Positions 1-64,000 of a stretch of 64,000 nt of DNA are shown here, piece by piece; positions within the stretch are counted from its first letter, which is position 1, and each line of letters begins with the position of its first letter. A model generated the notes under the pieces. It was not told where the DNA came from, made no database searches, and saw nothing but the letters and a program-made list of their open reading frames with translations. A program made the translations under genes and the position numbers. The stretch is taken from NCBI RefSeq assembly GCF_964213995.1, contig NW_027590147.1, positions 930,001 to 994,000 on the forward strand, read 5' to 3'. Source of the DNA: Mustelus asterias (lineage: Eukaryota).

Positions 1-59
1 CTATGCAACTTGTTAAAACAATCTTCCCTCCACATTCAAAGGCCAATGATACTCACACT

Positions 60-440
60 CTGATTCATTGAGTATCAGATGTTGATGCGATGTTTGGTTT
101 GCATTTCCTATCTCCAAATCCTCTGCTTCTAATAACCTGATAAAGGAGTTTAAAAAGTCATCACTGTCAGTACAAGATGGAAATTCAGAACAGACAGTTC
201 TCATTTGGTGGAATATTTTTCACTTTCATTCCCCAAATGACTTTGACCCTGAATTGATCCTTAATTAAATATTTTCTCCACAAATCCTCAGCTTCTAATA
301 TGCTGTCAATGGGGTTTACAAATGTAACCAAATGTCAGTCCAGGACAGAAACTCTGAACAGACAATTCTAGTTTCTCTGGAACATTTTATCCTATCTTGT
401 TCCCCCAAATCTGTCAATTCCCGTCCCACACACTCTCTGG
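60..440 (-). other. Degenerate ZNF intron/splice-acceptor module (two tandem copies) of a ZNF locus continuing left of the window
   Basis: CTGTCAGT..AGAAA.TC.GAACAGACA(A/G)TTCT..TTT..GGAA.ATT occurs at about 163-220 and 333-390; the same block precedes the minus-strand ZNFs at about 21230, 25270, 44225 and 58500. Confidence 0.6.
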
Positions 441-483
441 ATATCCAAATTAAGTTTTAGATAATTTTTTCCAGATCCTTTTA

Positions 484-766
484 AAGTAAAGTCCATTTAT
501 TAGTCACAAGTAGGCTTACATTAACACCGCAATGAAGTTACCATGAAAATCCCCGAGTCACCACACTCCAGCGCCTGTTCGGGTACACAGAGAGAATTTA
601 GCATGGCCAATGCACCTAACCAGCACATTTTTCAGAATGTGGGAGGAAACCGGAGCACCCGGAGGAAACCCACGCAGACACGGGGAGGACATGCAAACTC
701 CACAGACCCAATCCGGGAAACGAACCCAGGTCCCTGGCGCTGAAAAGCAGCAGTGCTAACCACTGT
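484..766 (-). mobile_element. tRNA-derived V-SINE (HE1-like), tail type ...GTAAGCCTACTTGTGACTAATAAA
   Basis: Reverse complement reads ACAGTGGTTAGCACTGCTGC...GGGACCTGGGTTCG (Pol III A/B boxes) and V-domain GGGTTTCCTCCGGGTGCTCCGGTTTCCTCCCAC. Confidence 0.85.
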
Positions 767-1119
767 ACCTGACAAATTTAACAAAAAAATCCAATTTTAA
801 CAAAAATAACAAACTGAACATAATTTCATTCATACCTTGTGACAAAACAGGAATCTGAATCTTGTGCCCAGAATGGAATGTGTGGAGATTTTCTCAGAGA
901 AGCCTCAGTCACCCTCACTGAGACTAAATTTAAATTGTAAATTGTATTAATTGAATGGATTTGAAGCCCTGTCCCCAGAACATTGTGCTGTCTCTCTGGA
1001 TTACTAATGCAGTGACATTGTCACTCGGTCAGTGTGTCCCCTTCTCTCTTTGTTGGAGATGGTTTGAGGGGAGAAGCCGGAAGCAGTGGACAGGGAGAGT
1101 GGAGAATGTTCATTGTAAA

Positions 1120-1620
1120 CCCCGCCCCCCCGGCACTGACCTCTCACCCGACACCTCACAATGCCCGGGGACTGATTGACGGCAGCTCCGGGCCAATAGA
1201 AGGAGAGGAGGCTGGACGGTCGCGAGGGAGCTGCTGGTCCTCCGACCAATCGGGGTGAATGAGGGGCGGGGCTGAGTGAAGCATGCGCAGTGTGATTAAT
1301 GGCGGTGGAGACATTCTTTCTCGGATCCACAATCAGTAAAGTTGGGAATGGCGGGGCGGAGGACGCGATAGACCAGGCGGGGGTTTGGAGAGGCGTCGTA
1401 AACATGTTACGTAAACTGAGAACTCTTAAAAAGAACTGAGCGATATCAGAGGATGGTCCCGGCCCTCAGCGCAGAGCAGGGCCTCAGCATTCTCCCAGTT
1501 ACAGACCCGGGTTAATCAGGGCCATCGTCATCGGGGCAAGAGCAACACAGCGCATGCGCAGTCGCCGTCTTCAGTCGGCGCACCAGCAACACGGCGCATG
1601 CGCAGTCGCCGTCTTTGGGG
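1120..1620. promoter_or_regulatory. CpG-island promoter, probably bidirectional
   Basis: CpG-rich; two CCAAT boxes, GGGGCGGGGC, GCATGCGC, two GCGCATGCGCAGT NRF1 sites; reverse-complement homolog of 25575-25680. Confidence 0.7.
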
Positions 1621-1734
1621 CAATGTTTTGGAATAACCACTGACAGAATGTGAATAACTTGACCATCAAACTGCTTCACCCTTTCACTTCCAATTTCTTA
1701 CTGATGAGAACAACGATATCTGGGCAGTTGCAAT

Positions 1735-2935
1735 CATTTATATTCATATTGTGTCTTTAACATAATAAAACAGCCCCAGACATTTTTTCACAAATGTTAT
1801 CCACTGACATTTGATACTGAGCCATATTAGGACAGGTGACCAAAGGTTTGGTCAAAGAGGTGGGTTTTAAAGAAAGCAGAGGTGATGGACAGGCACAGAG
1901 ATTTAAAGAAGAGATTGCAGAGCTTGTGGCCTGTGCAACTGAAAGGATGATTTGTAATGGTATAATGATTAAAACTGAGAATGCTCAAGAGGAATTAGAT
2001 TATCGTTGAGATCTCAGAGGAGTGTGTGGCTGGAGAAGATTACAGACACAGGAATGATTGTAACCATGGAGGAAAACAAAGATGAGAATTTTAAAATTCT
2101 GATGCTTCTTAAAAGGAAGCATTTGTAGATCAGCAAGCATAGGGGCGATGGGTGAACATGATTTGGTGTGAGAAAGCATATGGGCAGTTTAGGATGGTTT
2201 GGAGGGGGCTGCTTAATGTTGGAGGCCGGTTGGAACTGTATTGGAATTGTTTAGTCTGGAGGTAAGAAAGGAATGGATGATGGATTCTGCAGCGACATGA
2301 TGGCACAGTGGTTAGCACTGCTGCCTCACAGTGCCAGGGACCCGGGTTCGATTCCCAGCTTGGGTCACTGTCTGTCTGGAGTCTCCACATTCTCCCCGTG
2401 TCTGCGTGGGTTTCCTCCGGGTGCTTCGGTTTCCTCCCATACTCCAGAGATGTGTGGATTAAGTTGATTGGCTATGCTAAGTTGCCCCTTAGTGTCAGGG
2501 TTTAGCAGGGTAAATACATGGGGCGATGGGGATAGGGCCGAGGTGGGATTGTTGTCGGTGTGGGCTTTATGGGCCGAATGTCCTCCTTCTGCACTGTAGA
2601 GATTCTATGATTAACTGAGGCTAAGGCAGAGTTGGGGGATGTTACTGAGGTGGAAATAGATGATTTTAGTGATGATGATGATGATGATGTGGATATGTGG
2701 TCTAAAACTCTTCTCAAGTAAGACACCATGGTTGTGAACAACTTAGTTCAGCTTCAGATATTTAACATGGAGAGGGTGGAGTCAGTTGTGAGGGTGGTGA
2801 AGTTTGTAGTGGGGACTGAAGACAATGACTCCAGTCTTCCCGATATTCAAATGCTGGAAACTTCTGCTCATGCAGTAATTGATGTCAGACAAGTCAGGAT
2901 GTTGTATGAGTTGGAGGGGAACTAGGAGGTGATGA
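1735..2935 (-). mobile_element. Old L2-clade LINE 3' fragment, interrupted by a V-SINE
   Basis: Minus strand near 2810-2895 translates LSDINYCMSRSFQHLNIGKTGVIVFSP, resembling the L2 post-RT motif (LSDI..WM..NFL.LN..KTE). Confidence 0.6.
2292..2612 (+). mobile_element. V-SINE (HE1-like) with CR1-type tail
   Basis: TGGCACAGTGGTTAGCACTGCTGCC...GGGTTCGATTCCC head, V-domain, tail CTGCACTGTAGAGATTCTATGATT. Confidence 0.85.
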
Positions 2936-3403
2936 TCTTCACATGCACCTACTACCCTGGTCCAGCTAAATGGTGGAGGTTGAGAGATTAGGAGATTCTC
3001 TCAGAGTTCTGGTCAGGATGTAGATGTAGAGAAACCCTCTCCTTCACTCTCTGATTCTTCCACCTCTCTCTCACCCCTTCGATAGATATTGGTTCATGTG
3101 TCAGTCCAGACCAGGCGGCAGGTTTCCTTCCCTGAAGCACATTAGTGAATCAGTTGGGTTTTTATGACGATCCAGCAGCTTTCATGGTCACTTTTTCTTA
3201 ATGCCGGCCCCACAAATTCATTCAGCTCAATTTCACAACCTGTTTTTGCGTGTTCTCTCTCACTCCCTTTTTTTCTGTTTTAAATCAATTTCATCGTGTC
3301 TTAGAAGATTAGGATTTGCAGTTGGGAAACTGAAACCAAACTCCACATCAGGATCTCAGAGTCGCCTCATTTTTTGTGACCGGAATATCATCGGATTTTG
3401 AAC

Positions 3404-4273
3404 ATGGAAGGAAAAAGCACTGTTCACAGTGGGGAGAAACCGTACTCGTGTTCCGTTTGTGGACAAGACTTCAACCAGTCATCTGGCCTGTTCAAACATA
3501 AATGCAGTCATGATGGGGAGAAGCCGTGGAAATGTGGGGTCTGTGGGAAGGGATTCAATTACCCATCCCAGCTGGAAACCCATCGGCGTGGTCACACCGG
3601 GGAGAGGCCGTTCACCTGCTCGGACTGCGGGAAGGGATTCACTAAGTTATCCACCCTGCAGAATCACCAGCGCACACACACTGGGCAGAGGCCATTCACC
3701 TGCTCTTTGTGTGGGAAGGGATTCACTCAGTCATCCACCCTGATTAAACACAAACTAATTCACACTGGGGAGAGACCATTCACCTGCTCTGTGTGTGGGA
3801 TGGGATTCACTCAGTCATCCACGCTGCTGACACACCAGCGAGTTCACACCGGGGAGAAGCGATTCACCTGCTCTGAGTGTGGAAAGGGATTCACTCACAA
3901 ATCCACCCTGCTGACACACCAGCAAGTTCACACGAGGCAGAGACCATTCACCTGCTCCCAGTGTGGGAAGGGATTTGTTAATTCATCCATCCTAATTACA
4001 CACCAAAGAGGCCACACTGATGAGAGACCGTTTAAGTGTCTGAAGTGTGGGAAATGTTTTAAAACCTCGCAGGAACTGGTGTCCCATCAACAAGTTCACA
4101 CTGACGAGAAACCATTCAGATGCTCTCACTGTGGGACTGGGTTCAGGCGATCATCTCATCTCACTGTACATCAGCGGGTTCACACCGGGGAGAGACCATT
4201 CACCTGCGCCAAGTGTGGGAAGAGATTCACTCAGTCATCCGCATTGCTGAGACACCAGCAAGTTCATAAATAA
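3404..4273 (+). CDS. C2H2 zinc-finger protein, 10 fingers (MEGKS subfamily)
   Basis: Uninterrupted ORF from ATG 3404 with 10 CX2C-X12-HX3H repeats and TGERPF linkers; AATAAA at about 4327. Confidence 0.9.
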
Positions 4274-4799
4274 CTGGAGATTGGATGTTGTTGTCAATCA
4301 CACTGTGGTCTGCACCTGCTGATGTTAATAAACTTCAGGCCAGTTATAGAGGCGAATATTCTGGACAAAATTCAAATACACCATCTTTGTGTTAATGTAT
4401 TCGCTGTTGTCTTTTTAAAAAATCTGTGAATGGTTCTCCTTTTGAAGGGCCTCTCTCCCGTCTCCTCCGTCCTCATCTTCAACAACAAGTGTGAGGAGCT
4501 CGTGGAGCTTCTTTGTCTCTAAGATTGAGACAATCTGATCAGCTGCCTCCCTCCCTTCCACTGGACCACCAGACAAAACTCTCTCTGAAATTTCCCTTTC
4601 TCCAAGTACTGAACTCACATCTTTCTCCAATTCCTCTGCTATCTCCCATCAAACCCTCTCACTGCTCATCTTGTCCATGAGACCTCCCTTCATCTCCCTT
4701 TACCCTCTAAACCACTGATAACCCAACTTCCCCACATTATCTAATATTGTCAATGGTTCTCTCTTTTGACACTGTCCCTCTCATCTGTAACTCACCTTC

Positions 4800-5110
4800 A
4801 CTGGTAAATCTCCTCTGCACCCCCTCCAATGCAATCACATCCTTCTTATAATGTGGCGACCAGAATTGCACACAGTATTCCAGCAGTGACCTCACCACAG
4901 TTCTATGCAACTCCAACATGACTTCCTTGCTTTTGTAATCTATACCTCAATTGATAAAGGCAAGTGTCCTACATGCCTTTTTCACCAGCCTACTAACATA
5001 CACTTCTGTCCTCAGAGATCTATGGACAATCACACCCAGGTCCCTTTGTTCCACAGAGCTTACTAGTGTCATGCCGTTCATTGAATTTTTCCTTGTCAAA
5101 TTACTCCTTC
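4800..5110 (-). mobile_element. CR1 LINE RT C-terminal fragment
   Basis: Translates LEYCVQFWSPHYKKDVIALEGVQRRFT. Confidence 0.8.
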
Positions 5111-5116
5111 CAAAAA

Positions 5117-5512
5117 GTGGAGCACTCTGAGCAAACCTATGCAGACACAGGGAGAACGTGCAAACTCCACACAGAGAGCTGTGGCACGGTGGTTAGCACT
5201 GCTACCTCAGAGTGCCAGGGATCCGGTTCAATTCCGGTCTTGGGTGACTGTGTGGAGTTTGCACGTTCTCTCCGTATCTGCATGGGTTTCCTCCGGGTGC
5301 TCAGGTTTCCTCCCACAGTCTGAAAGACATGCTGGTTCGGTGCATTGGCCGTGCTAAATTCTCCTTCAGTACACCCAAACAGGCGTCGAGTGTGGCGACT
5401 AGGGGATTTTCATAGTAACTTCATTGCAGTGTTAATGTAAGCTTACTCGTACTACCTGAGCCCAGGATTGAACTCAGGTCCCTGGCGCTGCTGATCACTG
5501 TGCCACCCTGCT
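5117..5512. mobile_element. Nested V-SINEs: a + copy (about 5182-5452) inside a - copy
   Basis: Minus-strand SINE body 5117-5178 resumes at 5453 (head CCCAGGATTGAACTCAGGTCCCTGGCGCTG) around a complete plus-strand copy. Confidence 0.75.
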
Positions 5513-5779
5513 GCCTGTGTTTTGAAAAATCATGTTAAAATCTGGAACTCAGATGGAACTATAGATTGGTGTTGAGTGGGAAGGTCTGGATCACTGCATT
5601 ACTCCAGAGTGCCTTGGAATCAGATTTACAGAATGGATTCCTGTAATAGCAACAATCCCATTGCTATATGTTGGTCAGACTGAGGAAAGTATTTAAACTG
5701 GACACCACAGGTGTGTTAAAGGATAACGTACTCATGGAATTTATGAACTATCTGAAAGAATATTGAGAGCAAAGAAATG

Positions 5780-6190
5780 AATGAGGGGCACGGGAAGGCG
5801 TTCGCATGCGCAGTAATGTTACAGTCTGGAGCATGCGTAGTAAGCAACGGCGTTTGCAACACGCGCAATGTGGGTGATAGCAATCGGAGAGAAGTTCCTC
5901 TGTCTCATCAGCAGCCGGTAAGGATGCGGAAACATAGAGGGAGTAATGGAACCGGCGGATGGACGTAGAGGGTTTCTGAATACCTGGTCAAGGCCTCAAA
6001 TCTCGTAAATGAGCCCGTCGGTCTGTGTTTGCAGCTTCCGGTCTTTTTCCCGAGACGAGACTCAGGTTAACGGCCGCCATCTTGATTCAGCAGGGAGGAG
6101 AGCGCATGCGCGATGTCTTGGTGACGCAACACCGAGTGGGCGGGGCTTCATGTTTCTGCTTCCCCTCCAGGTCCGAGCTCCCGGTTCAAT
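5780..6190. promoter_or_regulatory. CpG-island promoter module
   Basis: GCATGCGCAGT, GCGCATGCGC (NRF1), GGCCGCCATCTTG (YY1), GGGCGGGGC; homologous to 25840-25990 and 39050-39220. Confidence 0.65.
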
Positions 6191-6505
6191 AGCACAATGA
6201 GCAACAGGTTTTTAAACAGCTTCACCCACCCTCAGGCTGCAGCTGCTGGAGCGTAGGAGGCTGAGGGGTGATCTTATAGAGGTCTATAAAATAATGAGGG
6301 ACATAGACAAGGTAGATAGTCAATATCTTTTCCCAAAGGTAGGGGAGTCTAAAACGAGAGGGCATAGGTTTAAGGTGAGAGGGGAGAGATACAAATGTGT
6401 CCAGAGGGGCAATTTTTTCATGATGTGGAGATGCCGGCGTTGGACTGGGGTAAACACAGTAAGAAGTTTAACAACACCAGGTTAAAGTCCAACAGGTTTA
6501 TTTGG

Positions 6506-6888
6506 CAAGGTTGGGATGGCGACCTCCTCGTGAACCTGCTCCTGGGCCTGGCGAAACGCGCCATTTACCGGTCCAGGCTGCGGGCGATCGAGGAGGCCAT
6601 CCATCCTGACTGTCTTCCCCTCTACCGCGGCTACGTTCGCGGCCGGGTGTCCCTGGAGAGGGAGCATGCGGTGGCCATGGGCACGGTTGGCGCCTTCCGC
6701 GCCCGTTGAGCACCGCAGGGGTTGGGGTGCATTATTGACCCTAATAATCACATTTTAATTTGATGTTTTTAAGTTTCCTTTGTACTTTGATTTCTGTTCG
6801 GGCTGTTCCCCGTCCTTTTAGGGAGCTGCCCCTTTTACTTTGTCCTGACTTAATCTGAGTTTGTTTATTTGGTTTGACATAAAAAGAG
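6506..6888 (+). mobile_element. Tx1-clade (L1-like) non-LTR retrotransposon 3' end
   Basis: DLLVNLLLGLAKRAIYRSRLRAIEEAIHPDCLPLYRGYVRGRVSLEREHAV resembles the C-terminus of Tx1-type ORF2; T-rich 3' UTR ending ATAAAAAGAG. Confidence 0.6.
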
Positions 6889-6899
6889 GGCAAAAGCCA

Positions 6900-6936
6900 C
6901 ACAAGCTTTCGGATCTCCAAGCCCCTTCTTCAGGTG
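6900..6936 (-). ncRNA. Minimal type I hammerhead ribozyme motif (Penelope type)
   Basis: Minus strand: cac-CUGAAGA-aggggcuuggagaucc-GAAA-gc-UU-gug; stem I cac/gug; palindromic AAGCUU stem III; one mismatch in stem II. Confidence 0.55.
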
Positions 6937-7234
6937 AGTGGGAATTCCCACTCACCTGAACTTTAACCTGGTGTTGTTAAACTTCTCACTGCAATTTTTT
7001 CACAGAGCGGGTGATAGGTGTCTGGAACAAGCTGCCAGAGGTAGTAGCAGAGGCGGGTACAATTTTATCTTTTAAAAAGCATTTAGATAGTTACATGGGT
7101 AAGATGGGTACAGAGGGATGCGGGCAATTGGGATTAGCTTAGGGGTTTTAAAAAACAGGGCGGCATGGACAAGTTGGGCCGAAGGGTCTGTTTCCATGCT
7201 GTAAACCTCTGTGACTCTATGACTATGACTCTTT

Positions 7235-7650
7235 GACGTTTTGGCGCAATTCCAGCGCAGCGCTTCCGAGCCCGCAGCTTTCAGACCTTCGACCAGAGGT
7301 TTAAAATTGGCGCTCTTTCAGCGCACATGCGCATGCGCTGGGACATCCATGACCTCCCACGCGCATGCTCCACACTCCATGTAACACAGCATTTCGGGGC
7401 AGGTCTCCGGGTTCCAGTGCGCAGGCCCGGAGCGCGGACACGAAAGGCCCCACCCATTGCTCCCCCTCCCCCTGCAAGACCCTGGACTGCGCATGTCGAA
7501 GGGAGAGGGGAAACTGCGCATGTGTGGGGGGCGTGACCCCCTGACCTTCATGTTGCGGTGTTAACCAATGGGGCAAGTTGGAGGACCGGAAGGACTCTGG
7601 TCCTCCAGCCAATCAGAGTGCGGGCTTTGTGCGGAAGCGCACAGCTGAGT
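7235..7650. promoter_or_regulatory. CpG-island promoter upstream of the ZNF at 7805
   Basis: Several GCGCATG/TGCGCATG NRF1-like sites; two CCAAT boxes (7565, 7609) flanking a 12-bp inverted repeat. Confidence 0.7.
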
Positions 7651-7804
7651 GAGTGTGTTCCAGTGCAGAGTGTGGAAAGAGCTTTAACCAGTTACACAGC
7701 CTGAAAATACATCGCAGCATTCACAGCGGGGAGAGACTGTACCCGTGTTCTGTGTGCGATTTAACTGATTGTTTAACCTGCAGAGTCACAAGGTCACCCG
7801 CACC

Positions 7805-8665
7805 ATGGAAAAACCGTGCAAATGTGGGGACTGTGGAAAGGGATTCAGATCCCCATCTGAGCTGGAAACTCATCGACGCATTCACACTGGGGAGAAACCG
7901 TTTAGCTGCTCTGTGTGTGGGAAGGGATTCACTCGGTTAACCACCCTGCAGATGCACCAGCGAGTTCACACCGGGGAGAGGCCGTTCACCTGCTCTGTGT
8001 GTGGGAAGGGATTCACTCGGTTATCCACTCTGCGGACACACCAGCGAGTTCACACTGGAGAGAGGCCATTTGCCTGCTCTCAGTGTGGGAAGGGATTCAC
8101 TCAATCATCCCACCTGCTGACACACAAAGTCACTCATACCCAGGAGAGACCCTTTAAATGCTCTGACTGTGGGAGTGGCTTCAAAACCTCTCAGAAACTG
8201 GTGTCCCACCAGCGCATTCACACTGAGGACAAACCATTCAGCTGCTCTCACTGCACAAAGAGGTTTAGATTGTCAGCCAAACTGCAGAGACACCAGCGAG
8301 TTCACACTGGGGAGAGGCCGTTTACCTGTACTGTATGTGGGAAGGGATTCGCTCATTTATCCACCCTGCTGACACACAAAGTCACTCACACCAATGAGAG
8401 ACGCTTTAAGTGCTCCGACTGCGGGAATGGATTTAAAAGATCTCAGGATCTGATGATCCACCAGCGCTTTCACACTGAGGAGAGACCGTTCAGCTGCTCT
8501 CTCTGCTCAAAGAGGTTTAGAACGTCATCCCACCTGCAGAGACACCAGCGAGTTCACACTGGGGAGAGACCATTCGCCTGCTCTGAGTGTGGGAAAGGAT
8601 TCACTCTGTCATCAAACCTGCTGAGACACAAAGTGACTCACACCAAGGCGAGACCCTTTAAATGA
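7805..8665 (+). CDS. C2H2 zinc-finger protein, 10 intact fingers, truncated by a premature TGA
   Basis: CACCATGG start (MEKPCKC); 10 fingers; the TGA replaces the first Cys codon of finger 11. Confidence 0.8.
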
Positions 8666-9617
8666 TCTGACTGTGGAAGTGGTTTCAAAATCTCTGGTGA
8701 ACTGGTGACCGACCAGCACATTCACACCGAGGAGAGACCATTCAGCTGCTCTCACTGCTCAAAGAGATTTAGAACATCATCCAACCTGTGAATACACCAA
8801 CGAGTTCACACTGGGGAGAGGCCGTTCACCTGCTCTGTGTGTGGGATGGGATTCACTGCTTCAACCAACCTGCTGAAGCACAAAAGCACTCACAACAGCG
8901 AGAAACCCTTTAAATGCTCTGACTGTGGGAGTAGCTTCCAAAGTGCTGCGGATCTGAGGGACCACCAGTGCATTCACACGGAGAAGAGACTGTTCAGCTG
9001 CTCTCATTGCTCAATGAGATTTAAAAGGTCATCAAACCTGCAGGAACACCAGTGAGTTCACACTGGGGAGAGTCCGTTCACCTGCTCTGAGTCGGGAAGA
9101 GTTTCAATCAGTAATCCAGCTTGCTGACACACAAAGTCACTCACACCAACGAGAGCCCCTTTAAATGCTCTGACTGAGAGGCCAGGTTCAAAAGCTCTTG
9201 TGAACTGATGATCCACCAGCACATTCACACTGAAGAGAGACCATTCAGCTGCTCTCACTGCTCAAAAAGGTTTAGAATATCTTCAGCAGGTTGGTCACCT
9301 GCTCTGACTGTGGGAAGGGAGTCACTCAGTCAGCAAACTTGGTGAAGCACCAGCAAGTTCACACCAGGGAGAGACCATTCAGCTGCTCGGTGAGTGCGAA
9401 AGGAATTATTCGGTTATCCAGCTTGCCCAGACACAATAACACTCACATCCGGGACAGACCCTTTAAATGTCTGACTGTGGGCCTGGCTTCAAAAACTCTC
9501 AAGACCTGATGCCCCACCAGCGCATTCACACCAGGCAGAGGCTGGTCACCTGCTCTGACTGGGAAGGGATTCACTCAGTCAGCAAACTTGGTGAAACACC
9601 AGTGAGTTCACAAGTGA
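8666..9617 (+). pseudogene. Decayed continuation of the zinc-finger array (about 10 broken fingers)
   Basis: Finger and linker sequence continues with multiple stops and frameshifts. Confidence 0.8.
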
Positions 9618-9699
9618 TTACAGTTCTGGGATTATTCTTGTGAATCTTTCTTGCTCCTTCTCCAGTGCCTCTATTTCCTTTTTCTAAATGGAGATCACA

Positions 9700-10925
9700 A
9701 ATAGAACATAGAACAGTACAGCAAAGGAACAGATGTTTTGGCCCACGATGTTGTGTTGAACATGATGCCAAATTAAATTAATCGTTTCTGCCTGCCCTTG
9801 GTCCATATTCCTCTATTCCTTATGTATTCATGTGCTTATTTAAAAGCCCCTTAAATGCCCCTATCGTATCTGCCTCCACCACCAACCCTGGCAGTGCGTT
9901 CCAGCCACCTACCACTCTCTGTGTAAAAAAACTTATCTCTCACATCTCCTTTGAACTTTCCCTCTCTCACCATCAGTGCGTGTCCCCTGGTATTGGACAT
10001 ACCAACTCTGGGAAAAAGATTCTAACTGTCAGCCCTATCAATGTCTCTCATAATTTTATAGATTTCTATCAGGTCTCCCCTCACCCTCTGCTGCTCCAGA
10101 GAAAACAACCCTCGTTTGTCATAACTTATATCATCTAATCCAGGCAGCATCCTGGAAAACCTCCTCTGTACCTTCTTCAAAGCCTCGGCATCCTTTCTGT
10201 AAGAGGGCAACCGGAATTGAATGCAATATTTTAAATGAGGCCGAACCGATGTTTTATAAAGCTGCAACATATCATCCTGACTCTTGTACTCAATAAAGGC
10301 AAGCATACCATATGCCTTCTTTACAACCTTGTCTACTTGTGTCCAAATTCAGGGAGCTATGGACTTGAACCCCAAGATCCGTCTGTACTTCAATGCTGTT
10401 CACGGATCTGCCATTAACTGTATACTTACCCTTAACATTTAATATCCCAACGTGCAGCACCTCACACTTGCCCGGATTAAACTTCATCTGCCATTTCTTC
10501 GCCCATATCTGTAGCTGATCTATATCCTGCTGTATCTTTTGACAACCTTTTACACTATCTACAACTCCGCCTAGCTTTGTGTCATCTGCAAACTTACTAA
10601 CCCACCCATCCACGTTTTCATCCAGGCTTTTATATATATCACGAACAACAGAGATCCCAGTACGGATCCCTGCAGAACACCACTCGTCACGGACCTTCAG
10701 CCAGAAAAACACCCTCCACCACTACTCTCTGACTTCTATGGGTAAGTCAATTCTGAAACCAAGCGGCCAAGTCACCGTGAATCCCATGCATCTTAATCTT
10801 CTGGATGAGCCGACCATGAGGGACCTTGTCGAAAGCCTTTCTAAAATCCATGTTCACAACATCCACTGCTCTACCCTCATCGACCACCTTCATCACCCCC
10901 TCGATAAAATCGATCAAGTCAGTAA
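9700..10925 (-). mobile_element. 5'-truncated, degenerate CR1 LINE
   Basis: (ATAGAAC)n tail at 9700; RT motifs DFRKAFDKVPH, SKFADDTK and RPHLKYC on the minus strand, with frameshifts. Confidence 0.85.
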
Positions 10926-11065
10926 GATGTTGACGGTGCTCCCACTGCAGTCCTGTGATGAAAATATAGACTGGTTGGTGAAATAGAACATAGAACATAG
11001 AAAGCCACAGCACAAACAGGCCCTTCGGCCCACAAGTTGCGCCGATCACATCCCCACCTCTAGGC

Positions 11066-13978
11066 CTATCTATAGCCCTCAATCCCATTAAATCCCATGT
11101 ACTCATCCAGAAGTCTCTTAAAAGACCCCAAAGAGTTTGCCTCCACCACCACCGACGTCAGCCGATTCCACTCACCCACCACCCTCTGAGTGAAAAACTT
11201 ACCCCTGACATCCCCCCTGTACCTACCCCCCAGCACCTTAAACCTGTGTCCTCTCGTAGCAACCATTTCAGCCCTTGGAAATAGCCTCTGAGAGTCTACC
11301 CTATCCAGACCTCTCAACATCTTGTAAACCTCTATCAGGTCACCTCTCATCCTTCGTCTCTCCAGGGAGAAGAGACCAAGCTCCCTCAACCTATCCTCAT
11401 AAGGCATGCCCCCCAATCCAGGCAACATCCTTGTAAATCTCCTCTGCACCCTTTCAATGGCTTCAACATCTTTCCTGTAATGAGGTGACCAGAACTGCGC
11501 GCAGTACTCCAAGTGGGGTCTAACCAGGGTCCTATAAAGCTGCAGCATTATCTCCCGACTCCTAAACTCAATCCCTCGATTAATGAAGGCTAGTACGCCA
11601 TACGCCTTCTTGACCGCATCCTCCACCTGCGAGGCCGATTTAAGAGTCCTATGGACCCGGACCCCAAGGTCCTTCTGATCCTCTACACTGCTAAGAATGG
11701 TACCCTTCATTTTATACTGCTGCTTCATCCCATTGGATCTGCCAAAATGGATCACTACACACTTATCCGGGTTGAAGTCCATCTGCCACTTCTCCGCCCA
11801 GTCTTGCATTCTATCTATGTCTCGCTGCAACTTCTGACATCCCTCCAAACTATCCACAACACCACCGACCTTGGTGTCGTCAGCAAACTTACCAACCCAT
11901 CCCTCCACTTCCTCATCCAGGTCATTTATGAAAATGACAAACAGCAAGGGTCCCAGAACAGATCCCTGGGGCACTCCACTGGTCACTGACCTCCATGCAG
12001 AGAAAGACCCCTCCACAGCCACTCTCTGCCTTCTGCAGGCAAGCCAGTTCTGGATCCACAAGGCAACAGCCCCTTGGATCCCATGCCCTCTCACTTTCTC
12101 AAGAAGTCTTGCATGGGGGACCTTATCGAACGCTTTGCTGAAGTCCATATAGACCACATCCACCGCTCTTCCTTCGTCAATGTGCTTGGTCACATTTTCA
12201 AAGAACTCAACCAGGCTCGTAAGGCACGACCTGCCCCTGACAAAGCCGTGCTGACTACTTTTGATCATACTAAACTTCTCTAGATGATCATAAATCCTGT
12301 CTCTCAGGATCCTCTCCATCAACTTACCAACCACTGAGGTTAGACTCACCGGTCGGTAATTTCCCGGGCTGTCCCTGTTCCCTTTCTTGAATATAGGGAC
12401 CACATCCGCAATCCTCCAATCCTCCGGAACCTCTCCCGTCTCCATCGACGATGCAAAGATCATCGCCAAAGGCTCCGCAATCTCCTCCCTCGCCTCCCAC
12501 AGTAACCTGGGGTACATCCCATCCGGTCCCGGCGACTTACCAACCTTGATGCCATTCAATAGTTCCAACACATCCTCTTTCTTTATGTCCACATGCTCGA
12601 TCCTTTCTGTCCTCCGCAATCCAGCAGTACAACCACCCAGATCCCTTTCCACCGTGAATACCGAGGTAAAGTATTCATTAAGCACCTCCGCCATTTCTAA
12701 CGGTTCCGCACAAACTTTTCCCCCTTCACCTTTTAAGGGTCCTATGCCTTCACATCTCATCCTTTTACTCTTGACATATTTGTAGAAAGCCTTGGGATTC
12801 TCCTTAATCTTACCCGCCAAGGTCTTCTCATGACCCCTTCTCGCTCTCCTAATTTCCTTCTTAAGCTCCTTCCTACATCGCGTATACTCCTCTAAATCCT
12901 TAACACCTCCTAGCTCTCTGAACCTTCTGTACGCCTCTCTTTTCTTATTTACCAGGTTCATCACAACCTTCGTGCACCACGGTTCCCGTACCCTACCAAC
13001 ACCCCCCTGTCTCATCGGAACGTTGTCATGCAGAGCTCCAGACAAACATTCCTTGAAAATCCTCCACTTTCCTTCGGTACTTTTCCCCAAGAATGCCTCC
13101 TTCCAATTTACCCGTCTAATTTCCTCCCTGATGACACTGTATTTCCCTTTACTCCAGAGAAACACTTTCCTAGCCTGCCTGACCCTATCTCTTTCCAATG
13201 CTATCGTGAAGGAGATAGAATTATGATCGCTATCCCCAAGATGCTCACCCACCGAGAGATCCTCCACCTGTCCAGGTTCATTAGCCAGCACCAGATCAAG
13301 AACAGCCTCTCCTCTAGTAGGCTTATCCACATACTGTGTCAGGAAACTCTCCTGGACACACCTAACAAACTCCTCTCCATCCAAACCCCTAGCCCTAGGG
13401 ATATTCCAATCTATGTTTGGGAAATTAAAATCTCCCATCACGACAACTCTGTTATTCCTACATCTCTCCAGGATCTGTTTCCCCATCTGCTCCTCAACAT
13501 CTCTGTTACTATTGGGCGGCCTATAGAAAACACCCAGCAAAGTTACCGACCCCTTCCTGTTCCTAACCTCCACCCACAGAGATTCCGTAGTCAGTCCCTC
13601 CACGGCGTCCACCTTCTCTACAGCCGTGACACTATCCCTGATCAACAGTGCCACTCCCCCCCCTCTCTTGCCTCCCTCCCTGTCCTTCCTGAAACATCTA
13701 AAACCCGGCACCTGAAGCACCCAGTCCTGTCCCTGAGACATCCAAGTCTCCGTAATGGCCACCACATCACAATTCGAAGCAGCAATCCACGCTCCAAGCT
13801 CATCCACTTTATTCACTACACTCCTGGCATTAAAATAGACACATCTCAGACCTTCAGCCTGAGCACTTCCCTTCTCCCTCACTCGTCTAACCTCCCTCTT
13901 ACCCTGTCTACATTCCTTATCTATTTGCGAGCTAACCTCCTCGCTCTCAGTCCCCTCATTTCGATTCCCTCCCCCCAA
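11066..13978 (-). CDS. CR1 ORF2: APE endonuclease + reverse transcriptase (no ATG start)
   Basis: FNARS, ITETW, YRPP, GDFN and SDH endonuclease motifs; DFSKAFD, GVPQGSVLGP and FADD RT motifs; 970 codons without a stop. Confidence 0.93.
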   Translation of the reverse strand: MGGGNRNEGTESEEVSSQIDKECRQGKREVRRVREKGSAQAEGLRCVYFNARSVVNKVDELGAWIAASNCDVVAITETWMSQGQDWVLQVPGFRCFRKDREGGKRGGGVALLIRDSVTAVEKVDAVEGLTTESLWVEVRNRKGSVTLLGVFYRPPNSNRDVEEQMGKQILERCRNNRVVVMGDFNFPNIDWNIPRARGLDGEEFVRCVQESFLTQYVDKPTRGEAVLDLVLANEPGQVEDLSVGEHLGDSDHNSISFTIALERDRVRQARKVFLWSKGKYSVIREEIRRVNWKEAFLGKSTEGKWRIFKECLSGALHDNVPMRQGGVGRVREPWCTKVVMNLVNKKREAYRRFRELGGVKDLEEYTRCRKELKKEIRRARRGHEKTLAGKIKENPKAFYKYVKSKRMRCEGIGPLKGEGGKVCAEPLEMAEVLNEYFTSVFTVERDLGGCTAGLRRTERIEHVDIKKEDVLELLNGIKVGKSPGPDGMYPRLLWEAREEIAEPLAMIFASSMETGEVPEDWRIADVVPIFKKGNRDSPGNYRPVSLTSVVGKLMERILRDRIYDHLEKFSMIKSSQHGFVRGRSCLTSLVEFFENVTKHIDEGRAVDVVYMDFSKAFDKVPHARLLEKVRGHGIQGAVALWIQNWLACRRQRVAVEGSFSAWRSVTSGVPQGSVLGPLLFVIFINDLDEEVEGWVGKFADDTKVGGVVDSLEGCQKLQRDIDRMQDWAEKWQMDFNPDKCVVIHFGRSNGMKQQYKMKGTILSSVEDQKDLGVRVHRTLKSASQVEDAVKKAYGVLAFINRGIEFRSREIMLQLYRTLVRPHLEYCAQFWSPHYRKDVEAIERVQRRFTRMLPGLGGMPYEDRLRELGLFSLERRRMRGDLIEVYKMLRGLDRVDSQRLFPRAEMVATRGHRFKVLGGRYRGDVRGKFFTQRVVGEWNRLTSVVVEANSLGSFKRLLDEYMGFNGIEGYR

Positions 13979-13983
13979 CCTTT

Positions 13984-14901
13984 CTAGTTTAAAGTCTCAC
14001 CAGTAGCCTTAGCCAACCTTCCCGCCAGGATATTGGTCCCCCTGGGATTCAAGTGCCACCCGTCTTTTTTAAACAGGTCACACCTGCCCCTAAAGAGGTC
14101 CCAATGATCCAAGTACCCAAATCCTTGTCCCTTGCTCCAGTCCCTCAGCCACGCATTAATTCTCCACCGATTCCTGTTCTCACTCTCCCGCGGCACAGGC
14201 AGCAATCCCGAGATTACTACCTTTGCATTCCTCTTTCTCAGCTGTCTACCCAACTCCCTATATTCTCTTTTCATGACCCCTTCCCTCTTCCTACCTATGT
14301 CAGCAGTACCTATATGCATCACGACCTTGGGCTCCTCTCCCTCCCCCTTCAGGATTTCTGGGACTCGACCAGAGACATCCTGGACCCCTGCACCAGGGAG
14401 GCAAACCACCATCCGAGAGTCCCGTCTGTGTCCGCAAAAACGCCTATCTGACCCTCTCACCGTAGAGTCCCCAATTAGCACTACCCTCCTTTCCTTACCC
14501 TTTTGCACTACTGGGCCAGGCTCAGCTCCAGAGACACTGCCACCGCTGCTTCCCCCAGGTGGGCTGTCCACCCCAGTAGTACTCAGACAGGAGTACTTAT
14601 TATTAAGGGGCACATCCACCGGGGTGCTCACCATCACCCGAGCTTTCTCCTTCCTCACTGTTACCCAGTTACCCTCCTCCCGTGGTCCCGGTGTGACCAC
14701 CTGCCGATAGCTCCTGTCAATGACCTGCTCACTATCCCTAACCCGGCGAAGGTCCTCGAGCTGCAATTCCAGTTCCCTAACATGGTCCCTTAGGAACCGC
14801 AGCTCAACACACCCAGCACAGATATGGTCGTCTGGGAGGCTAGGAGCCTCCAGGACCTCCCACATCCTACATTGGGAACAACATACTGGCCTGACAGTCA
14901 T
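13984..14901 (-). CDS. CR1 ORF1: N-terminal Cys zinc finger/leucine zipper + SGNH esterase domain
   Basis: CX2C...CX2C then coiled coil (LRDHVRELELQLEDL); IGDS, PGA, HIGT and DGWH SGNH blocks; ATG at 14901, 305 aa. Confidence 0.9.
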   Translation of the reverse strand: MTVRPVCCSQCRMWEVLEAPSLPDDHICAGCVELRFLRDHVRELELQLEDLRRVRDSEQVIDRSYRQVVTPGPREEGNWVTVRKEKARVMVSTPVDVPLNNKYSCLSTTGVDSPPGGSSGGSVSGAEPGPVVQKGKERRVVLIGDSTVRGSDRRFCGHRRDSRMVVCLPGAGVQDVSGRVPEILKGEGEEPKVVMHIGTADIGRKREGVMKREYRELGRQLRKRNAKVVISGLLPVPRESENRNRWRINAWLRDWSKGQGFGYLDHWDLFRGRCDLFKKDGWHLNPRGTNILAGRLAKATGETLN

Positions 14902-15049
14902 AATTGCCCTTTTAAACACAGGGAAAAAAGTGAATGAAGATTATTCCTCTCTGTTCCAAATTATTTCTACCAAGGTACCCGGAGAAAAGTAACTTATAAA
15001 TAAAATTTTTTAAAAATAAGAAACTCACCCCTGCTTGCCCTTTCTGCCT

Positions 15050-15280
15050 AAGCCCGATGAGCCAAAGCCCCTCAGTTCTCACAAGCCCGATGAGCCAAAG
15101 CCCCTCAGTTCTCACAAGCCCGATGAGCCAAAGCCCCTCAGTTCTCACAAGCCCGATGAGCCAAAGCCCCTCAGTTCTCACAAGCCCGATGAGCCAAAGC
15201 CCCTCAGTTCTCACAAGCCCGATGAGCCAAAGCCCCTCAGTTCTCACAAGCCCGATGAGCCAAAGCCCCTCAGTTCTCAC
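15050..15280 (-). repeat. 7 perfect 33-bp tandem monomers in the CR1 5' UTR
   Basis: (AAGCCCGATGAGCCAAAGCCCCTCAGTTCTCAC)x7 with no spacers. Confidence 0.95.
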
Positions 15281-16114
15281 TCAGCTCCGTCTCACTCCGC
15301 TGCCCGCTCCCAACGCTGCCCGCTAGATAGTGGGACCTGCCTTTTAAACCTCCTGTGCACTAAAAAAAAACTCAAGAGATCCTTCCCAGTCAACCCCGCG
15401 GCCACTGCCGGTTGCGCGCCAAAATTTAAAACTAAATTAAATAAATAAATAACACCCGCGGAAAAGTACTTAAAACTAATTCTTACCCCAAAAATCCTGT
15501 CACCAGTCACAGCTCTGCCTTTCTCCACAGCAAATGTAGATAACAGGTAGAATTGATATCTAATGAGGACTTTATACTTTAGAATTGAATACAGGGCTCA
15601 TTGTTACTAACGGGGAAAGAAGGGTTAAAACCCTTACCCAGAACCCTTTTCACACACACGTGGACATCTCTGAATCTGACGCACACCAAATGGAACGTTA
15701 CACAAGGGACTGGAATTCACTGGAATTTCTTAACAACCTTTCAATAGAAATGTCCTGGTACCGACTGTGACAAAGGACACAACAGACAGCAAGAACCAGG
15801 AGGAACCTTTAACCCAGAGAATGTTAATAACCTTGTTCAGGACACCGGTGCCAGGCACAGGAGGATCCCAGGAAAAACGGAACATTTAATTTCTGTCTGT
15901 TTCACAATTCTAAATGACTGATTCTTTAACAAAGGAATGTTTAAAAACAGCATTGTGATATTCCAAGGTCACTGTGTCTGGGAAAGGGGCACACTGATGT
16001 GTTTTTATTTTAAACAGGAGGATCCATTGAAAAGCAGCTCTGGACGATACGAGCACCTCCTGACCTACTTTCAATTCATTTCAAATCACCCATCACTTTC
16101 CGTGGAATATTCTT

Positions 16115-16490
16115 TATTCTTTCCTGGGATGTGGACACTGCTGGCAAAGCCCCAGCACACGTTGCTCAGCTCCTAATTGCCCCTGAACGGAGTGACTTGC
16201 TCGGCCATTTCAGAGGGGCAGCTAAGAGTCACCCACATTGCTGTGTGGGTCTGGATTCACATGTAGGCCAGACCGGGTAAGGATGGCAGATTTCCCTCCC
16301 TAATAGGAGCATTAATAGGGTGAACTGGATGGATTTTTACAACAGTCGATAGTTTCATGGTCACCGTTTCTGACACTAACTTTATATAATTCCAGATTGA
16401 TTCACTGAATTCAAATCCCACCAGCTGCCTGTCCCCAGATCCTTTGCTGGGTCTCTGCATTACTCGGCCAGAGACATTCCCACCACCTCC
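16115..16490 (-). mobile_element. Second tRNA-derived SINE family (tentatively SacSINE1/DeuSINE-like)
   Basis: CACATTGCTGTG..TCTGGA.TCACATGTAGGCCAGACC.GGTAAGGATGGCAGATTTCC body; related pieces at about 950, 3100, 36160, 39270-39880, 42370 and 54850. Confidence 0.6.
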
Positions 16491-17029
16491 CCCGAATGGA
16501 ATATTCTACACAACGCTTGAGTTAAGTGGGAAGTAGAAAAGAGAGAGGCTTTGACCTTAGGATGACCTCATCACCAACGACAGAAACCTTAAAGCTGACC
16601 ATTCTGTAAAAGTTTATAAACTTTATTTTTATAAAACACAGAGTAAGAAACAGGTGAAAAGTAACGATGGACGTTCCGACTGACATCAGAAACATTGATT
16701 GACCGGATAAACACTCACTGCATCACAGAGCGATCCTCAACCATGAAAGAATTGACCCACTATAAGGAATGAGAGAGCCTTATAAAAAGGGGCAGGAGTT
16801 TACACAGAGAGGTGACACCCACAGCTGCTCAGGATGATGGCATTCAGTTCAGGAAGGGGATAAAGTGAGAATCTTTTGTGATTCAAGACAGAAGTATTGA
16901 ACAATCTGGAATCAGTGCTTCTCGAGCTTGCTGACCAGCCGAACACTTCAGTTAATCTCATCATAAAAACCCCCAGTGTAAATAACATGGATTTGACTGA
17001 CAAATGTTGAAGTGTTGATTTAGACCCAC

Positions 17030-17236
17030 AAGTTTTGACTTCCCATTTGAGCCTGGGGCACCTTTCTGTCTCTCTATTGCTCATGTCAATGACAGCCAGG
17101 CGACGGAGCTGAGGGCTGAATTTAGCTGAGAATAACGAGGCCTGCGCCCCAGTTTGGAAACTGCCCTGGGCGTTGCACTAATAGAGAGACAGGAAGCTGC
17201 TGGAGAACTGACTGGGAAATGGGCCTCCAACCAATC
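17030..17236. repeat. Unassigned 205-bp element with imperfect terminal inverted repeats (copy 1)
   Basis: Near-identical direct copy at 51185-51390; arms GCACCTTTCTGTCTCTCTATT / AATAGAGAGACAGGAAG(C/G)TGC. Confidence 0.75.
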
Positions 17237-20009
17237 AGGGCACCGGAGGAGGTGACCGGGGCTGATGGTGACGTGACCCCCGGGGTTCAGTGTCCCTGTG
17301 TCCAAAGCGGGGAGTCACAGGAACAGGGGACAGAGGAGCTGAAGAGAATCCAGTTGTGTCCAGAACATTGTGAACATCCCTTTACTCTGGTTGTCTTTGA
17401 TCCTCAAGTCATTTTCTGTTTGTTTTAACCATGTTCTGTTTCATTAATAAACTTTTGTCAGTAAAAATATTTGATTGTTTTGGACTTTTCCTGATGAGAT
17501 TGATGCACTTTAGGGAAAGTGGGTGAGAGGGGTTGGCAGGCTCTTTAACAGAAAGTGAGTCCCTCTGAGGTAATTGGCAAAGGAGCCAGAGGGGGAGATG
17601 GGATTTTATTTTTGACTCAGTGATGTTAGAAAATGGGGTTCAGGGAATCAATTAACCCTTTCTCCCCTTTTCCCAAACTCTGAAATGATTCCCAGTGATA
17701 ACTCTTATTGGTGACAGTGGTTAGATTTTATTCAGTATCAATAAGAGCTGACACAGGCTAATGTCTGAGCAGTCGTATCAAAGTGCAGCAGCATTACCAT
17801 TACACTCTGGGTAGAAGCAGCATCTCCACGGAAATGCTCCCTGCTCTGCACCAGATGCCATGGCACCAGTCAATGCAATATGTAAAACCTCGACTAATCT
17901 CTGTGCTCGGGGAATCCCCTCTTATACTTTGTTACATCACAAAGTCTATGGAGACTGATTTAACCCAATCATTGCCCGGCTAACATTTGAATGAACCAAT
18001 TACAAAACCTGTCATTGAACCATCTGTACTTGCCCAAGCCACGTCAAACTCTCAAACAATTGTCTTCCCACGCTCCGTCCCTGGTTCAGGGAGTCAGCAT
18101 TCCCATGCCAAGCAGTGAAAACATGGTGGCCTTGACACACAGGTGTCATCCAGGATTCAAGGCACTCCTGTTTTCTCTGTCCTCTGGGAGCTGTTTATCT
18201 CCCTGCTCCCACACAGCAAGTCGTCTGTTCTCAGCTCTGCTGCATTTCTGCTGAAGTTTGGCCCCTTTTACACCTTTCGGATCAATAAAACATTTGGTCA
18301 ATGACCCAAACCACAACTTCCCATCCTGTCACCTGTCAACCATCCTTACCCAGAGCGTAATCACAACAGGAATAAAAACAGGAGAAGTGTAACAATCAAA
18401 TTCAAAATAAATGCACAGCCAGTCATAGAATCGAATATCATATTCACTAATTAGCAAGAAAACCCAAAGTAGGGGGTCCCCCAGGATTCTTACAGTCCAC
18501 ACCTTGAGGGGGAGGAGAACTTTCTCTCTGACCCCTCACTCAATTTCACTCCGTTATTTTCGAGTTCTATTCTGGTCCCACCTGGGGTAACATCTAATCA
18601 AACTTTTCTCCTGAAGGAACACCGTGAGTTCTCGGTTACTTGTACGTTAGGACAGGTCCTTCAATCAACAGATCAACATGGATGTAAAAGATTCTCCAGC
18701 TCTCTCCTTACCCCTGTCCAACTGTGGACAGTTCTTACTCAGTATTATTTCTCCCAATACCTCAATTGTCCCAATCTATAATATGACCCATTTTACTGTA
18801 ATTTTCCTCACTTTGTGAGCATGTGCAGTGTGTTTAATTGGATCCTGATTGTTTTGAACTCAGTTTCTCTCTGGAGTGTGTGTCAGTGCCTTGATGATGT
18901 CACAATGTTGTCTCAATCCCCTGGCCACATTAACCATTTCATCTCCTGTTGTGTCTCAAGTAGCTGTGTGTGTTTGGGACCCGCTCTTCACTCCATCTCA
19001 CCATGAATTTAGGCTTGCTATTTTTCACATGTAACAAATCACATCTACACACTCACTCCGGTATCCCAAAATCATGTCACACATTCTTAACTCTCAGATG
19101 TATTGATGAAAAGTTCAAAATGAGTGTCTGTCTTTCTTATCTTCCCCTGTTATGGAGCTGATGTTTCATTGAGTGGCTGGGCTTTCAAATGTGGATTTCT
19201 TTAAAACAAAGTTCATGGACAAGGATGTAAATATCTCCCAGAGAAAGTGATCAACTTATTCATCCCATCTACACATTCCAGCCTTTCACTGGAATGTAGG
19301 TGGACACTAGATTGATATATTCCATTCAACCACACACAAGGTGAGTTATTCCAATTCCCTTATTGTCCTGTTGTGATGTATTTCTTCCAACTAACCACAG
19401 GAGACCCAGGGACATGTTACAATAGTTTATTCATGTTTCAAACCTGGAGGGAACAACCCCAGAGAAAGCTCTGGAAGACCACCCTCCTGTGATACAGCTC
19501 AAAGTCACAGCTCTGACACAGCTCTCTAATACAGTAATCACAGAGACATCACTCTAATACAACTCTCAGCTCCAAGTCACAGATACAGACAGCTTACACA
19601 GTTATTCAATACAGTGAGAAATGCAAGGGTTGTGAGGAAGAATATTTTGGTGCAGCGAATGGTAATGACCTGGAACTCGCTGCCTACAAGGGTGGTGGAA
19701 GTGGAGACAATAAACAATTACAAAGGAAATTGGATGGGCATTTGGGGAGTTTCAAACAGAAATGCTGACTAAATATCTCTGAACTTCCTCACAACCGGTC
19801 ACTCTGTGATCCTTGTGAAATCTGAAACCAGATATTCACAACAAGACTCAAAGAGCATCAGCCCACTGGAGGCAAAGTTGTGAGACCAGCCAGTCCAGCA
19901 GAAAGAAACCCTCTGACCCTCCCCATTGACCAACTGTGAGAATGAACAAAATGCAGTCCTGGATGTAATTGAGAGCAGAAACAATAACAGCAGAATCCAA
20001 CCCCTGGAA

Positions 20010-20852
20010 TCACTCGTGAACCTGTTGGTGTCTCAGCAGCTGGGATGAAACTCTGAATCCCTTCCCACACTGAGAGCAGGTGAATGGCCTCTCTCCAGTG
20101 TGAACTCGCTGGTGTGTCTGCAGATTGGATGACTGAGTGAATCCCCTTCCACACTGAGAGCAGGTGAATGGTTTCTCCCCAGTGTGAACTCGCTGGTGTC
20201 TCCGCAGGGTGGATGACAGAGTGAATCGCTTCCCACACTGAGAGCATGTGAACGCTTTCCCCCCAGTGTGAACCCGCTGGTGTATCTGCAGATTGGATGA
20301 CTGACTGAATCCCTTCCCACACTGAGAGCAAGTGAACGGTTTCTCCCCAGTGTGAACTCGCTGGTGTTTCTGCAGGGTGGATGACTGAGTGAATCCCTTC
20401 CCACACTGAGAGCAGGTGAATGGCCTCTCCCCAGTGTGAACTCGCTGGTGTGACCGTAGGCTGGATAAGTCAGTGAATCCCTCCCCACACTGAGAGCAGA
20501 TGAATGGCCTCTCCCCAGTGTGAACTCGCTGGTGTGTCTGCAGCTGGGATAACCGAGTGAATCCCTTCTCACACTGAGAGCAGGTGAATGGTTTCTCCCC
20601 AGTGTGAACCTGCTTGTGTCTCCACAGAGCGGATGCCTGAGTGAATCCCTCCCCACACTTAGAGCAAGTGAACGGCCTCTCCCCAGTGTGAACTCGCTGG
20701 TGTTGCTTCAGGATGGATAACCGAGTGAATCCCTCTCTACAGTGAGAGCAGATGAACGGCCTCTCCCCAGTGTGGCTGCGCCGATGAGCTTCCAGCAGGG
20801 ATGGGGTTCTGTATCTCTTCCCACAGTCCGCACATTTCCATGGTTTCTCCAT
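20010..20852 (-). CDS. C2H2 zinc-finger protein, 10 fingers ([10 protein letters not shown])
   Basis: Intact ORF, CACCATGG start; close paralog of 46378-47280. Confidence 0.9.
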
Positions 20853-21809
20853 GGTGCAGGTGTCCTTGCCTCTCCCTTGGGTGGACAATCAGTTGAAGCC
20901 TCGTTCAAACACAGAACACGAGTACAGTCTCTCCCCGCTGTGAATGGTGTGATATTTATTTAGGCTGTGTAACTGGTTAAAGCTCTTTAGTCAGTGCATT
21001 GGAACACTCTCACTCGAGTGTGGCAGTGTGTTGGTGCTTTTCCAGTCACACTGATGTTTGAAATCTTTTCAAATCGACAGACTGGACAAACGTTTCTCCT
21101 TCTAGATTCAAAGGCCGATGATATTCAGCTCCCAAGGAATATGACTCTGTCAGATCTCGACGTGACATTTGAGATTTCGGAATGCGATTCCTCTTTCAAT
21201 ATCCTGTAAAATGAGTTTATTAAAGCCATCACTGTCAGAACAGGATAGAAATTCAGAAGACACAATTCCAGTTTCTATGGAACATTATTTCCTCCCTCAT
21301 TTCCCAAAAGCTGTAAATCTCCATCCCACACACTCTCCCTCCATTCTCACTCTGCTGTATCTAATATTCACCCTCCCAATTCTCCTGAAGGTGCTGATTG
21401 AGGCTGATTGACAGATCCATGCTCACTGCTTCCTCTCCAGCACATAGAAATCATAAGAAATCGGAGCTGCAGTTGGCCATTCAGCCCATCGAACTGCCTC
21501 AATCATTGATTGAGAATTGGCTGATCGACCTCAGCGTGGGGTGCATAATTCCAAAACTACGCACATACTTGAGTGAGGAAATCCCTCCTCATCTTAACTT
21601 TCTCTCCATTTTCCTACCTGTTCCCCATAACGCTTGACGCCTTTATCAATCAAAAATCAGTTTAACTCACCCTGGAATATATTCAATGACTCTCACCCTC
21701 CACTCATCCCTGTGGAAAAGAAATCCAAACACTAATGACTCTAATAGGCAAGAGACGAATGACTGGAAATATCTAAGGTAGATACAGTACAATATGAGTT
21801 CTGTCTGAA

Positions 21810-22240
21810 GTTCAATCTTCATTCAGAGAGGAGCAGCTTTGCTGGGCAACAATGGAGGAAGCTGCGTGCAGCCATGCATACAAGTCCCGGACTTTGATTG
21901 GCTGGAGGACCAGCGCCCATCCGGTCCTGCACGGGTTGCCATTGGTCAATCTGCCGCATGTAGACAATGTGGGGGCGGAACCCGGGCCCACGTGGGGGGT
22001 GGGCGGGGCTTTGACCGCCAGCCGCTCTGAGCTGGTGTCCAATCCGCAGTGTTTTGCTTCTGTAATCGGTGATATTGCTGCCAATGGGACACTGTGTGCT
22101 GGGAACGCCCCTCTGAGTCATTGTGACGGCACAATGGAGCCCTGCCTGAATCAGCCAATAGCATTCACTCTGCTCCGCGGTGACGTCTCCGGGTTCAGGC
22201 GCGCGGACCCGGGAGCCCCGCCCCCACCCATTGTTCCCCC
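21810..22240. promoter_or_regulatory. CpG-island bidirectional promoter
   Basis: ATTGG x2 at 44-bp spacing, CCAAT, TGACGTC, GGGCGGGG; flanked by inverted copies of the ZNF 5' intron module (21290-21440 and 22245-22460). Confidence 0.7.
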
Positions 22241-22744
22241 AGTCTGTACATTCCACACATTGTTAGTCCAGTCAGATAGACATATATCTGTCTGGGAGCC
22301 TGCATGGAGATTTCCAGCTCTCTGTGTCCAGGACATGGATCTGTCAATCAGCTTGAATCAGCACCTTCAGAAGAATTGGGAGGGTGAATATTAGATACAG
22401 CAGAGTGAGAATGGAGGGAGAGTGTGTGGGACAGGGATTCACAGCTTTTGGGGAATGAGAATTGCTACATCCATCAACCATCCCTGAGCCTTCACAATGA
22501 ATCTCTCTTCTCAGGACACTCTTATCTCTGACTTTGTCTCTACTTGTAGCTGTCTTACAAAGCAGCTGCCTGTCTGCTGATACGAGAGGCCCTGCTGGGC
22601 AAGTTTAATGCTCCATGATTGTGCCTTTAATGACTGAATAGCTATAGGAATGTGGTCAAGCCTGCTAAATCCCATGATGCTTTATATATCAGTCAGTAAT
22701 TCATTTGTTAACACAGTCCACAAGGATATATAAATACATTTAAA

Positions 22745-22878
22745 GGCAAAATATTGCGGATGCTGCGATCTGAAACAAAAACAGCAAATGCTGGAAAATC
22801 TCAGCGGGTCTGACAGCATCTGTGGAGAACTCTTGACAAAAGGGTCATCCACACTTGAAACGTTGGTCTATTCTCTTT
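22745..22878. mobile_element. Penelope-like pseudo-LTR remnant with inverted junction
   Basis: GCTGGAAAATCTCAGCGGGTCTGACAGCATCTGTGGAGA followed by TGACAAAAGGGTCATCC...GAAACGTT; related copies at about 26760, 36610, 48790, 50440 and 61710. Confidence 0.6.
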
Positions 22879-22974
22879 TTAAAATATATATCACACAGCT
22901 GCCTCAGCCTTGGCCCACTCTAACAAATACAATTGTGCAATGGTGACTGGCAGGTCAGACAACTGGTCAGAATA

Positions 22975-23820
22975 TTAAAAATGGCCAAGAATGATGAAAA
23001 GAATGATAAGGGAGAAAAAATTTGAGTATGAGAGAAAGCTTGTTCGAAGTATAAAGACCGATAACAAATGGAGCACTGGCCATAGAGCAATAAAGCACAG
23101 AAACAGGTCCTTGGCCCAACTGGTCCATGCCGACCACTGAACCTGTCCCTCAGAATTCTCTCCAGTCATTTATCCAGCACTGATGTCAGGCTCAGCGGCC
23201 TGCAATTACCAGGCTTCTCTTTGCTACTCGTCTTAAACAACGGAACAACATGAGCTTCAATCTTCCAGAACTTTGCCAGTGGAAGAGAAGAAGCAAATAT
23301 CTCTGCAAGGGCCTCTGCAATTTCTTCCCTAGCCCCCCAAAAGATCCAAGAATACACTTGATCAGGCCCAGGGGATTTATCCACCTTAAAGTGCATTCAG
23401 GCTGAAGATATTTCCACCCAAGTAACATGTGTGTGGCCCAATACATAACCTCTTATTTCTTTAGCACCCATGATATTCTCCTCAGTAAACATGGGGAGAA
23501 ATATTCATTAAAAATCTCAGCCATCTCCTGTGGCTCCACACACAGACAGCTATGCTGATTTTTAAGAAGATCTATTCTGTCTGTAGCCACACTTTTATTC
23601 TTAATATAGCTATAGAGCCTCTTGGGATTTTCTTTAACCTTACCTGCCAGATCTATATCATACCCTCTTTCTGCCCTCCTGATTGCTCTCTGAAGTGTTC
23701 TCTTACACTTTTTAATCACATCAAGTGATTCACTTGTCCCTGATTGCCTAAACCCAATGTATGCTTCCTTCTTTTACCTGACCAGAGCCTCAATGTCCCT
23801 TGTCAGCCAGGGATCCCTGG
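22975..23820 (-). mobile_element. Degenerate CR1 ORF2 fragments
   Basis: KVDKSPGPD, PGNCRPLSLTSV and KENPKRLYSYIK motifs. Confidence 0.75.
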
Positions 23821-24067
23821 CTACATGACCTGAGCAAAGATAACAAGCCTGTACTGTGTTGTCAGCCAGCAGGCTGCTGTGGAAGCTTTCTTCATAACAG
23901 AGCAAGAGCGAGCCCTTTCTATATATTTAATTCAAGATTTTATAAGAGATTAGAGGGCAATTTATTTCGTCCATTACTTCAATTGGACTCGTCTCCATTC
24001 CCGGTATTTCTGGACCAGACGGGACCATTTCCCTTTTTTCTGGTGGATAATGGAAGTGTCACTGTGA

Positions 24068-24480
24068 TTCTGATTTGATTTATTATTATGTGTATTAGTA
24101 TACAGTGAAAAGCATTGTTTCTTGCGCGCTATACAAAGCATACCGTTCATAGAGAAGGAAAGGAGAGGGTGCAGAACGTAGTGTTACAGTCTTAGTAAGG
24201 TGTAGAGAAAGATCAACTTAATGCAATGCAAGACCATTCAATAGTCTGTTGGCAGCAGGGAAGAAACTGTTCTTGAGTCAGTTGGTACTTGACCTCAGAC
24301 TTGTGTATCTTTTTCCCGACAGAAGAGAGTATGTCTGGGGTGTGTGAGGTCCTTAATTATGCTAGCTGCTTTGCCGAGGCAGAGGGAAGTGTAGACAGAG
24401 TCAATGGATGGGAGGCTAGGTTGTGTGATGGATTGGGCTACATTCACGACCTTTTGTGGTTCCTTGTGGTCTTGGGCAGA
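24068..24480 (-). mobile_element. Rex1/Babar-like LINE 3' end that truncates a ZNF
   Basis: Reverse-complement match to 30045-30478, including the (ATTTG)n tail; joined directly to ZNF codons. Confidence 0.8.
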
Positions 24481-24860
24481 ATGAATCCCTTCCCACACAC
24501 AGAATAGGTGACAGGCCTCGCCCCAGTGTGAACTCGATGGTGTCTCAGCAGGTGGGATGACCAAGTGAATCCCCTCCTACACACAGTGCAGGTAAATGGT
24601 TTCTCCCTAGTGTGAACTTGCTGATGTACAATGAGGTTGGATGAATACCTAAACATTTTCCCACAGGATGTGCAGCAGAATAGCTTAACCTCAGCGTGAG
24701 CTTGCAAGTGTGACTGGAGGCAGAATGAGTCAGCAAATCCCTTCCCACACATGGAGCAGGTGAATGGTCTCTCTCCTGTGTGACTGCGTCGATGCTTTTC
24801 CAGCTGGGATGGGTAATTGAATCCCTTCCCACAGTCCTCACATTTCTGTGGTTTCTCCAT
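24444..24860 (-). pseudogene. Truncated C2H2 ZNF (4 fingers), fused to LINE sequence
   Basis: MEKPQKCEDC..., 4 fingers; the fifth breaks at CGKGFIL and the frame runs into Rex1 sequence. Confidence 0.8.
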
Positions 24861-25346
24861 GGTATCAGGGTCCTTGTGTCTCTCCAGGTTGGATGATCAG
24901 TTGAAATCTCGTCCACACACAGAATAAGTGTACAGTTTCTCCTCACTGAATGATGTGATGTTTTTTTCAGACTGTGTAACTGGTTAAAGCTCTTTCCACA
25001 GTCAGTTCACTGGAACACTCTCACTTGTGTGTTTGTGTGTGTGTGTGTGTGAGAGAGAGAGACTCGGTGCTTTTCCAGTCACACGAATTCTTCAAATCTC
25101 TACCCAAGTCAAATCAGAACAAACATTTCTCCTTCCACATTTAAAATCTGATGATATTCAGATCCTGATGAATTGAGCCACTCTGTTTGATCTTGATGTG
25201 ATGTTTGGTTTGAACTTTTGGCTGTAAATCCTCACTTCCAATATTCTGCAAAAGTTTACAAATTTAATCGCTGTCAGAACAGGATAGAAATTCTGAACAG
25301 ACAATTCCAGTTTCTCTGGAACATTTTTTCCTCTCTTTTAAATGTC

Positions 25347-25498
25347 GGTCCCACACACTCTCCCTCCTCCTTGGGCTGAGGTCCCAGTTCAGATGCTGGT
25401 CCCACATTCTCTCTCTCTCTCCTCCCTGAGCTAAGATCCCAGTTTAGATGCTGGTCCCACACACTCACCCTCCTCCCTGGGCTGAGATCCCAGTTCAG
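25347..25498. repeat. About three 51-55-bp tandem repeats
   Basis: GGTCCCACA(C/T)..CTC..CCTCC.TG.GCT.AG.TCCCAGTT.AG repeated three times. Confidence 0.75.
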
Positions 25499-25519
25499 TG
25501 TTTGGATGAGTCTCTCTGT

Positions 25520-26045
25520 GTCCCCGGGCGGTGCATTGAGAATCCGATCGCCTTCATCCCGATACCGCACCGACACTGCGCATGTTTCATTCTCAGCCCG
25601 ACCCCGCCCCTCATTCAGTCCGATTGGTTGGAGCATCAGCCGCTCACCCTCTGACCTCCAGCATCTCCTCTTCCGATTGGTCCGGAATCGGTGTCAATCA
25701 TTGTGTTGGCACATGCGCAGTCGGTAGAGACGGAAGGCAAGAGCTCGAGCGAGAGGTTTTAAAATGCGAGTTTTGCAAAGGGCGAGTGCGGATCCAGAGC
25801 CAAAAATAAATCCGTAAACATAAATAGAGCCAGCAGGTAAGTTGGAGAGGCTTCATAAGCCCTCGGCTTCACTAAACCCTCAATAAGCTTTCGGTCCCGC
25901 GTTTGCTCGGCGCGGCGATCTTTCTCCAGGAGAGACCCCAGATACCGGCCACCATCTTTATAGAGGCAATCTGCACCAAAGCGCATGCGCTGCTGCCATC
26001 TTTATGCGGGGCAATGTGCACTCAAGTGCATGCGCAATCTCCATG
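25520..26045. promoter_or_regulatory. CpG-island bidirectional promoter between the ZNFs at 24860(-) and 28094(+)
   Basis: CTGCGCATG, CCCCGCCCC, ATTGG x2, CCATCTT (YY1) x2, GCGCATGCGC. Confidence 0.7.
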
Positions 26046-26049
26046 CAAT

Positions 26050-26860
26050 CGCAGAATGTACAACATCTGCCTCTTTACCTGCTCATTGCCCAAGGAGAAA
26101 TACTCCTTTCAGGTGATGCAGCATTTCACTTATACTTCCTCCAACTTGGTGAATTATATTCACTGCTCCCTTTGTGGTCTCCTCTACATTGGGGATATTA
26201 AACATACACTGGGTGACTGCTTTGTGGAAACATCTTTCACTCCAGCCCCAAGCTTGACCCCAACCTTCCGGTCACTTACCATTTCAACTCAGCGTCTTGC
26301 TCTCATGCCCACCCTTGGTCTGCTGCAATGCTTCAGTGATACACAATGCAAACTGAATGAAAAACACCTCATCTTCCAATTGGGCAAGTTACAGTCTTCT
26401 GGACTCAACATTGCATTCAACATCTTTAGAATGTGAACTTTCCCTTCCATCTTCACTCTCCTTTTTTGTTTTCTGCTATTCAGTTCCTCTTGGCTTGTCC
26501 CAACACAACTGCCCTGCATGGCCACTGTCCCTTGTTGTTCAGTTTTGCTCCCACTGAGTACTGACCTCTGATCTTCCATTAACACATTCCGTATCTAACC
26601 TTTGCCACAGTCAACATTCTTCAATCCCTAATGATTCCATTAACACCCTCTTTTTTCTCAAGCCCCTGACATCATTATCAATCTCTCCTTAACTCTGACC
26701 GATCACTAGCTTTCCATTCTGCCCCACCCCTCTTCAAGTTTATCATTTATATCTTTTTTATGTTCTGTAGAAGGGTCACATGGACTCAAACATTAACTTT
26801 GTTTCTCTCCACAATTGCTCCCATTCTTGCTGAGTTTATCCAGCATTTTCTGTTTTTATG
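26050..26860 (+). mobile_element. Penelope-like element 3' remnant: GIY-YIG endonuclease + pseudo-LTR
   Basis: HFTYTSSNLVNYIHCSLCGLLYIGDIKHTLGDCF...EKHLIFQLGKLQSSGLNI matches the PLE GIY-YIG pattern; degenerate hammerhead/pLTR at about 26763-26858. Confidence 0.8.
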
Positions 26861-26973
26861 CATGATCTTTATAGGTGGCAATAAGCCATTCATAAAATGT
26901 GCGTTCACTGGGACTTTCAGATCAGCAATAATAGAATTGTAAACCCATGGTCGCTCAGTAGTATGGAATTTAA

Positions 26974-27365
26974 GTATTGCTGATTGAAAGAGATGTGTTT
27001 TTGAAGCTTTTCATCTTGCACTCATCCAGACAGATGCAGAAATACAATTTTTCAAAGCAAACAACAATTGCTGCTGCATGAGGAACATGTATTGACTAGT
27101 TCGACAGTCAGTTCTGATTGGTTAGGATGTTGCCATGGAGAATGCACCAGGGAACTATCACTCCTGCCTTTGTTTAGTTTCAGAAAAGGCCCATTGCTTG
27201 GACATGTTCCTTCTACATGCAGAGGACAGCTCCCTGTGTTTGACTATATATAGCTTCTCGCAAGTGTAAGTAAAACACTTCACAAGTCCAACTGATAATC
27301 TTTACAATTTGGTATGTTTGTGTCTGTCCAGATGAGTATAAGATACAAAAGGTTTTTAGCAATAC
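26974..27365. mobile_element. Old element with about 70-bp degenerate inverted termini (probably a second Penelope-like family)
   Basis: Reverse complement of left arm CTGTCTGGATGAGTGCAAGATGAAAAGCTTC...AGCAATAC versus right arm CTGTCCAGATGAGTATAAGATACAAAAGGTT...AGCAATAC. Confidence 0.5.
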
Positions 27366-28093
27366 TCCAGTGCCTTAAAGGACAAAAATACAGCAGCTAG
27401 AGGGAGAGGTGAAGGGGGAGGGTTTCAGAGTTTGGGGATGAGAGACTGAAGGCATGGTCTCAAATGGTGGAGCAATTAAATAGTGAATGTACAAGAGGCC
27501 AGAATTAGAGCAGCACAGATATCTCAGCGGGTTGCGGGGCTGGAGGATAATATAGAGATAGGGAGGGATGAAGCCCTGGAGAGATTTGAACACAAAGAGG
27601 AAAATTTTAAACTAAAGACATGAGTGGGACAGGAATTTGCAACTTTGGGGATCAAGAGATCAAAGTGTTCCATAGGAACTAGAATTTCCTGTTCTTCCGG
27701 TGACGACTTTGTAAACTCTTTTTGCAGAGAATTAAAACGGGAGGATTTGCAGACGAGAAACTCAAACCAAGTATCATGTAAAGAGCCGACAGAGTCACTC
27801 GATTAATCAGAATTTGAATATCATCAGTCTTCGAATGTGGAAGGAGAAATGTTTGTCTGTTCTGCCTGTGGGAAAAGGTTTGAAATATCAGTGTGAATGG
27901 AAAAGCACCGAGACACACACACACCCGAGTGAGAGTGTTCCAGTGAACTGACTGTGGAAAGAGCTTTAACCAGTTACACAGCCTGAAAAAACATCACACA
28001 GTTCACAGTGAGGAGAAATTGTCCACGTGTTCTGTGTGTTCATGAGGCTTCAACTGATCATCCAACCTGGAGGGACACAAGGACACCAACACC

Positions 28094-28852
28094 ATGGAGA
28101 AACCGTGGAAATGTGGGGAGTGTGGGAAAGGATTCAATTCTCCATCCCTGCTGGAAATTCATCAGCGCAGTCACACTGGGGAGAGGCCGTTCATCTGCTC
28201 AGAGTGTGGGAAAGGATTCACTCAGTCATCCCAATTGCTAACACACCAGCGGTTTCACACTGGAGAGAGACCATTCATCTGCTTGGAGTGTGGAAAGAGA
28301 TTCACTCAGTTATCTGACCTGTCGAGACACCAGCGAGTTCACACTGGGGAGACACAGTTCACCTGCCCTGAGTGTGGAAAAGGATTCATTCAGTCATCCA
28401 ATCTGCTGAAACACCAGCAAGTTCACACTGGGGAGAGACCATTCACCTGCCCTGTATGTGGGAAAGGATTCACTGGGCCCTCTGATTTGCTAAGTCACCA
28501 GCGAATTCACACTGAGGAAAAGCTGTTCAGCTGCACTTCCTGTGGAAAGAGATTCAGGTCTTCAGCCCAGCTCAGTGTACACCAGCGAGTTCACACTGGG
28601 GAGAAGCCATTCATCTGCTCTGAGTGTGGGAATAAATTTTCTCAGTTATCTCACCTGCAGACACACCAGCGAACACACACTGGAGAGAGACCATTCACCT
28701 GCTCTGAGTGTGGGAACAAATTCACTTGTTCATCGCACCTGAGGAGACACCAGCATGTTCACACAAGGGAGAGGCCATTCACCTGCTCCGAGTGTGGGAA
28801 GGGATTCACTCAGTCTGGCAGCCTGCTGCGGCACCAACGAGTTCACAATTAA
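28094..28852 (+). CDS. C2H2 zinc-finger protein, 9 fingers
   Basis: Intact 252-aa ORF, CACCATGG start, [10 protein letters not shown]. Confidence 0.9.
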
Positions 28853-28899
28853 CTGCAGGGATTGGATTCTGCTGTTAGTGCAGTTCAATACTGACAGTT

Positions 28900-29190
28900 C
28901 ATAAGTCCATAAGACATAGGAGCAGAATTAGGCCATTCGGCCCATCGAGTCTGCTCCGCCATTCAATCATGGCTGATTTTTTTCTCATGCCCATTCTCCT
29001 GCCTTTTCCCCATAACCCCTGATCTCTGATCTATCTCTGTCTTAAAGACACTCAATGACCCGGCCTCCACAGCCTTCTGTGGCAAAGAGTTCCACAGATT
29101 CACCATTTCCTGGCTGAAGAAATTCCTCCTCATCTCTGTTTTAAAGGATTGTCCCTTTAGCCTGAGGTTGTGCCCTCTGGTTCTAGTTTT
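28900..29190 (-). mobile_element. CR1 3' fragment
   Basis: CATAAGTCCATAAGACATAGG tail; TRTRGHNLRLKG...RRNFFSQ. Confidence 0.8.
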
Positions 29191-29614
29191 ATCTGGTTTG
29201 GATTTTGTTTTGTTGATGTTAATAATCCCTGTAACTGGGCTGAAGTTTAAAATTCTAGATCTGGAGCTGATTGTGTTCTCAGGGCTGCAGCTTCCCTTTA
29301 AGAACCGCTGCCTCTGATCTTTCCCCATAACTCAGCAACTCTCATCAGAAATTAGTTTACAACAAGATTCTGAACTTTTACTTCAATCCTAAATTGATCT
29401 TTGGTACAAACTCTACAATTCAGTGTCTGAGAGGTTCCACTGATGAACATCTCCAATTAGAAAGTGCTGATTAATCCTTGCTGACAATTCTTACTGACTT
29501 GCACATTACACACAGTGACACCTCCATTATCCACCAGAAAGAAGGGGAATGAGAATTGATGGAGAATCGTGAGTTCCCAAATCTTACCCCTCCTGTGGGT
29601 CCAGAATTTCGATT

Positions 29615-30478
29615 TTCAAGTTTGCTGACGACACCACCATAGTGGGTCGGATCTCAAACAATGACGGGACAGAGAACAGGAATGAGATGGAGAATCTGGT
29701 GAACTGGTGCGGTAACAATAATCTCTGCCTCAATGTCAACAAAACAAAGGAGATTGTCATCGACTTCAGGAAGCGTAAAGAAGAACATGTCCCTGTCTAC
29801 ATCAACGGGGACGAAGTAGAAAGGGTCGAGAGCTTCAAGTTTTTACATGTCCAGATCACCAACAACCTGTCCTGGTCCCCCCATGCCGACACTATAGTTA
29901 AGAAAGCTCACCAGTGCCTCTACTTTCTCAGAAGACTGAGGAAATTTGGCATGTCAGTTACGACTCTCACCAACTTTTACAGATGCACCAAAGAAAGCAT
30001 TCTTTCTGGTTGTATCACAGCTTGGTATGGCTCCTGCTCTGCCCAAGACGCAAGAAACTACAAAAGGTCGTGAATGTAGCCCAATCCATCACGCAAACCA
30101 GCCTCCCATTCATTGACTCTGTCTACACTTCCCGCTGCCTCGGCAAAGCAGCCAGCATAATTAAGGACCCCATGCACCCCAGACATACTTTCTTCCACCT
30201 TCTTTCCTCGGGGAAAAAGATACAAAAGTTTGAGGTCACATACAACTGACTCAAGAACAGCTTCTTCCCTGCTGCCATCAGACTTTTGAATGCACCTACC
30301 TCACATTAAGTTGATCCTTCTCTGCACCCTAGCTATGACTGGCTGTGATTGTAACACTACATTCTGCACTCTCTCGTTTCCTTCTTTATGAACAGTATGC
30401 TTGTCTGTATAGCGCACAAGAAACAATACTTTTCACTGTATACTAATACATGTGACAATAAATCAAATCAAATCAAAA
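29615..30478 (+). mobile_element. 5'-truncated Rex1/Babar-like LINE
   Basis: KFADDTTIVGRISNND...LNVNKTKEIVIDFRK...LYFLRRLRKFG...CITAWYG; AATAAATCAAATCAAATC tail. Confidence 0.8.
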
Positions 30479-30529
30479 AAGTATTCCCCTCAGCTCGGGA
30501 GTGCACACAAGTTCCAATCCAAGTACTAG

Positions 30530-31950
30530 GCTGTAAAAAAAAAATCACTGTCCGATAACCCTATAAAATCTTAAGAAATTTCTGGATTATTATAGAAGTA
30601 GCTCACTGTCTTATGAAGAAAGCTTCTACAGCAGGTTACTGGCTGACAAACACAGGACAGACCAGTTAACTCTGTTTGCAGCACAGGCCTTCGATCTCAT
30701 GACCCTCATGTAATCTAACTGTCTGCGTGAAGGTTAAAACAGGCTCTCGAGAGCGAAGAGATTTTGAAGTGATCCGTACTGGCTTCAGCCCAACACCCGC
30801 ACTCTGGCTCACAACAGTTAACCATTCAGAGGAGACTGCAGCCACCAGCTACAGAGACCAGCACTCTCTCTGTGTCACCCTGTTTGTCCTCTGGGACTGG
30901 TAAATCATTCTCACCTGTCAGTTTGTGGGTTTTTCCTGTTTATTTGCCTTCTGCATCACACTTAAACTGTTGTTCCTCAATGAACTACTTTAAGTCACTT
31001 CTGAGCTCAACACCCTTTTTGGGTAATCTGTGATTTGTGAAGCTAAATCTTACAAGTGGTGTTCGGAGTGGGATCAGTTTTCGTTAAACATGAATGGAGA
31101 AGTTCCTAAGTGAAGCCAGGACGATACAATGGCACTGCCTCATTACAGGGAATGACTGATAGATAGTCTGAGAGAAAACAGGCCGGCCGGGGGTGAGAGA
31201 TATCCTGTGGATTGGAGAAGAGGGTGACACGGATTACGAGTATATCCTCAATAGGATTTCTAAACCGGTTCACAAAGGACAAATTGATGAGGTCCAGAAT
31301 CAGTTAGAAAATATCCACAAGGTGGATGCAAGTGAACAGAGACCTGGAGAATCTTTAAAGTTCGTGCATGAACGTGTGTTTGAACCAGATGTATTTACAG
31401 CATGTCAATAATTTAGAATTGTGAAAGATGATCTGCAGGTGGGGAGGATGAATCGAAGTCAACAGTTATCACACTTACTGGAAAAGTTTTGACATTTACT
31501 CTCGATGGCAGCTTATGGATTTGTGTGGCTGATTCTGATCATTCGAGTAGCTTCAGTCTGTTATCCAGGGAATGTCATTCAGAAATTAGGAAAGCAAGCT
31601 TGGAAACAGCTTAAAATGGTGAGGTTCGTCTGAAATCAGTTGAGATGTCAATAAGGATAATCCCTCTCTTGGTGGGGACATCTTTAAGAAATCACCAATA
31701 ACCTTATATAAATCTTTGGAAATGTATTGACTATTATGGGGGTCTCTCTCTCACTCCTTTTCTTATCAGGAAAGCTTCCTGGGTTGATAAACACAGGACA
31801 GTGTGGACCTGTTGTCTCTGCCAAAGACACTTCTGTAGCACAGAACCTGAAACAAGACAAACTTGATCGGCTTGGGGGGTTGTCATGACTCACATGGAAA
31901 CCAACTGTCTGAGTAACGATTAAGCCGGATGTCCGAGCAAGCAATGAGCC
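30530..31950 (+). mobile_element. Internally deleted, old LTR retrotransposon (Gypsy-like)
   Basis: LTR-like block ending ...TCTTACA (31054); PBS-like TGGTGTTCGGAGTGGGAT; gag-like QRPGES; second diverged LTR-like block from about 31680 after GGTGGGGA. Confidence 0.5.
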
Positions 31951-32329
31951 ACAAAATGACTTCATGAATATTCGATGGGAATAGGAGGGATTACCTTGAT
32001 TATCTGTGCTTGACTAATGGACAATTGAATAAGTGATTGATGTAAGACCCCAAAAATAAGGTTTATGAATGGGCCTTTGAGAGGGTAAATCACATCAGAC
32101 AGCAAAGAACTTCTCAAAGTGATCCATCCATCCACATTTGTCCCTCTTCATTGGAGGTGTGAGAAACAGGTTTATAGATGTGGCCTAATGTACAATGAAT
32201 GATGACACTTTAAAATGGAAATTCCACACAAGTTGCTGAAATCGAGTGTCTGTTGCCATGGCTACAGAGTAGGTTTGTGAATGTGCCAAAGACTCACAAG
32301 CAGAGCGATCAGTCTAAATCACTTCTGAA

Positions 32330-32960
32330 AGTTACTGTTGGATCTCCACCAGTCATTCAGACAATGTGTTCCAGATCGTCATAATTCACTGAGTAAAATT
32401 ATCTCTACTCCATCCTGGATATTTTGCTAATTATTTTAAATCCGGGATCTGTGGTTACCAACCATCCCCACAATGGAAACAATTTCTCCCGATGTAGATG
32501 GGAAATGTTTTTTAAAAATCCACACCTCTATTAAATCATTCCTTAACCTTCTCAGCTTGAATAAGAACAATCCCAGCTGCTGCAGTCTCTCCACAGAACT
32601 AAAACCTCTCATCCCTGATACTATTCTGGGAAATTTTCCCTGCACCCTCTCCAAGACCTTGACATCTTTCCCAAAGTGCGGTGCTCAGCATTGAACACAA
32701 TATTTCAGCTGGGGATTAATCAGTGATTTATTAAGATTTACTATAATTGTCTTGCTTTTGTACTCCATGTCTCCATTAATAAACGGAGAACCTATTAGTT
32801 TTATATTTAAACAGCTTGATCAACTTGTCCTGTCACAGTAAAGCATTTGTTTACATCCACTCCCAAGTCACTGCATTCCTGCATTCTGTTTAAAATTGTC
32901 CCATTTAGTTTATTCTGCCTCTCCTCATTCTTCCTTCCAAAATCTATCATTGACTGAATC
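32330..32960 (-). mobile_element. Old CR1 fragment
   Basis: ERVQGKFPRIVSGMRGFS...RRLRNDLIEV. Confidence 0.65.
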
Positions 32961-33989
32961 ACTTTGGGATGCTCTAAGGGTGTGAAAGTTTCTGAATGAA
33001 CACAAGAACTTTCTTTCTCTTTTACAGCTGATTTTGATTTTGTAGATTTTGCTCCAAAGGTTAAATAGGGATTGATATTCAAAGTTAATTATGTGACTGA
33101 TCAGGAACAACTTTAGCTGGGAGTGAGTGAATTGAAATTTAAGTTAGTTTATTTGGTTGGCCAAAAAGATTTGAATCAGTGAATCGAGAGGAAAGATCCC
33201 AGACAGCGGTTCTTCAAGGTCCACTGCAGGCCTGACAGTTCAATCAGATCCACTCTCAGCTCAGGAGAGCTCAAAAACTCCACAGACTGTCCACAGGGGA
33301 GTTCTCCTGCTGCAGTGGGACCAACATTCCTGCCTTAACTAACACTACTATGGGTTAGTCGGTGTAGTAGGTAAAAAATACCTCTGAGGCTGGTATGAGT
33401 CAAAATAAAGTAGGCTTTATTCTCACAAGCTCACGGGAGAACTTGACCCCTTGAAAGCGGAAGCCAAAGTTCTCCCTGAACACAGAAAAGTGGGGATATA
33501 TATACATTATGGCTCCCAGCACCAGTCACGACACAAACACTGGTCTGGTCATGAATCAAAGTCCAGTTCTCTGGCAGCTGTAGTCACGATACAGTCTGAG
33601 GTTTCCTGCTCTTCCACGGCCCTTCCTTTGAAGTTACCGGCACAATTGTAGCTGGCCCAGCGGGAGTCCTCCTTTAAATGGCCGTTATCATGCTCCACAT
33701 CTTGTAATTGCCTTCCTTCCTCAAACCACAGACAAGCTTGTAGAAAAGGTAAGACTTTACAAACATTACATTGATATTTTGCTGTCTGTCTTTATAAGAA
33801 TGAAGTTAAAGAATGAAACCATGAATAAATAACTTATATTCATGCCTGAAGCACTATAAACAAGGGGATTAGCCATAATGAAGGGTCATGCTTGTGATAC
33901 ATTCTAAGTACAAAGTTCAACCTTTTAGGTACAAAATACATTAACCCTTTCCCTTCTTCAATCGGTCTGACTGCTGTTTGTGGAATCTT

Positions 33990-34590
33990 ACTGTGTACAA
34001 ACTGACTTGAGAAACAGTAACAACTTGTATAAGTTGTTGGTGAGGCCACACCTGGAGTACTATGTACAGTTTTGGTCTCCTTATTTGAGAAAGGATATCC
34101 TGACACTGGAGGGGGTGCAGAGGAAGTTCATGAGGTTGATTCTGGAATTGAGAGGGTTGGCTTTTGGAGAAAGACTAAGTAGACTGGGACTATACTCATT
34201 GGAATTCAGAAGAATGAGGGGAGATCTTATAGAAACATATAAGATTATGAAGGGAATGGATAAGATAGAAATAAGGAGGTTGTTTCCATTGGCAGGTGAA
34301 ACTAGAACTAGGGGTCATGGCCTCAAAATAAGGCAGAGCAGATTTAGGACTGAGTTGAGGAGGAACTTGTGAATCTGTGGAATTCCCTGTCCACTGAAGC
34401 AGTTGAGGCTACCTCATTGAATGTTTTCAAGGCCAGATAGATAAATGTTTGAACAGTAAATGAATTAAGGGTTATGGTCAGTGGGTGGGTAAGCGGAGCT
34501 GAGTCCACAAAAAGATCAATGATCTTATTGAATGGCGGAGCAGGCTCGAGGGGCCAGATGGCCTACACCTGCTCCTAGTTCTTATGTCTT
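33990..34590 (+). mobile_element. CR1 3' fragment
   Basis: LVRPHLEYYVQFWSPYLRKD...RRMRGDLIETYKIMKG; TTCTTATG tail. Confidence 0.85.
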
Positions 34591-34968
34591 TATAGAACAT
34601 GTTTAATGTAATAAAACATCCCACTATGCTTCAGAGGAGTTTGAGAAAGAAAAAACGGAGTCACATGGGAAATATTTGGATAAATGGACAAAACCATGAT
34701 TGGAGAGGCAGATTATAACAATCACTTTTAACCAGGAGAGAGTGTTGGAGAGGACAGAGAGCTTGAGGGAGCCTTTGAAAAGGAACTACCTTGTGTTTGT
34801 GATGTTAAAAGATTCAGACATTGGTATTTAACATAAAGCTGATTTATTTGACTTTTATCGAGAATATTAACATCTATAAGTAGGCTGGAGTTTATTATCA
34901 GCAGAAATAGACCCTGATCAGCAATGTTCATTCCTGACTTGATTAACCACAAAATCTAATCATTGTAG

Positions 34969-35922
34969 TTACTCATGAATTCGCTGGTGGGTCAGCAGGT
35001 CAGATGACTGAGTGAATCCCTTCCCACACTCGGAGCAGATGAACCGCCTCTCGCCAGAGTGAATTCGCTGGTGTCTCAGCAAGTGCGATGAGGTAGTGAA
35101 TCCCTTTCCACACTTGGAGCATGTGAACGGTCTCTCCCCAGTGTGAACAAGCTGATGTGTCAGGAGGTCAGATGATCGAGTGAATCCCTTCCCACATTGG
35201 GAACAGGTAAACGGTTTCTCTTCAGTGTGGCCTCGCTGGTGTGTCAGCAGGTTGGATAACTGAGTGAATCCCTTCCCACAGTCAGAGCAGGTGAACGGCC
35301 TCTCCCCAGTGTGAACTCGCTGGTGTACAATGAGATGAGATGAATGTCTGAACCCAGTCCCACAATGAGAGCACCTGAATGGTTTCTCATCAGTGTGAAC
35401 ACGTTGATGGGACAACAGTTCCCTGGAACTTTTAAAACATTTCCCGCAGTCTGAACAATTAAAAGGTTTCTGGTCAGTGTGAACTTGCTGGTGAGCCAGC
35501 AGATGAGACAAATGAGGGAATTTCTTTCCACATCTGGAGCAGGTAAATGGTTTCTCCCCTGAATGACCTCGCTGGTGTGTCCGTAAGTTGGATGACTGAG
35601 TGAATTTCTTCCCACACTCACAACAGGTGAATGGTCTCTCCCCAGTGTGAACTCGCTGGTGTATCATTAGCTGGGATAAGTGACTGAATCCTTTCCCACA
35701 CTCAGAGCAGCTGATTGGTCTTTCCCCAGTGTGAGCACACTGGTGAGTTTCCAGCTCAGCTGAGGATCTGAATACTGCTGCACATTCCTCACATTTCCAA
35801 GTCATCCCCCCGCTGTGACTGCATTCGTGCTTTGACAGATCAGATGATTGGTTGAAGCCTCGTCCACACACAGAACACGTGTATGGTTTCTCCCCACTGT
35901 GACGAATGCTTTCTCCTTCCAT
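34969..35922 (-). CDS. C2H2 zinc-finger protein, 11 fingers (MEGES, same subfamily as 3404)
   Basis: Intact ORF from ATG 35922. Confidence 0.9.
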
Positions 35923-37369
35923 GTTCAAAGTCCAGTGATATTCAGGCTATGATATTAAGGGTGACTCCGTCAGATCCTGATGTGATGTTTTGTTTGAGAC
36001 CAGACCGCAAATCGTCCCCTTCTAAAACCCTGTGAAATTGATTTAAAACAGAAAAAAGGGAGTGAGAGAGAACCCACAACAACACAAAGGCAGGTTGTCA
36101 AATTGAGCTGAATGAATCTGGTAATTTCTGGGGCCAGCAGGAGGAAATAGTCACCATGAAGCTGCTGGATTGTCATAAAAACCCAGTTGCTTCTCCACGC
36201 GGACATGGAGAGAATGTGCAAATTCCACATAAAGTCAAATAGAAATATTCAGAATGTCACAAAGACGAGTGAACTGTCCAATTAATCCCATTCACCATCA
36301 CTCTGCCAATTTACCTTCTGCAAGTATTTATCCAATTCCCTTTGAAAGTCACTATCAAACCTGCTTCTAGCACCTGTCAGTTTGTGCATTCCAGATCACA
36401 TCAAATCATTGTGTAAAACAATCTCCTTATCATGCCCTAAAGTTAGGCTGTCAATTATGTTAAATCTCTGTGTCCTCTGCTTACAGACCCTCCTGCTCCT
36501 GGGAAACAGTTCCTCTCCATTGACACTATCATAAATCATTTGTCATTTTAAACATCTCTATTAAATCTCCCCATCATATTCCCTGATCTAAAAACCCACG
36601 TTTTTCCTGTCCTGAAGAATCATATGGACTCAAAATGTTAACTGTTTCTCTCTGAACAGATGCTGCAGGACCTGCCGAGGTTTTCTGCTTTTCTCCCTGA
36701 TTTTCCTTCCATAATCAATCAGAAACCCTTCATGATTTTGAACATCTTGATTAAATAGGAACACACAAAACCTGAGAAAGATACAGAGGAAAGGAGAGAC
36801 AGAAAGACTGAGAGAAAAATTGAGAGAGATTTTAAAAAGCAGAAAGATGAGGTTGTCAAAGATAAAAGCTGAGAAACAGGAAACAAGCAACACACAATGA
36901 TATAAAATATAAGGGAGCAGGCTATCAGTTCCCGGCTATGGGGATCAGAGCGAACTCTGACTGATCCACAAACACAGCCAGTTATATCTGGGAATGGAAA
37001 CTCTGAACAGAAATAATAGGCTCATTTGTAAATGTCACCGCAATGTGATCAGTGTGACTCTGCCCTGACTCTGTGGACAGATAAAGGCCGCATTGACAGA
37101 TGTTCTCACCAGATTGTGGTCCCTGGATTTATTTTCTGCTCAGAAGTGAGATGTGAGGTTTGGAACCGGCAGCAGAGAAACAGAAAGTTGTGTTACCTGA
37201 GAATGAAACAGCCGGCGTCAGTTTGATGTTATCACAGTGAACAGTCTTCCTGCCTGTGAGGGTGAACTCACTCTGACAGCATCAAGAACAACCACACAGA
37301 TTGCTACTGGTCTCAGCATTACATTCACCTCCATTCCCATGTTAAACAATAAATATGCATTCTCTCTAC

Positions 37370-38270
37370 TTTCTGACAGCGAATCTTCTATCAGAAGCAG
37401 TGCAGGGGGTAATATGTTACCCCCTGCACTACTAGCTTTTGTTTTCCATGATAACCTTTGATGTGGCACCTTATCACATGTTTTCTGGAATTCAATTCAG
37501 CAGATCCACAGGTTCCCTTCTATCCACACGTTACTTCTTCAAAGAACTCCAATTGGTTAAACACAATCTCATTAAACCATGCTAACTCTTCCTGATTACC
37601 TTGAGTTTTTCCAAAGTGGCCAGCTATAACCTCTTTAATGATTGATTCTAACATCTTCCCCACAACAGATGTCTATCAAACTGGCCTAAATTTCCTGTCT
37701 TATGCCACCATCCATTCTTGAATTAGAGGGCTTATATTTGCTACTTTCCAGTCTGATGGAACCTCTCCAGAATCTAGGGAACTTTGGAAAATTAACACCA
37801 ACAAATCTACTGTCACTATCTCATTAACCACCTTCTTAAGATGCTAGGATGAATTCCATCGTGACCCAGAGACTTGTCAGCTGCAGCTCAGTACAGCTTC
37901 CCACGTCATTGTAATTTCTCCTAGTTCCTCTCTCCCTTCCACCTCCTGATTTACAGCTAGGACTGGCTGGGTTTGTATTTTCTATAGTTTATTTCATTGG
38001 CCATTTATTATCTACTATTACTCCCCATTCTCATTTTCTTGAGAGCCAACACTCACCTTATTCCTCTTTTCCTTTTCGAATACCTATAGAAACTCTTGCT
38101 ATTCATTTTTACATTAACAGCTAACTTCCTCTCATACTCTAATGTTTTTCTTCCAATTAACCTTTTAGTCATTCTCTACTGTTCTTTATATTCCAGCCAA
38201 TCATCTGACCTGCCACTCACCTCTGTGTAGCTATATGCTTTTCCCTTAAGTTTGATGCTTTGAGGAAGAA
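37370..38270 (-). mobile_element. Old CR1 ORF2 fragment
   Basis: KVPHQRLSWK near 37470 and degenerate RT-upstream sequence. Confidence 0.6.
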
Positions 38271-38904
38271 GGAGACAGGGAGATGGAGAGCCCTTCAAAA
38301 GGAACTGTTTAAAAATAATAATAATTCGTGGGGTGTGGGCATTGCTGGCAAGGCCAGCATTTTTTGCCCAATTTTTGAGATTCCCGTCTGAGCTGTAAAC
38401 CTTTGGATTAAATCCCACCATCAACAAATTATTTCCCAGCTGAATGTGAAAATTGACTCAGTCATCCCATTTACCGATAGAACAGCAGAATTACACCAGA
38501 GGAAGACCACTCAAACACTTAACGTTCGCAAAGGGATTTCCTCAGTGGTTAACACTCTATAACTTTAAAAGCTCAAAGCATTTTAACTACCCCTCTTATT
38601 GGCGAGGGATAGTTTAACTGTTCTGTCTAAGAAGGCACAAATCACTTGTTCACCCCAGCGAGTTCACATCTAAATGCAGGTGATTGTTATGTTGTCAATC
38701 ACACCCAGGACAGAAATGTGCTGGAAGGCCTATGCTGCTTAGTTGCCAAATGAATTGAAGTAACACATTTGAACCTTGGCCCAATGGTACCAATCATAAT
38801 CAGATCGCAAATCGTATTTTCTATTGAACAATATGGGTTTGAATGGTGAGGTGATTACCCAACATTCTCTGCGGGTGAGACTGTGCCCTATCCACATTAC
38901 TGCA

Positions 38905-39225
38905 ATTATTGCGCAAGCGCAGGACCTGGCTCTGACTGGAGCATGCGCAGGCCGGGCTGTGACTGGAGCTGCGAGGAGCCGGAAAGAAACAATGGAGTGA
39001 GGTTCAGTAATGGAGCCGCTGGGTGACCGGGGAGGGATAGAAGCAGCGGAGTGGGCTGGGAGGCTTCATAAATACCTAATGGATGCCTCAATTCAGATAA
39101 TATGTTCCCGGTATCGCTTCAATCGGTACAGAACAGAGTCGGAGCTGAGCGGCTCCAGGCCCGGGTTACCGGCCGCCATCTTTACAGGAACAATGTGCAG
39201 CAGGGCGCATGCGCTATGAGCCTGG
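38905..39225. promoter_or_regulatory. CpG-island promoter between the ZNFs at 35922(-) and 42623(+)
   Basis: GCATGCGCAG, CCGGAA, GGCCGCCATCTTT (YY1), GCGCATGCGC (NRF1). Confidence 0.65.
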
Positions 39226-40734
39226 ACCAGTTACCAACTCTCCCGGATTGGACTGGAGTCTCCAGGAATTTTTTATTTGTCCAGGGAATGTGGGAATTGC
39301 TGACTAGGCCAGCATTTATTGTCTATCCCTAATTGTCCTTCAACTGAGTGGTTTGCTTGGCCATCTCAGGGCATTTTAAGAGTCAACCACATTGCTCTTG
39401 ATATATAGTTAGACCAGACCGGGTAAGGATGGCAGATATTTTTTCCGAATTCATTCACACTGTGGGTGTCCCTGGCTGGGCCAGCATTCATCACCCATTC
39501 CTATTTGTCCTTGAACTAAGTTTCAGAGGACATTTTAAGAGTCAACCACATTGCTGTGGATCTGGAGTCACATATAAGCCAGACCAGGTAAGGAGAGCAG
39601 ATTTCCTTCCCTCAAAGACATTAGTGAACTAGATGGGCTTTTACAACAACGAACAATGGTTTCATGGTCATCAGTAGGCTTTTAGTTCCAGATTTTAATT
39701 ATATTCAAAATTCACCGTACCATAGGATCATAGAATCCCCGCAGTGCAGAAGGAAGCCATTTGGCCCACCATCCAGCCCTATCCCTGTAACCCTGTACAT
39801 TTAGCATGGCTAGTCCACCTAACCGACACATCTTTGGACTGTGGGATTCAAACCTGCATCTCTGGAAAATTGTCTGGACATTAAAAAAGATACTTTTTTG
39901 TAATTTTTTTGGAATATTTCTCTTCACTGGATATTAAAATATTGACAATAGATAAAAGTTGTTTGGTTGACCATCAATCGTCCTGTAACGTGATGAGTCT
40001 TTTTGCTTTCCAATTGGCCGAGGAAGGCAGTGTGGAATGAGGTTGGAGGATGGGGGCAACATAAAAGATGTGATAAAACCTCCAGGAATACATTTAATCA
40101 CAGTTGGCGATTATGGAGTAGAGAATCTTGTGAATTTCTATTCTGGACAGACAGTGATGGTTTCTGTAAATTTACAGGGTGCTGGAAATGGAGAATTGAC
40201 AGACGCGAAACACAAATCAAACATCACATCGTGATCTGATGGAGTCACTTGAAAAAATCAGGACCTGGATATCAGCAGCTTCTGAATGTGGAAGGTAACA
40301 GGTTTGTCGATTCTGTCTGAGAGAGAAGATTTCAGGTCTCAGTGTGACTGGAAAAGCCCTGAGATTCACAAATCCTGAAGAACTGTGCTTGGTTCTGAGC
40401 AACATACCTTAGCAAGGACAGAATGGCCTTGGAGGGAGTGTGGCACAGATTTTCCTGAGTGATATTTGAACTCCACAGGTAAAATTACAATGTGAGATTA
40501 CAGGAAGTTGTTTTAGCACAGAGGAGGCCATTTGGCCCATTGAGTCCATGCCATCTGTCTAGGGCAATCCAGTCCCATTCTATCCTCATATCTTTGCAGA
40601 TTTCTTTTCCTCCAATGTCTATCTAATTTCTTTTTGAAATTATTCATCATGTCCATTTCCACCCCAATCATGGGCAGCAAGTTTTGGGTCATTAACACTC
40701 ACTGTCTAAAAACACTCTTCCTCACATCTCCTGT

Positions 40735-41474
40735 ACTAAAGAACAAAACAAAGAACAAAGAAAATTACAGCACAGGAACAGACCCTTTGGCCCTCCAAGC
40801 CTGCACCACCTTGCTGCCTGACTGAATTAAAACCCCCTACCCTTCCAAGGACCATATCCCTCTATTCCCATCCTATTCATGTATTTGTCAAGACGCCCCT
40901 TAAAAGTCACTATCGTATCTGCTTCCACTACCTCACCCAGCAGAGAGTTCCAAGCACCCACCACCCTCTGTGTAAAAAAACTTGCCTTGTACATCTCCTT
41001 TAAAACTTGCCCGTCGCACCTTAAACCTGTGCCCCTAATAATTGACTCTTCTACCTTGGGAAAAAGCTTCTGATTATCCACTGTATCCATGCCCCTCATA
41101 ATCTTGTTGACTTGTATCAGGTCTCTGTCGTTCCAGTGAGAATAAGGCAAGTTTCTCCAACCTCTCCTTATAGCTAACCAGGAAACATCCTGGTAAATTT
41201 TTCTGTACCCTCTCCAAAGCCTCCACATCCTTCTGGTAGTGTGGTGATGAGAATTGAACACTATATTCCAAGTGTGGCCTAACTAAGGTTCTACATAGCT
41301 ACAATATTACTTGCCAATTTTTAATCTCAATGCCCCAGCCAATGAAGACAAGCATGCCGTATGCCTTCTTGACTACCTTCTCCACCTGCGTTGCCACTTT
41401 CAGTGACCTGTGTGCCTGTACACCCAGATCCCTCTGCCTATCAATACTCTTCAGGGTTCTGCCATTTACTGTAT
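40735..41474 (-). mobile_element. CR1 3' fragment (same subfamily as 52693-54810)
   Basis: (AAAGAAC)n tail; YTVNGRTLKSIDRQRDLGVQ, PHYQKDVEALERVQ. Confidence 0.85.
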
Positions 41475-41565
41475 AGAAGCATTTGAGTTGATGTAACATT
41501 GAGATTCGCAAAATGTTGAGCAATCATGTAGACTTTGCTCACGTTTAATGAGAAAGATCCAACAG

Positions 41566-41632
41566 TGTTTCGGCCCGATTTCGAACCAGGCACCTTTCGC
41601 GTGTGAAGCGAACGTGATAACACGACAGAAAC
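41566..41632 (-). pseudogene. tRNA-Val(CAC) pseudogene
   Basis: Minus strand GTTTCTGTCGTG-TTATCACGTTCGCTTCACACGCGAAAGGTGCCTGGTTCGAAATCGGGCCGAAACA matches vertebrate tRNA-Val-CAC, with an about 6-nt D-arm deletion. Confidence 0.85.
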
Positions 41633-42622
41633 AACTGTTTACATACAAATTAGGAGCAGCAGTCGGCCACTCGGCCCCACTCTCCCATTCAGTAAGATTG
41701 TGGCTGATCTCATTTTAATCTCAACTTCACGTTCCTGCCTACTCCCGATAACCTTCCACCTCCTTGCTTATCAAGAATCTATCCAGCTCTGCTGTAAGAT
41801 ATTCAAGGACTCTGCCTCAATCTCCTTTGCAGGAAGAATGTTCCAAAGTCTCACAATCCTTTGAGAAAAAAATCCTCATCTCTAATTTAGACGGGTGACC
41901 CCTTACTTTGTGGTGCCGAGTTTAAAATTCTCCCACAAGAGGAAATGTCCTTTCCACATCCACCCTGTCAAGTCCCCTCAGGATCTTATATGGTTCAATC
42001 AAGGTTTTACCCAAAACCTTAAATCTGTCCCCCTGGTCCTTGTACGATCAGCAAATGGAAACAGATTTTCTTTATCCACCTGATCGAAACCTGTCAGAAT
42101 CTTGTGTACCTGAATCAAATCTCCCCTCAACCTCCTTTACTGGAACCATTCTGGTAAATCTCCTCTGCACCTTCTCAAGGATCTTTATATCCTTCCTGAA
42201 GAGCGGTGACCAGAGCTTTATAAATATTCAGAATAACTTCCCTGTTTATATACCAATATCACACTTTATGAAGCTCGGGATCAAATTTGCTTTGCTAATT
42301 ACTCTCTTAATATGTCTTGTAGAAATACAAAATCCCTCTCCTTCACCTCTTTCTCTCTCCTCCCAGAGAGGCCAGTTGGGTTTTTGTGACAATCCGGCAG
42401 TTTTCATGGTCAATGTTTCTCAGCGCCGGTCCCACAAATTCCCAGATTCATTCAGATCAATTTGACAAGCTGCCTGTGTGTTTCTGTGGGCTCTCTCTCT
42501 CTCACTCCTTTTTTTCCTGTTTTAAATCAGTTTTACAGGGTGTTAGAAGTGGAGAGTTTGCAGTTGGGAAGCTGACGGAGTGGCTCAATTTATCGTAACT
42601 TTGATATCATCAGATTTGGAAC

Positions 42623-43713
42623 ATGGAAGGAAAAAGCCCATTTCACAGTGGGGAGAATCCGTACACGTGTTGTGTGTGTGGACACGGCTTCAGACAATCA
42701 TCTGACCTGTGGAGACACAATTGCAGTCACACTGAGGAGAAACTGTGGAAATGTGGTGACTGTGGGAAGGGGTTCATTTCCCCATCCAAGCTGGAAATGC
42801 ATTGGCGCAGTCACACTGGGGAGAGGCCATTTACCTGCCCCACATGTGGGAAGGGATTCACTCAGTCATCCTCTCTGTTCACACACCAGCGAGTTCACTC
42901 CAGCGAGAGACCATTCACCTGCTCCGAGTGTGGGAAGGGATTCACTATTTCAGCCCACCTGCTGAGTCACCAGCGAGTTCACACTGAGGAGAGACCTTTC
43001 AAATGTCCAGACTGTGGAAAGTGCTATAAAAGTTCTGGGGAGCTGATGAGAGACCGTTCCGGTGCTCTCACTGTGGGACTGGGTTCAGACGATCATCTGA
43101 CCTCACTGTTCACCAGCGAGTTCACTCTGGGGAGAGACCGTTCACCTGCTCTGAGTGTGGGAAGGGATTCATTCAGTCATCTGACCTGCTGAAACACCAG
43201 CGAGTTCACACTGGGGAGAGGCCATTTATCTGCTCTGAATGTGGGAAGGGATTCACTACCTCATCGATCCTGCTGACACACCAGCGAGTTCACACAGACA
43301 AGAAACCTTTTAAATGTCCAAACTGTGAGAAATGCTACAAAACCTCTGAGAAACTGATGTCCCATCAACGTGTTCACACTGACGAGAGACCTTTCAGATG
43401 CTCTCACTGTGGGACTGGGTTCAGACAATCAACTCAACTAACTGCACACCAGCGAGTTCACACTGACGAGAGACCTTTTAAATGCCCAGACTGTGAGAAG
43501 TGCTATAAACGTTCTGGGGAACTGACGCGACATCAACGTGTTCACACTGATTCAGGTGCTCTCACTGTGGACTGGTGCGATCTTGTGCGATCTTCTCAAC
43601 TCTCTGTACACCAACGAATTCACACTGGGGAGAGACCATTCACCTGCTCTGAGTGTGGGAATGAATGTACGACTTCATCCCACCTGCTGAGACTCCAGTG
43701 AGTTCACAAGTAA
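42623..43713 (+). pseudogene. Frameshifted C2H2 ZNF (MEGKS subfamily); 5 intact fingers, then deletions and frameshifts
   Basis: Frame lost at [10 protein letters not shown] through a deletion; fingers resume in other frames to about 43710. Confidence 0.8.
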
Positions 43714-43924
43714 CCACAGTGATTGGATGTTGCTGTTCCTCACATTCAGGATTGAACCATCTTCATTAGGGTCCGTTTACACTGGTAATAAACCCCAGCC
43801 ACTTTAGGGGCTAATATTCTCACTAAAAGTCAAATAAATCAGCTTTGCGTCAAACTCACACACTGTGTTGACTCTTTTTAATATCTCAAACATAATAACA
43901 GATAACACATACATGGCTACACTC

Positions 43925-44460
43925 CTCACTGTGAATCCTTCGATCTTTTCCAGACTGTGTAACTGGTTAAAGCTCTTTCCACAGTCAGTTCACTGGAATA
44001 CTCTCACTCGAGTGAATGTGTCTCAGTGATTTTCCAGTCACACTGATGTTTAAACAGTTTGAAGGGACAGACAAACATTTTCCATTCTAGTTTCAAATGC
44101 CGATGGTATTCAGATCCTGAATAATTGGGTGACTCTGTCAGATCCTAACGTCATGTTTGTTGAGATTTGTGTCTGTAAATTCTCCCCTTCTAATAACCTG
44201 TGAAAGAAATTCACAAAAATCATTGCTGTCAGTACAGGATAAAAACTCAGAACAGACAATTCTAGTTTCTGTGGAACATTCTTTCCTCTCATTCTTGAAA
44301 ATTTGTAAATCTCCATCCCAAACACTCTCCCTCCATTCTCACTTTGCTGGACCTGAAATAGACATTGTCCTGAGGGTGCTGATTCATCCTAATCGACAGA
44401 TCCGTGCTGACTGTTTCATGTACAGGACACATATTCCTGAAATCTTCACACAGGCTCGTG
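43925..44460 (-). pseudogene. Orphan ZNF 5' module (intron, acceptor, one degenerate finger) without a finger array
   Basis: Reverse complement of the conserved [15 protein letters not shown] block and acceptor module; ends against the 3' end of the 42623 locus. Confidence 0.65.
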
Positions 44461-44867
44461 TCTAAGCATATCAAAAATTTGCATATTTAGTGAAGTAAAA
44501 ATGTATGCAATATTCAGCACTCTATTACATTATTAGAGATACAGATGGGTGCGGAAGAACTTGACTTAGGGAGCAAGCAATCATGTTCTGGAACTCACTG
44601 ACGATGAGAGTGGTGGAAGTGGAGACGACCAGTGATTTCAAAATAAAATTGGTCGGGCACTTGAAGGAATTAAACATACTGGGGAACAGGGATATCGAGG
44701 AAAAATGGCACTGAGTGGATTCCCCGACAGAGACTTGGCACGGACTCAAGTTGCTGAATTGATTTATCTTGTGCTCTGATGACTCTTTGACTGGAAAATA
44801 TACAGTGTAGTTACAACATCAACTGTAATACAAATCCATAAATAACATACCTATTATGCACCATATA

Positions 44868-45068
44868 GTAAGAAGTATCACAACACCAGGTTAAAGTCCA
44901 ACAGGTTTATTTGGAATCACAAGCTTTCAGAGTGCTGCCCCTTCATCAGGTGAGAAGGAGCAGCGCTCTGAAAGCTCGTGATTCCAAATAAACCCGTTGG
45001 ATTTTAACCAGGTGTAGTGAGCCTTCTTACTGTGCCCACCCCAGTCCAACACCGGCATCTCCACATCA
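44868..45068. mobile_element. Palindromic Penelope-like element with a 13-bp target-site duplication
   Basis: About 80-bp inverted arms; TATGCACCATATA at 44855-44867 and 45069-45081. Confidence 0.8.
44918..44952 (-). ncRNA. Minimal type I hammerhead ribozyme motif
   Basis: cac-CUGAUGA-aggggcagcacucu-GAAA-gc-UU-gug. Confidence 0.55.
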
Positions 45069-45429
45069 TATGCACCATATAACAACACCAGACATATTAA
45101 TGTTGTTATGATCCTCATGGTCACCTTATAATAAGCAAATTCCCACAAATCACAATGGAATAAACTGAAAGACAATGTTTCATTTTTTTAAAAATTTACT
45201 TTAAAAATTAATCTAAAATTAACATCACTGATCATGCATTAAAAAACAGTATTTGAATAGACAAGATAAATTACACTTTAAAAAGCTCAGACAATAAAAA
45301 CAGGTTCCACAAAATCACAAACCCCCTCAGTATATTTAGCTCTAATTCCAGTTCCAGAGAATTTCTCTGTCTCTGTATTTCCCAGGGGGAGAAAGAAAGT
45401 GTTTTCCTCACAGATGTTGTCCAGAGGAT

Positions 45430-45620
45430 GAAGTTTGAGTCTGTGTGTGAAGTTTGAGTCTGTGTGTGAAGTTTGAGTCTGTGGTGAAGTTTGAGTCTGT
45501 GTGTGAAGTTTGAGTCTGTGTGTGAAGTTTGAGTCTGTGTGTGAAGTTTGAGTCTGTGGTGAAGTTTGAGTCTGTGTGTGAAGTTTGAGTCTGTGTGTGA
45601 AGTTTGAGTCTGTGGTGAAG
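45430..45620. repeat. Minisatellite, 10 units of 18-19 bp
   Basis: GAAGTTTGAGTCTGTGTGT (x7) and GAAGTTTGAGTCTGTGGT (x3). Confidence 0.95.
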
Positions 45621-45699
45621 CTACAAACAGAAGCTGTTCTGTTTCAAATCAAACTGCGGGACTTGGAAGAAAATGATGGGAAGAGATTTTGCAAAGTCC

Positions 45700-46130
45700 C
45701 CTCCCCCACTCCCTCAGCTGGCAGCCCAGCGCGCAGGCGCAGAGAGCGCTGAGCCCAGCTGTCCGGAGCAGACGCAGAGAGCGCTGCTGAGCCGAGCTGT
45801 CCGGAGCAGGCGCAGTGCGGCTGCCGCCAGCGGTCCGCTCTCGATCTCTTTTTGGAGCAGCAGCCGCCGGAGAGAGAGGGGGGAGGGGGAGATCACCGAG
45901 CGGCTTCTCGCTCTGGCCGGAGCCGTCAGCCGGTTGCCTGGAAACCTCGGCTGGAGGAGGTGCAGGGGATGGGGAACAATGGGTGGGGGCGGGGGTGGGG
46001 GCGGGGCTCCCGGGTCCGCGAGCCGGGCCTGCGCCATGGAACCCCGCAACGTCACTGCGGAGCCGAGGAATTCCTATTGGCTGATTCAGGCAGCGCTCCA
46101 TTGTGACGTCTCAATGCGGAAGTTGGCCAC
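45700..46130. promoter_or_regulatory. CpG-island promoter with tandem GC boxes
   Basis: GGGGCGGGG x2, ACGTCA, ATTGG, TGACGTC; 45970-46115 is the reverse-complement homolog of 22115-22240. Confidence 0.75.
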
Positions 46131-46377
46131 TGAGCTTCAGATTAAAGCTTCCACTTGGATTTGAAAAGACTTCGGCCATCAGTGAGTGGAAAAGCATCAA
46201 CACACTGCCACACCCGAGTGAGAGTGTTCCAGTGCACTGACTAAAGAGCTTTAACCAGTTACACAGCCTGAATAACTATCACACCATTCACAGCGGGAGA
46301 GACGGTACCCGTGTTCTGTGTGTGGACAAGGCTTCAACTGATTGGCCACCCAAGGGAGAGGCAAGGACACCTGCACC

Positions 46378-47280
46378 ATGGAGAAACCATGGAAATGTGC
46401 GGACTGTGGGAAGAGATACAGAGCCCCCTCTCTGCTGGATGCTCATCGGCGCAGCCACACTGGGGAGCGGCCATTCATCTGCTCTCAGTGTGGGGAGGGA
46501 TTCGCTCTGTTGCCCAGCCTGCAGTCACACAAGCGAGTTCACACCGGAGAGAGACCGTTCACCTGCTCTCAGTGTGGAAAGGGATTCACTGTGTTATCCA
46601 CTTTGCAGAGACACCAGCGAATTCACACTGGGGAGAGGCTGTTTATCTGCTCTCGGTGTGGGAAGGGGTTCAGTCAGTTTTCCAACCTGCAGATACACCA
46701 GCGAGTTCACACTGGGGAGAGGCCATTCATCTGCTCTCGTTGTGGGAAGAGATTCACTCGGTCATCCGACCTGCGGACACATCAGCACATTCACACCGGG
46801 GAGAGGCCATTCACCTGTTCTCAGTGTGGGAAGGGATTTACTCGTTCATCCGACCTGCGGACACACCAGCGAGTTCACACTGGGGAGAGGCCATTCACCT
46901 GCTCTCAGTGTGGGAAGACATTCATTCGGTCATCCGTCCTGCGGAGACACCAGCGAGTTCACACTGGGGAGAGACCATTTACCTGCTCTCAGTGTGGGAA
47001 GGGTTTCAGTCAGTTATCCACCCAGCAGAAACACCAGCAAATTCACACTGGAGAGAGGCCGTTCACCTGCTCTCAGTGTGGGAAGAGATTCACTCGGTCC
47101 TCCCACCTGCAGAGACACCAGCGAGGTCACACTGAGGAGAGGCCATTCGCCTGCTCTCAGTGTGGGAAAGGTTTCAGTCAGTTATCCAACCTGCAGAGAC
47201 ACCAGCGAATTCACATGGGGAGAGACCATTCACCTGCTCTCAGTGTGGGAAGGAATTCACTCAGTTATCCCACCTGTTGA
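46378..47280 (+). CDS. C2H2 zinc-finger protein, 10 fingers, late frameshift
   Basis: CACCATGG start, [10 protein letters not shown]; frameshift after finger 10 (CACATGGGG). Confidence 0.85.
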
Positions 47281-59776: not shown

Positions 59777-60592
59777 AAGCCACTTCTTTTACCTTAAAAG
59801 AGGCCCACATCTGTGAGTAAAACACTTTCTTTTCTCCCCCTTTCCATTTATTTTCTCATTCTGGGGAAAATTGGGGACTTGCAGCAACTGAAGGGAAAGG
59901 AAGTGAATCCAGTCGGTATGTTCCACACATTGTTAGTCCAGTCAGATAGACATTTATCTGTCTGTCCACCTGCATGGAGATTTCCAGCTCCCTGTGTCCA
60001 GGACAGGAAGCCGTGAGCATGGATCTGTCAATCAGCCTCAATCAGCACCTTCAGGAGAATTGGTAGGGTGAATATTAGATACAGCAGAGTGAGAATGGAG
60101 GGAGAGTGTGTGGGATGGAGATTTACAGCTTTTGGGGAATGAGAGAGGAAAGAATGTTCCATAGAAACTGGAATAGTCTGTTCTGAATTTCTATCCTGTG
60201 CTGACATTGATGAATTTTTCAAACTCGTTTCAGGATATGAGGAGGTGAGGATTGACAGACCAAAATCTTGAAACAAACATCACATCAGCATCCGACACCC
60301 TCACTCAATTCATCCGGACCTGAATATTATCGGCCTTTGAATCTAGAAGGAGAAATGTTTCTCTGTTCTGTCTGCATCAACGGGCCTTTAATATCAATGT
60401 GACTGGAAAAGCACCAAGGCACAGATACACCCGAGTGAGAGTGTTCCAGTGAACTGAGTGTGGAAAGAGCTTTAACCAGTTACACAGCCTGAAAATACAT
60501 CGCAGCATTCACAGCAGGGAGAGACTGTACCCACATTCTGTGTGAGATTTAACTGATTGTTTAACCTGGAGAGTCACAAGGACACCCACACC

Positions 60593-61435
60593 ATGGAGAA
60601 ACCGTGGAAATGTGGGGAATGTGGAAAAAGATACAGAGCTCCTTGTAAATTGGAAATTCATCGACGTATTCACACCGGGGAGAGGCCATTCATCTGCTCT
60701 GTGTGTGGGCAGAGATTCACTCGGTTATATCATCTGCAGCGACATCGGCTGGTTCACACTGGAGAAAGAGCGTTCATCTGCTTTGAGTGTGGGAACGGAT
60801 TCGCTCATTTACCCGATCTGCAGAGACACCAGCGCGTTCACACTGGAGAGAGACCATTCACCTGCTTGGTGTGTGGGAAAGGATTTATGCAGTTATCCAA
60901 TCTGTCAAAACACAAAGTCACTCACAGCAATGAGAAACCCTTTAAATGCTCTGACTGTGGGAGTGGTTTCAAAAGCTCTCGGGAACTGATGATTCACCAG
61001 CGCATTCACACTGGGGAGAGACCGTTCAGCTGCTCTCACTGCTCAAAGAGATTTAGAACATCATCCCACCTGCGGATACACCAGCGAATTCACACTGGGG
61101 AGAGACCGTTCACCTGCTCTGTGTGTGGGAAGGGATTCACTCAGTCATCCAGCCTGCTGAACCACAATCTCACTCACACCAATGAGAGACCCTTTAAATG
61201 TTCTGACTGTGGAAGTGGTTTCAAAAGCTCTCGGGAACTGATGATTCACCAGTGCATTCACACTGAGGAGAGGCCGTTCAGCTGCTCTCACTGCACAAAG
61301 AGATTTAGAACATCATCCCACCTGCGGCAACACCAGCGAGTTCACACTGGGGAGAGACCGTTCACTTGCTGTGCGTGTGGGAAGGGATTCACTCAGTCAT
61401 CCAGCCTGCGGACACACCAGCAAGTTCACAAGTGA
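60593..61435 (+). CDS. C2H2 zinc-finger protein, 10 fingers
   Basis: Intact ORF, CACCATGG start; likely splice acceptor TTTCAG at about 60232; AATAAA at about 61702. Confidence 0.9.
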   Translation: MEKPWKCGECGKRYRAPCKLEIHRRIHTGERPFICSVCGQRFTRLYHLQRHRLVHTGERAFICFECGNGFAHLPDLQRHQRVHTGERPFTCLVCGKGFMQLSNLSKHKVTHSNEKPFKCSDCGSGFKSSRELMIHQRIHTGERPFSCSHCSKRFRTSSHLRIHQRIHTGERPFTCSVCGKGFTQSSSLLNHNLTHTNERPFKCSDCGSGFKSSRELMIHQCIHTEERPFSCSHCTKRFRTSSHLRQHQRVHTGERPFTCCACGKGFTQSSSLRTHQQVHK

Positions 61436-61845
61436 TGACGGGTTGGGTTCTGCTGTTATTCCTGCCATTAATCACATCCAGGAGTGAACCATGTTTATTC
61501 TTATAGTTGGTCAAGTGGAAGGGTAGGAGAGATTCTTTCTGCTGGACTGGCCGATCGCACGACTTTGCTTCCAGTGGGGCTAATGCTCTTTGAGACTGGG
61601 AGAGCACATTGCCACTGAAATGATCCACAAAAGCTGATAAAGGACATTTATTTTATCCTGGATAGTAAATAGTGTTTTTCCTACCACTACAGGTAGATCT
61701 GAAATAAATACAGAAAGGACTGGAAAAATGCAGCAGGTCTGGCAGCATCTCTGGAGAGAGAAACAGAGTTAACATTTCACACTGCTGGATTGGGAATTGA
61801 TCTAGTAAACCTCCTCTGAACTGCTTCCATGGTATTTATAAAATG

Positions 61846-62177
61846 GGGCAGCACGGTGGCACAGTGGTTAGCACTGCTGCCTCACAGCGCCAGGGACCCA
61901 GGTTCAATTCCTGGGTCCCTCGTCCGATTCACTGTCTGTGTGTTGTTTGGACATTCTCCCTGTGTCTGTGTGGGTTTCCTGCGGGTGCTCCATTTTGCTC
62001 CCACAGTCCAAAGATGTGCGGATTAGGTTGATTGGCTATGCTAAATTGACCCTTGTGTGAGGGGGATTAGCAGGGTAAATGTGTGGGGTTATGGGAATAG
62101 GGTCTGGGTGGGATGCTGTTTGGTACAGACTCAATGGGCAGAATGGCCTCTGTCTGTACTGCAGGGATCCTACGATC
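61846..62177 (+). mobile_element. V-SINE with CR1-type tail
   Basis: GGCAGCACGGTGGCACAGTGGTTAGCACTGCTGCC head and V-domain. Confidence 0.85.
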
Positions 62178-62760
62178 CTTTGTTTAATTGGAGACAAAAC
62201 TGCACCCAGTGTTCAAGATGCAGTTTCAGTAACGCCCTGTATAACTGAAGCAGAATATCTACTTCTCTGTTCAATTTCTCTCGTAATAAAGGATAGCATT
62301 CCATTTGTGAGAACTTTGATTTATTTGAACTAAGATTTATGGGGTTCTCTTGTTTACAATAACTCCATAACTGTAAATCACACCAGGTTCCAGTGACTTA
62401 ACCATGTGGCTAGAAAGAATACTTTAAACGGTGAATTCAGGAAGTTTATTAACCATTAAAAATGTAACAAGAAAGATAAAAAAGGAAAGTATCGATTAAC
62501 AATGAAAGGAGAAAGTTTAGCTTTAACAATTGAACATATGAACTTATGAAAGGTTATGGGGAGAAGGCAGGAACATGGGGATGAGGAGCATATCAGCCTT
62601 GATCGAATGATGGACCAGACTCAATGGGCTGAATGGTCTAATTCTGCTCCTATATGTTATGAACAGACTTCTCTCTATTCTTCTCAGACCAGGACATGAA
62701 GTGATGGCTCCGAAAACATGGATAACTTGTAAAATCAACAGCTCCCAACACCTCTCTGTA

Positions 62761-63296
62761 GGGCACAGTGGTTAGCACTGCTGCCTCACAGTGCCAGGGA
62801 CCCGGGTTCGACTCCCAGCTTGGGTCACTGTCTGCAGAGTCTGCATATTGTCCCCGTATCTGGGTGGGTTTCCTCCGGGTGCTCCGGTTTCCTCCCAAAG
62901 TCCGAAAGACGTGCTGGTTAGGTGCATTGGCCATGCTAAATTCTCCCTCAGTGTACCCGAACAGGCGCCCGAGTGTGGCAACTCGGGGATTTTCACAGTA
63001 ACTTCATTGCAATGTTAATGTAAGTCAACTTGTGACATTAATAAATGAAGTTCCTGGGAAAGTCCCCCAGTCACCGCACTCTGGCATCTGTTCGGGTAAC
63101 ACTGAGGGAGAATTTAGCATGGTCAATGCACCTAACCAGCACATCTTTCGGACTGTGGGAGGAAACCCGAGCTCCCGGAAGAAAACCAGGCAGACACGGG
63201 AACAACATGCAAAGTCCACAGAGTCTCCCAAGCCGGGAATCAAACCCAGGTCCCTGGCGCTGAGGCAGCAGTGCTAACCAGTGTGCCACCAGGCCA
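62761..63296. mobile_element. Two V-SINEs tail-to-tail (+ 62761-63045, - 63034-63296)
   Basis: Complete plus copy immediately followed by a reverse-complement copy of the same subfamily. Confidence 0.85.
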
Positions 63297-63522
63297 CCCT
63301 AACAAGTATTGTTATGTTTTTTCTATTCTGTTGGCCTCAGAAGGCAATATCTTATAATTCCCACACATTTTAACCATTCTTTATATCTTTATAATTCTAA
63401 ACGTCATAAACGTTTGTGTTCAAATTTACATTTCCAGCCTAACATCTGTATTAATGAATCATTTATTCTTTAATTGTCTCTCAATTCAGGCTGTCCATTT
63501 AACTAATCTCCTGCTTTACAAT

Positions 63523-64000
63523 TGTGGGAACTTCAGTCCACAAATAAGGTAGTAGAATGCATTGTTAAAAGCAGGATGTTCTTTATATAAATAAATAACA
63601 AACTTTAAAAAACAGTGGCAAACAAAAGGAAACAGGAGCATTGGAACCAGCCTGGACTTGCAGACTGAAACCCCGCCCAAAGCCCAGACGTGCTCAGAAG
63701 GGAGAGAGGTTGAGAAGAACACTCTGTAACACTTCTCCTCCCCTTAACTTTCAATCCCCCATCAGGACAGAAATACAACAAAGTAATGTCTTTCACAATA
63801 CGGAAGTCTGTCAGGAGCTTTGTGGTTGCATTGCGACCTGTACAATACCACTGGTAAATCTTGTAATGGTGGATCTGGAATGGGAGATGAAGAGGTAGTT
63901 TGAGAATCTGTACATGAACATTCCTCTTCCACTCCCACAGCAGAGTCAACTGGCAAAGCTGGAAACACAGGAACCACTTCCTGGTGAACATCCACAGCAG
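63523..64000 (-). mobile_element. Gypsy-like LTR element 3' end: integrase tail, PPT, 3' LTR
   Basis: VVLYRSQCNHKAPDRL resembles the LRRS.R..KAPDRL integrase tail; PPT AAGGGAGGAGAAG (63732-63744) then TGTTAC...CACA (63731-63523). Confidence 0.6.

Follow-up and report, generated by a model that had tools for sequence, protein, structure and literature searches.

A stop-adjacent slippery heptamer at the ORF1–ORF2 junction of CR1 LINEs, and a likely route to ORF2 by −1 frameshifting

Introduction

How the second open reading frame (ORF2) of a LINE comes to be translated is an old question, and the cases put to the test, L1 and SART1, re-initiate. The question is raised again by an element in a 64 000-nt stretch of Mustelus asterias DNA (referred to here as 'the window'; contig NW_027590147.1, positions 930 001–994 000), in which ORF2 offers no AUG until well inside its endonuclease. 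An earlier note on this DNA had proposed that ORF2 is reached by −1 programmed ribosomal frameshifting at a coronavirus-type heptamer. A slippery signal of this viral kind does lie at the junction of the two genes of CR1 elements from sharks to crocodiles, and its placement suggests frameshifting rather than restart. CR1-group elements are the dominant retrotransposons in most vertebrates, according to PMC13343379.

Architecture and class of the element

As judged from its sequence, the element is an intact esterase-type CR1 LINE. Its parts are as follows:

14902–15420, minus strand: 5' UTR, 5' boundary approximate
15050–15280, minus strand: seven identical 33-bp tandem repeats inside the 5' UTR (Tandem Repeats Finder, 7.0 copies, 100% match)
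13984–14901, minus strand: ORF1, 305 amino acids, from the ATG at 14901 to the TAG at 13986–13984, ending ETLN-stop
11066–13996, minus strand: 976 codons of the ORF2 frame, which encode an APE endonuclease and a reverse transcriptase
10983–11065, minus strand: short 3' UTR with a (GTTCTAT)n microsatellite tail at 11002–10983, from the sequence

ORF1 comprises a Cys-rich, coiled-coil-like N-terminal part followed by an SGNH esterase (Pfam Lipase_GDSL_2, PF13472, E = 5e-13) that matches the ORF1 esterase of zebrafish ZfL2-1 (PDB 4C1B; E = 5e-23). Its closest named relatives, at 64–73% identity, come from rays and skates. Plasmid and phage collections yielded no ORF1 matches, and a scan of genome contigs returned only three bacterial hydrolase-like loci, at 24–26% identity. 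In ORF2, the APE endonuclease occupies approximately 13834–13223 (minus strand; Exo_endo_phos, PF03372, E = 2e-22) and the reverse transcriptase approximately 12388–11717 (minus strand; RVT_1, PF00078, E = 1e-33). CR1 elements characteristically end in a short microsatellite and not in poly(A). The label 'CR1', as opposed to L2, is drawn from the domains, the 3' tail, a tree of the esterases and by-eye likeness of the DNA. In the esterase tree the element groups apart from the ZfL2-1-like rows; in the available part of the consensus table of PMC13343379, its DNA resembles by eye the CR1-labelled rows, and its 5' UTR those of sawfish and stingray CR1s.

No convincing target-site duplication was found in a search around the element. 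An older CR1 fragment lies beyond the 3' tail, at 10935–9829. The 64-kb window contains no second copy of ORF1 or of the junction, and its remaining CR1 pieces are 5'-truncated.

The ORF1–ORF2 junction

On the minus strand, ORF1 ends GAG ACT TTA AAC TAG. The features that matter here are packed tightly around this point:

13987–13993, minus strand: candidate site for the −1 shift, a slippery U_UUA_AAC heptamer phased as X_XXY_YYZ, from the sequence
13984–13986, minus strand: ORF1 stop codon TAG, directly 3' of the heptamer, from the sequence
13997–13999, minus strand: TGA, two codons 5' of the slip site, that shuts the −1 frame of ORF2, from translation
13835–13986, minus strand: purine-rich linker from slip site to endonuclease, approximately 50 codons when read in the ORF2 frame, with no stop and no AUG

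ORF2 lies in the −1 frame relative to ORF1 and is open from 13996 to 11066. Because that frame opens just two codons before the heptamer, the room for a productive shift is essentially the heptamer itself. The first Met of ORF2 is residue 86 (13741), past the NARS (56) and ITETW (83) motifs. Everything that the earlier note had reported of this arrangement—the end of ORF1, the phase of the heptamer, the adjoining stop, the −1 frame of ORF2, the upstream UGA and the lack of an AUG before the endonuclease motifs—is borne out by the sequence. Translation also reproduces the fusion that it predicted from a −1 shift, of 1278 amino acids, together with its junction peptide.

The special feature of the heptamer is its position, not its presence. 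TTTAAAC by itself is common, with 23 matches on the two strands of the window, and TTTAAAC-TRR occurs three times against 0.70 expected. Of canonical heptamers in frame, ORF1 has only this one in its 305 codons, and ORF2 has four in 976. Base composition gives a chance of approximately 0.0015 that a particular site carries any canonical heptamer. The codons used are also the uncommon ones, TTA being the rarest Leu codon of the element (5/104) and AAC the rarer of its two Asn codons (13/43).

Conservation of the heptamer

The earlier note had set conservation of the heptamer and its phase across CR1 families as a test beforehand. We searched the consensus table of PMC13343379, taking the first 400 nt of rows that are degenerate and were read by eye; several of the search strings were taken from positives. 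In the parts of the table available, conservation held from sharks to crocodilians. TTTAAAC followed by a stop matched 23 times, 18 of them at an ORF1 end, in 12 vertebrate species comprising cartilaginous fishes, bowfin, a teleost, coelacanth, a frog, a lizard and crocodilians. The position of the stop is kept and its identity varies (TAG in 11 rows, TAA in six and TGA in one). Six control strings, the only alternatives tried, gave eight matches in these parts of the table, none at an ORF1 end. Two whole parts of the table hold 36 CR1 rows; the junction is visible in five, and all five carry the motif, one in partial form and one with no stop.

The C-termini of ORF1 homologues speak to the same signal at the protein level. 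A terminal tripeptide compatible with a strict heptamer is present in 79 of 114 homologues, against 374 of 6498 internal tripeptides (5.8%); the other 35 C-termini do not fit. Asn is terminal in 87 of the 114, and Leu-Asn in 71, all except one with a preceding residue that permits an NNT codon. In a 46-row alignment, the terminal Asn is one of the nearly invariant columns. One clade switches to termini consistent with G_GGA_AAC or A_AAA_AAC, and sister rows alternate between QGN and FLN. Gln precedes Gly-Asn in seven of eight cases, matching CAG GGA AAC. According to PMC5009743, U_UUA_AAC, G_GGA_AAC and A_AAA_AAC rank among the shiftiest heptamers. The GN, EN and KN termini are all confined to one 14-row clade, with only two label changes on the esterase tree, and this covariation thus amounts to few independent events; the Fisher P-values for the termini (1e-7 to 7e-4) are discounted for relatedness after the tree. 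The ZfL2-1-like esterase clade has a compatible terminus in none of five members, and therefore the esterase fold does not require one.

Proteins that run past the junction are informative as well. In four database proteins (P0030, P0066, P0188 and P0210), the sequence continues into the ORF2 frame and reads Phe-Lys-Leu there, as TTT AAA CTN predicts. Three others (P0104, P0156 and P0163) keep the compatible tripeptide in place with the stop 10–11 codons later. Longer proteins in which ORF1 is fused were also sought; the search found two chimeric gene models and no full fusions, which is weak evidence either way. Predicted starts among 120 ORF2 homologues lie from about 10 to more than 120 residues before the ITETW glutamate; where such starts are called depends on the gene-finding program, and we therefore make little of this scatter.

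Candidate downstream stimulators

Beginning 6 nt after the heptamer, the RNA reads GG (13980), G6 (13976–13971), A, GGG, 11 nt and GGGG (13955–13952). Two features in this region were considered:

13967–13976, minus strand: G-rich motif GGGGG-NN-GGG, candidate 3' stimulator, 10 nt past the heptamer and in the same register in consensus rows
13927–13955, minus strand: GGGG and a GCGAG/CUCGC hairpin, arms at 13944–13940 and 13931–13927

The first has a spacing of exactly 10 nt both in the window and in seven of eight heptamer-linked rows in the available part of the consensus table; among the 18 rows with the heptamer at an ORF1 end, it is displaced or absent in several. The composite pattern, which was drawn from these same sequences, matches the window once, against 0.07 expected at three mismatches. 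The G-tract has a G4Hunter score of 2.0, which ranks third among the sites of an element whose G content is 36%, and the ViennaRNA minimum free-energy structure places a two-tier quadruplex at 13980–13964. Only two of the G-runs, G5 and G3, are conserved, and a quadruplex is therefore one option among several.

The earlier note had named the G-tract, a possible quadruplex and the hairpin as stimulators. The G-tract is where it was said to be, and a quadruplex is tempered by the conservation of just two runs; the hairpin and any other local fold fared poorly. The hairpin lies 43 nt downstream, at −7.2 kcal/mol and z = −1.5, and by eye is not seen in other families; we reject it as a stimulator, and it is probably incidental. 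General folding tools revealed no stem-loop or pseudoknot 5–9 nt downstream (z = −1.2 to +0.9 against shuffles), and Rfam gave no match. A search for a long-range duplex partner of the G-tract yielded −20.7 kcal/mol at best, and three of 20 shuffles did better.

Proposed mechanism

The conserved heptamer, phase and stop, and the C-termini that covary with alternative heptamers, give strong comparative support to the core of the original proposal. We consider it likely, from sequence comparison, that the endonuclease–reverse transcriptase of ORF2 is expressed by −1 programmed ribosomal frameshifting. Most ribosomes would translate ORF1 and halt at the UAG. A minority would slip back one base on U_UUA_AAC, with tRNA-Leu moving from UUA to UUU and tRNA-Asn from AAC to AAA, whereupon the former stop would be read as CUA and translation would continue into a 1278-amino acid esterase–linker–APE–RT fusion. 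This would be a gag-pol-like route to a high ratio of ORF1p to ORF2p.

The adjoining stop codon and the G-rich motif, at its fixed spacing, probably combine to cause the pause. When the stop occupies the A site, the motif would be 7 nt ahead, presumably near the mRNA entry channel. It might act as a bound linear motif, a reading that we hold tentatively; some other mode, or none, has the same standing, and a weak two-tier quadruplex only slightly less. Broader still is the statement that all esterase-type CR1s of jawed vertebrates, and related elements, make their reverse transcriptase by fusing ORF1 to ORF2 through −1 frameshifting at a stop-adjacent heptamer, driven through the G motif 10 nt downstream by a protein—a host binder of G-runs, or ORF1p itself as feedback—and by no RNA fold. 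Taken as a whole, this statement is rather unlikely.

Alternative explanations

Of the alternatives, re-initiation just past the ORF1 stop, at an AUG or another codon, survives best, although we judge it improbable. The G motif would then help to keep the 40S subunit in place, and the presence of the heptamer would be incidental. There are precedents: SART1 and L1, bicistronic LINEs that have been tested, re-initiate (PMC2881922 and PMC5972666). SART1 requires a downstream RNA element, and re-initiation in caliciviruses tolerates altered start codons. Within CR1 itself, a UAAUG stop-start, which gives an AUG in the ORF2 frame and the same −1 relation, is present in three of the 18 table rows (three of the six with TAA, two of them related dogfish rows), and the stingray gene model P0186 has its initial Met at the junction, at about residue 6–7 of the ORF2 frame. 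However, the overlapping UAAUG is absent from the other 15 rows and from the window, where the junction reads UAGAA. Initiation at the window's UUG, which the earlier note had named as a way for its proposal to fail, is rejected on the rows available: the codon there encodes Leu, Gln, Pro, Lys or Arg, and just its final G is kept. Nor does re-initiation explain why T-TTA-AAC is retained, or replaced by other shifty heptamers. Since three rows carry UAAUG, re-initiation may coexist with frameshifting in families that have a junction AUG.

It is very unlikely that the heptamer is a coding by-product, with Leu-Asn-stop kept because ORF1p needs it as a C-terminal protein motif, and Gly-x-Gly because it is a feature of the peptide. 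The near-invariance of the terminal Asn accords with such a motif, yet the available 18 DNA rows all use T-TTA-AAC despite the rarity of TTA in the window's element, the control strings never fall at an ORF1 end, the residue before Leu is constrained by its third codon base rather than by chemistry, and P0104, P0156 and P0163 retain the tripeptide well short of their stops. These points already largely refute it.

Splicing of an upstream AUG to ORF2, with an acceptor (CUAG/G) at the end of ORF1, has scarcely any probability. The element contains donor-like sites, such as GGG/GTGAGT at 15028, and TAG/G is acceptor-like; but the stop is TAA or TGA, not TAG, in seven of the 18 rows available, and every AG from 14042 to 13845 has at most 50% pyrimidines upstream. 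A spliced ORF2 RNA, which the note had offered as a refutation, thus finds no pyrimidine-rich acceptor in the linker. Equally slight is the chance that a polymerase slips on the runs of T/A or of G, adds a base to some transcripts and so yields the same fusion: P0188, which is either a copy in the genome or an artefact of gene modelling, does pass from the ORF1 to the ORF2 frame at Gly-Gly before Phe-Lys-Leu, but the runs are just 3 nt and the codon phase is conserved. Codon phase matters for ribosomes, not polymerases. For bacterial slippage, runs of nine are cited in PMC5009743.

Significance

If CR1 frameshifts, its active enzyme would be an esterase–APE–RT fusion, physically tied to the ORF1 particle. 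Annotations that begin ORF2 at an internal Met would then cut the endonuclease short, and functional CR1 assays would need to retain the junction. The finding provides a cassette of about 30 nt and a candidate natural G-rich stimulator; natural use of quadruplexes in frameshifting was not known at the time, according to a 2016 review. Were the protein-driven reading true, the dominant retrotransposon of most vertebrates would carry a conserved, regulated recoding switch.

Comparison with known systems

The literature that we searched gave no prior report of frameshifting in CR1. The word 'frameshift' is absent from the main text of two CR1 papers (PMC13343379 and PMC4316615), which leave the route to ORF2 unaddressed. 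Elasmobranch, turtle, bird and crocodilian CR1s share the esterase ORF1, the APE–RT ORF2 and the microsatellite 3' tail, with no structural difference. The ORF1p of zebrafish ZfL2-1 (4C1B) has a homologous SGNH esterase, whereas its clade lacks the heptamer-compatible terminus. SART1 and L1 are likewise bicistronic non-LTR RNAs in which ORF2 depends on translation of ORF1, and UAAUG recurs in a few CR1 rows; SART1 coupling at UAAUG and re-initiation in mammalian L1 give separate proteins, however, with no slippery heptamer mentioned in the parts of those papers available, and the window has no junction AUG.

In the arterivirus PRRSV, an nsp1beta–PCBP complex acts on CCCANCUCC and the frameshift is protein-activated. 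CR1 is similar in having a short linear motif of low complexity, set at a constant distance (10 nt, against 11 nt in PMC5009743), and different in that the PRRSV motif is C-rich with a binding protein, whereas the candidate motif of CR1 is G-rich. We regard the resemblance as only a lead. The −1 signals of coronaviruses and retroviruses have in common with CR1 an in-phase U_UUA_AAC, a polymerase in the −1 frame and a predicted fusion. Where they have a pseudoknot or stem-loop 5–9 nt downstream, of a kind not detected in CR1, CR1 has a directly adjoining stop codon and a short, conserved G-rich motif at 10 nt.

The ORF1–ORF2 junction

The junction between the two reading frames of this intact, esterase-type CR1 LINE carries a genuine and deeply conserved signal that the literature searched does not describe. 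The element itself is an ordinary CR1, whose closest named ORF1 relatives, among the protein matches listed, are from rays and skates; an elasmobranch is accordingly the probable host.

14901-10983, minus: intact two-ORF LINE (ORFs and domain matches)
14901-13984, minus: ORF1, 305 aa, SGNH esterase (Pfam; match to PDB 4C1B)
minus: ORF2, 976 codons, APE and RT domains (Pfam)

An earlier note had proposed −1 frameshifting at this point, and all of its coordinates proved correct when re-derived from the sequence. ORF1 ends GAG ACT TTA AAC TAG, with the heptamer in phase at 13993-13987 (minus strand). ORF2 lies in the −1 frame relative to ORF1; that frame opens only after a TGA two codons upstream, and its first Met in translation, residue 86, falls downstream of the NARS and ITETW motifs. 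The predicted ORF1–ORF2 fusion comprises 1278 aa. The word TTTAAAC is weak evidence by itself, since it occurs 23 times in the window. T_TTA_AAC, in the last two codons, is the sole canonical slippery heptamer in ORF1's own frame, and its codons account for 5 of 104 Leu codons (TTA) and 13 of 43 Asn codons (AAC) in the element. The window holds no second ORF1–ORF2 junction for comparison.

Conservation in ORF1 proteins

Two overlapping searches, one giving 33 proteins and the other the best 150 of 1534, supplied 180 homologues of ORF1. Alignment at the catalytic His succeeded for 125; removal of 11 whose tail beyond it was longer than 40 or shorter than 15 residues left n = 114. Among these matches, 87 of 114 terminate in Asn: 71 as Leu-Asn, 8 Gly-Asn, 3 Ser-Asn, 2 Glu-Asn, 1 Lys-Asn and 2 others. 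T_TTA_AAC requires a T-ending codon before Leu-Asn, and the preceding residue permits one in 70/71. When Leu-Asn termini were de-replicated at 60% identity (n = 29), M, W, K, E or Q preceded them in 1/29 versus 21% at neighbouring positions (P 0.01), a test of modest weight, as some neighbouring positions are just as low; pyrimidine-ending residues preceded them in 11/29 versus 14% (P 0.001). Gln precedes Gly-Asn in 7/8 termini, compatible with G_GGA_AAC. Altogether, 79/114 termini fit a strict heptamer, versus 5.8% of 6498 internal tripeptides among the matches listed, and 35/114 do not. The Ser-Asn and Glu-Asn ends of five single homologues (P0033, P0122, P0137, P0135 and P0140) would suit relaxed heptamers such as U_UCA_AAC and G_GAA_AAC.

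A tree was made from 65 esterase cores, with the C-terminal tail left out; in it the window row belongs to a clade of 27 rows, 20 of them ending in Leu-Asn. The 8 Gly-Asn, Glu-Asn and Lys-Asn ends in the tree all fall within one 14-row clade, with two label changes, and this clade contains a sister pair ending QGN and FLN. Covariation of terminus and heptamer is real, but few independent events lie behind it, because the GN, EN and KN ends are confined to one clade. ZfL2-1-like rows have no such terminus (absent in 5/5). Four proteins, including NCBI models from stingray and stork, cross into the ORF2 frame and read Phe-Lys-Leu at the junction. Two homologues, P0017 and P0185, are shark-type CR1 proteins on short contigs under bacterial names (Pseudomonas, Carnobacterium), labels that most likely reflect contamination.

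Conservation in CR1 consensus DNA

The contig collections searched gave no usable DNA matches for the junction, and we therefore turned to the repeat-family consensuses in Supplementary Table 2 of PMC13343379, of which the first 400 nt per row were covered; assignments were made by eye, and species are expanded row prefixes. Within those 400 nt, TTTAAAC plus a stop was matched 23 times, 18 of them at an ORF1 end (stop TAG in 11, TAA in 6, TGA in 1).

Rows with the motif at an ORF1 end
Reptiles and amphibian: alligator 2, crocodile 3, bearded dragon 1, bullfrog 1
Fishes: coelacanth 1, bowfin 1, halosaur 1 (row labelled Crack)
Cartilaginous fishes: elephant shark 1, stingray 1, sawfish 1, catshark 2, dogfish 3

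Of the remaining five matches, three are in L2 or Rex1 rows and two in dogfish CR1 5' UTRs (SquAca_CR1-3 and SquAca_CR1-18), where the motif may flag an upstream ORF or have arisen by chance. Six control strings gave 8 matches in the same material, none at an ORF1 end. For a denominator, 2 of the table's 58 parts were taken whole; among their 36 CR1 rows the junction is visible in 5, and the motif is present in 5/5, one partial and one without the stop. Searching with an upstream esterase-motif anchor, derived from positive rows, gave 8/8 visible junctions positive. No bird or turtle row is among the DNA matches in these first 400 nt; support from birds is the stork protein model, and no turtle is named.

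The region 3' of the heptamer

The recurring feature here is GGGGG-NN-GGG. Nine CR1-labelled rows of the table portion covered have any of three G-rich strings (drawn from positives), in eight of them directly after heptamer and stop, and the spacing from heptamer to motif is exactly 10 nt in 7 of these 8, as in the window. Several of the 18 rows, among them that of the halosaur and two from dogfish, lack the motif or have it at another position. Because ORF2-frame wobble positions are fixed (NNG GGG GNN GGG), the motif looks, on sequence grounds, like an RNA signal, notwithstanding the use of GGG for 37 of the element's 122 Gly codons. The window G-tract is predicted to form a two-tier quadruplex, but two sites elsewhere in the element outscore it, and only two G-runs are conserved. 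The hairpin put forward in the earlier note as a stimulator did not hold up: it begins 43 nt downstream and is absent from the other rows viewed. The 87-134 nt 3' of the site have no greater folding stability than shuffled sequences, Rfam has no match for this region, and no partner for the G-tract within the element beats shuffles.

Setting and 5' region

A cluster of C2H2 zinc-finger genes surrounds the LINE in the window (Pfam), and the 3' end of the element adjoins one older CR1 ORF2 fragment.

15050-15280: perfect 33-bp tandem repeat in the 5' UTR, seven copies, resembling promoter monomers
15028, minus: strong donor-like site, GGG/GTGAGT
about 14940-14910, minus: pyrimidine tract ending in AG, just 5' of the ORF1 ATG
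about 15347-15340, minus: TATA-like TTTAAAAG, about 20 nt 5' of a CAGCGGGCAGCG-type motif
3380-4273, 7769-8665, 20010-20888, 28058-28852, 34969-35946, 56602-58164, 60557-61435: C2H2 zinc-finger array exons, at least seven (Pfam)
9829-10935, 23082-23821, 40854-41487, 52675-54705 and others: numerous older CR1 ORF2 fragments, broken and truncated at the 5' end
46241-47332, plus: open frames, 287-363 codons long and overlapping one another, in each of the three plus frames (ORF scan)

As the seven repeats are identical, the insertion would seem to be young or the array to have expanded recently. The donor-like site and pyrimidine tract suggest a putative intron of ~120 nt in the 5' UTR; a retained intron would be odd for a LINE. 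Several catshark CR1 consensuses have similar pairs ahead of their ATG. TTTAAAAG and the CAGCGGGCAGCG-type motif, the latter also present in stingray and sawfish CR1 rows, possibly form an internal promoter. In ORF1, Ala (residue about 200) stands in place of the SGNH Asn found in most homologues, and at about 282 Trp replaces the Leu preceding the catalytic His; esterase activity may be altered in the window subfamily. The open frames at 46241-47332 gave no Pfam match in the one frame scanned and are probably a repeat.

Mechanism

The best reading, and in our view a probable one, is −1 frameshifting on U_UUA_AAC to give a minority esterase–APE–RT fusion. The sequence, phase, conservation and covariation of the junction signal are observed. 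Ribosomes would slip on the heptamer with some efficiency, the adjacent stop and the G motif may both have roles, and the fusion would presumably be functional. The main rival, improbable as we judge it, is termination and re-initiation as the sole route to ORF2: UAAUG occurs in 3/18 table rows and one stingray model starts with Met at the junction, but the heptamer is left unexplained. Re-initiation may accompany frameshifting. Splicing is unlikely to yield ORF2, since TAG is missing from 7/18 rows and no pyrimidine tract occurs in the linker. Nor is the heptamer likely to be explained by protein-level constraint, or the fusion by polymerase slippage.

Relation to known systems

Frameshifting has been guessed at for some non-LTR elements with overlapping ORFs, and for that reason someone may already have remarked on it for CR1, though this is rather doubtful. 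The open literature searched (CR1 and non-LTR frameshifting, the DNA motif, stimulators), a set without the SART1 paper, the 1997 papers on CR1 of chicken and turtle, Repbase/Dfam notes or bioRxiv supplements, contains no proposal of frameshifting at the CR1 junction; the same is true of the available parts of PMC11835228, PMC2881922, PMC5972666, PMC4255032, PMC3708506, PMC3905857, PMC4316615 and PMC13343379, and 'CR1' appears 0 times in that of PMC5009743. Frameshifting on U_UUA_AAC would extend a known recoding mechanism to a class of element not established to use it, and a short cassette now makes the translation route of LINE ORF2 directly testable. In the part of PMC5009743 available, novel initiation is considered probable for mammalian LINE ORF2, and HeT-A gag requires a frameshift. 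As a lead only, the fixed spacing of the CR1 G motif recalls the arterivirus motif, placed 11 nt 3' of the shift site in those viruses (PMC5009743, same part).
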